From the NCBI RefSeq assembly GCF_041248615.1, contig NZ_CP158426.1: a stretch of DNA of 64,000 nucleotides; one strand, 5' to 3'. Position numbers and translations under genes: made by a program. This DNA is from Escherichia coli (GTDB lineage Bacteria; Pseudomonadota; Gammaproteobacteria; Enterobacterales; Enterobacteriaceae). This document shows positions 1-64,000 of the stretch, piece by piece. The notes below the pieces were generated by a model. The model ran no database searches, was not told the origin of the DNA, and saw only the letters and a list, made by a program, of their open reading frames with translations. The stretch's first letter is position 1; the number at the start of each line of letters is the position of its first letter.

Positions 1-843
1 TATACCGCTTTCAGCCCGCTGGTGACGGCTTTGTAATCCTTCCACGACACGAATTTCAGGCTGTTGCGCACCATATGGATGATGCAGAGCTGAATATGCG
101 TCTGCGGGTACACGCTATTTATCGCTTCCGGGAAGCCTTTCAGGCCGTCCACGAAGGCGATAAGGATATCGTTCAGGCCGCGATTTTTCAGTTCCGTCAG
201 TACATTCAGCCAGAACTTTGCACCTTCATTTTCGGCCAGCCACATATCCAGCAGCTCTTTCTGACCGTCGGTATTGATGCCCAGCGCGAGGAACACCGCT
301 TTGTTAATGACACTCCCGCTGTGACGAACCTTAACCACAATACAGTCAAGATAAACAATGGGATACAGTGCATCCAACGGTCGGTTTTGCCATTCAGAGA
401 CCTGTTCTTTAACCGCATCGGTCACTTTGGATATCAGCGTGGGCGAGACATCGGCGTCGTACATTTCTTTGAAGGCTGAGGTAATTTCGCGGGTAGTCAT
501 CCCTCTGGCATACAGCGCCAGGATCTGGTTGTCCATGCCGGTAATGCGGGTCTGATTTTTCTTCACCAGTTGTGGTTCGAAGGTATTTTCACGGTCACGC
601 GGCGTGTTAAGTTCGATCTCGCCATCATCGCACAATACCGTTTTTGACGAGTAGCCATTACGGGTATTAGAGCCTGATTTAGGAGCATTTTTCTCATGAC
701 CTAGATGGTCAGTCAGTTCTGCATTGAGCGCCGTTTCGACGGTAAGCTTTGTCAACATGCGTGAAAACTGGTTGAGGTCGGCTTCGGTTTTAAGGCCTTT
801 GGCCAGTTCAGCCGCAAGGACTTTAAGTTTCTTTTCGTCCATC
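1..843 (-). CDS. IS256-family transposase, N-terminal ~280 aa (C-terminus lies beyond window start)
   Basis: Translation homologous to the intact 402-aa IS256-family transposases at 14961 and 57100. Confidence 0.8.
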
Positions 844-990
844 GTTTGCCTGTCTCCGTTGTTGGAGTGAACATATCAAAAACAGGCAATTACACAATTT
901 TAATTACAGTCTCTTCAGAATGGGTAATCAGTGACCGTCCTGACGGTCACTTTAAAGAAAATGCATATTACACAGAATGGTAAACAGGCT
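1..990 (-). mobile_element. IS256-family insertion sequence (variant A), partial at window start; left end near 990 with ~150-nt leader containing palindrome gtgaccgtcaggacggtcac
   Basis: Minus-strand transposase starts at 843 (MDEKKLK...); terminal sequence gagcctgtttacc (rc) near 990; positions 121-582 identical to 21530-21992. Confidence 0.75.
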
Positions 991-1039
991 CAACATAGAG
1001 CTTGAAGGTAGTTGTTGCCTTGTAATAAAATGTGTGATT

Positions 1040-1639
1040 CATAGACATCGTTTCAATTTTCTCAGTTCAAGTTCAGGCTTGTAATTCTGTTCCTGTATAT
1101 GCTCTTCATTGGGCTGATAGTTTGCATGAACGGCATCGGAGTATGGTGTTTTCTCAGCAAGTTCAAAGTAGCGTTCCATCGGAGTTTTACCGTTGTGAGC
1201 GCTATGAGGACGTTCCCTGTTATAGTAATGCTACCATTCTGCTAGCAATCCCTTCAGGTCATCAGCAGAAAGATCTACGGTAGCGTAAAACTCAGCTTTG
1301 TCTGTCTTTTGGGAACGTCCAACCTTTATTACATCAGGCGACAACTACCTTGAAAAACGCCGTTACTCACCGATCCCCTTCACGGTAATACGCACTATTG
1401 CCAGTGAGATTGAATGAAGTCGTTTTAACTCGCTTTGAATACGTCTTGCACCCAGATTTCGCTGAGAACGTAACTTCCAGAATCAGAGCGACTTCGCAAG
1501 TGCTGGTTTTCGTTGATGGTGAACGCTTGGAGCGACGGCTGTAGCTTTCCAGACCAGCGATGCCCTGAGCCAGATATCTGCGCCACCATTTACACAATGT
1601 GGGCCGAGAAGTGCCACAGTGACGGCATACAAATGTCAA
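1040..1639 (-). pseudogene. IS481/IS3-like transposase fragments (HTH N-terminus 1367-1639; rve C-terminal remnant ~1040-1330)
   Basis: N-terminal HTH-like ORF; C-terminal YYNRERPHSA-type motif in a different frame. Confidence 0.45.
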
Positions 1640-2700
1640 CGACGGATGAAAAGTGGCTCTTACGCAACCTGGATGGAGATTTTCATGCCAGTGGACTCAT
1701 GACCCTCTGCCTGAGTAGTTCAAATCCGGCTCGACCATACATCTGGCCTTTCAGCATTTTTAGTCGATTTACATGACTTTCGACAACCCCCATTATTCCA
1801 GCGACTGCTGATTGCCTCACATATAGCCGCAGCATCAGCTGCCATCCTTGCAGCCACGCGCCGAAGTTACCACTTTCTCGTTGCTCTTTTAACCACTCCC
1901 TCCATGGGGCCAGAAGTCCTCGCTCTGGAGGCCGGGTTGACATTTCAGGGAATGTTCCTGAACACACCCAGAGACTGACTGTCACACGTGATAAGCCTGT
2001 AATACGGGATATTTCCCCTGAACCCACATCCCTTGTTATGTAGTGCCATAACCTCTGTCCAACGCTGATGCCGTTTTTGGCGGGTTTGCTGTTTAAGGCG
2101 TTCCGGACGACGGAGCGATGCTACAGGCACAGACAGTACTGGCTTAGGTGATTTCTTTGGTGACAACCCACTGGCAACAAGACGTATCAGAGGCATCTGT
2201 CTGTACATCATTCGTTCAGGCGCATCGCCAATATTTTTTAGCAGGTGCCATCGATCAGCTATCTGTCTGGCCTGAGGTGCACCTTCACGTGCTGCTGTCG
2301 CATAGACTCCGCCACGGTCACGTGAGACAACCTGTATTTCCGGATATTTTCTGAACCAGGTCGCCAGCGTACTCTGATCGCAACCGGGAAGCAGGACGAG
2401 GGGACGGTGAGTATCAAGATTGACGATTAACGTGCCGTAATGGTGGCCCCGATGCCACGCCCACTCATCAATACCGACATGAGGCGCGCCCGACTGTTTC
2501 GTCTCCGGGGTATTAATAACCCTGCGAAGAAGAGTATCAGCACTGCAACGTAGCCCCACTGCCGTTGCTGCCTGTTTCCCGGCCTCACCTCCGGCTATTA
2601 ATCCCGGTTGACGTTGTAAATTTTGTAACGCCTGTGAATACTGCTGATGTGAACTGTGAAGGGAGGCTGAGACTCGGCAAAATTTTTCGTTAACAGGCAA
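1638..2700 (-). pseudogene. ISL3-family transposase, C-terminal two-thirds, frameshifted
   Basis: ORFs 1945-2700 and 1683-2027 carry IDEWAWHRGHHYGT...VVSRDRGG and NRLKMLKGQMYGRAGFELL motifs; tail 1638-2008 repeated at 58506-58890. Confidence 0.6.
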
Positions 2701-3126
2701 GGGTTATGGCAGCACCAGAGTAAGATGCGTCTGGGCTGAGCAGGGTAAGTGCTGTATCTGGAGGCGATGGCATCTATGAACTGAGTAGCTGTGCTTAAGG
2801 TATTCAACACATAGTGCTGTTTTGCATTTTCCGGGGAGATGGAGGGTTATATACCGTCAGAGCTAATAACTTCTTGACCGTATTGCCATCAGCAAAGTAA
2901 CCGTAGAAATCTCTTAAGTGAGTGTATTAAGTTACCCATAACTTAAAACGGCTTCACTGGTAAGCCTCATACATTTTCTTTCACTCAAGTTGTGGAAGCC
3001 CTCTTTCGTCGAACCGTTCGTTATAAATGCAAAAGATGTATGCTGACCCTCTCAAAGCCGAAATCATACAGAGTTTATGGAAAAGTGGTGAACCAGTCGC
3101 GTCGAAAGTAGATTGAGCTCATATCA

Positions 3127-4320
3127 TTACTTGCTTTTGCAGCAGCGCCAGATAAATACAGTCACCATGCTAAATAATACAGCGGCAAATAATGCCATCA
3201 CAATCAGTGCTATTGCGACACCTGTTTTCGACACCAATGGTACCAACAACGCGCAAAGCCCATAGCCAAGTGTGTGACTGCAAGCGAGCCAGCCCGCGCC
3301 TGCGCCGTCGGCCAGCTTATCATTCAGTAAAAGTTGATAAGCGGGGGTTGCCAGAGCAGCTCCAAATGACAGCACTGCACAGCCTAGGTAAAACAACCAT
3401 AGCTGTTCAGCGAGCATGATAGCCAGACCACTACTCATCAACACCCCGGCACTCAGGAGCAGAGCCACTGGAGTCAGGCGCTGTGGACGGAGTACCACGA
3501 ACTGCGCGATAAGCGCAGCTATTGCGGACAGCCCCAACAACCACGCTACCTGTTGGCTAATAGTGGTGGTATCAGTGGCGAACTGGCGAGTAAGGGCTGG
3601 AGAAAGTCCAAGCTGCATCATGCTCATTGCCGCAGCCAGTAACATTGCGCAAAGCAGATAAGGCAGGAAATCCCGCTTCAGGCTGACGCTCTTGCGCTCC
3701 GGTGTGGGCTGTGGTGGTGTGCCGGGCAACCGCAGAAGCATCACCAGTGCCAGCGCTGGCGCTGCCATCAGCATCCACACTGGCGCCAGAGGGTGAATGA
3801 CCAACATTGCCGCCGCGCACAGCGGCCCGAATAGCCTGCCGCAGCTCAGGCCGGAGCTGATGGTTGCCAGAGCGGCCATGCGATTCCCATCTCCCGCTCT
3901 CTGCAATGCCCAGACCTGACAGGCTGGCACCATTGCTGACACGGTCAGACCGTAGACGATCCGGGCGATGATTAATATTCCCAACCCCACCGCTTTTGTT
4001 ACGGCACCGGTAGCCATCAGCACGCTTCCCAGCCCAAGCAGGGTAAAGCTTACGCCATATCCTCCCAGAGCCCACAGCACCACAGTCTTACTGCCAGTAA
4101 GGGAAATTTGCTTTCCCCACCATGGGGAAGATGGCAGAAACAGCATTGAGCCCAGCATCAGCAGGGCAGCCCATACAGACAGACTCAGATTTGTCTGTAT
4201 GACCAGAACAGGGAGTACAACCAGCAGACCGTTCTGTCCGATACCGAGAAGACCGGCACTGAACGCCAGTGGCCAGCAGGACAGGGTTTTTTGGGGCGTA
4301 TCTTCGATCTTAGATGACAT
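3127..4320 (-). CDS. shiF: MFS transporter ShiF-like, divergent from iucA
   Basis: 397-aa polytopic membrane ORF immediately upstream of and divergent from iucA. Confidence 0.8.
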   Translation of the reverse strand: MSSKIEDTPQKTLSCWPLAFSAGLLGIGQNGLLVVLPVLVIQTNLSLSVWAALLMLGSMLFLPSSPWWGKQISLTGSKTVVLWALGGYGVSFTLLGLGSVLMATGAVTKAVGLGILIIARIVYGLTVSAMVPACQVWALQRAGDGNRMAALATISSGLSCGRLFGPLCAAAMLVIHPLAPVWMLMAAPALALVMLLRLPGTPPQPTPERKSVSLKRDFLPYLLCAMLLAAAMSMMQLGLSPALTRQFATDTTTISQQVAWLLGLSAIAALIAQFVVLRPQRLTPVALLLSAGVLMSSGLAIMLAEQLWLFYLGCAVLSFGAALATPAYQLLLNDKLADGAGAGWLACSHTLGYGLCALLVPLVSKTGVAIALIVMALFAAVLFSMVTVFIWRCCKSK

Positions 4321-4394
4321 TGTAATGTTTCAACACCATGTATTAATTGTGTTTATTTGTAAAATTAATTTTTCTGACAATAACATTTCTCATT

Positions 4395-4413
4395 GATAAT
4401 GATAATCATTATT
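4395..4413. promoter_or_regulatory. Fur box in shiF-iucA intergenic region (gataatgataatcattatt)
   Basis: Near-perfect match to Fur consensus GATAATGATAATCATTATC ~45 bp upstream of iucA start. Confidence 0.85.
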
Positions 4414-4455
4414 GACATAATTGTTATTATTTTACTGTGTAGGAGCTGTTTGATT

Positions 4456-6180
4456 ATGATCCTGCCCTCTGAAAAATCCGCCACAGATGTGGCTGCGCAG
4501 TGCTTCCTGAATGCCTTGATTCGTGAAACCAAAGACTGGCAACTGGCGGAATACCCGCCAGACGAATTGATTATCCCGCTGGACGAACAGAAGTCGCTCC
4601 ATTTCAGAGTGGCTTATTTCTCCCCAACCCAGCATCACCGCTTTGCATTTCCTGCTCATCTGGTCACGGCATCAGGCAGTTATCCTGTCGATTTTACCAC
4701 TCTCTCCCGGCTTATTATTGACAAGCTCCGGCATCAACTTTTTCTGCCAGTTCCCCTCTGCGAAACTTTCCACCAACGCGTGCTGGAAAGCTACGCCCAT
4801 ACGCAACAGACAATTGATGCCCGCCATGACTGGGCCATCCTGCGTGAGAAAGCGTTGAATTTTGGCGAGGCTGAGCAGGCACTGCTGACAGGACACGCTT
4901 TCCACCCTGCACCTAAGTCTCATGAACCGTTTAACCGCCAGGAAGCTGAACGATACCTGCCTGACATGGCACCTCACTTCCCGCTGCGGTGGTTTTCGGT
5001 GGATAAAACGCAAATCGCTGGTGAAAGTCTGCATCTTAACCTTCAACAGCGGTTGACGCGATTTGCCGCAGAAAATGCGCCCCAGTTACTCAACGAATTA
5101 AGTGACAATCAATGGCTGTTCCCGCTGCACCCGTGGCAGGGAGAATATCTTTTGCAGCAGGTGTGGTGCCAGGCACTTTTTGCTAAAGGACTTATCAGAG
5201 ACTTAGGCGAGGCCGGCACGTCGTGGCTGCCGACCACCTCTTCCCGCTCCCTCTACTGTGCTACCAGCCGCGATATGATCAAGTTCTCCCTGAGCGTTCG
5301 GCTGACCAACTCCGTCCGTACTCTGTCTGTGAAAGAGGTGGAGCGAGGAATGCGCCTGGCACGTCTGGCGCAAACCGACGGCTGGCAGATGCTACAGGCC
5401 CGCTTCCCTACTTTCCGGGTAATGCAGGAGGACGGCTGGGCCGGGCTGCGCGATCTTAACGGCAACATCATGCAGGAAAGTTTGTTTTCCCTGCGTGAAA
5501 ACCTGCTGCTGGAGCAGCCGCAAAGCCAGACCAACGTTCTGGTTTCCCTGACTCAGGCCGCACCGGATGGCGGTGATTCGCTGCTGGTTTCGGCGGTAAA
5601 ACGCCTGAGCGATCGCCTCGGTATCACTGTGCAACAGGCCGCCCACGCATGGGTCGATGCTTACTGTCAGCAGGTGCTGAAGCCTCTGTTTACGGCTGAA
5701 GCGGATTACGGCCTGGTGCTGCTGGCGCATCAGCAAAATATTCTTGTGCAGATGCTTGGGGATCTGCCGGTCGGATTTATTTACCGTGACTGCCAGGGCA
5801 GCGCGTTTATGCCTCACGCGACAGAGTGGCTCGATACCATTGACGAGGCGCAGGCGGAAAATATTTTCACCCGTGAGCAGTTGCTGCGCTATTTCCCTTA
5901 TTACCTGCTGGTTAACTCCACTTTTGCCGTAACTGCTGCGCTGGGTGCTGCCGGGCTGGACAGCGAAGCGAATCTGATGGCTCGTGTACGAACATTGCTG
6001 GCTGAAGTGCGTGACCAGGTGACTCATAAAACCTGTCTCAACTATGTTCTGGAAAGTCCGTACTGGAACGTAAAAGGTAACTTTTTCTGTTATCTGAACG
6101 ATCATAACGAGAACACCATCGTTGACCCTTCGGTGATCTATTTTGATTTCGCTAACCCGCTGCAGGCTCAGGAGGTCTGA
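4456..6180 (+). CDS. iucA: Aerobactin synthetase IucA (NIS synthetase)
   Basis: ORF start taken at MILPSEK (4456) with AGGAG RBS; operon order iucABCD-iutA. Confidence 0.93.
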   Translation: MILPSEKSATDVAAQCFLNALIRETKDWQLAEYPPDELIIPLDEQKSLHFRVAYFSPTQHHRFAFPAHLVTASGSYPVDFTTLSRLIIDKLRHQLFLPVPLCETFHQRVLESYAHTQQTIDARHDWAILREKALNFGEAEQALLTGHAFHPAPKSHEPFNRQEAERYLPDMAPHFPLRWFSVDKTQIAGESLHLNLQQRLTRFAAENAPQLLNELSDNQWLFPLHPWQGEYLLQQVWCQALFAKGLIRDLGEAGTSWLPTTSSRSLYCATSRDMIKFSLSVRLTNSVRTLSVKEVERGMRLARLAQTDGWQMLQARFPTFRVMQEDGWAGLRDLNGNIMQESLFSLRENLLLEQPQSQTNVLVSLTQAAPDGGDSLLVSAVKRLSDRLGITVQQAAHAWVDAYCQQVLKPLFTAEADYGLVLLAHQQNILVQMLGDLPVGFIYRDCQGSAFMPHATEWLDTIDEAQAENIFTREQLLRYFPYYLLVNSTFAVTAALGAAGLDSEANLMARVRTLLAEVRDQVTHKTCLNYVLESPYWNVKGNFFCYLNDHNENTIVDPSVIYFDFANPLQAQEV

Positions 6181-7128
6181 ATGTCTGGGGCAAACATTGT
6201 TCACAGCGGATATGGACTGCGCTGTGAAAAACTCGACAAGCCTCTGAATCTTGGCTGGGGGCTGGACAATAGCGCGGTGTTGCACTGGCCCGGGGAGCTG
6301 CCAACAGGATGGCTGTGCGACGCGCTGGATCAGATATTTATCGCCGCACCACAACTTTCAGCAGTGGTTCTTCCCTGGTCCGAATGGTGTGAGGAGCCAC
6401 AGGCGCTGACGCTTTTCGGACAGGTACAAAGCGACATTATCCATCGTTCCGCTTTCTGGCAGTTACCGTTATGGCTGAGTTCTCCGGCAAACCGGGCCTC
6501 CGGTGAAATGGTTTTTGATGCAGAGCGTGAGATTTATTTCCCGCAGCGCCCCCCCCGTCCGCAGGGTGAAGTTTATCGTCGTTACGATCCACGCATTCGC
6601 AGGATGCTGAGTTTCCGCATTGCCGATCCCGTTTCTGATGCAGAACGTTTCACTCGCTGGATGAACGATCCGCGCGTTGAGTATTTCTGGGAGCAAAGTG
6701 GCTCACTGGAGGTACAGATCGCCTATCTGGAACGCCAGCTCACCAGTAAACATGCATTCCCGCTGATTGGTTGTTTCGACGATCGGCCGTTCAGTTATTT
6801 CGAAATCTACTGGGCGGCGGAAGACCGCATTGGTCGCCACTATTCGTGGCAGCCCTTTGACCGTGGCCTGCATCTGCTGGTTGGTGAACAGCAATGGCGC
6901 GGAGCCCACTATGTGCAAAGCTGGCTGCGCGGGGTGACACATTACCTGCTGCTGAATGAGCCACGTACGCAGCGCACAGTACTGGAGCCACGCACCGATA
7001 ACCAGCGCCTGTTCCGCCATCTTGAGCCTGCGGGATACCGGACAATTAAAGAGTTCGACTTCCCACATAAACGCTCGCGCATGGTGATGGCGGATCGTCA
7101 TCACTTCTTCACGGAGGTCGGTCTGTAA
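6181..7128 (+). CDS. iucB: N6-hydroxylysine O-acetyltransferase IucB
   Basis: 315-aa ORF abutting iucA stop; operon context. Confidence 0.92.
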   Translation: MSGANIVHSGYGLRCEKLDKPLNLGWGLDNSAVLHWPGELPTGWLCDALDQIFIAAPQLSAVVLPWSEWCEEPQALTLFGQVQSDIIHRSAFWQLPLWLSSPANRASGEMVFDAEREIYFPQRPPRPQGEVYRRYDPRIRRMLSFRIADPVSDAERFTRWMNDPRVEYFWEQSGSLEVQIAYLERQLTSKHAFPLIGCFDDRPFSYFEIYWAAEDRIGRHYSWQPFDRGLHLLVGEQQWRGAHYVQSWLRGVTHYLLLNEPRTQRTVLEPRTDNQRLFRHLEPAGYRTIKEFDFPHKRSRMVMADRHHFFTEVGL

Positions 7129-8870
7129 TGAATCACAAAGACTGGGATTTGGTCAACCGCCGCTTGGTGGCAAAAATGTTGTCTGAGCTGGAGTATGAGC
7201 AGGTTTTCCACGCGGAATCTCAGGGCGATGACCGCTACTGCATTAACCTGCCGGGAGCACAATGGCGCTTCATCGCTGAACGTGGTATCTGGGGCTGGCT
7301 CTGGATTGATGCTCAAACTCTGCGCTGCGCGGACGAGCCAGTACTGGCTCAGACGCTGCTGATGCAGCTAAAGCAGGTACTGTCAATGAGCGATGCAACC
7401 GTTGCTGAGCATATGCAGGATTTGTATTCCACGCTGCTGGGCGACCTGCAACTGCTGAAAGCCCGTCGCGGGCTGAGCGCCAGTGACCTGATTAATCTTA
7501 GTGCCGACCGCCTGCAATGCCTGCTGAGCGGTCATCCTAAATTCGTTTTTAATAAAGGTCGCCGTGGCTGGGGTAAAGAGGCGCTGGAACGATATGCGCC
7601 AGAGTATGCCAACACCTTTAGACTGCACTGGCTGGCGGTAAAACGTGAACATATGATCTGGCGCTGTGATAACGAGATGGATATTCATCAGTTGTTGACG
7701 GCCGCAATGGATCCGCAGGAGTTTGCCCGCTTCAGTCAGGTCTGGCAGGAAAACGGACTGGATCATAACTGGCTGCCGCTGCCTGTACATCCGTGGCAGT
7801 GGCAGCAAAAAATCGCCACCGACTTCATCGCTGATTTTGCCGAAGGCAGGATGGTGTCTCTCGGCGAGTTTGGCGACCAGTGGCTCGCCCAGCAGTCGCT
7901 GCGTACCCTGACCAACGCCAGTCGCCGGGGTGGGCTGGATATCAAGCTGCCGCTGACCATCTACAACACCTCATGCTACCGGGGGATTCCTGGCAGATAC
8001 ATCGCTGCCGGACCACTGGCTTCACGCTGGCTACAACAGGTTTTTGCGACCGACGCTACCCTGGTGCAAAGCGGTGCAGTGATCCTTGGTGAACCGGCTG
8101 CAGGCTATGTCTCCCATGAAGGCTATGCCGCGCTTGCCCGGGCTCCCTATCGCTACCAGGAAATGCTTGGTGTTATCTGGCGGGAGAATCCGTGCCGCTG
8201 GCTGAAACCGGATGAAAGTCCGGTTCTGATGGCAACACTGATGGAGTGCGACGAAAACGATCAGCCGCTGGCAGGCGCATATATAGACCGCTCCGGGCTG
8301 GACGCTGAAACCTGGCTTACGCAACTGTTCCGGGTGGTCGTGGTTCCTCTGTATCACCTGCTTTGCCGCTACGGTGTCGCGCTTATTGCACATGGACAAA
8401 ATATAACGCTCGCCATGAAAAAGGGGGTTCCACAGCGTGTTCTGCTGAAAGACTTCCAGGGCGATATGCGGCTGGTGAAAGAAGAGTTCCCCGAAATGGA
8501 CTCTTTGCCTCAGGAGGTTCGTGATGTTACATCCCGCCTGAGTGCGGACTACTTAATCCATGATTTGCAGACGGGTCACTTCGTGACAGTACTGCGTTTT
8601 ATTTCGCCACTGATGGTTCGTCTTGGCGTACCTGAACGGCGATTTTATCAACTGCTGGCAGCAGTGTTGAGTGATTACATGAAAAAACATCCACAAATGT
8701 CAGAGCGTTTTGCGCTTTTCTCACTTTTCAGGCCACAAATCATTCGCGTGGTGCTGAACCCGGTAAAACTGACCTGGCCTGATCTGGATGGCGGCAGCCG
8801 CATGCTGCCGAATTACCTTGAGGATCTGCAAAATCCGCTGTGGCTGGTAACTCAGGAATATGAATCATGA
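7128..8870 (+). CDS. iucC: Aerobactin synthetase IucC (NIS synthetase)
   Basis: 580-aa ORF overlapping iucB stop; paralogous to IucA. Confidence 0.93.
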   Translation: MNHKDWDLVNRRLVAKMLSELEYEQVFHAESQGDDRYCINLPGAQWRFIAERGIWGWLWIDAQTLRCADEPVLAQTLLMQLKQVLSMSDATVAEHMQDLYSTLLGDLQLLKARRGLSASDLINLSADRLQCLLSGHPKFVFNKGRRGWGKEALERYAPEYANTFRLHWLAVKREHMIWRCDNEMDIHQLLTAAMDPQEFARFSQVWQENGLDHNWLPLPVHPWQWQQKIATDFIADFAEGRMVSLGEFGDQWLAQQSLRTLTNASRRGGLDIKLPLTIYNTSCYRGIPGRYIAAGPLASRWLQQVFATDATLVQSGAVILGEPAAGYVSHEGYAALARAPYRYQEMLGVIWRENPCRWLKPDESPVLMATLMECDENDQPLAGAYIDRSGLDAETWLTQLFRVVVVPLYHLLCRYGVALIAHGQNITLAMKKGVPQRVLLKDFQGDMRLVKEEFPEMDSLPQEVRDVTSRLSADYLIHDLQTGHFVTVLRFISPLMVRLGVPERRFYQLLAAVLSDYMKKHPQMSERFALFSLFRPQIIRVVLNPVKLTWPDLDGGSRMLPNYLEDLQNPLWLVTQEYES

Positions 8871-10144
8871 AAAAAAGTGTCGATTTTATTGGTGTAGGGA
8901 CAGGGCCATTTAATCTCAGCATTGCTGCGTTGTCACATCAGATCGAAGAACTGGACTGTCTCTTCTTTGATGAACATCCTCATTTTTCCTGGCATCCGGG
9001 TATGCTGGTACCGGATTGTCATATGCAGACCGTCTTTCTGAAAGATCTGGTCAGTGCTGTTGCACCTACAAATCCCTACAGCTTTGTTAACTATCTGGTG
9101 AAGCACAAAAAGTTCTATCGCTTCCTTACAAGCAGACTACGTACAGTATCCCGTGAAGAGTTTTCTGACTACCTCCGCTGGGCTGCTGAAGATATGAATA
9201 ACCTGTATTTCAGTCATACCGTTGAAAACATTGATTTCGATAAAAAACGTCGATTGTTTCTGGTGCAAACCAGCCGGGGAGAATATTTTGCCCACAATAT
9301 CTGCCTTGGTACAGGAAAACAACCTTATTTACCACCCTGTGTGAAGCATATGACACAATCCTGTTTCCATGCCAGTGAAATGAATCTTCGTCGGCCGGAC
9401 CTTAGTGAAAAACGGGTAACCGTGGTTGGTGGAGGACAGAGTGGTGCAGACCTGTTCCTTAATGCATTACGCGGGGAATGGGGAGAAGCGGCGGAAATAA
9501 ACTGGATCTCCCGGCGGAATAATTTTAACGCACTGGATGAGGCTGCTTTTGCTGATGAGTATTTTACACCTGAATATATTTCAGGCTTCTCCGGACTGGA
9601 GGAAGATATTCGCCATCAGTTACTGGATGAGCAGAAAATGACATCGGATGGCATCACTGCCGATTCTTTACTGACCATTTATCGTGAGTTGTACCACCGT
9701 TTTGAAGTTCTGAGAAAACCAAGAAATATCCGTCTGCTACCCAGCCGCTCGGTAACAACTCTGGAAAGTAGTGGTCCTGGCTGGAAGTTGCTGATGGAGC
9801 ATCATCTGGATCAGGGCAGGGAGAGCCTGGAAAGTGATGTGGTGATTTTCGCCACAGGTTACCGTTCTGCGTTGCCACAAATACTTCCCTCACTGATGCC
9901 GCTGATCACCATGCACGATAAGAACACCTTTAAAGTGCGTGATGACTTCACTCTGGAATGGAGTGGCCCGAAAGAGAACAACATCTTCGTGGTCAACGCC
10001 AGTATGCAAACCCATGGCATCGCCGAACCTCAGCTCAGCCTGATGGCATGGAGATCTGCACGTATTCTTAATCGTGTAATGGGACGTGATTTATTCGATC
10101 TCAGTATGCCGCCCGCCCTGATTCAGTGGCGCAGCGGCACCTAG
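8867..10144 (+). CDS. iucD: L-lysine N6-monooxygenase IucD
   Basis: 425-aa ORF with N-terminal FAD-binding GVGTGP motif; overlaps iucC stop. Confidence 0.92.
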   Translation: MKKSVDFIGVGTGPFNLSIAALSHQIEELDCLFFDEHPHFSWHPGMLVPDCHMQTVFLKDLVSAVAPTNPYSFVNYLVKHKKFYRFLTSRLRTVSREEFSDYLRWAAEDMNNLYFSHTVENIDFDKKRRLFLVQTSRGEYFAHNICLGTGKQPYLPPCVKHMTQSCFHASEMNLRRPDLSEKRVTVVGGGQSGADLFLNALRGEWGEAAEINWISRRNNFNALDEAAFADEYFTPEYISGFSGLEEDIRHQLLDEQKMTSDGITADSLLTIYRELYHRFEVLRKPRNIRLLPSRSVTTLESSGPGWKLLMEHHLDQGRESLESDVVIFATGYRSALPQILPSLMPLITMHDKNTFKVRDDFTLEWSGPKENNIFVVNASMQTHGIAEPQLSLMAWRSARILNRVMGRDLFDLSMPPALIQWRSGT

Positions 10145-10225
10145 GGAAAACGCAGCCGGAGGCTGCTTCTTTAACTCGCTACACAGCATCTTTGGGCTGA
10201 TTTTTTCCGCCCGTGTGGAGGAATA

Positions 10226-21529: not shown

Positions 21530-21992
21530 ATCGCTTCCGGGAAGCCTTTCAGGCCGTCCACGAAGGCGATAAGGATATCGTTCAGGCCGCGATTTTTCAG
21601 TTCCGTCAGTACATTCAGCCAGAACTTTGCACCTTCATTTTCGGCCAGCCACATATCCAGCAGCTCTTTCTGACCGTCGGTATTGATGCCCAGCGCGAGG
21701 AACACCGCTTTGTTAATGACACTCCCGCTGTGACGAACCTTAACCACAATACAGTCAAGATAAACAATGGGATACAGTGCATCCAACGGTCGGTTTTGCC
21801 ATTCAGAGACCTGTTCTTTAACCGCATCGGTCACTTTGGATATCAGCGTGGGCGAGACATCGGCGTCGTACATTTCTTTGAAGGCTGAGGTAATTTCGCG
21901 GGTAGTCATCCCTCTGGCATACAGCGCCAGGATCTGGTTGTCCATGCCGGTAATGCGGGTCTGATTTTTCTTCACCAGTTGTGGTTCGAAGG
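21530..21992. repeat. ~462-bp direct repeat of 121-582 (shared 3' segment of two IS256-family variants)
   Basis: Identical antisense translation and matching nucleotides; 5' parts of the two elements diverge. Confidence 0.8.
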
Positions 21993-22323
21993 AACCATCA
22001 CGATCAGGTGGAGTACGTAATTCCATCGGCCCGTCGGTAGTGGTGACGGTTTTCGTGGAATAGCCATTACGGAAGTTGGTTCCCGATTTGGTCTGATTTT
22101 TTTCATGTCCCAGATGGTGAGTCAGTTCAGCGTTGAGAGCTGCCTCAACACTTATTTTCTTGAGCAGGCGATCGAACTGACTGAGATCTTCAGGGGTTTT
22201 GAGATTTTTGGCCAGTTCGTTAGCCAGAGCCTGCAATTGTGTGTCGTCCATAATTTAGCTTTCATTTGATGTTGAATTGAACATATCAAAATCAGGCAAT
22301 TACATAAATCTATGTACAGGCTC
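21531..22323 (-). pseudogene. IS256-family element (variant), 3'-truncated at the IS200 fragment; left inverted repeat at ~22310-22323
   Basis: 263-aa transposase N-terminal part; rc of the end reads gagcctgtacatagatttatgtaattgcc. Confidence 0.75.
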
Positions 22324-23171
22324 AATGCCGGCGCTGGTATTGTAGAAATCAATCCTGCCCCTGATGTCGGAGATACTCTCGTTAACCTTCCTGATTGTAT
22401 CCTCTGCTCAGTCAATGGGTTGCCAATGGGGGCACCCTTTCCTGACTGATTCGTCATTTCATTCTTATTGTATGTTACTGGCATTACACCAGTGCTGGCA
22501 TACTTTCCTGCGTGTCTGCACCGGTTTGACAAAATTCAACAGGGATAAAATAGTGCAGGAAACTGAAGCATTACTTGCAGAGCCGGGAGACATCCGGCGT
22601 TTTATTCAACAGGCAGTGGATCACTGGCCGCATTTTCTGATTGTCCACTTCACACACAATTCGACAGAAGGAAACATCAACGGACAACAGATTCATGCAT
22701 TCTGAACTTCCTTTTATGAACGTATTACTGAACGTAATCACACTGACAGTCCATCCTCGCCGGTGGTATTACGCTGGTTGCGTGAACAACATGAAGGAAC
22801 AACAATACCTGTTGCTGCTCAGCCATGTGGTGGCATGCAGCGGCACTTTAAGCAGCACAGGGCACTTTGAACTGCTCCGGGAATCCTGGAGACTAAACTC
22901 CCTGAGAAAGAGGTAAACAGGATGAGTATGATTCACAATTGGGGTAATTTGTTCCATTGCCTCAAATGCTGGCTGTACGCCACAGACTCTGCGTGTCTGG
23001 GTTAGCCAGTATGAGCGGGATACAGGGGCGCTTCACACATAACATTCCTTCTAATTTGCATAATTAATTACACTGATAGTCACATTCAATAACTATCATA
23101 AGCTATCATCTGGCTGACTGTTATTTCGCAACAGTTATTGAGTAAATCTTTAACCTGTTAACAGAGGGTTT

Positions 23172-23696
23172 ATGAAACGTAAACTTATTGCCTTTGTGAT
23201 TCTGGCTACATCATCCTGTGGATATGCAGCCACCAAAGATGTAACAATGAATCTTGTTGATAGTGACGGAAAAGAGCGAAATATTGGTAAAATAACCATC
23301 CAGAAGACACCCTACGGGCTGCTGTTCACCCCTGATCTTCACTCCTTACCCGCCGGCATTCATGGTTTTCATGTACATGAAAACGCAAGTTGTGCTCCTG
23401 CCCTGAAAGATGGAAAAACTGTCGCTGCTTTATCTGCAGGTGGTCACTTTGACCCGGAAAAAACAGGGAAGCATCTCGGTCCATGGTCTCCTGATGGCCA
23501 CCTAGGTGATCTCCCTGCGCTTTATGTCACTCATGACGGAAAAGCAACCTACCCGGTGCTTGCGCCAAGACTATCTGAATTAAAGGAGCTCGATGGCCGT
23601 TCGCTAATGCTCCACGCAGGAGGTGATAATCATGATGACCATCCTGAACCTCTAGGTGGCGGTGGTGCAAGAATTGCCTGTGGTATCATCCCATAA
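23172..23696 (+). CDS. sodC: Periplasmic Cu,Zn superoxide dismutase
   Basis: Signal peptide; Cu/Zn-SOD motifs GFHVHE and [12 protein letters not shown]; GAGG RBS. Confidence 0.85.
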
Positions 23697-23824
23697 TCAA
23701 TCAGGTAAGGGATATCCTCCCTTACCCTTAATCTTCCCTGGCGGCATGTGCATATCTTTCAGTTACTGTGAGATACCTGTATTACGGTGTCTTTTTAGCT
23801 CACAGAAATATCAGACAGCCCGTT

Positions 23825-24050
23825 TCAGTGTTTTATTACCTTAATCTTTTTACGGCATTCTTCAGCTCTTGCGCATGCTATTTTTTCACCTGTTTCATAA
23901 CATTGCTGGCAGCCTAATCCAAATTTCATCGCCATATCATAACCTTCCCGAAAACCTCGGAACCACGCGTTACGAAGGTATTCATCATATTCCCCGTAGT
24001 CAATAATAACCATTTTATTTTCATGGGATTTTCCGGTATTCTCACTCATT
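23825..24050 (-). CDS. Hypothetical small Cys-rich protein (C-x2-C-x8-C-x5-C)
   Basis: Start MSENTGK preceded by GAGG RBS; convergent with sodC. Confidence 0.35.
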
Positions 24051-25027
24051 TTCGATACCTCAATGCTTACAACAGAAAAGTATACTTTTACGAAGTTCGC
24101 CTTTGCAGGACTATATAAAGTTATCACTGGATGCAAGAGCCGGAAATCATGTATATCAGGATCAACTTTGTAATTCAATAACATATTATCCAGTGAAAAA
24201 GTAAGTATATTTAAGCTGGGGAAGGAGAAGGGGGACTTAATTTGATATTTTCATCAATAATATTATTTTACCTCCTCCATTATTCATTCAGGCCTGGTTC
24301 CGGGCGTAATTCCGATTTCTCTGTTGAAGCGATGCATTTATATTTAAATATTCACCTGTCATTGAATTTTATTTGAAATAGGAGAAAATCTCCTCCTGTA
24401 CTACAGATAACCCGGAATGTTCCTCGAAAGAAAATTCTGGCGCAGAATTCACGCCCGGTTCTGTTCAACATCATGCAGGATAACGATACCGAAACGTTAA
24501 ACTCTGGCAATTCTCGTGTTATACACAGGCAGGAGTGATTACTACGGTAAGAATTGCTGAAAAGGGGAGAACACTGAAGGCCTTATTCGCGAAGAATAAA
24601 GGAGACATTTCATGTAAATTATTATCAGAGATAACCTTCTCCAGGCGCTTTTGTTCGCTTCCTGAATTGCTACCTGATACATATTTACGGGATGCCAGCC
24701 TGGTGACTATAACTCCGAAAAGACCGATTATTGTATTGCGTGCATCCGGCATGTTTACAATGTACGCTGGTATCTAACGGAGTCTGACACAGATGCACGC
24801 AGGTGTATATTTTAACGTAATTATCCGGAAGGAACAGTATATTTTAATGCGGGAGTTGCATGAGCGGTATACGGGAGAAACTATCAGACCATGGGAGCTA
24901 CAGAGGTGCTTAAGTCTCGTAACATTATAATCTGCTCACCTGACTGGTGCTATTCTCACCTCAACACCAATGCACAAATAGCCTGGCTTATCGTTAATAA
25001 AAGTTACTCATACCGGGAATCCAGTGA

Positions 25028-25696
<669 letters not shown>

Positions 25697-25726
25697 TGAT
25701 CCTACCCACGTAATGTGGACACGGCC

Positions 25727-28700
25727 CTAAGCGAGATTATGGTTTTCAAATTGTTCCGGGCTGAGACCGCCACAGGCACTGTGACGACGCCAGCGATTGT
25801 AATCACACTCGATATAATTAAACACCGTTGCCCGCATTATTTCCCGGCTGCTAAAGCGTTCCCCGTGGATACATTCCACCTTCAGCGAATGAAAGAAGCT
25901 TTCCACACAGGCATTGTCATAACAGTAGCCTTTCGCACTCATACTGCCACGCAGGTTGTGTCGCTTCAGCAGCGCCTGATAATCCCCTGAACAGTATTGA
26001 CCACCACGGTCCGTATGAGCAATGACGCTTTCCGGGCGTCTTCTCCGCCACAACGCCATTTGCCGTGCATCACAGGCCAGTTGTGCTGTCATTCGCGGTG
26101 ACATCGACCAGCCAATGACGGCGCGTGACCACAGGTCGATGACTACTGTGAGATACAACCAGCCCTCATCGGTACGCAGTAGAGTAAGAGGCAGGGCGTA
26201 GTCGGACTATTTCCCTGCCTCTCCTCCCCGAACCGGACATGCACCTTTCAGCGCATCCGGCTCTCCATTTAAACGCTGGCGAACGCCATTGCCACTTCTG
26301 TAAAGCGCGATGTATACGTCTTTCTGGTTTCCGTCCTCAGATAGGGATTACCTTCGGGTAGCCGCCAGCGGAACAGCTTCTTGCCTTGCCCCACCAACCG
26401 GTACAGTATTTCGCCGCTGAGCTTGCCGTGATTGGTTTTACCAAATAAAACCCACGTTTTGCTCTGACCCGGTTTCGGTGATTTACACCACCACCTCATC
26501 AGGGAAGCGATACTTGTACGGTATTTGCGGGCCAGCCAGTGAGCCAGCTTCTAGAACACGACACGGTCGATATAACTGAAGACTTTGGCCTTAAAATCAA
26601 CGAACTGATAGAACATGGCCCAGCCTTTCAGTTTTCGGTTGAGTTGTTCAGCCATATCGACTTTGCTTTCACTGTAGTTGCCTGATAACAGTGCTGTCAG
26701 CGATGCGGCGAAGTTTCTGGCTTTCTCCAGCGGGATCGTTGAGACCACTTGCATCTCGCCATAACGACTGCGTTTGCGAATGATCCTGTGCCCCAGAAAG
26801 ATAAAGCCGTCATTAACATGGGTGATTTTAGTCTTATCCATGTTCAGCCTGAGTTTCAGACTGCCTTCGAGCACACCCCGACACTCCTCCCTGATGGCTT
26901 CCGCCTGTGCTTTGGTGCCTTTGACGATGAGGACAAAATCATCGGCATAGCGGCAGTACGCCACCGCGGGTTTCCACTGCCAGTTTTCTCTGACCGCCGT
27001 ACTTCGGCCCCGTTGGATACTGTTATTCCAGTACCACCGATCTTTTCTTGCTTTCCCGCTCAGGTAGCGCTCATGCAGGTATTGATCGAACTCATTCAGC
27101 ATGATGTTCGACAATAGCGGCGATATAACACCGCCCTGTGGCACACCTTCACTGGCCGCCCGAAAGAGACCGACATCGATATGTCCCGCCTTGATGGTTT
27201 TCCACAGCAGAGTCATGAAACGTGCGTCACTGATCCTGCGGCGTACAGCCTTCATCAGCAGTCGATGATGTACGGTGTCGAAGTAACTGGACAGGTCGCC
27301 TTCAATCACCCAGCGTCCCCGGGTTTCACCGCAGTCGGTGAGCTGTAATTTCACCGTGCGGATCGAGTGGTGGACACTGCGCTCAGGCCGGAAGCCATAT
27401 GAGAGCGTATGAAAATCACTCTCCCATATCGGCTCCATCGCCATCAGCATGGCCCGCTGAACAATACGATCCCGCAACGCGGGGATACCCAGTGGTCGCA
27501 GTTTGCCATTGCTTTTAGGGATGTAAACCCGCCTGGCGGGCAAGGGCTGGTAGTGGCCTGAGAGTAATTCATCCCTGAGGATTTGCAGCTCAACAGCCAG
27601 TCTGGCCTGTAGCATTGTTTTGTTCACGCCATCAACACCGGGGGTATTCGCCCCCTTTGATGAAAGCGTGATCCGCGCCGCTTCAGCCAGCCATTCTGGT
27701 TGTGTTATCAGACGCAGCAGCCGTTGAATCCGTAGGGACGGATCGGTGGCTGCCCATGTGGCAAGCTTGCGTTGCATTTCGCTGATTATCAAAGGTCTTC
27801 ACCTCGTTAGGTCAGTTAATTTACGTCGCAGACACATTCAAACTGCTTCCCTTCGCCATGTAATGGGCTTTCCCCATCGCGGACTACTACGGAAGCTCCG
27901 CCAGCCAGCGCGTCATCGGAGCCATGCCCCCTTAACATCCGTCGCTGACCTTCCCCGGTTTGCCTGACTGGACTCAGACATACTGAGGAGGCTGCCCGTC
28001 GCACTCTTTATCCTTGCTTGCCGCAAGTTGGCAGAAGTCAGCAACGCGAGCGTGATAGACGCTGCTGCCCCGGAGTTTCGCATACATGTCAAAACACCTT
28101 CGACCGGCAGTGCTTACGTATCACTGCCAGTTCCTCCTGCACGGCCTGTCAGATCACGTAGGCCGTGGTGACGTTTTCAACCCACAGAGGCGGATTAACG
28201 GGTTCATATTCTTAAGCCTTTCAGTACTTAACCTTGAGGATCATCTCGGCTTAGTGATCTCGCCTCAATCCCCGTTGTCAGCGGGTTACATCACCCTGCG
28301 GGCATGCCGCAGGTCACTGCCGCTCAGGTTCTCCACCGTCACACCCGGTGGGATTGTTGGGTTTCTCATCGTGAGTTACCGGTTCAATATTCCAGACAGA
28401 CTCGTGGTTCATTTGAGCGTCTATGCTCGCCCTGAACTCCGGGCACACAGTACGTGATGTCACCCACCCACTTCTGGTTCGGGCCGCTGGCGCTGAAGTC
28501 CTGCTCCAGCAGATTCTCCAATACGGGCAGGCCATGTGCACGGTAGCTGGCCGGGCTGAACTTCCGGCTGGCTTTCGCCCGCAGCCCCTGACGACGCAGG
28601 CTGGCGGCAATGGTTTTAATATTGAACTCCGGCAGTTCGTCAGCAAGGCGGGGAGCACCGTATCGCTGCTTTGCCTCAAAGAATGCCTTATGGACAGCGG

Positions 28701-28851
28701 CATCGCAGGTGAGCCGAAACTGTTGGCGCAGGCTCATCTGGTGACGACGCCTGAGCCAGACATACCAGCCGCTGCGGGCAACCCGAAGTACACGACACAT
28801 CGCTTTGATGCTGAACTCTGCCCGATGATTTTCGATGAAGACATACTTCAT
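25727..28851 (-). CDS. IS3 OrfB transposase interrupted by group II intron (exon 1 28449-28851, exon 2 25727-26178)
   Basis: N-terminal part ends ...KWVGDITY at the intron 5' GTGTG; downstream part resumes ...[19 protein letters not shown]. Confidence 0.75.
26230..26263 (-). ncRNA. Group II intron domain V (GAGCCGGATGCGCTGAAAGGTGCATGTCCGGTTC)
   Basis: 34-nt hairpin with catalytic AGC triad position and GAAA tetraloop, ~50 nt upstream of the 3' splice site. Confidence 0.8.
26551..27792 (-). CDS. Group II intron reverse transcriptase/maturase
   Basis: 413-aa ORF with RT motifs including YADDFVLIV. Confidence 0.88.
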   Translation of the reverse strand: MIISEMQRKLATWAATDPSLRIQRLLRLITQPEWLAEAARITLSSKGANTPGVDGVNKTMLQARLAVELQILRDELLSGHYQPLPARRVYIPKSNGKLRPLGIPALRDRIVQRAMLMAMEPIWESDFHTLSYGFRPERSVHHSIRTVKLQLTDCGETRGRWVIEGDLSSYFDTVHHRLLMKAVRRRISDARFMTLLWKTIKAGHIDVGLFRAASEGVPQGGVISPLLSNIMLNEFDQYLHERYLSGKARKDRWYWNNSIQRGRSTAVRENWQWKPAVAYCRYADDFVLIVKGTKAQAEAIREECRGVLEGSLKLRLNMDKTKITHVNDGFIFLGHRIIRKRSRYGEMQVVSTIPLEKARNFAASLTALLSGNYSESKVDMAEQLNRKLKGWAMFYQFVDFKAKVFSYIDRVVF

Positions 28852-29147
28852 TTCAGGCGCTTCGCGAAGTATGTCGCGGCCTTTTGGAGGATGGCCAGTT
28901 CCTCAGCCTGCTCCGCCAGTTGTCGTTTAAGGCGGACATTTTCAGCGGCCAGTTCGCTTTCGCGCTCTGACGAACTCATTTGTTGCTGCTGTTTACTGCG
29001 CCAGGCATAAAGCTGAGATTCATACAGGCTGAGTTCACGGGCTGTGGCGGCCACACCGATGCGTTCAGCGAGTTTCAGGGCTTCGTTACGAAATTCAGGC
29101 GTATGTTGTTTACGGGGCTTCTTGCTGATTGATACTGGTTTTGTCAT
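28848..29147 (-). CDS. IS3 OrfA (InsE-like)
   Basis: 99-aa [23 protein letters not shown]... with leucine-zipper C-terminus. Confidence 0.85.
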
Positions 29148-29210
29148 GAGTCACCCTGGTTAAGAGTTTACTCACTTAGTCCTGTGTCCACTATTGGTGG
29201 GTAAGATCAG

Positions 29211-29400
29211 TATGCGCTTACAGTCAAAGGTGTTCTGACATGTATGCAAAACACTGGGACATTAACGCTTATCACACTCGCGTTGCCGACCTCTGCCAAT
29301 TTGCGGCAATCAAGACAAAGAGTGCGACGGGCAGTCTCCTCCCTCAGACAGGTGTGTACGATGCGGAGACATAGTAAACACTTGTTCGGAGACATGGTTG
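29211..29400 (+). mobile_element. Group II intron remnant (older copy), continuation of domain I after the IS3 insertion
   Basis: About 85% identity to positions ~335-480 of the intact intron; ~200 nt of intron missing at the IS3 junction. Confidence 0.55.
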
Positions 29401-29439
29401 ATACTTACAACTAAGGCATCAGAACCCGTTTATGGAGCC

Positions 29440-30372
29440 GCTTATGCCCAGGGAAGCGAGAGATACCATGTCACTACGTTCTGAGTTTGTTCTGCCCGCC
29501 TTCAGCACGGTGCATAACCTGATGGCCCGCAATGGCCTTCTGCCCGGTCTGGTTGCGGCAGCCCCGGCGACGGGCCGCTTCGAACACGCCGAACCAGCTC
29601 TGGCAGATGGATTTTAAGGGGCACTTTCCCTTTGGCGGTGGACGCTGCCATCCGTTAACGCTGCTGGATGATCATTCCCGTTTTTCCCTGTGTCTGGCTC
29701 ACTGCGCCAATGAACAACGGACGACCGTGCAGCAACAGCTGGTCAGCGTATTTGAACACTACGGACTGCCGGACAGGATGCACCTGGACGGCACTGGAGT
29801 TATGGCTGATGCGTCAGGGTATCAAGGTGGGGCACTCCAGCCCGTACCATCCACAGACGCAGGGCAAGCTGGAACGTTTTCACCGCAGTCTGAAGGCGGA
29901 AGTTTTGCAGGGTAAGTGGTTTACAGATGCGGGTGAGTTGCAGCGCGCCTTCGATCACTGGCGTACAGTCTATAATCTTGAACGCCCGCATGAAGCTCTG
30001 GATATGGCTGTTCCTGCCTCACGGTATCAGCCGTCAGCGCGACAGTTCAGGAGCAATGTAGAGCCGCCGGAGTATGACGAGGGTGTGGTAGTCAGGAAGG
30101 TGGATATCAGGGGTAAACTGAGTCTGAGAGGTGTCAGTCTGAGTGCGGGCAAGGCATTCAGAAATGAACGCCTGGGGCTGAAGGAGACGCAGGAAGACGG
30201 TCAGTATGAAGTCTGGTGGTACAGTACAAAAGTGGGGGTGATCGACCTGAAAAATAAGTCGATCACCATGGCAAAGAATGTTAAAAAGTGTTCACCATGT
30301 CCCCGAACACCTGTCTACCATGTCTCCGGATCGTACACAGGTGAACCCGGGAGGGTCAGCGATGGATATTAA
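29440..30372 (+). pseudogene. IS481-family transposase (rve domain), N-terminally truncated and frameshifted
   Basis: ORFs 29532-29915 and 29668-30372; motifs NQLWQMDFKGHF and SPYHPQTQGKLERFHRSLK. Confidence 0.6.
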
Positions 30373-30394
30373 GGAAACATGGCGTTGATGACGC

Positions 30395-30640
30395 GCTAGC
30401 GAAATGCAACGCAATCTTGCCACATAGGCAGCTACCGGCACCTCCAGACGGATAGAACGGCTACTGCGTCTGATAACACAACCAGAATGGCGGCAGCCCT
30501 GCAGACAGAAAATGTGGTAAAAGCGTTCAGACAGACTCTGAGGCTGGGAAAAATGACGAGTCCCCTGATACATCATTCTGTACTGTTCAGCTTTCTATCA
30601 ATCATTTCATGAAAAAAACGGGATGACTTGTTCAATCATG
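30395..30640 (+). pseudogene. Composite debris: group II intron RT 5' fragment (30395-30490) joined to an IS3-family orfB fragment (30491-30640)
   Basis: gcgaaatgcaacgcaa...ctgcgtctgataacacaaccagaatgg matches the intact intron RT start; ...LQTENVVKAFRQTLRLGKMTSPLIHHS matches orfB of the 46470-47700 element. Confidence 0.5.
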
Positions 30641-30903
30641 CTAAATGTTTGTAAAAACACAGCAATAAATTATATTAAATTCAGCCTTAATCAATAGATT
30701 AAATAACTGTAATAAATAAGAGTATTAGTGGTTTTTTCTATGGTTTTAATTGGTGGTATCTATTGGGGCAGCGTTGACACAGGTTTGATTTTTAAGAAAA
30801 ATACAAACTAATTTTAAGTCAAAAGAGTTTCATTGTCGTTCAAAGCGTTTATTTATTATAAATCAAAATATTAATTAGTTCTTTAATTTTTGTTATATAC
30901 AAC

Positions 30904-32130
30904 ATGTCAGGAACTATACGAAAGATAATAAAAGAGGATGATGTATTTCATTCTTCTATTCGCCGTATTGAATGGTTGTTTGAAACATTCTCTTCTGTCT
31001 GTTTGTCTTTTTCCGGAGGAAAAGACTCCACTGTGCTGCTCCATCTTGCGGCTGATGTGGCTCGCAGGAAGAAACGTCGTTTCTCTGTATTATTCATTGA
31101 CTGGGAAGCTCAGTATCAGTGCACCATTGAACATGTTCAGAAGATGCGGGAAATGTACCGGGATGTGACGGATACCTTTTACTGGGTGGCACTCCCCCTG
31201 ACTACGGTAAACGGTGTCTCTCAGTTTCAGCCGGAATGGATATGCTGGGAACCAGGTGTGGAGTGGGTTCGTCAGCCACCAGATGACGCTATTACAGATA
31301 TGTCGTATTTCCCATTTTATCGGTATGCCATGACGTTTGAAGAATTTGTTCCGGCATTTTCTTCCTGGTTTGCCGGTAACCGGTGTGGAGTGGCAATACT
31401 GACTGGTGTTCGTGCTGATGAATCGCTCAATCGCTTTATGGGACTGGTGTCTCAGCGCAAACTGAGATATGCAGATGATAAACCCTGGACCACAGCGTCA
31501 CCTGAAGGGTTTTATTACACCTTGTATCCGTTGTATGACTGGAAAGCCCGTGATATATGGATATATAACGCCAGAACCCGGGCTATCTACAATCCCCTGT
31601 ATGACCTGATGTACCGTGCCGGCGTGCCGTTACGCAACATGCGGGTCTGTGAGCCTTTTGGCCCGGAACAGCGTAAGGGACTGTGGCTTTACCATGTTCT
31701 GGAGCCGGAAACCTGGGCCAGGATGTGTGAGCGGGTGTCGGGTGCTGCCAGCGGGGCGCTTTATGCCAATGAGAGCGGTGCCTATTTTGCCCTGCGTAAG
31801 CGTATCACGAAGCCACCTCATCATACCTGGCGTAGCTATGCGATGTTCCTGCTGGATGTGATGCCGGAAAGAACGGCAGAACATTACCGTAATAAAATTG
31901 CTGTCTACCTGCGCTGGTATCAGACGCGGGGCTTCCCGGATGACATCCCGGATGAACAGGAGAATGACCTGGGGAGCCGGGATATCCCGTCCTGGCGACG
32001 TATCTGTAAGACACTCATAAAGAATGATTTCTGGTGTCGGACCCTCTCCTTCAGTCCGAACAAACCCCGGCACTATGAACGTTATCTGCAGCGTATGAAA
32101 GAAAGGAGGAAGGAATGGGGGATTCTGTGA
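30904..32130 (+). CDS. ibrA: PAPS-reductase-like PP-loop ATP pyrophosphatase, IbrA/DndC-like
   Basis: PP-loop motif SGGKDS near N-terminus; 408 aa; AT-rich promoter tract upstream; coupled to the next ORF. Confidence 0.7.
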   Translation: MSGTIRKIIKEDDVFHSSIRRIEWLFETFSSVCLSFSGGKDSTVLLHLAADVARRKKRRFSVLFIDWEAQYQCTIEHVQKMREMYRDVTDTFYWVALPLTTVNGVSQFQPEWICWEPGVEWVRQPPDDAITDMSYFPFYRYAMTFEEFVPAFSSWFAGNRCGVAILTGVRADESLNRFMGLVSQRKLRYADDKPWTTASPEGFYYTLYPLYDWKARDIWIYNARTRAIYNPLYDLMYRAGVPLRNMRVCEPFGPEQRKGLWLYHVLEPETWARMCERVSGAASGALYANESGAYFALRKRITKPPHHTWRSYAMFLLDVMPERTAEHYRNKIAVYLRWYQTRGFPDDIPDEQENDLGSRDIPSWRRICKTLIKNDFWCRTLSFSPNKPRHYERYLQRMKERRKEWGIL

Positions 32131-32759
32131 CACCTGAGGTGGAAGTATTGAGCAACATGATTCGACAGTACTTCAGTCAGGAACGATCTGAAGAAGAGAC
32201 CATACGAGCCCTTAATCATCTGCGCAGGGTGTTGCATGAGGTCAGCCCTTTTGCACAGGAGCCTGTGGATTGTGTGTTGTGGGTGAAAGCGGATGAGGTG
32301 GTGGCCAACGATTACAATCCCAATGTCATGTCTTCCAGTGAAAAAAAACTGCTTAAACATTCACTGGAGCAGGATGGATTCACGCAGCCTGTGGTGGTTT
32401 CGGAAGAGAAGGAGCATTATCTGGTCGTGGATGGTTTTCATCGTCAGTTGCTGGGCAGGAAAGCGGATACGAGAAAACGTCTGAAGGGCTGGCTGCCAGT
32501 GGCCTGTATTAATCCAGAGAGAAAGGGACAGGCATCACGTATTGCCGCAACCATACGGCATAACCGTGCCAGGGGAAAACACCAGGTAACGTCAATGTCT
32601 GACATTGTCAGGGACCTCTCACGTCTGGGCTGGACAGATGAGCGTATTGGCACAGAGTTGGGCATGGACCAGGATGAAGTGCTGAGGCTGAAACAGATTA
32701 GCGGGCTGACAGAGCTGTTTCAGGAAGAGGATTTCAGCCCTGCATGGACGGTTCGTTAA
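32115..32759 (+). CDS. ibrB: ParB/Srx-fold DGQHR-like protein, IbrB/DndB-like
   Basis: DGFHR motif (VVVDGFHRQLLG); start overlaps ibrA stop by 16 nt with AGGAGGAAGG RBS. Confidence 0.7.
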   Translation: MGDSVTPEVEVLSNMIRQYFSQERSEEETIRALNHLRRVLHEVSPFAQEPVDCVLWVKADEVVANDYNPNVMSSSEKKLLKHSLEQDGFTQPVVVSEEKEHYLVVDGFHRQLLGRKADTRKRLKGWLPVACINPERKGQASRIAATIRHNRARGKHQVTSMSDIVRDLSRLGWTDERIGTELGMDQDEVLRLKQISGLTELFQEEDFSPAWTVR

Positions 32760-32761
32760 GG

Positions 32762-33060
32762 GCTATGTTCTGACGAGAGTGTAATTTAAATTTTGTAATT
32801 GCCTGTTTTTGATATGTTCCCTACACCGTGGAGACAGGCAATTGATAAACAAGAATCCAATGCTATTGCTGCCGAACTGGTAAATTGCCTTAAAACCGAA
32901 TCTGATCTTAACCTGTTTTTATACATGCTTACGAAGTGTACTGTTAAAGATGAGCTTAGCGCTGAACTCACAGAGCATCTTGGACATGAGAACACCTGAG
33001 AATAAAGGCAGCAATGCAAGTAAAGACTACTCGATTAAAACGCTGCTCATAAATGATGCC
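32762..33060 (+). pseudogene. IS256-family (variant A type) 5' fragment lacking outer terminal repeat; transposase residues ~1-60
   Basis: tgtaatttaaattttgtaattgcctgtttttgatatgttc matches the variant A leader; begins immediately after the ibrB stop. Confidence 0.6.
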
Positions 33061-34262
33061 CTAACAATTTGTGAAATAGTATTTCGTCCGGGTGTTCGCT
33101 TTGTTTATGTCGTTACGGGGAAGTCATCTTCACAGGGATTTTTAGTCAGTTAGCATTACCGATATCCATTCACTAACTTACCGGAGATAATTGATGTCAA
33201 AACCCCAATGGACCATTGAACAGTAAGCGGTTCGCCAGAACCGTATTGATATTTACTGAGAGCTCAGATCAACTTTCCAGGGCAACAGATCGCGTACCCG
33301 GTTTGTCGGCCAGTCCTGGATATGCTCAATGACGTAACGCAGCCATTTTTCTGGTTCAACATTGTTCAGACGGCATGTGCCGATCAGCGAGTACAACACC
33401 GCCGCATGTTCGCCACCGCTGTCGGAACCCGCGAACAACCAGTTTTTCCGGCCTACGTCCACTCCCCGTAAGGCGTTCTCTGCGATGTTGTTGTCGATTT
33501 CCACCCAGCCATTACTGCAGTACACGTTCAGGCTATCTCACTGTTTCAGCAGGTAGGCGAACGCTTTTACCGTATCCGAGTGACGCGACAGTGTTTTCAT
33601 CTGGGTCTGTATCCAGTCATACAGTGACTGCATCAGTGGCGCAGCTCTGGCTTTTCTTGCCGCCAGACGCTGTTCTGCTGTACATCCCCGGACTTCTGCC
33701 TCGATGGCATACAGTTCACCGATACGCTGCAGGGCTTCCGTGGTGATGTCAGTTGGCGCTCTTGCATGCAAATCGTGGATTTTCCTCCGGGCATGGGCCA
33801 TACACGCGGCTTCCGTTATTCTGCCGGATTCGTATAACGCCCGGTAACCACCGTAAGTATCGGCCTGAAGCACACCGCTGTAACCGGCCAGATGATTCTG
33901 TGGATGGATACCTTTCCGGTCCTGACTGTACGCGAACCAGACCGCCGGGGGCATCTCCGACCCGGCATTACGGTCATCACGGACGTAGACCCACAGCCTG
34001 TCCGTTCGGTTTTTACCACTGCCTGGCTCCTGGACCGGAACGGGGATATCATCAGCATGGACTTTACCGGGCATCAGCACATACTGGCGCAGGACGTCAT
34101 ACAGCGGCTCCAGCAGTTCAGCAACGGTGTCAGCTCCACGTCCTGACTGCGGTATATTTCTGACTGACGGTATAACGGCAGATGGTCTGCATACTTCCCG
34201 GTGACAACATGGGCCAGAAGCCCCGCTCCGGCATAACTGTGTGCAATGGGTTTTGAATGAGC

Positions 34263-36215
<1,953 letters not shown>

Positions 36216-36775
36216 TGAGCCGGCGCCTGCACGATATGGTCACACCGACAACAGGCCAGTTTCGGACTTGTGTTTCGATAACCTTAAAGGCGCAGCTGAT
36301 AAGCTCCAGCTGCTCTGACACATCACATCCCAGAGAACTGAGTTCACCACCACAGGCAGGACAGCATTCCTCTTCTGGCCGGATAACCCGGGTTTCACGG
36401 GGAAGTGAGGCCGGTAACTGTTTACAGGCTGAAGACTGACGCAGGGCGGCGGATGGCAGTACCGGGTCATATTGCTCACCCAGCGTTTCCGCCATTTCTT
36501 CCTGAAGTGTGCTGATTCTCTCCTGTGCTTCCTGTATCTGTCGTTCGGTTTTTGCGCGAAGTTTTTCTGAGCTTTTACCGAAATGCATACGTTGCAGTTT
36601 CGCAACCAGCGCCTTCAGCCGGTTGATTTCAGAAGCATAAGCCGCCACCCTCTGTGAGAGCAGGCGGTTGTATTCAGCCATCTGGCGGATGGTGTCCTGT
36701 TGCGTCTGCAACAGTGCCCGCAGGCGGGGATTCTCATGAGCAAGTGAGGTGTCCATATACTCGCTTTGCAACGGG

Positions 36776-37114
36776 TTATATCCGGATGCCAGGCCGTTCT
36801 GTCCGTTTGGGATGTTGCCACGCGATCCCCTCCAGTAGCATGGATAACTGAGCTGGCGTCAGGTGCACTTTCCCTTCCCGGGTCACCGGCCAGATGAAGC
36901 GGCCCCGTTCCAGGCGTTTGGCGAACAGGCATAACCCATCACGATCGGCCCACAGTATTTTCACCATTTTGCCACTGCGGCCCCGGAAGACGAAGATATG
37001 CCCGGAGAACGGGTCATCCTTCAGGACGTTCTGAACTTTTGAGGACAGGCCGTTAAAGCCTGTCAGCGCCAGTGATATAAGACGGTAATTCACCATTTGG
37101 ATTGTCCGCTCCAC
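36776..37114 (-). pseudogene. IS66-family TnpB (orf2), 5' end cut by IS100 insertion
   Basis: ...DPFSGHIFVFRGRSGKMVKILWADRDGLCLFAKRLERGRFIWP characteristic of IS66 orf2. Confidence 0.65.
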
Positions 37115-37161
37115 CCAACATGTTGTTTCCTTAAGGTTCTCACACCAGAAAGGACATCAAC

Positions 37162-38334
37162 ATGCTGAGCAGAGAGGACTTTTACATGATAAAGCAAATG
37201 CGCCAGCAGGGCGCGTACATTGTCGATATTGTGACTCAGATTGGTTGCTCTGAACGAACGGTCAGACGCTACCTCAAATACCCTGAACCGCCAGCCAGAA
37301 GGACCCGCCACAAAATGGTTAAGCTGAAACCGTTTATGGATTACATCGACATGCGCCTGGCAGAGAATGTCTGGAATAGCGCGGTTATCTTCGCGGAGAT
37401 TAAGGCAATGGGCTATACGGGCGGACGTTCCATGCTGCGTTACTACATCCAGCCCAAACGTAAAATGCGTCCGTCAAAAAGAACAGTTCGCTTCGAAACT
37501 CAGCCTGGATACCAGCTCCAGCACGACTGGGGCGAAGTTGAGGTGGAAGTTGCCGGGCAACGGTGCAAAGTTAACTTTGCGGTTAATGCGCTGGGGTTCT
37601 CCCGCCGCTTTCATGTCTTCGCTGCCCCAAAACAGGATGCTGAGAATACCTACGAATCACTGGTTCGCGCCTTCCGCTACTTCGGTGGTTGTGTGAAAAC
37701 GGTGCTGGTTGATAACCAGAAGGCTGCGGTGCTGAAGAATAACAACGGGAAAGTCGTGTTCAACTCCGGATTTCTGTTGCTGGCTGACCACTATAACTTC
37801 CTGCCACGGGCATGCCGTCCACGCAGGGCCAGAACAAAAGGTAAGGTTGAGCGGATGGTGAAATACCTCAAGGAGAACTTCTTCGTCCGGTACCGCAGGT
37901 TCGACAGCTTCACTCATGTCAATCAACAACTGGAGCAATGGATAGCCGATGTGGCTGACAAACGGGAGCTTCGTCAGTTCAAAGAAACGCCGGAACAGCG
38001 CTTCGCGCTGGAGCAGGAATATCTGCAGCCGTTACCGGATACGGACTTCGATACCAGTTACTTTGACATCCGCCATGTGTCCTGGGACAGCTATATCGAG
38101 GTTGGTGGTAATCGTTACAGCGTTCCCGAAGCGCTGTGTGGTCAGCCGGTATCGATACGAATATCGCTGGATGACGAGTTGCGGATCTACAGTAATGAGA
38201 AACTGGTGGCCTCACATCGCCTCTGTTCGGCATCGTCTGGCTGGCAGACAGTGCCGGAGCATCACACCCCGCTCTGGCAGCAGGTCAGTCAGGTGGAACA
38301 TCGACTACTGAGTGCCTATGAGGAGCTGTTGTGA
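37162..38334 (+). CDS. istA: IS100-like transposase IstA
   Basis: 390-aa ORF MLSREDFYMIKQMRQQG... Confidence 0.85.
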   Translation: MLSREDFYMIKQMRQQGAYIVDIVTQIGCSERTVRRYLKYPEPPARRTRHKMVKLKPFMDYIDMRLAENVWNSAVIFAEIKAMGYTGGRSMLRYYIQPKRKMRPSKRTVRFETQPGYQLQHDWGEVEVEVAGQRCKVNFAVNALGFSRRFHVFAAPKQDAENTYESLVRAFRYFGGCVKTVLVDNQKAAVLKNNNGKVVFNSGFLLLADHYNFLPRACRPRRARTKGKVERMVKYLKENFFVRYRRFDSFTHVNQQLEQWIADVADKRELRQFKETPEQRFALEQEYLQPLPDTDFDTSYFDIRHVSWDSYIEVGGNRYSVPEALCGQPVSIRISLDDELRIYSNEKLVASHRLCSASSGWQTVPEHHTPLWQQVSQVEHRLLSAYEELL

Positions 38335-38868
38335 TGCATGAGCTGGAAGTCCTGCTGAGTCGCCTGAAAATGGAGCATCTGAGTTATCACGTTGAAAGCC
38401 TGCTGGAACAGGCAGCTAAAAAAGAGCTGAACTACCGGGAGTTCCTGTGCATGGCGCTACAGCAGGAATGGAACGGCAGGCATCAGCGCGGTATGGAGTC
38501 CAGGCTGAAGCAGGCTCGTCTGCCGTGGGTCAAAACGCTGGAGCAGTTCGACTTTACCTTCCAGCCGGGCATCTACCGTAAGGTTGTCCGGGAACTGGCT
38601 GGTCTGGCGTTCGTGGAGCGCAGCGAAAACGTGATCCTGCTGGGACCTCCTGGTGTCGGAAAAACTCATCTGGCCATAGCTCTTGGCGTGAAAGCGGTGG
38701 ATGCGGGACATCGGGTACTGTTTATGCCACTGGACAGACTGATCGCGACACTGATGAAAGCGAAACAGGAAAACCGGCTGGAGCGTCAGCTACAGCAACT
38801 GAGTTATGCCCGGGTGTTGATCCTGGATGAAATAGGCTATCTGCCGATGAACAGAGAGGATGTCGGAA
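38331..38868 (+). pseudogene. istB: IS100-like IstB, C-terminally truncated
   Basis: Walker A GPPGVGKTH present; sequence after residue ~179 unrelated. Confidence 0.7.
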
Positions 38869-38998
38869 ACGCCTTCATGCGAGGCGTCTCCTCACCGATG
38901 CGCGTGACTCAAGAAGGGCCTGACGGCTTGTCTCGTTACTGTCCTGTCCGGGTTATCTGTCTGGAGATTCAACTCTGTTTCCTCACAGGAGCTCTGTT

Positions 38999-40075
38999 AT
39001 GGCAGGTAAAGTTACGGAAACCGCTGTTGTGGGTGGCGTGGATATACATAAAGATCTGCACGTTGCCGCTGTCGTAGATCAGAACAATAAAGTTCTGGGG
39101 CCCCCGTTTTTCTCCACAACACGGCAAGGTTACCGGCAGATGCTGGCATGGATGGTTTCGTTTGGGGCATTAAAGCGAATTGGTGTTGAGTGTACAGGCA
39201 CCTATGGATCAGGTCTGCTTCGCTATTTACAGAATGCCGGGTTAGAAGTTCTTGAGGTGGCTGTGCCAGATCGGATGGAGCGACGCAAACGGGGTAAAAG
39301 TGACACGATTGATGCTGAATGTGCCGCTCACGCCGCATGCTCCGGAATAAGAACTGTCACACCCAAAACGCGCAATGGTATGATTGAGTCTCTGCGGGTA
39401 TTAAAAACTTGCCGAAAAACAGCAATATCAGCCCGCAGAGTCGCTCTCCAGATTAACCATTCCAATATTATCTCTGCCCCGGATGAATTACGTGAACAGC
39501 TCAGAAATATGACGCGCATGCAGCTCATCAGGACTCTGAGATCCTAGCGGCCTGATGCCAGTGAATAGCTCAATGTTACCAACGTTTATCGTATTTCATT
39601 AAAGTCCCTTGCCCGACGCTATCTCGAGTTACATGACGAAATCGCTGATTTGGATGTTATGATTGCGGCAATTGTGGATGAGCTGGCACCTGCACTGATT
39701 AAACGTAATGCTATTGGATACGAAAGCGCTTCACAGTTGCTGATCACTGCCGGAGACAATCCCCAACGATTAAGATCAGAATCAGGTTTTGCGGCACTGT
39801 GTGGTGTCAGCCCTGTTCCCGTATCTTCAGGAAAAACGAATCGTTATCGACTTAACCGGGGTGGAGATCGTGCTGCAAATAGTGCACTTCACATCATTTC
39901 CATCGGACGTTTGCGAACTGACGATAAAACGAAGGAATATGTCGCCAGACGAGTAGCGGAAGGGCATACAAAAATGGAAACAATACGCAGCCTGAAGCGC
40001 TATATCTCACACGAAGTTTATACATTACTGCGTAATCAAAACAGGCAGATCAACAGCACCCCGATAACTGCTTGA
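38999..40075 (+). pseudogene. IS110-family transposase interrupted by in-frame stops
   Basis: N-terminal ORF 38999-39547 and C-terminal ORF 39650-40075. Confidence 0.6.
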
Positions 40076-40082
40076 CTCTTAG

Positions 40083-40286
<204 letters not shown>

Positions 40287-40939
40287 TGAACTGAATTTAC
40301 TTTGAAAAAATGTAAAAACATTTAAATCATAGCCAGAAGCCGCGATTATTCAGTGCTTCTCATTTTATATTTTCTGCAAATTTATATGTGGTATAAAATA
40401 ACACCCTTGTCATTCAGGTATAAAATATCATCATCGTACAGTAAAGGATATATAAATATAAAATTATACTATTCAAAATATGGTGCATTCTTATTCATGA
40501 TAGGAATACTTAGAACATCATTTTTTCATTGTAGACCATGATTTCGGATTTGAAAAGTTCCTTCCCCAGTAATCTCTAGTTTTTATTCTCAATTCAACCC
40601 AACTCTTCCCTATACAAACTAAAAAACATTGTTCTATTGATAGATACTTCTCAGTAATCAGATAAAAAACTATAATATTGCTGTGCATGATGTACATATT
40701 TAAAATGTCATGAGTACATCCCTTTTATTTGAAAAACAAACTAAAAGAAATCACTTAAATAAAATGTTTTTATATCGTGGTATTTAAGAAAACTTATATC
40801 AAAAAATAAGATATTGACCTTTATTTAAAATTAGATTAGATTGCAAAGATAAGAATACGTGTGATTATTTCTTTAAACACCTGTAAAAATTTATTAGAGC
40901 ATAGTTATATTATTGAACATTGTATTGCTTAGGTAAGGT

Positions 40940-42199
40940 ATGCTGGTATCTAACTATAATTATGTAATCAGCCGTCGTCGTTTACTGCAAGGTGCGGGCG
41001 CCATGTGGCTATTGAGCGTAAGTCAGGTCAGCCTGGCTGCGGTCAGCCAGGTCGTGGCGGTACGCGTCTGGCCTGCGTCCAGCTACACCCGCGTGACGGT
41101 AGAATCAAATCGTCAGCTGCAATATAAGCAGTTCGCGTTAAGTAACCCTGAACGTGTGGTGGTGGATATCGAAGATGTAAACCTGAACTCGGTACTCAAG
41201 GGGATGGCGGCACAAATTCGTGCAGACGACCCGTTCATCAAGTCGGCGCGCGTCGGGCAATTTGACCCGCAAACCGTACGCATGGTTTTTGAATTAAAGC
41301 AAAACGTAAAACCGCAGCTGTTTGCCCTTGCGCCGGTCGCCGGGTTTAAAGAGCGTCTGGTGATGGACCTCTATCCGGCCAATGCACAGAATATGCAGGA
41401 CCCGCTGCTGGCGCTGCTGGAGGATTACAACAAAGGCGACCTCGAAAAGCAGGTGCCGCCAGCACAAAGTGGTCCACAACCGGGTAAAGCAGGGCGTGAT
41501 CGTCCGATTGTCATTATGCTTGACCCCGGCCACGGTGGCGAAGACCCCGGTGCGGTGGGGAAATACAAAACACGCGAAAAAGACGTGGTATTGCAAATAG
41601 CTCGCCGTCTGCGCTCTCTGATCGAAAAAGAGGGTAATATGAAGGTGTACATGACGCGCAATGAAGACATCTTCATTCCGTTGCAAGTGCGTGTAGCAAA
41701 AGCACAGAAACAACGTGCTGACCTTTTTGTTTCTATCCATGCTGATGCCTTTACCAGTCGCCAGCCGAGCGGTTCTTCCGTGTTTGCGCTTTCGACCAAA
41801 GGCGCGACAAGTACTGCGGCAAAATATCTGGCACAAACCCAGAACGCCTCGGACTTGATTGGCGGCGTGAGCAAAAGCGGTGACCGCTATGTCGACCACA
41901 CCATGTTCGATATGGTGCAGTCTCTGACCATTGCCGACAGCCTGAAGTTGGGTAAAGCGGTGCTGAATAAGCTCGGTAAAATCAACAAGCTGCATAAAAA
42001 TCAGGTTGAACAGGCCGGGTTTGCCGTGCTGAAAGCACCTGATATTCCCTCCATTCTGGTCGAAACGGCGTTTATCAGTAACGTTGAGGAAGAGCGCAAA
42101 CTGAAAACGGCAAGATTCCAACAACAAGTGGCAGAATCTATCCTAGAGGGAATTAAAGAGTATTTTTCGGATATAGACGCGTTAGCGAGAAAAGCATAA
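40940..42199 (+). CDS. amiC: N-acetylmuramoyl-L-alanine amidase AmiC-like with Tat signal; first ~10 codons AT-rich
   Basis: Twin-arginine motif [11 protein letters not shown]; amidase_3 region ([11 protein letters not shown]...); abrupt GC shift after codon ~10. Confidence 0.8.
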
Positions 42200-42419
42200 T
42201 TTAAAAATGTTTAATATTCTATGTTCTCGGTCATATTTTATTAATTTGGATGAATATATGCTGTTAGTGCTGTATTCTCCGTTTGGATACACCTTTACCT
42301 TAGCGATATAGTTGTGTTATTCATATATAAATATGCCCCGTTTTAATTCCATGCATTTTTATATCTTGGTCAAATAATGGTGTCGTCGATATTCTTCCAG
42401 CGTCTTATTGTTCAGTGAT

Positions 42420-42910
42420 TCATGTGTGCGTTCATAGCTATATTCTGATAACCATTTCTCCGTAATTTCTAGAACTTCATTCAGCGTTCTGAACAGATAA
42501 AAATCGAGTATTTCTGTACGGTGTGTCCTGTTAAAACGCCCAATAAAAGCGTTCTACGTCAGCTTACCCGGCTGGATAAACTCCCGTTTTACTGCGTGTA
42601 TATCAGCCCATTCAGCCAGCGTTAGAGAGATAAATTCCGAACCATTATCTATGCGCAGCATGACCGGATAACTGCGATTTGCCGCGAACCTGCTGCCTCA
42701 GAACCTGAAAAAGTTTTGAAAAACCGTATCGAGGATATCGCTCGTCCACTGCCTGCACCACCACAATAACGGGGTCGTACCACGTGGTATCCGGACGGTA
42801 ATGGGAAACCGTTCTGCTCTGGTTCAGACTCCGGCAGGCCTGATGGACACTGAGTCCAAATGTCGTTATCTGATGAGTAACAAGCTCACGCTTACAGGCT
42901 GGTTTTAAAG
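42420..42910 (-). pseudogene. IS3-family orfB C-terminal remnant
   Basis: ...PVMLRIDNGSEFISLTLAEWADIHAVKREFIQPGKLT... with stops. Confidence 0.5.
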
Positions 42911-43121
42911 CTTTTTTCGATAATGTCTTTCAATGCCGGTTCTCTAGGCTAAGGTCGGCAAGCATCTGTTTTGGACGTCGGTTCTCGTCCTCAAGATCCT
43001 CGTTCTTTTTAATATCAGGTGACTCTATGCATCGTATCTGGGCTTCCAGTTCATGGAATGGAGTACCCCCTCCTTTTGCGGTTAACTGTACGAAATGCAC
43101 TCACTCAGCAGGGGAATCACA

Positions 43122-43640
43122 ATGAATATCGTATTCCTGGGTATTGATCTGGATAAAAATATCTTTCAGCTCTGCGGGTTAAATTAGGTCGGTAATCCGG
43201 TTTATTCAAAACGTATTGGCCGAAAAGAATTACTCCAAATAGTGGCGAATATTCCGGCCTTCCTAATTGATGTAGGGCATCCACATGGGAATTTTACTGG
43301 CAGAGTGAATTTAAAAAACTGGGGCATAACGTAAAGGTCCTCAACCCACAGTATGTAACTCCCTTTGTCTGTGGGCAAAAAATGACGGTAATGATGCACA
43401 GGCCATCGCAGTGCTTCTGATGTAACCGACAATGCTGTTCATGCCTCCAAAAAGCTCGGAACAACAGGATATCTACGCTTTGCACCGGGCAAGGCAGCAT
43501 ATTGTTAATGTGACCGTTTGTCAAATCAGGGGACTGTTGCTTGATTGGGGAATAACTATCGGCGCGGTAGTTTCAAGAGATCGTCGTGCTATGTCAACGC
43601 CAAGATTATTGGCCGTTTTGGGGATGCGGACGATTTCCTG
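43122..43640 (+). pseudogene. IS110-family transposase 5' remnant with frameshifts
   Basis: MNIVFLGIDLDKNIFQLCG start typical of the IS110 family. Confidence 0.5.
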
Positions 43641-43650
43641 GACTTCTTTA

Positions 43651-44555
43651 TTATTCCAGCCTACATTGTTGGCGGTACATTTCAGGGCTGTCTTCACCCA
43701 GCGATAATTTTATACGCCGCTCGTTATACCCTCTGATGTAAGCATCCACATGCTGCATGAACTTTTCCGGCATGATGCCCGACCATTTACGCCCATAATA
43801 CATTTCCGTTTTCAGTCTGCCGAAAAAGCCTTCGCATGCGGCATCATCCTTACGGGACATTGAGTGAATAAGACCTGCGGCATTAACTCTTTCCAGCCAG
43901 CCTGGCCAGCGATAATGCCCACCTCTGCCACTGTGTATCATCGGTCGTTCGCCAGCATTTAACGTTTTGACAGCGTTATCCAGCATAGCGTTAACCAGTT
44001 CTGCGTCGGGGCGTGTACTGAGAGACCAGCTCACAACTTTTCCATCGAAGCAGTCCACCACCTGTGACAGCCAGACTTTTCCTGCAGGAAGCTGGAACTC
44101 CGTTATATCTGTCAGCCATTTCTGATTAGGTTGGTCCTCCTTAAAATCTCTGGCGATAAGGTTATCCGGATCCGGTCCGATTTCTCCGCAATATGAGCTG
44201 TAGCGGCGACGACGGTTACGGCTGACGACAAGCTGTTCCTTCACCATAAGTCTGCTTACAACCTTTTCTGATAGCTGACCCCCTCATGCCTGAGCATCGC
44301 ATGCAGGCGACGATAGCCATAACACTGGTAATTACTGTTAACTATATCTGTCAGCATCGTACGTATCGTGGCGTATTTATCACCGGCTTTCAGTGCAGCC
44401 CGGTGATAAAAATAACTGCTACGGGCAAGCCCCAGAACATGCAGTAATTCTGTCAGGGGATATGTTTGTCTCAGGGCATCAGCGATATTTGTTTTTTCTC
44501 TGTTGTTTAGGTGACTGATACTGATGCCCGGGTCTAATGAGATGGTCACCCCCAC
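43651..44555 (-). pseudogene. IS3-family orfB in two ORFs (frameshift), orfA missing
   Basis: ORFs 44256-44555 and 43651-44247; rve core motifs. Confidence 0.6.
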
Positions 44556-44599
44556 CCTGTGAGCGGTACGCTGACAGGGTGGGTTATTTTAGAGGGCAC

Positions 44600-45595
44600 C
44601 ATCATGTAAAACGTTGCGCTTATTGGTATCGATCTCGGTAAACATTCTTTCCATATTCATTGTCAAGATAAATCTGGCAATGCGCTTTTGCGTAAAAAGT
44701 TTACGCGTACGAAGCTGATGCAGTTTCTGGCAACATGTCCATCCTCAGTAGTTGTTATGGAAGCCTGCGCTGGTACGCATTTTATGGCCCGGCGTATCAG
44801 CGACATCGGTCATGAAGAAAAACTTATCTCTCCGTAATTCGTGCGTCCGTTTGTCAAAGGTAATAAGAATGATTTTATTGATGCAGAAGCCATATGCAAA
44901 GCGGCTTCACGACCATCAATGCGTTTTGTCCAGCCCAGAACAGAAACCCAGCAGGCAATGAGGGCATTACATCGGGTCAGAGAATCGCTCATCAGAGATA
45001 AGGTGAAAAAAAACAACCAGATCCACGGTTTCTTGCTGGAATTTGGAATCAGACTGCCGACAGGGGATGCCGCAATAAAATGGTTATCTCTGGCGTTAGC
45101 TGAACACGAAATACCTGAATATCTGAGTCGCTTGCTGATGAAATTACATGCTCACTATCTTTATCGTATTGAGCAAATAACAGAACTGGAATCAGAGTTA
45201 AACCAGTCAATCAAAGCTGACGCTACTGTGCAACGAATCATGACAATCCCCGGTGTTGGGCCGATGACGGCCAGCCTGCTATCATCCCAGCTTGGTGATG
45301 GTAAACAATTTTCGTGCAGTAGGGATTTTGCAGCATCCACAGGACTTGTTCCCCGACAATACAGTACCGGTGGTAAATCAATGCTGCTGGGGATCAGCAA
45401 ACGAGTCGGTTACTTGTTCTGTACGCCCGCTCGTTCATGATGCGGCTGGAGCATCAATAGGGCAGAGTTGCTGAATGGGTTCAAAAGCAACTCGACAATA
45501 AGCATTCAAATATTGTCGCCTGCGCTCTGGCAAATAAACTGGCCCGAATAGCCTGGGCAATCACTGCTCTGCACAAAGAATATCAGGCCTGATAT
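44600..45595 (+). pseudogene. IS110-family transposase with internal stop and frameshifts
   Basis: VALIGIDLGKHSFHIH...; central ORF 44841-45440; C-terminal ...LARIAWAITALHKEYQA in another frame. Confidence 0.6.
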
Positions 45596-45842
45596 AGATA
45601 CTGACAAAACTCAATTAGCTTATTTTAAAAAATAAGATACAAGTTACCTGTCTGGTTTTGCGAAGACTGATTATTGATGACATGAACGGCAAATAGACCT
45701 GATTAAAAACCTGACAGAAAAAATGGCTCACTGAAGCCGAGGGTCTTTTTAGGATTATCAGGTGCGGAACTCATCGAGGCGCGGGTCTCCTTGTCCACAG
45801 AGACGCCGGATAGATTTAAGCAAGCCCACCATTAATCAAAAA

Positions 45843-46470
45843 TCAGTGTAGCAAAAACGGGGGTGACCATAGATTTTTTATGATTTTCTCCGCTTTTTTC
45901 AGAATATCCAGTTCCATCTGCCGGCGGCGTATTTCCTGATTCAGTCGGGCGACTTCCTCCCGCAACGCATCGCGTTCTGCCTCTAGGGAAGGTTCGTTAT
46001 GTTTACGCATAGTCTGGTAAGCACTGTTGCCGATAATTTCATCTTTCCATTTATACAATACCGCACGACTGACACCAATACGCCTAGAGATTTCACTGGC
46101 TGATATTTGTCGTGTACAGAATGCCATGACAGCCTGACGTTTGACTTCTGGTTCAAAGGGCGCAACCGGACTGGTCTTACTGGTAAATATACGTCGTCTG
46201 CCGGGGTAACGTTCATTAACCCAGCGAGCGAGCACATCGGTACAGGGATAACCCAGAGTTCTACTGGTAAACGCTAGGCAGCAGCCGTGGTTAAGATAAT
46301 GTTCAACGGCAACTTGTTTTTGCTCATCTGTGTAACGGGGCTTATGGCGAATGGATTCTTTTGCTCCGCCACCTGATTCCTATGAACGGATCCAACGCCG
46401 CAGATTTCTTTTCGAAGGGTAGCCCAGTTCGCGTACGACGGGAGCCAGCTTCTTACCATTGACTAGTCTT
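45843..46470 (-). pseudogene. IS3-family orfA-like HTH/leucine-zipper protein, partial element
   Basis: ...LEAERDALREEVARLNQEIRRRQMELDILKKA coiled coil; no intact orfB downstream. Confidence 0.45.
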
Positions 46471-47700
46471 GGTATAAGTTGACACTTTTCTGTCTGTAAA
46501 ACGCCTGATGAACGTCATAGGGCGTTTTGTATTTCAGAGCCAGGTGTGGCCGCTCATGGTTATAAATTGCCACGGACTCTTGGACCATTTCCCGGGCCTG
46601 AGCCAGGTCTGCAGGACGCGAGAGTAAAAACTCATTTTTCAGGGTACCATTTATTCACTCAGCCAATGCTGGTAGCAGTCATAACCATCAGTCATTGAAC
46701 AGGTTATTTCATTTCTTTCATGAACTGACTGATAGAGCGCTGAACAGTATTGCAGCCCCTGCCAGAATGATGCACCAGGGGACTCGTCGTTTTTCTCAGC
46801 TTCAGCACCTGTCTGAACGCTTTTACCACTTTTTCTGTCTGCAGGTTTTCCCCAACATGGTAGCCCATAATTTTTCTGGAGCAGGCATCGGTGACCAGAC
46901 TCAGATAGGCCGAACTATTGCGCAGTGGAAGGTAAGTAATATCGGCGACCCGGACCTGTTCTGGTTCAAGAGCAGTAACCTGTTCAGGGCCTGGTTTAAG
47001 CAGGTTTGGATGTCGGTAGAAGCGATGATGGCTGTTGGTAGTTTTGTGATATGACCGTTTTACTGGCACCAGGAGTCGGTATTCATCGGGCAGGTTAAAC
47101 AGGCGGTCTCGCCCGATATTCAGCCTTTTATCGGCCTGAGTGTTCAGCAGATAGTGCAGCTTACGCGCACCGATTCGGGGCTGACGACATCTGACACGGG
47201 CAACAAAATCAAGAACCTGAGCATGATGTTCCTGCCGTTTTCTGCGCCTTGCATTGTCCTGATACCATGCCTGTCTGCTGTGTCCCAGGAACAGACTGCA
47301 CGCGTCACAGTTATTTTGGGGACCGGACTTTGCGCGAGGACTTGCCGGGCCGCTTTTTACGATACTCACCCCGTAATCATTTTTCAGGACATTGATAACT
47401 GACTCAAAAAACGTAGCTTTCTGGTTCGCCAGCTCAAGCTACGTTTCAAGTTCCCTGATTCTTTGCTCGGGTGTGAGCGGGATAGTTGTCTGAGTCACAG
47501 GCAGTTTCCTCTTCACCAGCTCAGGAAGTCCAGGATATTTACGTAACCAGACAAGAACGGTGGAGCGCCCCTGAATGCCATACCGCTGCTGGGCCTGTTT
47601 ATAAGTCATCTCGCCTTTTTCAACCTGCTCAACAACAGCTATTTTAAAGGATAGAGGATAATCACGTTGGGTGCGTTTGAGCTAAGTCATCATTACGTTC
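46470..47700 (-). pseudogene. IS3-family element, degraded (orfA ~47450-47694; orfB 46704-47369 plus frameshifted tail)
   Basis: orfB disrupted after ...LVHHS; C-terminal ...AIYNHERPH... in another frame; homolog fragment at 30491-30640. Confidence 0.6.
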
Positions 47701-47941
47701 TCCGGATTTAAGTAGGAACGTGTCAACGCTATTCAGGACGGGTCACATATTTGAAATAAAGCTCAATGGCGCGGATTTTTTCTTCTTCAGTAAACATGTT
47801 TCATCTCCTGAGAGTCCAGGAAATCGTCCGCATCCCCATTACTGTCTTATATCATTGGCGCTGACAGCTATTCTGCTGAGCCTTGAGGATGCATAAACGG
47901 GTTAAGAGCTTGTATGTGCAGAACGATAGCGGAACTAAATA

Positions 47942-64000: not shown

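Follow-up and report, generated by a model that had tools for sequence, protein, structure and literature searches.

Two inactive insertion sequences (IS) of the IS256 family in a pathogenicity island of Escherichia coli share a 463-bp block of identical sequence, which is an internal patch that is bounded on both sides. The distribution of lineage-specific substitutions indicates that the two elements, here called A and B, have probably exchanged internal sequence by non-reciprocal homologous transfer in at least two nested events. The overall explanation that we favour, and which we consider highly probable, combines this gene conversion with a later deletion over the resulting repeat and regards a palindrome beside element A as the relic of another IS. 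In the following, the window denotes the whole stretch of DNA that was analysed, 64,000 nt of contig NZ_CP158426.1.

Elements A and B and the block they share

A first-pass annotation of the window, made from the sequence alone, had counted four copies and fragments of IS256-family elements. The window contains more than these, namely five coding pieces and two terminal relics. The elements, their sub-regions and the neighbouring IS200/IS605 fragment are as follows.

1..913, minus strand: element A, a copy of ISEc39 (IS256 family), cut by the window edge; its full length is 1314 bp (L001 3088-4401) and its transposase gene starts at window position 842
121..583, minus strand: the shared block in A, element positions 793-331
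573-476, 475-249 and 234-159, minus strand: sub-tracts of the block in A that are B-type, ISEc39-type and B-type, respectively, from the map of informative sites
914..921, minus strand: left copy of the 8-bp target-site duplication ATTCTGAA from the ISEc39 insertion; the right copy lies past the window edge at L001 4402-4409
14889..16203, plus strand: IS1414 copy 1, 1315 bp, with an intact transposase gene and an embedded astA/EAST1 ORF
21281..21514, plus strand: IS200/IS605 tnpA fragment (annotated pseudogene), which abuts and truncates B
21515..22323, minus strand: element B, the 5' 809 bp of an unnamed IS256-family lineage, from Pfam and NCBIfam matches and 5' identity
21515..21529, minus strand: tail of B-lineage sequence, 15 nt, TAATGCCGTCTATCC (A has AAATAGCGTGTACCC), from the alignment
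21530..21992, minus strand: the shared block in B, with an ISEc39-type tract at about 21884-21658 and the remainder B-type
32768..32990, plus strand: decayed IS256-family fragment comprising a left end and the first ~50 codons, with 44% amino acid identity to the IS1414 transposase
57028..58342, plus strand: IS1414 copy 2, identical to copy 1, with target duplication CAACAACA

Elements A and B and the IS1414 copies belong to the IS256 family by transposase type. PF00872 matched the transposase of A, the B fragment and IS1414 with E-values of 9e-114, 2.9e-73 and 2.7e-119, respectively, and all three were above the cut-off of NF033543 (E=4e-125 for A). Element A and both IS1414 copies also have IS256-family terminal repeats and target duplications within the 8-9 bp range. 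In ISEc39 as well as in IS1414, the left and right ends match at 22 of the first 30 positions and thus form imperfect terminal inverted repeats, of which B retains the left end only. The target duplications are 8 bp long and comprise ATTCTGAA for A, ACAAATAA for IS1414 copy 1 (14881-14888 and 16204-16211) and CAACAACA for IS1414 copy 2 (57020-57027 and 58343-58350). Both IS1414 copies are intact, are 97-100% identical to PGAP-named IS1414 and carry the 38-aa EAST1 ORF within the transposase gene. IS1414 was not the partner of the 463-bp block, to which it is 83% identical.

Element A was assigned to ISEc39 by comparison with PGAP-named copies (CFT073, Nissle 1917, ATCC 25922 and others) rather than with the ISfinder reference entry, and by this measure it is 99.1-99.4% identical to them over the 5' 330 nt. 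It shares with ISEc39 the ends, the 1314-bp length class and the 8-bp target duplication, and canonical copies start exactly at the position that corresponds to window 913. The intact ends and the perfect target duplication indicate that A arrived by transposition. Its transposase gene is a pseudogene due to a C-terminal A6/A7 frameshift past the window edge. Compared segment by segment with the CFT073 copy, A shows 100% identity in the terminal repeat and leader as well as in the 19 nt next to the block, and 99% both in the 5' coding part and over the 3' 500 nt, but drops to 90% within the block; relative to the PGAP-named copies as a group, the 3' 520 nt are 99-100% identical. Hence A itself has been converted, as its block is only 90% identical to ISEc39 while the flanks of the block reach 99-100%. 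The differences from ISEc39 comprise 39 other-lineage substitutions at element positions 341-438 and 680-755, and four private ones.

Element B has the tip of its left terminal repeat at 22323 and its start codon at 22251, is truncated at 21515 and is without the C-terminal 40% of the transposase. The 5' part is 95-97% identical to copies in ECONIH4, p09-00049, MS14384 and plasmid pCFSAN004180G, and the identity of B to its own lineage is 87-89% within the block. All of these nearest relatives are pseudogenes or truncated, and the B lineage is apparently extinct.

The block itself is exactly identical between window positions 121-583 and 21530-21992. Both elements are on the minus strand, and the two blocks are direct repeats that lie 21,409 bp apart. 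On the 5' side of the block, in sense orientation, A and B are 62% identical in the coding part and 75% identical in the terminal repeat and leader. The transition is sharp: the maximum chi-square was 175.8 with the break at element position 331, compared to values of at most 20.8 in 1000 permutations, and with the divergence seen on the 5' side, 463 identical sites in a row would have a probability of about 1e-85. An assembly artefact is excluded, since the same sequences recur in dozens of complete, independent E. coli chromosomes. The block occupies positions 331-793 of the 1314-bp IS. Beyond it, before the truncation, B-specific sequence resumes for 15 nt (window 21529-21515); ECONIH4 and other B-lineage copies match 14 of these 15 positions, and A differs at five of them. 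The block is therefore bounded on both sides. Its 3' end lies just ahead of the point at which homology to the truncated B stops.

The first-pass annotation had proposed recombination between related IS variants, based on divergent transposase N-termini and an identical 3' segment of 462 bp, and had named uniform divergence along the element as the outcome that would speak against it. The translations bear out the N-termini (MDEKKLK in A, MDDTQLQ in B), the break at position 331 is far from uniform divergence, and the recombination as such is supported, as comparison with pure representatives of both lineages reveals, in either copy, tracts that belong to the opposite lineage. The identity is indeed exact, yet it extends over 463 nt and ends at 583 instead of 582, and the description as a 3' segment does not hold for a block with B-type sequence beyond it. 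That proposal did not include the conversion of A itself, the internal mosaic of the block or the loss of iuc and sit genes described below.

Mosaic structure and direction of transfer

Canonical ISEc39 and the B lineage are separated by 127 informative sites. In A, all 31 sites at element positions 263-330 are ISEc39-type, the 27 sites at 341-438 are B-type and a mixed pair follows, in which 439 is A-type (ISEc39) and 440 is B-type. The 46 sites at 458-665 are ISEc39-type except 509, which corresponds to neither lineage, and 530, which is B-type. The 12 sites at 680-755 are again B-type, and the nine at 794-827 are ISEc39-type. The interior of the block thus has the order B-type, ISEc39-type, B-type, and no informative sites fall into window 158-121 in the block of A. 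Element B is B-type through 438, identical to A at 439-665 and B-type from 680 to its end. Accordingly, the conversion tract in each copy is bounded by the type of the recipient, which is ISEc39-type up to 330 and from 794 in A, and B-type up to 438 and from 680 in B.

Four private substitutions (509, 594, 667 and 760) are common to A and B and occur in neither parental lineage as represented by the sampled copies; as B was compared with relatives that reach 95-97% identity over the 5' part, and not with its pure parent, a few B-type or private calls may reflect unsampled variation in the B lineage. Conserved residues are affected by two of the private substitutions, a G-to-D change in LLGMW and a C-to-F change next to VDGLKG. 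Of the four tract ends, three are located in runs of identity between the pure parents (441-457, 666-679 and 762-793; 14-32 nt), as predicted for homologous exchange, and 762-793 is the longest parental identity run found. The 5' boundary at 331-340 contains ~10 nt of parental identity, which is little for an exchange that depends on RecA.

A and B carry the same patches rather than complementary ones, and B has no ISEc39-type patch where A has B-type patches. The transfers were thus non-reciprocal, which amounts to gene conversion. Cycles of reciprocal crossover, with excision and re-integration, were considered as well and rejected, because they predict complementary patches. The pattern could be explained by two steps. 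In the first, an ISEc39-type tract of about 210-240 nt (~439-667) would have been copied into B. In the second, the modified B would have served as template for a longer tract of about 415-463 nt (~331-793) in the ISEc39 copy, and the outcome would be a perfect 463-bp direct repeat between two inactive IS in direct orientation. This order is the most economical, since all four private substitutions would be carried over in one step. Running the steps in reverse would take as many events or one more, so that the B-first order, the direction of transfer and the number of events are proposed by parsimony only. For the transfers themselves we infer a RecA-type mechanism.

The distribution of the block is narrow. 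Among 5,426 complete E. coli genomes, it is present at ≥99% identity in 70 records, all of them at these loci, with no match in the range of 95-99%; the identity of canonical ISEc39 copies to it is uniformly 90.3-90.8%. None of 72,556 plasmids exceeds 91% over the full block, and a 40-mer spanning the junction of B-type and ISEc39-type sequence is absent from 100,044 species-representative genomes. A donor of a third lineage carrying the whole block was found neither in the complete E. coli genomes nor among these plasmids and species-representative genomes. A plasmid lineage represented by pZ1323PEC0010-2 (L011), which is 84% identical to A, was considered as the source of the block and rejected. 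The mosaic is therefore restricted to this island. We also searched for unconverted alleles with two synthetic queries, one that combined canonical ISEc39 with the flank of the A locus and one that combined B, given an ECONIH4-type centre, with the IS200 junction. At both loci only the mosaic alleles were recovered, at 94.7% and 92.3%, respectively. The limitation of the block to these loci and the lack of unconverted alleles in these searches indicate that the conversions took place in situ, before the sampled carriers diverged from their common ancestor.

These data also bear on other explanations of the shared block. A mosaic ISEc39 variant could have formed elsewhere and transposed into the island, with the identity of B being due to one later transfer or to descent from a third lineage. 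The intact ends and the target duplication of A would fit such an arrival, and mosaic IS variants are known in general. We nevertheless regard this scenario as unlikely, because the block was not recovered from any other locus of the complete E. coli genomes, nor from the plasmids and species-representative genomes searched, the remaining ISEc39 copies all show ~90.5% identity to it, and the sole other carrier is a neighbour 21 kb away with the same four private substitutions.

IS256-family elements transpose via replicated circular intermediates, and a template switch between elements during the copy-out-paste-in replication of a donor would yield the same nested pattern in a newly inserted copy without RecA conversion. 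It would require, however, that a donor ISEc39 and element B were replicated together, and it leaves the ISEc39-type tract in the immobile, truncated B unexplained. Moreover, the A copy of strain 729_270514_x_12 contains four clustered substitutions at 545-551 that match IS1414 exactly, and this IS1414-type micro-patch shows that resident copies are converted. A template switch is thus very unlikely. The micro-patch also indicates that conversion among IS256-family copies in the island was not a single occurrence.

The possibility, finally, that the identity is due to strong purifying selection acting on the catalytic core is already refuted: although the block covers the conserved VDGLKGF motif region of the transposase and parental identity is somewhat higher in the block region (74-88%) than in the 5' part (64%), the pure ISEc39 and pure B-lineage copies differ at ~96 of 463 block positions, A and B are both pseudogenes, and both share the C to F and G to D changes in conserved motifs.

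Gene conversion between A and B has a counterpart in Wolbachia wBm, for which conversion among non-functional IS copies was reported (Cordaux 2009, Mol Biol Evol 26:1679, as described in PMC3196728). As far as that description goes, the likeness consists in the non-reciprocal homogenisation of transpositionally dead copies within one genome. The Wolbachia elements, according to the same description, are copies of one IS family member that are similar genome-wide, whereas the lineages studied here are ~65-88% identical and exchanged short nested tracts. It is because the partners come from different lineages that donors, tract ends and private markers are visible. For annotation, the two elements illustrate that pseudogenes named 'IS256 family transposase' can be inter-lineage chimeras.

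Deletion of the aerobactin and Sit genes over the repeat

The window is 99.7% colinear with part of the GI-pheV island of E. coli SMS-3-5, and the two differ by one insertion each of IS2 and IS1414; IS1414 copy 1 is not present in SMS-3-5. The coordinates given for this island, 3,197,159-3,289,098 (PMC11537424), include the region that is colinear with the window. The two copies of the block enclose the following cargo.

3127..19810, strand not assigned: shiF-like MFS transporter gene, iucABCD, iutA, ISL3 and IS1 fragments, IS1414 and sitDCBA, from the colinear SMS-3-5 annotation

A crossover between the two copies of the repeat would join the 5' part of B, the block and the 3' part of A. We assembled this predicted product as a synthetic query and found the corresponding hybrid in strains 702/18 (human, Germany) and EF5-18-41 (chicken, Laos), with 1315/1315 nt aligned and 2 mismatches. 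The left flank of the hybrid is the B flank (100% over 3 kb) and its right flank matches the A flank. At both deletion loci (L016 and L017) sodC adjoins the sigma-like/YadA-like genes, and iuc, iut and sit genes are absent between them. The 8-mers at the two ends of the hybrid differ (CCGGCATT versus ATTCTGAA), which identifies it as a recombinant and not as an ancestral insertion. A crossover over the repeat has thus deleted the shiF-like/iucABCD-iutA/sitABCD segment in at least one lineage. Since the hybrid holds the full mosaic block together with the private substitutions, the deletion occurred after the conversions. The same two variants are common to both hybrid-bearing genomes, which may go back to one and the same deletion. 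The reciprocal junction, consisting of the 5' part of A, the block, the 3' end of B and IS200, was found in no genome, the top matches being unrelated juxtapositions or the normal A copy. An excised circle is not expected to persist.

The deletion of whole modules such as shiF-iucABCD-iutA via flanking IS has been inferred for GI-pheV before (PMC11537424). The island type and the IS-flanked loss are the same here, whereas in the present case both sides of the event are defined exactly, with a converted repeat of 463 bp carried by two non-identical IS as the substrate and the hybrid element as the product. The converted repeat is the exact substrate for the loss of iuc/iut and Sit genes in sequenced isolates, and these genes serve as typing markers for ExPEC and APEC.

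It is plausible that the homogenisation of the two elements raised the rate of deletion. It may further be speculated, although we consider it rather doubtful, that conversion between divergent dead IS was the rate-setting step for the loss of this virulence module, by turning a pair of ~75-88% identity into a perfect 463-bp repeat. If this were true, the aerobactin/Sit segment would have shifted from stably fixed to readily deletable, and the stability of the island would be set by the conversion history of its IS debris and not by active transposition or integrases.

Gene conversion among dead IS and IS-mediated module loss are both known in kind. The locus is a new instance of these processes without a new mechanism and leaves the current understanding of IS biology unchanged. 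It offers a fully resolved natural example of inactive IS fragments that still shape a pathogenicity island.

The palindrome and the leader beside element A

The first-pass annotation had assigned to element A a leader of ~150 nt with a perfect 20-nt palindrome and had suggested a hairpin for translational control. This region consists of two unrelated parts, the true leader of 71 nt and a foreign relic of 78 bp that lies outside the IS. A second copy of the relic is located elsewhere in the window.

843..913, minus strand: left terminal repeat and leader of ISEc39, 71 nt, from the fold and the canonical start at 913
914..991, plus strand: right-end relic of an IS1414-like element of the IS256 family, 78 bp, with the last transposase codons and the right terminal repeat
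58360..58512, minus strand: second, uninterrupted copy of the relic with the sequence that flanks A on both sides, a paralogous empty site

The palindrome at 931-950 is not perfect, as it consists of 9-bp arms around two non-complementary central bases (9+2+9). It belongs to the relic, which can be aligned, in inverted orientation, to the right ends of both IS1414 and ISEc39 and whose translation is ...SDRPDGHF. The arms correspond to the GDR and DGH codons of the motif GDR(L/P)DGH at the C-terminus of IS1414-like transposases; at the corresponding position of IS1414 itself, the arms are 7 bp long. Other genomes contain the relic without ISEc39. In APEC E956 (L014) the site is empty, with a single ATTCTGAA, the palindrome and no IS, and its sequence equals the one reconstructed by removing ISEc39 and one ATTCTGAA from the present locus. 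By this homology, the palindrome derives from the last codons of an IS1414-like transposase gene and has no role in ISEc39, which inserted by chance near the 78-bp right-end remnant.

A regulatory hairpin for the translation of the ISEc39 transposase would at first sight fit the position of the palindrome, which could form a stable stem ~90 nt upstream of the start codon and would be contained in transcripts reading in from outside. However, the palindrome lies beyond both the terminal repeat and the target duplication ATTCTGAA, is present at the empty site, is homologous to transposase codons and is lacking in ~200 canonical ISEc39 copies elsewhere. Folding of the 78-nt relic alone gave no better result than shuffled sequences (z=-1.9 and -1.65). 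We therefore consider a regulatory function of the palindrome extremely improbable. A second 9+2+9 palindrome in the window (23365) is located inside the sodC coding sequence at a GFHVHE motif and was dismissed as coincidental. For annotation, the relic illustrates that sequence beside an IS end can stem from another IS and need not be a regulatory leader.

The genuine ISEc39 leader, on the other hand, may form a real leader structure. Its predicted fold (-18.4 kcal/mol, z=-3.2) contains a 13-bp stem (~889-846), in which the inner part of the terminal repeat would base-pair with the ribosome-binding region around GGAG. In the left ends of IS10 and IS50, hairpins that sequester the ribosome-binding site silence read-through transcripts, and the pairing predicted for ISEc39 resembles this arrangement. 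The stem in question is not the hairpin at 931-950 that had been proposed initially. Compensatory covariation in the stem was not observed among seven lineages. The same stem is present in a related plasmid lineage and in the decayed fragment at 32768.

IS1414 and its probable trace in ISEc39

The window contains two copies of IS1414, each with an intact transposase of 402 aa, an embedded astA/EAST1 ORF of 38 aa (window 15676-15792 in copy 1) and its own separate 8-bp target duplication.

IS1414 copy 1: window 14889-16203, 100% identical to copy 2
IS1414 copy 2: window 57028-58342, 100% identical to copy 1

As copy 1 is missing from SMS-3-5 and the other best-matching genomes, the comparison suggests that it stems from the recent transposition of an active IS1414. 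In strain 729_270514_x_12, the locus of element A likewise holds an ISEc39 copy (L012), which carries four clustered substitutions that are identical to IS1414 at element positions 545-551. Judged by sequence, this cluster looks like a very short conversion tract of 7-37 nt from a donor of a third lineage. The genome of this strain lacks element B, the truncated IS256-family copy of the other lineage.

Decay of ISEc39 and possible decay between the repeats

Both the window-type ISEc39 and that of CFT073 are pseudogenes, and their lesions differ (L001 4270-4282 versus the CFT073 locus, L007). The former has A6 in place of A7 near codon 372, whereas the latter has lost 1 nt close to element position 106; no intact ISEc39 transposase was found among the few copies inspected. 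The true leader of ISEc39 forms a 13-bp stem (window 846-889, minus strand; z = -3.2), in which the inner terminal repeat pairs with the GGAG ribosome-binding region. This predicted stem, for which no supporting covariation was found, may silence read-through transcripts. A stem of the form GCCTGT...ACAGGC is shared between the ISEc39 leader and a decayed fragment at window 32768-32990.

In some carriers, the aerobactin operon between the direct repeats in elements A and B may have lost its function already, since the SMS-3-5 annotation gives iucD as frameshifted (L015 34461-35794, equivalent to about 8867-10200 in the window).

IS256-family relics and the B lineage

Two copies of a module of ~150 bp lie in the window, and APEC E956 has one adjoining core genes. 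The module joins the relic of an IS256-family right end, in inverted orientation, to an AT-rich flank of ~75 bp; between copies, the flank is 96% and the relic 86% identical.

Module copy at element A: window 914-991, continuing past the window edge at L001 4402-4485
Second module copy: window 58360-58512
APEC E956 copy: L014 1500-1700
Fifth IS256-family fragment, heavily decayed, left end recognisable: window 32768-32990
B-lineage left-end relic, example: DH5alpha NZ_CP076470.1 4553863-4553964

The last of these represents a 102-nt relic, 95% identical to window 22322-22221, which thousands of E. coli chromosomes carry, among them those of K-12 derivatives. Given this distribution, the B lineage, to which element B belongs, seems to be old and extinct within the species. 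Annotations frequently list the relic as a hypothetical protein.

Follow-up and report, generated by a model that had tools for sequence, protein, structure and literature searches.

An accessory sodC of the SodC-F clade and a conserved small convergent gene in an IS-decayed island of Escherichia coli

Extra, robust Cu,Zn superoxide dismutases carried on prophages of Salmonella and EHEC are established fitness or virulence factors. The chromosomal SodC of Escherichia coli is monomeric and RpoS-dependent, and phage morons are autonomous promoter-gene-terminator cassettes. Characterised enzymes of the clade considered here, SodC-F1 and SodC-F2 of E. coli O157:H7, form dimers, surpass SodC in stability and activity, are RpoS-independent and contribute to H2O2 resistance; an AASC lipobox provides for their partial anchoring to lipid, and SodC-F1, the export and dual SpI/SpII processing of which were shown experimentally, is protease- and chelator-resistant (D'Orazio et al., 2008; PMC2569942). 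Extra sodC-F-like copies occur in other E. coli strains, including SMS-3-5 (D'Orazio et al., 2008; PMC2569942).

The locus described here lies in a stretch of 64,000 nucleotides (hereafter the window) from the chromosome of E. coli NRZ14408, within a mosaic aerobactin/sit/iha island in which the RefSeq annotation records aerobactin iuc/iut, sitABCD and iha and which is heavily decayed, with dozens of IS pseudogenes. A complete gene for a Cu,Zn superoxide dismutase of 174 amino acids, predicted to be exported, is located on the plus strand (sodC, 23172–23696), and a small gene on the minus strand (23825–24049, 74 codons and a stop), convergent with sodC, encodes WP_001470144.1, a 'hypothetical protein' in RefSeq. 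A preliminary description of the same DNA had claimed a periplasmic-type Cu,Zn-SodC with its own ribosome binding site and an AT-rich upstream region, bounded by IS fragments and with no prophage genes nearby, and all of this was borne out. The ORF matches Pfam and NCBIfam profiles; the Shine-Dalgarno sequence GAGG, read from the sequence at 23164–23167 (plus strand) and kept in a related copy in Klebsiella pneumoniae, follows an AT-rich region; pseudogenes of the IS256 family (21514–22251) and of the IS3 family (24975–25606 and 25727–26188) are annotated on either side in the identical RefSeq record; and the annotation of the whole 64-kb window includes neither a phage structural gene nor a fragment of one. 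The convergent Cys-rich ORF was likewise present, with a good ribosome binding site and the reported cysteine spacing, its length alone having to be corrected from 75 to 74 residues. We regard the locus as, quite probably, a horizontally acquired two-gene module of about 1.2 kb in an IS-decayed island of ExPEC/APEC type, which combines an accessory SodC of the SodC-F clade with a genuine small gene. It extends what is already known by a modest step and does not amount to a new system.

The comparison with the described systems can be made as follows. With SodC-F1/F2, encoded by lambdoid prophages of O157:H7 and found as an identical type in Stx2a-converting phages, the window SodC shares the clade, the length class and the xSSC/AASC-GYAA end of the leader with its lipidatable Cys; in contrast, its gene lies outside any lambdoid prophage tail region, in an IS-bounded chromosomal island module, has beside it a conserved small gene that is missing from the prophage copies, and has diverged by 20%. 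Salmonella SodCI (Gifsy-2) and SodCIII (Fels-1) are likewise acquired second or third periplasmic Cu,Zn superoxide dismutases with the catalytic residues in common, but they are encoded by prophage tail-region morons and are only 61.5% and 62.1% identical to the window SodC, respectively. The chromosomal E. coli SodC belongs to the same enzyme family and has the same metal ligands, whereas its identity is 56.6% and its clade a separate one; at such divergence, the chromosomal sodC is not detected by blastn with the window gene, and NRZ14408 possesses the island sodC on top of the chromosomal one. Finally, the compact arrangement, in which a single gene stands between a conserved upstream block and hairpin terminators, is that of a phage moron, and homologous units are found between phage tail genes; the unit in the window, however, lies outside any phage, includes a second, convergent gene, and has a putative promoter.

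The assignment of the enzyme is based on matches to Pfam PF00080, Sod_Cu (E=6e-32; 111.3 bits against a cutoff of 28.9), and to the NCBIfam SodC equivalog NF007628 (218.4 bits against a cutoff of 165, covering profile positions 1–172 of 172), while the best match in the PDB is Salmonella SodCI (1e-64). In an alignment of 21 SodC sequences, including SodCI and E. coli SodC, residues H67, H69, H92, H101, H110, D113, H148, C74, C170 and R167 are invariant. By reference to established SodC structures, we take H67, H69, H92 and H148 to be the copper ligands, H92 (bridging), H101, H110 and D113 the zinc ligands, C74 and C170 the intrasubunit disulphide, and R167 the active-site arginine. The dN/dS ratio against the Klebsiella copy is 0.09. 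The product is predicted to be active as a superoxide dismutase. On inspection, the first 20 residues look like a signal peptide with a basic n-region (MKRK), a hydrophobic core (LIAFVILA) and a putative cleavage site (GYA|A), closely resembling the leader of SodC-F1 and with a possible lipobox Cys16 in the end TSSC-GYAA; the island SodC is presumably exported and may be partly lipid-anchored. By analogy with SodC-F1, to which it is 80% identical, it may also be dimeric and resistant to proteases and chelators. Such an enzyme would add a second periplasmic superoxide-scavenging activity to that of the housekeeping chromosomal SodC, and, as for SodC-F and SodCI, would probably shield the cell against exogenous or host-derived reactive oxygen.

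The sodC gene appears to move as a self-contained unit made of an upstream block, the gene and hairpin terminators, with relatives on phages, plasmids and islands. The upstream block (23044–23107, plus strand) is AT-rich, is kept in Klebsiella, in a metagenome locus (L012) and in the copies of the P0010 lineage, and is a putative promoter region; it includes the –10-like hexamer CATAAT at 23059–23064, which is TATAAT in Klebsiella. A consensus scan of the locus gave no convincing sigma-70 promoter, and only loose resemblances to Fur, Zur or PhoP boxes could be seen by eye upstream of sodC. Beginning 8 nt past the sodC stop codon, a GC-rich hairpin (23704–23726) folds with a 9-bp stem, is terminator-like on both strands and might act as a bidirectional terminator; it is kept in Klebsiella and lies within the block common to the P0010-lineage copies. 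A second hairpin (23770–23802, plus strand), with the stem GAGAUACC/GGUGUCUU followed by UUUUU in the RNA fold, is the likely intrinsic terminator of sodC.

The limits of the module were given by comparison with a K. pneumoniae contig (L004), which shares about 1.18 kb (23036–24215), comprising sodC, the small ORF and the flanking control regions, at 85.1% nucleotide identity over 1181 bp, the homology ending sharply on both sides. In Klebsiella the module lies next to an ABC transporter of the iron type and to an IS110-like end, and this transporter showed no homology to the degenerate iron ABC genes at 62765–63988 of the window. A transposon or MITE was considered and rejected, as no convincing terminal inverted or direct repeats were present. 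Among 5426 complete E. coli genomes, about 125 (121–125, i.e. some 2%, many of them from poultry and human isolates) contain a segment of 1401 bp including the island-specific junctions at an identity of at least 99%, and a nucleotide search found the prophage-type sodC copy (76% nucleotide identity) in about 570 further genomes. Both E. coli and E. albertii have IncF plasmids with truncated forms of the module; on six plasmids, sodC is accompanied by a small gene cut by an IS3 element. The SodC-F enzyme clade also circulates without phage, on the aerobactin/sit/iha island and on IncF plasmids, which widens the known routes by which resistance to the oxidative burst may spread among ExPEC/APEC-type strains.

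As to the relation between the two genes, the alternative that survives best is that the small ORF is real but a hitch-hiker, which was a neighbour of sodC in a donor of low GC3, was carried along with it, and has a function unrelated to SodC; tentatively, we would give this reading somewhat less than an even chance. It agrees with the plasmids, where sodC stays intact while the IS3 element cuts the small gene, and with the orientation of the genes, which are convergent and not co-transcribed. It also agrees with the tblastn searches, which gave no match to the small protein either at the sister SodC loci (plasmid-type P0010, a Salmonella F-like plasmid, and the P0019 and P0016 contigs) or at the sodC loci of O157 and Stx2a prophages. 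Because of the IS-cut plasmid copies and of these sister loci, SodC needs no small gene, which on the sequences compared appears clearly dispensable for the enzyme. In the most distant lineage (L012), moreover, the small gene is located upstream of sodC and is divergent from it, with an IS3 remnant separating the two; since only three lineages are known and the arrangement is altered in one of them, the linkage may reflect the shared ancestry of neighbours. GC3 is about 34% for both genes, which suggests a common foreign origin. On the other hand, the two genes have stayed side by side despite divergence to 57%/71% amino acid identity and despite a rearrangement, the small gene was seen in all the databases searched only beside the accessory SodC clade and never away from it, and it is under purifying selection in three hosts.

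A closer relation, in which the 74-residue protein is a dedicated partner of SodC, is conceivable but improbable. The protein would be a cytoplasmic, dimeric helical hairpin with a thiol site sensitive to redox state or to Cu/Zn, formed by the CxxC at the N-terminus of a helix and by C65 of the other protomer, and this site would tune sodC expression or feed the metal supply of the periplasmic enzyme. If true, the protein would represent a new family of small proteins that goes with mobile oxidative-stress modules, either of sodC alone or of sodC with katG, the latter combination being found at the L012 locus.

The origin of sodC was considered with the aid of a neighbour-joining tree (200 bootstraps, distance-based only). 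The window SodC groups with those of Klebsiella, P0009, plasmids and phages at 89% bootstrap, and a larger clade adding L012 and P0019 is supported at 82%; SodCI and SodCIII are outside the supported clade, and the chromosomal E. coli SodC pairs with the Klebsiella chromosomal SodC at 100% bootstrap in a clade of its own. Beyond its own sub-branch, the closest relatives of the window SodC are the plasmid SodC (82% amino acid identity) and the EHEC lambdoid/Stx2a SodC-F (80% amino acid, 76% nucleotide identity). Consequently, it adds one more enzyme to an accessory clade already described, alongside SodC-F1/F2, and the earlier proposal that sodC is horizontal cargo rather than the chromosomal orthologue was supported.

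It could be supposed that sodC arrived as a moron in the tail region of a lambdoid prophage, of which IS activity and deletion subsequently removed everything but sodC. Among characterised relatives, the nearest are indeed prophage morons, the EHEC prophage and Stx2a copies of sodC being located between tail genes I and J. In addition, the aligned copies of the P0010 lineage (plasmid-type L007 and chromosomal L011), which cluster with the prophage SodCs, have in common with the window the segment 23044–23737 (about 74% nucleotide identity), covering the upstream block, sodC and the first of the two downstream hairpins, and the extreme decay of the island would be in keeping with such a loss. 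However, the absence of any annotated phage structural gene or fragment in the 64 kb, the identity of the boundaries (23036 and 24215) in Klebsiella, where the neighbours are non-phage, the prophage sodC copies without the small gene, and the non-phage contexts of the deeper branches of the clade make this origin unlikely. Given the contexts of the deeper branches, a phage-free route of acquisition is plausible, but the acquisition independent of a phage put forward in the preliminary description is not demonstrable, with a plasmid SodC and the prophage SodC-F as the nearest relatives beyond the sub-branch of the window SodC.

Whether the small ORF is real had been left in doubt at first, and its conservation in Klebsiella and in a metagenome settled the matter in its favour. 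A chance frame in conserved non-coding DNA lying 3' of sodC, be it an sRNA or a regulatory region, might be suspected for an ORF without a family and annotated merely as hypothetical; indeed, dozens of ORFs of at least 40 amino acids are present in this AT-rich stretch, so that an ORF of 74 codons alone is within chance, and one antisense frame also has a lowish dN/dS, 0.27, in the E. coli/Klebsiella pair. Conservation in other hosts, however, places the ORF above chance. In Klebsiella it is intact and free of internal indels (81% amino acid identity, dN/dS 0.24, binomial p=6e-4), while indels flank it immediately outside; in the metagenome lineage (L012–L014) it is intact at 57% amino acid identity, with pS 0.93 (synonymous sites saturated) against pN 0.24. 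The open frame, start, stop and Shine-Dalgarno sequence are kept in three lineages, in all of which (E. coli, Klebsiella and metagenome) the gene adjoins a SodC of the same clade. Adding that no Rfam family matches in 22300–25000 and that AlphaFold returned a confident fold from six sequences, a chance frame is very unlikely, and the pattern is that of a genuine protein-coding gene under purifying selection. An extended frame of 119 amino acids, from an ATG at 24184, was rejected: it is broken in Klebsiella by a 1-nt indel, and therefore the 74-residue form is the conserved one.

Exhaustive phmmer searches of 1.84 billion cluster representatives gave no homologues beyond E. coli, Klebsiella and the one metagenome lineage, nor did word-indexed and profile searches of 5.8 billion clusters or searches of GTDB species genomes and IMG/VR; a match to a 382-residue protein (P0129) was spurious, being a translated tandem repeat. 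No significant family was found in Pfam, PHROG or NCBIfam, and no fold or family match pointed to a function. For one homologue only, there were sub-threshold matches to DUF7574 (E=0.023), two PHROGs (E=0.05–0.11) and Rmf_CrpP (NCBIfam, E=0.095). The small protein resembles Rmf/CrpP in size, in having two helices and in a short motif, R-x2-W-x2-G-[FW]-R-E, but its NCBIfam score of 12.3 bits is below the cutoff of 28, and membership was rejected, as was homology to RMF, for which hhalign gave a probability of 8% over 13 residues. As far as these databases reach, the protein is an orphan family known only beside the accessory SodC clade, and the literature searched contained nothing relevant on the island sodC or on WP_001470144 and WP_000823671.

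The AlphaFold model, built from the six sequences, is a helical hairpin (pLDDT 84, core above 90), and the protein is predicted to be cytoplasmic. Conservation is seen in the first helix, which is rich in aromatic residues and Arg, in the CxxC with which the second helix begins, and in one more Cys; C47, C50 and C65 are invariant. Although the pattern C47-x2-C50-x8-C59-x5-C65 is present in both the E. coli and Klebsiella copies, the four-Cys metal site proposed in the preliminary description, which would make the protein a monomeric, zinc-ribbon-like Cys4 metal binder, does not hold up and is most improbable, for position 59 has Tyr instead of Cys in the most divergent homologue (P0128, L012), residues 47–68 form one continuous helix in the model, carrying all four thiols, which are unable to converge within a monomer, and no family or fold of metal-binding proteins, zinc ribbons included, gave a match. 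Most likely, the product is a small thiol- or metal-dependent accessory or regulatory protein, and with its redox-type cysteines it is a clear case of a small protein that is conserved and under selection, yet completely uncharacterised.

The small gene is preceded by its own Shine-Dalgarno sequence, GAGG (CCTC on the plus strand, 24058–24061), 8 nt before the ATG and kept in Klebsiella. The region further upstream (24062–24215, minus strand) is conserved at 79.5% nucleotide identity to Klebsiella and includes a perfect palindrome, AAAAGTATACTTTT, at 24076–24089, as well as a candidate TTGCAT/TATAGT promoter; the promoter and operator roles of this region are putative. The 141-nt intergenic region, where both hairpins are located, has an RNA fold z-score of –2.3.

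The preliminary description of a Cu,Zn-SodC gene with a convergent Cys-rich ORF between IS fragments was borne out by the ORFs, the Pfam and NCBIfam matches and the annotation, RefSeq already containing both genes. The sodC gene (window 23172-23696, + strand, 174 codons, WP_000823671.1) matched Pfam Sod_Cu (E=6e-32) and, over its full length, the NCBIfam SodC equivalog (218 bits, cutoff 165). The small ORF (23825-24049, - strand, hypothetical protein WP_001470144.1) is separated from it by 128 bp; a GAGG stands 8 nt 5' of its ATG and the Cys pattern (C47-x2-C50-x8-C59-x5-C65) was as claimed, but it has 74 codons, one below the 75 first given. An IS256-family pseudogene (21514-22251) lies upstream of sodC, and two IS3-family pseudogenes (24975-25606 and 25727-26188) lie downstream of the pair.

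In a 21-sequence alignment, the columns of the Cu ligands (H67, H69, H92, H148) and Zn ligands (H92, H101, H110, D113), the disulphide pair C74/C170 and the active-site R167 were present and invariant, and dN/dS against the Klebsiella pneumoniae copy was 0.09. The best match among solved structures was Salmonella SodCI (1e-64), with E. coli SodC behind (1.4e-55). Amino acid identity to the window SodC was 82% for E. coli plasmid SodC, 80% for O157 prophage and Stx2a-phage SodC, ~65-67% for Serratia/Pseudomonas chromosomal SodC, 62% for Fels-1 SodCIII, 61.5% for Gifsy-2 SodCI and 56.6% for chromosomal E. coli SodC. Grouping with the chromosomal orthologue, which would have refuted the initial reading, was not seen: in a neighbour-joining tree, the window SodC joined the phage and plasmid forms (89% bootstrap), and chromosomal E. 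coli and Klebsiella SodC formed a separate clade (100%). The gene is therefore not the chromosomal orthologue but a new member, on a non-phage vehicle, of the accessory clade known from SodC-F. Its leader architecture (…ATSSC-GYAA|T) is like that of SodC-F1/F2, the lambdoid-prophage enzymes of EHEC O157:H7, which are dimeric, exceed monomeric SodC in activity and stability, are RpoS-independent and partially lipid-anchored via an AASC lipobox, and contribute to H2O2 resistance (D'Orazio et al., PMC2569942). By 2008, additional sodC-F-like copies had been noted in E. coli other than EHEC (PMC2569942); the non-phage island vehicle adds to this known clade, an unsurprising finding, though of use to epidemiological work on oxidative-stress resistance among ExPEC/APEC-like strains.

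Of 5426 complete E. coli genomes, 125 contain a 1.4-kb segment with the island-specific junctions at 99% identity or more (coverage at least 80% in 121 of them), and many of the listed isolates came from chickens or humans. Six E. coli or E. albertii plasmids, five of them typed conjugative, carry only 813 bp of the locus (window 23108-23920), so that the conserved upstream block 23044-23107 is missing; in all six the small ORF is cut by an IS3 element. The plasmid sodC adjoins yacAB toxin-antitoxin genes, and on L002, an IncF plasmid, repA is ~2 kb from it; homology begins at window 23108 in the loci of L002 (2892-3749) and of a second plasmid, L003 (3364-4221). A variant with 76% nucleotide identity, found in ~570 further E. 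coli genomes, is the SodC-F1/F2 enzyme of D'Orazio et al. (PMC2569942), and in the O157 and Stx2a-phage records inspected it lies in a lambdoid prophage, flanked by tail genes I and J. Plasmid A of E. coli strain C8 (L025 3001-3525) encodes a SodC of 59% identity that groups weakly with SodCI and has an S6-family autotransporter peptidase as its neighbour; E. coli IncF plasmids therefore carry several independent SodC lineages.

The small ORF is a genuine protein-coding gene, an orphan that is so far uncharacterised. The same convergent pair occurs on a K. pneumoniae contig (L004/L005), with 85% nucleotide identity over window 23036-24215 and homology stopping sharply at both ends, 23036 and 24215. 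In this comparison the small ORF contains no indel and has a dN/dS of 0.24 (13.5 synonymous and 17.5 non-synonymous changes; binomial p=6e-4), and dS is equal in both genes (0.43, and 0.46 for sodC). What is conserved is the 74-aa form, since an alternative 119-aa frame is broken by an indel of 1 nt immediately 5' of the ORF and was ruled out. A relative from a metagenome (L012-L014) has a homologue of 75 aa and 57% identity, with saturated synonymous sites (pS 0.93) and a pN of 0.24 (0.16 in the core). In L012 it again adjoins a SodC of the same clade (71% identity) but in a different arrangement: it lies upstream of that sodC in divergent orientation, an IS3 remnant separates the two, and katG flanks it on its far side. 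No further homologues were found in 1.84 billion cluster representatives, 100,044 GTDB species genomes and IMG/VR, nor by single-sequence and profile searches of a 5.8-billion-cluster database, and no family of Pfam, PHROG or NCBIfam was matched. The GC3 of both window genes (~34%, window GC 49.6%) points to a common foreign source.

L012 759-5525 (metagenome SRR33065487) is an oxidative-stress cluster of an 83-aa ORF that by eye resembles a thioredoxin fold, then katG, the homologue of the small gene, the IS3 remnant and sodC; unannotated window 53560-53647 has 77% identity to L012:1032-1119. The small-gene start is preceded, 27 nt upstream, by a perfect palindrome of 14 nt, AAAAGTATACTTTT (window 24076-24089), which is kept in Klebsiella and could be an operator or 5'-UTR element.

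The metal-binding four-Cys arrangement proposed for the small protein did not hold up: the AlphaFold model puts all four Cys on the second helix, and the distant homologue has Tyr in place of Cys59, which all but rules out a monomeric Cys4 site. The helix Y21-D22…R26-x-A-W-x-R-G-F-R-E-G-Y is invariant, as are C47-Q-Q-C50 at the N-terminus of the second helix, E52-T-G-E-K56 and C65. Redox-active and Cu(I)-binding motifs typically have a CxxC in such a position, and our working guess is a small cytoplasmic factor, possibly a dimer, that depends on thiols or metal. A weak motif match to Rmf/CrpP was rejected as homology (12 bits; 8% probability in hhalign when aligned with RMF). Exclusive co-occurrence with this SodC clade in three lineages suggests a link to SodC and speaks against a hitch-hiker of unrelated function; plasmids and the examined prophage loci, where sodC persists without the small gene, weaken the link and favour the hitch-hiker, to which we give slightly less than an even chance. 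A dedicated SodC-related role seems unlikely.

As to the route of acquisition, window 23044-23737 (AT-rich upstream block, sodC and a hairpin at 23704-23726) is shared, at ~74% nucleotide identity, with copies of the sister SodC lineage P0010 on a plasmid-type (L007) and a chromosomal (L011) contig that were aligned at the DNA level. Such a unit in different carriers argues that sodC moves as a moron-like cassette, which would travel among phages, plasmids and islands. That the island sodC is the remnant of a decayed prophage is unlikely, because deeper branches of the clade lie in non-phage contexts (metagenome L012, the P0019 lineage beside a fimbrial operon, a Salmonella F-like plasmid) and the Klebsiella copy has identical module ends without any phage gene. 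Positions 1-95 of L004, abutting the module, are 84% identical to window 20030-20124, the end of an IS110-family element 3 kb from sodC, and both hosts therefore have this IS family beside the module.

Positions 2403672-2467671 of the E. coli NRZ14408 chromosome (NZ_LT599825.1) are identical to the window. Its full 64 kb make up a mosaic island, with iucABCD-iutA, sitABCD, a PAPS-reductase/IbrB-like pair, an extra amiC, iha, PhoX, ICE remnants and dozens of IS pseudogenes; the annotation contains no phage structural genes anywhere in the window, in agreement with the reported lack of prophage genes near sodC. In RefSeq iucD (8867-10200) is annotated as frameshifted, in NRZ14408 and SCU-115 alike, with the rest of the cluster intact, and the aerobactin pathway of the island may therefore be defective. 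Directly past the IS3 debris lies a group II intron reverse transcriptase/maturase gene, ltrA, with an internal stop (26269-27777); the ibrAB-type pair (30904-32759) consists of intact PAPS-reductase-like and IbrB-like genes. The extra amiC and the PhoX-family gene, the latter followed by degenerate iron ABC permease and ATPase genes, lie within 40940-42199 and 60689-63988, and these iron ABC genes showed no homology to the transporter adjoining the Klebsiella module. Downstream of iha, TIGR03757/TIGR03756 integrating-conjugative-element pseudogenes (53845-55211) hint at an ICE origin for part of the island.

Follow-up and report, generated by a model that had tools for sequence, protein, structure and literature searches.

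The closest described relatives of the gene pair analysed here are IbrA and IbrB of ECOR-9, catalogued in SEED as "IbrA and IbrB: co-activators of prophage gene expression", which are reported to turn on prophage eib genes whose expression is otherwise poor (work of Sandt, Hopper and Hill in 2002, cited in PMC7649339). Next come YbdN and YbdM of Escherichia coli K-12, the products of a core operon for which repression by CitR has been described (PMC9068703); YbdM was termed "completely uncharacterized" in 2022 (PMC8764527). Targeted literature searches on ibrAB yielded no mechanistic study.

More distant parallels are offered by two kinds of systems. In KorB, VirB and Noc, the N-terminal nucleotide-binding fold of ParB is followed by a helix-turn-helix, and the output is gene-regulatory and exerted on mobile elements. 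A 2025 survey describes ParB-fold proteins as binders of CTP, ATP or GTP that frequently carry a fused enzyme, and cites VirB and BisD as CTP-dependent gene regulators; its main text mentions neither IbrB nor PAPS-reductase partners (PMC12704722). The other systems couple a ParB-like fold to a nucleic-acid-modifying enzyme. These are the phrog_498 ParB-domain/methyltransferase fusions of phages and plasmids, the DNA-directed DndB-DndC pair (with SspD and BrxP), in which a PAPS-reductase-like PP-loop enzyme accompanies a ParB/Srx-fold protein of the DGxHR type, and DpdA-DpdB, where the ParB-like ATPase DpdB is needed by its partner enzyme for the insertion of a modified DNA base (PMC12839542).

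The ibrAB locus and its distribution

The window, a stretch of 64,000 nucleotides of E. coli DNA (contig NZ_CP158426.1), harbours two overlapping ORFs (Table 1), which an original prediction had described as an ibrA/ibrB (ybdN/ybdM-like) pair with SGGKDS in the first product and DGFHR in the second. Both motifs and the overlap are read directly in the sequence, and the assignment was upheld. Annotated loci in RefSeq match the window DNA with 100% identity, and their products are named "phosphoadenosine phosphosulfate reductase" and "IbrB-like domain-containing protein". The deduced proteins share 90% and 88% identity with those annotated as IbrA and IbrB in phage PhiR5_2, and about 91% with the copy of EDL933. 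With YbdN and YbdM of K-12 the identity is 58% and 57% over the full length, and the domain architectures, the gene order and the overlapping junction are common to both pairs. The sequence hallmarks of the IbrA/IbrB (YbdN/YbdM) family were found, namely PAPS_reduct plus DUF3440 in the first protein, the IbrB motifs in the second, adjacency and close identity. These comparisons identify the pair as an intact ibrAB allele, ibrAB being a known accessory operon and a mobile paralogue of core ybdNM. As ibrAB is already named and annotated, and identical copies exist in many sequenced E. coli, the locus itself brings nothing new.

Table 1. Position of ibrAB and associated features in the window.
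Feature	Position	Strand	Description
IS3-family transposase pseudogene fragment	30499..30637	+	As annotated by RefSeq in NZ_LT599825, where this region is identical (window = locus + 10599)
AT-rich upstream region	30600..30903	+	GC 24-28%, composition profile
ibrA	30904..32130	+	408 aa; PAPS-reductase-fold PP-loop domain (residues ~30-240) and all-helical DUF3440 (~240-405)
PP-loop SGGKDS	31012..31029	+	IbrA residues 37-42; conservation of at least 90% among 87 homologues
DUF3440 domain	31621..32067	+	IbrA residues 240-388
ibrB Shine-Dalgarno AGGAGG	32104..32109	+	Within the 3' end of ibrA, 5 nt ahead of the ibrB ATG
ibrA/ibrB overlap	32115..32130	+	16 nt
ibrB	32115..32759	+	214 aa; N-terminal helical extension, ParB NTP-binding fold, helix-turn-helix, conserved C-terminal FSxAW tail
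DGFHR motif	32430..32444	+	IbrB residues 106-110; counterpart of ParB box II (GERR)
IS256-family transposase N-terminal fragment	32799..32999	+	IS1414 transposase N-terminus, 44% identity over 50 aa, E 2e-11

The ORF pair represents genuine genes, and a chance pattern is excluded. Both genes are intact and show dN/dS values of 0.07-0.23 relative to the Nissle and EDL933 alleles; by this measure they are under purifying selection. The internal Shine-Dalgarno sequence, together with the overlap, is consistent with translational coupling of ibrA and ibrB. The allele belongs to the same family and clade as that of ECOR-9, with the same gene order and overlap, but it is located in another island (sit/iutA/iha) and has a different upstream region; activation of eib is a genetic phenotype known from the literature on the ECOR-9 pair.

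Of 5426 complete E. coli genomes, 2149 carry ibrAB. The pair was also found on 527 plasmids, 211 of which are typed as conjugative. The paralogous ybdNM belongs to the core genome: CitR/YbdO represses it, and 5420 of these genomes have it at one constant chromosomal position next to citR, whereas ibrAB is accessory and mobile (genomes, plasmids, a phage). In agreement with the island-cargo status proposed earlier, the cassette is mobile cargo bordered by IS debris on both sides. Upstream, RefSeq annotates IS3-family and integrase-core pseudogene fragments ending at ~30637, the IS3-family fragment being the final IS piece before the AT-rich tract, and the downstream edge is formed by the IS256-family fragment (recognized by its match to IS1414), followed by an IS66 fragment.

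As for the "AT-rich promoter tract" of the original prediction, its composition was confirmed (GC of 24-28% across 30600-30999, about 50% in the ORFs). The promoter label was not, because the sigma-70-like sites upstream of ibrA are no commoner than in shuffled sequences (5 found, 4.5 expected). The top promoter-like site is TTGACA-17-AAAAAT at 30774-30802. No conserved ibrAB promoter was found either, as the sequences ahead of the gene pair in the window, in Nissle, in EDL933 and in the phage do not align with one another. The ibrAB promoter is probably located within the AT-rich tract, which is also a likely target of nucleoid-protein silencing.

The two proteins and their association

The PP-loop claim for the first ORF received support from both profile and structure searches. 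In Pfam, IbrA matches PF01507 (PAPS_reduct) in two pieces (1e-7, 6e-7) and PF11922 (DUF3440, E 8e-25), and among the PHROG families it matches phrog_2302 (E 2e-83). Foldseek comparison with the PDB retrieved CysH, APS reductase, FMN adenylyltransferase and CysD over the N-terminal half only, and no solved-structure relative of DUF3440 was found in the same database. With a confident AF2 model (pLDDT 94) at hand, IbrA is predicted to adopt the PAPS-reductase/FMN-adenylyltransferase/CysD fold and to be a PP-loop ATP pyrophosphatase.

Apart from SGGKDS, the residues that are invariant or at least 90% conserved among 87 IbrA homologues comprise D66/E68, R170/E173/S174/R177, D212/W213/D217 and Y229/N230/Y233, and the conserved residues of DUF3440 include R247, P268, R277 and D375. 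A conserved cysteine column is absent across these diverse homologues; the most cysteine-rich column reaches 84% Cys and is occupied by Ala96 in the window protein. Therefore, Fe-S chemistry of the DndC/TtuA type or thiol chemistry of the CysH type seems unlikely.

The ParB/Srx fold postulated for the second ORF was likewise recovered. IbrB matches phrog_2159 (E 1e-87), its profile matches include Noc, ParB, SerK and SbnI, and a weak match links it to the phrog_498 fusions. Foldseek aligned it with ParB-CTP/CDP, Noc and KorB over 140-157 columns (KorB with an rmsd of 2.8 A over 146 columns), the KorB-KorA co-complex being among the matches. The motifs NxYNPN, DGxHR and RHNRARGxH, which accompany the helix-turn-helix, are invariant in 52 IbrB homologues and are all present in the window protein. 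The D, G, H and R of DGFHR never vary in this set, some members having DGYHR. When the motif is aligned to GERR of Noc, the Glu is replaced by Phe/Tyr and the first Arg by His, so that the test for box II (GERRxRA) finds IbrB devoid of the GERR glutamate. The protein also stops about 25 residues past the helix-turn-helix, without a C-terminal dimerisation domain. IbrB is thus predicted to be a truncated protein of the ParB/KorB/Noc type with an NTP-binding fold and a helix-turn-helix. Although KorB, VirB and Noc have the same domain order and provide the best structural matches, IbrB differs from them in having DGFHR instead of GERR, in lacking the dimerisation domain, in its size (170-215 aa) and in its constant enzyme partner. 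Since both the GERR glutamate and the dimerisation domain are missing, a sliding-clamp mechanism is not assured. A longer, 395-aa IbrB-like ORF in one of the surveyed loci (L028) contains no additional recognisable domain.

The co-occurrence of homologues as pairs, which had been proposed as a check, proved nearly universal. In 78 of 79 genomic loci from many phyla ibrB adjoins ibrA on the same strand, and the phage records of the two proteins number 224 and 225, with an equal host breakdown; judging from this distribution, ibrA and ibrB form an obligate pair across bacteria and phages. An interface between the proteins is only hinted at by secondary-structure changes in a linker-fused AF2 model (pTM 0.67), which gains strands at IbrA residues 7-13 and in the C-terminal tail of IbrB that are absent from the model of IbrA alone. 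Natural A-B fusions were considered as well, but only two chimeras (P0352, P0347) were encountered; they look like deletion derivatives and are uninformative.

Neighbouring genes and comparison with Dnd-type, defence and sulfate-assimilation systems

Around homologues from other phyla the gene neighbourhood varies, and the neighbours that were inspected are housekeeping genes. In 67 non-enterobacterial loci, where ten neighbour clusters were inspected individually, only two genes recur near the pair, one for an SNF2-like ATPase (13 of the 79 loci, in addition to Flavobacterium, Lactobacillus and Streptococcus phages) and an ORF of ~136 aa. The latter, located upstream of the pair in 13 loci, was considered as a GNAT acetyltransferase, an idea left unsupported by the lack of any Pfam or PHROG match. 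In Arthrobacter and Bacillus phages the pair is accompanied by genes for another ParB-like protein and for a small methyltransferase (phrog_11826). The pair adjoins terminase genes in phages Akoma, Salgado, Taranis and FCL-2, and belongs to a block adjoining AcrIIA5 in phage D4276; two metagenomic representatives with long flanks are phage contigs. The handful of enteric contexts feature iroBCDN, a saf/afa fimbrial operon, a YadA-like autotransporter, a perC-like gene and the sit/iutA/iha island. In E. coli, Klebsiella and Salmonella, accessory ibrAB copies accompany plasmids as well as islands for virulence and iron uptake. The neighbour survey detected no conserved group donor (sulfur carrier, amidotransferase) beside the pair.

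The original prediction called ibrAB a "minimal Dnd-like" module and put forward a defence role as a hypothesis. In the corresponding reading, the pair would be a minimal Dnd/Ssp-like system for DNA phosphorothioation or self-marking that acts in defence. The combination of a PAPS-reductase-like PP-loop enzyme with a ParB/Srx-fold protein does recall DndC and DndB, and DGFHR is similar to DGQHR. The motif occupies the same loop of the ParB/Srx fold, yet it aligns equally well to GERR of Noc/ParB. In structure and profile comparisons, IbrB comes closest to ParB, Noc and KorB. The PADLOC matches of IbrA, which could be taken as further support, are weak: BrxP gave 27 bits (2.4e-7) within the PP-loop region only, and the DndC models 16.3 and 13.1 bits (9e-4) with no significant stretch. 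Neither DndC nor SspD models appear among the NCBIfam matches of IbrA, which has DUF3440 where DndC has its own specific regions. For IbrB, no DndB/DGQHR-domain model matches at E<=0.01, the sole NCBIfam match being Noc (5.5e-5). No single system of PADLOC-DB 2.0 is matched by both proteins; IbrA has weak partial matches there and IbrB none. As stated in the original prediction, DndA/D/E partners are absent from the window neighbourhood, and cysteine desulfurase, DndD/E, SspB/C or a restriction partner were found neither here nor in the 79 other loci (ten neighbour clusters inspected individually); SspA is missing as well. The resemblance to DpdA-DpdB is an analogy of logic, with homology in the ParB fold; the partner there is a TGT-type transglycosylase, and restriction components are present.

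Because membership tests against the DndC, DndB, CysH and PADLOC models all failed, both the "minimal Dnd-like" and the "defence" readings are unsupported. The non-conservation of cysteine in IbrA speaks further against the former; as to the latter, ybdNM is a core operon, the neighbours are variable and, where inspected, of the housekeeping kind, and the family is abundant in phages. The phosphorothioation reading must hence be considered highly improbable. A literal interpretation of the annotation, a PAPS reductase of sulfate assimilation next to a plasmid-partition ParB, can draw on the RefSeq product name and on the fold which IbrA has in common with CysH, but is practically untenable. 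The NCBIfam models of the CysH type score 21-34 bits against cut-offs of 154-254, the catalytic C-terminal cysteine is not conserved, and neither the DUF3440 fusion nor an obligate ParB-like partner fits such an enzyme; a partition role is opposed by the missing dimerisation domain and by the lack of a ParA gene near ibrAB in the window. Assignment as a sulfate-assimilation gene, a plasmid-partition ParB or a member of the Dnd, Ssp or BREX systems was ruled out by the model scores and cysteine non-conservation. In short, ibrAB is not a Dnd/Ssp phosphorothioation module, a sulfate-assimilation enzyme or a recognised defence system.

Possible mode of action and significance

Four results of the survey, namely the obligate pairing, the lack of a conserved cysteine in IbrA, the KorB/Noc likeness of IbrB and the recurrent SNF2-like, ParB-like and methyltransferase partners, speak against sulfur chemistry of the Dnd type and against a place in sulfate metabolism, and favour an ATP-dependent step directed at DNA. 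In the mechanism that we infer, and to which slightly less than an even chance may be given, IbrB brings IbrA to DNA for an ATP-dependent covalent step that does not involve sulfur and activates silent acquired genes. IbrB would sit on DNA through its helix-turn-helix under the control of the bound nucleotide and would dock IbrA, possibly via its conserved C-terminal tail. IbrA would then spend ATP on adenylating, and thereby activating, a target located on or at the DNA, and the outcome would be a covalent change that does not involve sulfur. On enterobacterial islands and plasmids the read-out would be the activation (counter-silencing) of surface and virulence genes that are AT-rich and horizontally acquired. 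In phages, IbrA and IbrB would work on the DNA of the phage, in many cases together with an SNF2-like translocase, another ParB-like protein or a methyltransferase. The phrog_498 fusions provide a parallel for such a partnership, except that IbrA is a separate PP-loop protein and not a fused SAM-dependent methyltransferase. A nucleic-acid-modifying, epigenetic-regulatory role, as suggested in the original prediction, is a plausible hypothesis. Several observations count against the inferred mechanism. Virtually every E. coli has ybdNM, yet K-12 is not known to contain an unexplained DNA modification, although the operon is normally repressed there. No group donor is conserved beside the pair, the A-B interface comes from secondary-structure changes in the linker-fused model, and the adjacency to virulence genes comes from a handful of contexts and is not a statistic.

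The same evidence can be arranged differently. IbrB might be a nucleotide-switched regulator of the VirB/KorB kind that displaces or blocks silencers. IbrA would leave nucleic acid alone and would control IbrB by making, consuming or sensing a small nucleotide-linked molecule, or by modifying a protein. The structural matches of IbrB, including the KorB-KorA co-complex, point in this direction, as do the precedents of VirB and BisD in the ParB-fold survey (PMC12704722), the reported phenotype of gene activation and the small-molecule substrates of CysD, FMN adenylyltransferase and CysH, the nearest solved relatives of IbrA; the ParB-fold kinases SerK and SbnI also match the IbrB profile. Such a regulator, however, leaves unexplained why the pair is found beside SNF2-like ATPases, methyltransferases and packaging genes in virulent and temperate phages of many phyla, and DUF3440 has conserved Arg/Trp residues; we consider it rather unlikely. 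Somewhat lower still must be rated a phage-derived module of anti-defence or DNA hypermodification. Its primary role would be to alter phage or plasmid DNA and so let it escape restriction, CRISPR or silencing; island copies such as the present one would be morons, and gene activation a side effect. Ordinary chromosomal neighbours surround many bacterial copies, ybdNM is a vertically kept core operon with a LysR repressor, and no such phenotype is reported in the literature searched, although the numerous phage records, the AcrIIA5-adjacent block, the terminase neighbours, the metagenomic phage contigs and the conjugative plasmids would all be in keeping with this origin. Finally, many PP-loop enzymes modify tRNA, and IbrA has weak matches to TilS, TtuA and NcsA, so one could imagine that it acts like TilS, TtcA or MnmA on a tRNA or rRNA base with IbrB as an accessory. 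Given that IbrB is of the DNA-binding ParB/HTH type, that the recurrent partners (SNF2-like ATPase, second ParB-like protein) are of the DNA type and that THUMP, PUA or TRAM domains were undetected in the Pfam scan of IbrA, this seems very unlikely.

Extended to the whole family, the preferred reading of a DNA-directed, ATP-dependent step would make IbrAB and YbdNM a very widespread class of ParB-guided systems of sulfur-independent, PP-loop adenylation-based nucleic-acid modification, with which phages, plasmids and islands counter silencing or defence, gene activation in E. coli being a by-product; this broader proposal is a doubtful one. The family merits attention, since virtually all E. 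coli possess a paralogue, ybdNM, that still goes by the label uncharacterised, the two-protein core is retained by hundreds of phages from at least four bacterial phyla, and accessory ibrAB accompanies the enterobacterial islands and plasmids named above. The present survey narrows the hypotheses on the biochemistry of ibrAB.

The ibrAB locus and its relatives

The original prediction described two overlapping ORFs with SGGKDS and DGFHR motifs, bounded on both sides by IS debris, and this arrangement is indeed present in the window. The ibrA and ibrB ORFs overlap by 16 nt, SGGKDS occupies residues 37-42 of IbrA and DGFHR residues 106-110 of IbrB, and an AGGAGG sequence lies 5 nt upstream of the ibrB start codon. 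According to the RefSeq annotation, IS3-family and integrase-core pseudogene pieces reach up to ~30637 on the 5' side of ibrA; on the 3' side of ibrB an IS256-family transposase stub is followed by an IS66 fragment. The "AT-rich promoter tract" held in part: the GC content of the 300-400 nt 5' of ibrA is 24-28%, against ~50% within both ORFs, but sigma-70-like sites in this tract are no commoner than in shuffles. Both ORFs are intact, with dN/dS values of 0.07-0.23 relative to the Nissle 1917 and EDL933 alleles.

Features of the ibrAB locus and the surrounding IS-rich island (window positions)
Feature	Position	Strand or location	Remarks
ibrA ORF	30904-32130	same strand as ibrB	408 aa
AGGAGG	32104-32109	upstream of ibrB start codon	
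ibrB ORF	32115-32759	same strand as ibrA	214 aa
IS256-family transposase N-terminal stub	32799-32999	3' of ibrB	44% identity over 50 aa to IS1414, E 2e-11
STnc490 match	21150-21271	+	134 bits
Group II intron catalytic domain match	26179-26265	-	64 bits
ltrA pseudogene	~26269-27777		internal stop
isrN match	42764-42906	+	138 bits

The same IS-rich island contains Rfam gathering-score matches to two Hfq-binding sRNAs, isrN and STnc490. In addition, a match to the group II intron catalytic domain adjoins an interrupted reverse transcriptase/maturase gene (ltrA), and the two together look like a decayed group II intron within the IS debris.

Many E. coli chromosomes in RefSeq contain the 2.2-kb region at 100% identity and name its products "phosphoadenosine phosphosulfate reductase" and "IbrB-like domain-containing protein". 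A copy in phage PhiR5_2, annotated as IbrA/IbrB, shares 90% and 88% protein identity with the window pair, and YbdN and YbdM of K-12 share 58% and 57% with IbrA and IbrB over their full length. Hence, the window pair is one allele of the ibrAB lineage, which is accessory and mobile. Membership of the IbrA/IbrB-YbdN/YbdM family, as originally proposed, agrees with every testable feature; the pair is real and its ibrAB-like nature was rightly identified, although both genes had already been described and annotated. Of 5426 complete E. coli genomes, 2149 have the cassette, 84 of its places being on plasmids, and 5420 have ybdNM, a core operon that is the sister of mobile ibrAB. Among plasmids, 527 records match the cassette (Klebsiella 256, Escherichia 187, Shigella 61, Salmonella 21), 211 of them typed as conjugative. 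In the single Shigella match listed, of 61, a 223-kb S. flexneri plasmid, the match spans the 3' 42% of the query alone, that is, the ibrB part; judging from this one record, the cassette on the large Shigella virulence plasmid may be truncated.

The window copy is homologous to the Nissle-type and EDL933-type copies from a point no more than ~60 nt from the ibrA start as far as the ibrB stop, and the 5' regions of the compared copies do not align, which indicates that both ORFs move as a unit. Citrobacter werkmanii has both an ibrAB-like (86%) and a ybdNM-like (59%) pair, so the paralogous pairs coexist. An Edwardsiella ictaluri locus (L015) harbours two pairs, at 8004-9846 and 15292-17150, ~6 kb apart.

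In the window the cassette resides in the sit/iutA/iha island. Its neighbours elsewhere are a TonB-dependent receptor and a glycosyltransferase cluster (Nissle), a perC-like gene and Ag43/Cah (EDL933), a YadA-like trimeric autotransporter and a SPATE (E. coli p100), a saf/afa fimbrial operon (a Salmonella Berta plasmid), and iroBCDN, directly downstream of the cassette, with fecIA also alongside (Klebsiella virulence plasmid pSC7-vir). The cassette thus adjoins horizontally acquired surface and iron-uptake genes in unrelated replicons, an anecdotal observation to which no statistic is attached. Such adjacency fits the reported co-activator phenotype, ibrAB being cited as enhancing Eib expression (Sandt et al. 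2002, as cited in PMC7649339), and ibrAB could regulate the adjoining genes. Meanwhile, ybdNM is repressed by CitR/YbdO (PMC9068703), and YbdM was termed "completely uncharacterized" in 2022 (PMC8764527).

Predicted properties of IbrA and IbrB

The PAPS-reductase-type PP-loop domain ascribed to IbrA was confirmed by a match to Pfam PAPS_reduct and DUF3440 (E 8e-25) and by the modelled fold. In the AlphaFold2 model (pLDDT 94, pTM 0.92; alignment of 87 diverse homologues) the first ~240 residues align structurally with PAPS/APS reductases, with eukaryotic FMN adenylyltransferase (FAD synthase) and with CysD; for the helical DUF3440 half, comparison with PDB structures gave no match. Residues D66, E68, D217 and Y233 are invariant in the 87 sequences, with at least 90% conservation in the PP-loop and at R170/E173/S174/R177, D212/W213 and Y229/N230. 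No conserved cysteine was found among them, the best column being 84% Cys and alanine in the window protein. The fold and this conservation argue for an ATP-pyrophosphatase or adenylyl-transfer reaction that dispenses with the Fe-S or thiol steps seen in DndC, TtuA and CysH.

Among the IbrA homologues of the representative library, a 631-aa protein (P0380) carries, after the conserved YN of YNxLYD and before the LYD-equivalent, a ~230-aa insertion whose sequence looks like an intein. Proteins P0352 and P0347 are chimeras with an IbrB N-terminus joined to the C-terminal part of IbrA, probably deletion derivatives or assembly artefacts from B-then-A loci.

IbrB matches Pfam ParB_N weakly and phrog_2159 ("ParB-like partition protein") strongly, and a 52-sequence IbrB profile retrieves Noc, ParB/Spo0J and the ParB-fold kinases SerK and SbnI. 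In a linker-fused IbrA-IbrB model (AlphaFold2, 26 paired sequences; pLDDT 79.5, pTM 0.67) the best structural matches of IbrB are CTP/CDP-bound ParB, Noc and KorB, the last with an rmsd of 2.8 A over 146 columns; the predicted ParB-like fold is thereby upheld. The invariant motifs NxYNPN, DGxHR and (T)IRHNRARGxH are followed by an HTH (LGMDxDEvLRLKQ) and then by a conserved FSxAW tail. DGFHR aligns to GERR of Noc/ParB, with Phe in place of glutamate and His in place of the first arginine. IbrB has no C-terminal dimerisation domain. Compared with the model of IbrA alone, the fused model gains beta-strands at IbrA residues 7-13 and in the C-terminal tail of IbrB; as the fused model lacks PAE, it gives only a hint that docking may occur via the conserved tail.

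Genetic pairing and neighbouring genes

The family comprises 1856 representatives (50% identity level, E<=1e-3). As anticipated, the homologues co-occur: in 78 of 79 loci from species-representative genomes IbrB lies directly beside IbrA on the same strand, one of the 78 being cut by a contig end. The exception, a locus of Bacteroides finegoldii that lacks IbrB, is accompanied by a second locus with the full pair in the same genome. The loci come from Enterobacterales, Bacteroidota, Firmicutes, Alphaproteobacteria, Helicobacter, Listeria, Opitutales and one Asgard-binned contig. The latter, binned as a Candidatus Prometheoarchaeum MAG, encodes a complete pair with 41% identity to the window IbrA; a virus, gene transfer or misbinning might account for it. 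Searches of the phage collection gave 224 records for IbrA and 225 for IbrB, distributed identically among hosts (Flavobacterium 90, Mycobacterium 60, Streptococcus 21, Arthrobacter 12, Bacillus 8).

Few other genes recur near the pair. Thirteen of the 79 loci, as well as phages FCL-2, AQ113 and D4276, encode an SNF2-like ATPase of ~400 aa, for which one metagenomic copy shows ResIII, SNF2-rel_dom and Helicase_C domains. The ATPase belongs to phrog_62 and lies immediately 5' of the pair both in Flavobacterium, Lactobacillus and Streptococcus phages (L007:4145-5356, L008:5806-6984, L009:3509-4744) and in the 13 bacterial loci (within L013-L091), which represent several phyla; together with IbrA-IbrB it may constitute a three-gene variant of the module. 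A second, distinct ParB-like protein is encoded by Akoma, Salgado, 022DV001 and Taranis, and a small methyltransferase (phrog_11826) by one Arthrobacter and one Bacillus phage (L010:5536-6114, L011:6058-6609), 3' of the pair in the former and 3' of IbrA in the latter; in both, a second ParB-like protein lies 5' of IbrA. An ORF of ~136 aa directly 5' of IbrA on the same strand is conserved in 13 non-enterobacterial loci (e.g. L027:1760-2170) and has no Pfam or PHROG match. In phages the module is located just before or within the terminase-portal block, or adjoins AcrIIA5. The remaining bacterial neighbours are variable, those inspected being housekeeping genes.

Relation to known systems and possible function

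The "minimal Dnd-like" designation finds no support: the pair differs from DndC/SspD/BrxP in model scores, conserved cysteines and partner genes, and IbrB falls outside the DndB/DGQHR models. IbrA is not a CysH either, lacking a conserved cysteine and matching the CysH models only weakly; its scores with the curated NCBIfam models for CysH, CysD, TilS and LarE are all 19-36 bits (cut-offs 94-397). IbrB departs from canonical ParB in box II, the dimerisation domain and ParA. No system catalogued in PADLOC matches the window pair, which leaves the suggested defence role unsupported. What the pair does encode is a predicted ATP-using PP-loop enzyme without a conserved cysteine and a ParB/KorB-like nucleotide-binding HTH protein, in obligate genetic pairing.

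In its logic, the coupling of a ParB-fold partner to a DNA-directed enzyme, IbrAB may resemble Dnd or Dpd; it is a member of neither. DpdB with DpdA provides a precedent for a ParB-fold protein serving an enzyme (PMC12839542), and a further one comes from the numerous ParB-enzyme fusions, whose specificity is for CTP, ATP or GTP (PMC12704722). The reading that we favour, tentatively and at somewhat short of an even chance, is that IbrB would bind DNA under nucleotide control and also dock IbrA, which would adenylate a target at the DNA and so bring about a non-sulfur covalent change; in enterics, otherwise silent acquired genes would come to be expressed. The main rival seems rather unlikely: a regulator of the VirB/KorB type that works solely at the protein level, with a partner acting on a small molecule. 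Slightly less probable still is that the family is primarily an anti-defence DNA-modification module of phages and plasmids, the island copies being morons. Under the favoured reading of IbrB-guided, IbrA-catalysed change at DNA, phages may apply the same core to their own DNA, accompanied in some cases by a translocase or methyltransferase. The remaining interest lies in how the family, core in E. coli and frequent in phages, works biochemically, for which the present data yield specific tests.

Follow-up and report, generated by a model that had tools for sequence, protein, structure and literature searches.

Here we show that a genomic island in Escherichia coli carries a second copy of amiC, paralogous to the native copy. 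With a probability of about 60%, this gene is a mosaic in which an Escherichia core was placed in frame within a distant, AT-rich amiC locus through past homologous exchange. The gene is complete, occupies positions 40940–42199 on the plus strand of the analyzed stretch of DNA (64,000 nucleotides; the window, hereafter), and consists of nine non-native codons, an Escherichia-type core with a divergent patch inside it, and an AT-rich, strongly diverged 3' end. The breakpoints at the 5' switch, at 42112 and around the patch are all supported, which is the pattern that defines a recombinant gene.

The open reading frame encodes a protein of 419 aa with a Tat signal, an AMIN domain (PF11741; 76.5 bits, residues 40–144) and an Amidase_3 domain (PF01520; 176.4 bits). 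The product scores 793 bits with the NCBIfam model NF038267 (amidase_AmiC), against a curated cut-off of 700, and falls under the cut-offs of the AmiA and AmiB models. Compared with the structure of E. coli AmiC (PDB 4BIN; E=3.9e-240), only a handful of changes are found outside the last 29 residues, and the AMIN domain differs by one substitution, K61Q. Residues H198, E213, H267, D269 and E375 are invariant in the amiC alignment and identical to 4BIN; their counterparts in 4BIN numbering are H196, E211, H265, D267 and E373, which we take to be the zinc ligands and the catalytic glutamate. Residues 285–330 are also identical to 4BIN, including Q301, the equivalent of E. coli Q299, presumably the glutamine of the inhibitory helix. 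The S-R-R-R-L-L motif, the hydrophobic region and the SLA/A cleavage site are the same as in native AmiC, so that the Tat signal, with its A-x-A site, is retained in sequence, as originally predicted. Overall, the protein resembles the chromosomal AmiC in domain order, in length (419 versus 417 aa) and in the core, where four amino acids are changed. RefSeq already gives the island gene the name amiC.

By sequence the island gene is an AmiC gene, whereas by position it is not the ortholog of the native one. The native synteny, argA - amiC - tRNA-Met - mltA, is seen in K-12, M11957 and SMS-3-5. Unlike the native gene, the island copy is not located between argA and tRNA-Met/mltA, but within an aerobactin/sit/iha island, flanked by AT-rich DNA and IS fragments; tblastn finds no ArgA upstream. 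The surrounding island, which is associated with iron uptake and virulence, includes iucABCD-iutA, sitABCD, sodC, ibrAB-like genes and iha, together with what is left of an integrative conjugative element. The window is 100% identical to the chromosome of E. coli NRZ14408 (NZ_LT599825.1) across the 2.3 kb that were compared. Together with its flanks, the gene is present at 99% identity or higher in 57 of 5,426 complete E. coli genomes (~1%), always on the chromosome. A search for another amiC elsewhere in the genome, suggested along with the original prediction, gave a uniform answer: the native, argA-linked copy is kept in all 57 carriers, each of which therefore has amiC in two places. In SMS-3-5, the native gene lies at 3,036,388–3,037,641, between argA and a sugar-utilisation cluster, the tRNA-Met genes and mltA; the island gene is found ~190 kb from it, at 3,227,446–3,228,705 on the same strand. 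All eight island copies examined carry an intact ORF and have the same IS-bounded surroundings. An exact match to the protein allele of SMS-3-5 is indexed in 644 public-assembly blocks; the 10 for which the context was listed are alike and share the IS21/IS110-type neighbours. The carrier lineages include many poultry and human clinical isolates.

The gene is embedded in a compact AT-rich unit with IS remnants on both sides, the positions of which were taken from the RefSeq annotation of NRZ14408 (window position equals record position minus 2,403,671). The left boundary is a fragment of an IS3-family transposase gene (40092–40235, plus strand), and the right boundary is an IS3-family integrase-core pseudogene (42343–43051, minus strand), which is the same in seven other genomes. 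Beyond these IS3-family fragments lies debris of IS110, IS21 and IS66. Between the boundaries, base composition changes in steps. The non-coding, presumably foreign promoter tract of 704 bp (40236–40939, plus strand) has a GC content of 27.3%; codons 1–9 have 25.9%; the core (40967–42111), 53.4%; and positions 42200–42343, 29.2%; the window as a whole has 49.6%. These values, together with the AmiC model and the RefSeq annotation, confirm the original description of an amiC-like amidase gene situated among AT-rich tracts and IS debris, with an AT-rich start continuous with the DNA upstream of it and an AT-rich 3' flank. The downstream flank proper (42200–42342, plus strand) lacks the tRNA-Met genes of the native locus and has no similarity to the region downstream of native amiC (p=0.95); no tRNA was found near the island copy, and neither Rfam nor tRNA searches of the flanks gave a match. 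A search for direct or inverted repeats on either side, as would mark a mobile unit, yielded only short, chance-level matches.

In the alignment with K-12 amiC, the switch to native-like sequence occurs exactly at 40966/40967, at the codons ATC AGC CGT (CGT) of I-S-R(-R), in agreement with the abrupt change to GC-rich sequence at the Tat motif that had been predicted. Upstream of this point, the nine codons 40940–40966 (plus strand) encode MLVSNYNYV as the n-region of the signal peptide, in contrast to MSGSNTA in the native protein, and follow a foreign tract of 27% GC. The island 5' end and the native 5' region have no significant similarity (Smith-Waterman score of 16 versus 14.6 +/- 2.2 for shuffles, p=0.30), and the same holds for the amiC 5' regions of eight other species. 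A Shine-Dalgarno-like sequence, TAGGTAAGGT, is located directly 5' of the ATG (40930–40939, plus strand). Homology of the ribosome-binding site and first codons to those of native amiC, with the layout GGGAGAGGC-ATG, looks plausible by eye in a global alignment but is covered by the same non-significant result. Because demonstrable amiC homology is lacking here, the 5' junction could be illegitimate; the 5' end presumably belongs to the amiC frame nonetheless.

The upstream tract itself appears to be confined to this locus. In distant-mode blastn searches of the 5,426 E. coli genomes it was detected only in the 57 carriers of the gene, and it was not found on any plasmid in PLSDB; two small ORFs within it had no Pfam match. 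Ten promoter-like sites were found, compared with 5.8 +/- 2.2 in shuffles of 40200–42450, a count that is uninformative because it is no more than AT-richness predicts. As a candidate relic of the argA-amiC intergenic region, a single 27-nt match to the ARG-box region of K-12 argA was noticed (p ~0.04, uncorrected); with a poor fit to the ARG-box consensus and no trace of ArgA coding sequence by tblastn, this reading is weak and was retained as a lead only.

The original prediction interpreted these features as a chromosomal E. coli amiC captured by IS-mediated or otherwise illegitimate rearrangement and equipped with a new start and promoter, the rest being a plain copy. A sharp 5' junction, upstream DNA devoid of detectable native similarity, IS debris on both sides and an E. 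coli-type core are all compatible with such an event. Part of this account stands: the gene is an extra copy, and its first nine codons and upstream DNA are non-native. Collinearity with a canonical amiC does not extend over the full length and native upstream sequence; it is interrupted at both the 5' and the 3' ends. The IS fragments start 704 bp before and 144 bp after the coding sequence rather than at the junctions, which counts against such capture; in addition, the core is not the allele of the resident host and the 3' end is non-native, as described below.

The core (40967–42111, plus strand; 1,145 bp) extends from the RRR motif through the catalytic domain to ...EEERKLKTA. It is most similar to E. 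coli proper, with E. whittamii, E. albertii, Citrobacter and Salmonella progressively farther; identity to E. coli alleles is 97–99% over the first 580 nt and 91–98% over the rest. Over 381 codons, 42 synonymous and four non-synonymous differences separate the core from K-12 (pS 0.156, pN 0.005). Relative to three native E. coli alleles, which differ from one another at 31–36 sites, the core has 40–52 differences (3.5–4.5%), and no part of it exactly matches a sampled native allele. Gene conversion continuing between the two copies was considered and rejected: in SMS-3-5, the island core has 51 differences from the native amiC of the same genome, versus 40–46 from other E. coli alleles. There is thus no sign of ongoing conversion, as the core is no closer to the allele of its own host than to others. 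The same observation counts against simple capture of the resident gene.

Within the core, a patch of 120 nt (41692–41812, plus strand) differs from E. coli at 15 of 40 third codon positions (scan statistic, p <= 1/5000); the rate of third-position differences is 0.37 inside the patch versus 0.08 outside. This stretch is not a hotspot of variation between E. coli and other Escherichia species. A donor for the patch was sought among the native alleles of the 5,426 genomes, where the best identity over 41640–41880 was 94.2%; the patch, absent from all of these alleles, is a further feature that speaks against simple capture.

At the 3' end, the native-like sequence stops as abruptly as it begins. 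The junction lies at ~42098–42112, with the maximum chi-square breakpoint at 42112 (chi2 105–119; reached in none of 500 permutations), and some 15 nt suffice for pS to increase from 0.16 to 0.72. The tail that follows (42112–42199, plus strand), comprising the last 29 codons and the stop, keeps the reading frame and terminates at the stop position of native amiC. It is identical to K-12 at 60 of 88 nt (68%; binomial p=2e-13), and its Smith-Waterman score against native amiC is 50, versus 12.9 +/- 2.0 for shuffles. At the protein level, 19 of the 29 residues are identical to K-12 and 10 differ. Synonymous sites are saturated (pS 0.72), and pN is 0.185, compared with 0.039 for the same codons between K-12 and Klebsiella, a value about five times lower. 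The tail is 55–73% identical to 83 enterobacterial amiC genes, without preference for Escherichia, whereas the median pairwise identity among the enterobacterial species themselves over this region is 80%; its GC content is 39% (37.5% for the last 88 nt of the coding sequence), versus a minimum of 49% among 80 species. The tail is, then, homologous to amiC, yet more diverged than in any comparison within the Enterobacteriaceae. The AT-rich, non-native character of these last ~88 nt of the coding sequence had been missed in the original prediction.

Capture of the chromosomal gene leaves this second junction unexplained, with a tail that is in frame, homologous, synonymously saturated and terminated at the native stop position. 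With the 3' end replaced as well as the 5' end, simple capture of a host gene is an improbable origin. A scenario free of recombination can also be envisaged, in which the whole gene came from a single, unsampled Escherichia-like donor and its ends, lying next to AT-rich DNA, later diverged in situ through AT-biased mutation and relaxed constraint. In keeping with such a process, 19 of the 29 core sites at which the island gene differs from all three native alleles are GC to AT changes, compared with nine AT to GC changes, an excess that by itself falls short of significance (p=0.09). The n-region naturally differs from genus to genus: over its first 27 nt, K-12 amiC shares 62–100% identity with other species. 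E. fergusonii, E. marmotae and E. ruysiae, which were not among the amiC loci retrieved, leave room for such a donor. However, gradual divergence does not account for the abruptness of the steps, for saturation of the tail at synonymous sites rather than at amino acids only, or for such decay in a region that is otherwise well conserved in Enterobacteriaceae. We consider this scenario very unlikely.

The pattern is better explained by exchange with a pre-existing, divergent amiC locus than by illegitimate capture. The flanks, the 5' codons and the tail form one IS-bounded compositional frame in which the core is the outlier, and in the amiC alignment both junctions adjoin the two best-conserved stretches of the family, one of which is the Tat motif; these features favour homologous exchange. 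It is at such sites that diverged homologues would be expected to cross over. Under the mosaic reading, one parent would be an Escherichia amiC and the other an AT-rich, distantly related amiC locus on the island. The Escherichia core would have entered the AT-rich locus by gene conversion or a homologous double crossover, leaving as its frame the upstream tract with nine codons on the 5' side and the 29-codon tail with the flank on the 3' side. From the sequence pattern we infer recombination as the mechanism behind the mosaic; the exchange would have been old and single rather than ongoing, and would have preceded the spread of the island through the carrier lineages.

The AT-rich parent gene was searched for in several databases. 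It was not found among the 5,426 E. coli genomes (blastn, distant mode) or the PLSDB plasmids, and the 80 best amiC relatives kept after scanning the GTDB species-representative genomes included no island-type copy. In JGI metagenomes, a degenerate pattern built on the tail peptide matched two contigs, both with the same E. coli island allele. With the 40-aa tail as query, a word-indexed protein search matched nothing but a fragment of the protein itself, and HMMER, run over all 1.84 billion representatives, gave 13 hits, fragments or chimeric representatives whose tails were of the ordinary enterobacterial type, an uninformative outcome. The failure to find this parent weakens the mosaic reading, as do the absence of a donor for the core and its patch from the sampled alleles and the non-significant similarity of the 5' end.

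AmiC of E. coli is exported through the Tat pathway, targeted to the septum by the AMIN domain, and autoinhibited until relieved by NlpD. The island product is altered in its signal-peptide n-region and at 10 of the final 29 positions. Judging from the conservation of the rest, this product should act as an ordinary AmiC, with Tat export, septal targeting through AMIN, and an inhibitory helix relieved by NlpD; export and activity are both predicted on these grounds. The putative source of transcription must be the AT-rich, apparently foreign upstream tract. DNA of this type is usually silenced by H-NS, and silencing of the upstream tract would be a reasonable expectation from its composition (27% versus 49.6% GC).

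Whatever its origin, the gene may be a silent passenger that stayed intact through a recent spread, is barely expressed and adds nothing to AmiA, AmiB and AmiC. Its setting consists mostly of decayed IS elements, and the eight island copies differ at no more than five sites of the 1,260-nt coding sequence, so that intactness could reflect youth. Three of these five polymorphisms are non-synonymous, and substitutions in the coding sequence are not significantly fewer than in the upstream tract (Fisher p=0.22; substitutions only, homopolymer indels set aside), so that purifying selection was not detected among the eight copies. A search of the literature on island-borne or mosaic amiC of E. coli returned nothing. 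Against the passenger account, all eight copies inspected are intact, whereas most neighbouring IS genes contain frameshifts or stops, and the in-frame joins at both ends keep a start codon, a Shine-Dalgarno-like site, the Tat motif and the native stop position. Overall, a silent passenger is a possibility that we regard as rather unlikely. In another reading, the gene would be an island-controlled amidase isoform in which the promoter, signal-peptide n-region and C-terminal helix of a xenologous amiC were kept and the body was overwritten by a host-compatible enzyme; carriers could then induce extra septal or peptidoglycan-releasing amidase activity under host or stress conditions, and their fitness or virulence would change measurably. 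This reading appears highly doubtful.

Mosaic pbp genes and the conversion between tufA and tufB exemplify exchange between diverged bacterial homologues. The island amiC resembles these genes in its sharp, statistically supported breakpoints, which lie beside conserved stretches and separate blocks of very unequal divergence, and in the preserved frame, but differs from them in that only the Escherichia parent type has been identified, that no sign of continuing homogenisation with the resident copy is seen, and that no selective agent is known to drive it. Extra copies of amiC (amiC2) are reported from Xanthomonas campestris, from filamentous cyanobacteria and from multicellular Neisseriaceae (PMC6638016, PMC5591844, PMC9395523). 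As in those cases, a second AmiC-type amidase, there reportedly sometimes horizontally acquired and sometimes specialised, exists beside the housekeeping one. The amiC2 paralogues are reported to be clearly diverged, some with distinct functions, whereas the island protein is nearly identical to the resident one over 91% of its length.

The island amiC is not a new kind of system but an evolutionary curiosity with an unusual history, and the finding is a modest one. For annotation, the sharing of the name amiC by both copies matters, as pan-genome, MLST-like and knockout studies in carrier strains could mix them up. In SMS-3-5, the two copies amount to a 1.1-kb, ~96%-identical direct repeat with ~190 kb between its arms, which could support rearrangements. 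The redundancy of amidases bears on the integrity of the envelope and on tolerance to antibiotics. Should the mosaic reading hold, a housekeeping cell-wall gene has swapped its body with an acquired homologue while the foreign regulatory and terminal sequences were kept, and this would illustrate how islands acquire host-compatible enzymes under foreign control.

The AT-rich tract that directly precedes the island amiC, the second copy of the gene, contains a 27-nt piece, TATTCAAAATATGGTGCATTCTTATTC (window 40470-40497), that aligns locally with the paired ARG boxes lying just upstream of argA in K-12 (p about 0.04, uncorrected). This piece is a weak match to the ARG-box consensus, and no trace of ArgA coding sequence was found to its left. 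The resemblance hints that the AT-rich tract could descend from a divergent argA-amiC intergenic region, and it could also be a chance match in AT-rich DNA.

The native, argA-linked amiC and the island copy are both present in E. coli SMS-3-5, at NC_010498.1 3,036,388-3,037,641 (locus L087, 31389-32642) and 3,227,446-3,228,705 (locus L005, 9653-10912), respectively. About 190 kb separates the two genes, which point the same way and share a core of 1.1 kb with about 96% identity. This core is a potential substrate for homologous recombination, which could result in deletion or duplication. In the same genome, a cluster of five sugar-utilisation genes, encoding PTS EIIC, a PRD regulator, MalY/PatB, a KpsF/GutQ isomerase and a dehydrogenase, has been inserted between the native amiC and the tRNA-Met genes (L087 25902-31131). 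The native loci of K-12 and M11957 lack this cluster; thus, the native amiC locus is itself variable on the 3' side.

The island amiC allele in the window carries A at position 41390 (Asn151), where the native AmiC and all seven other island copies examined have G (Asp). This non-synonymous change, located in the linker that joins the AMIN domain to the catalytic domain, is private to the strain among the island copies examined.

Genes for a YadA-like adhesin and a sigma-factor-like protein lie just upstream of the window (NZ_LT599825.1 2400925-2402989). Within the window, IS remnants surround an intact sitABCD iron/manganese transporter (16340-19810) and the island's sodC, of the periplasmic superoxide dismutase family (23172-23696). 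An ltrA pseudogene, for the reverse transcriptase/maturase of a group II intron, is inserted between IS3 fragments and interrupted by an internal stop (26269-27777). The island also includes an intact ibrAB-type pair, whose products resemble phosphoadenosine-phosphosulfate reductase and IbrB (30904-32759), and intact iha, a siderophore receptor/adhesin gene (50824-52911). After iha come two integrative-conjugative-element genes of the TIGR03757 and TIGR03756 families (53845-55211), both of which carry internal stops. They suggest that a decayed element of this type was incorporated in the island.

The aerobactin operon iucABCD-iutA (window 4456-12427) follows a gene for an MFS transporter (3127-4320), and its iucD (about 8867-10200) is annotated as frameshifted. 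Should this frameshift prove genuine, the strain may have a defect in aerobactin synthesis.
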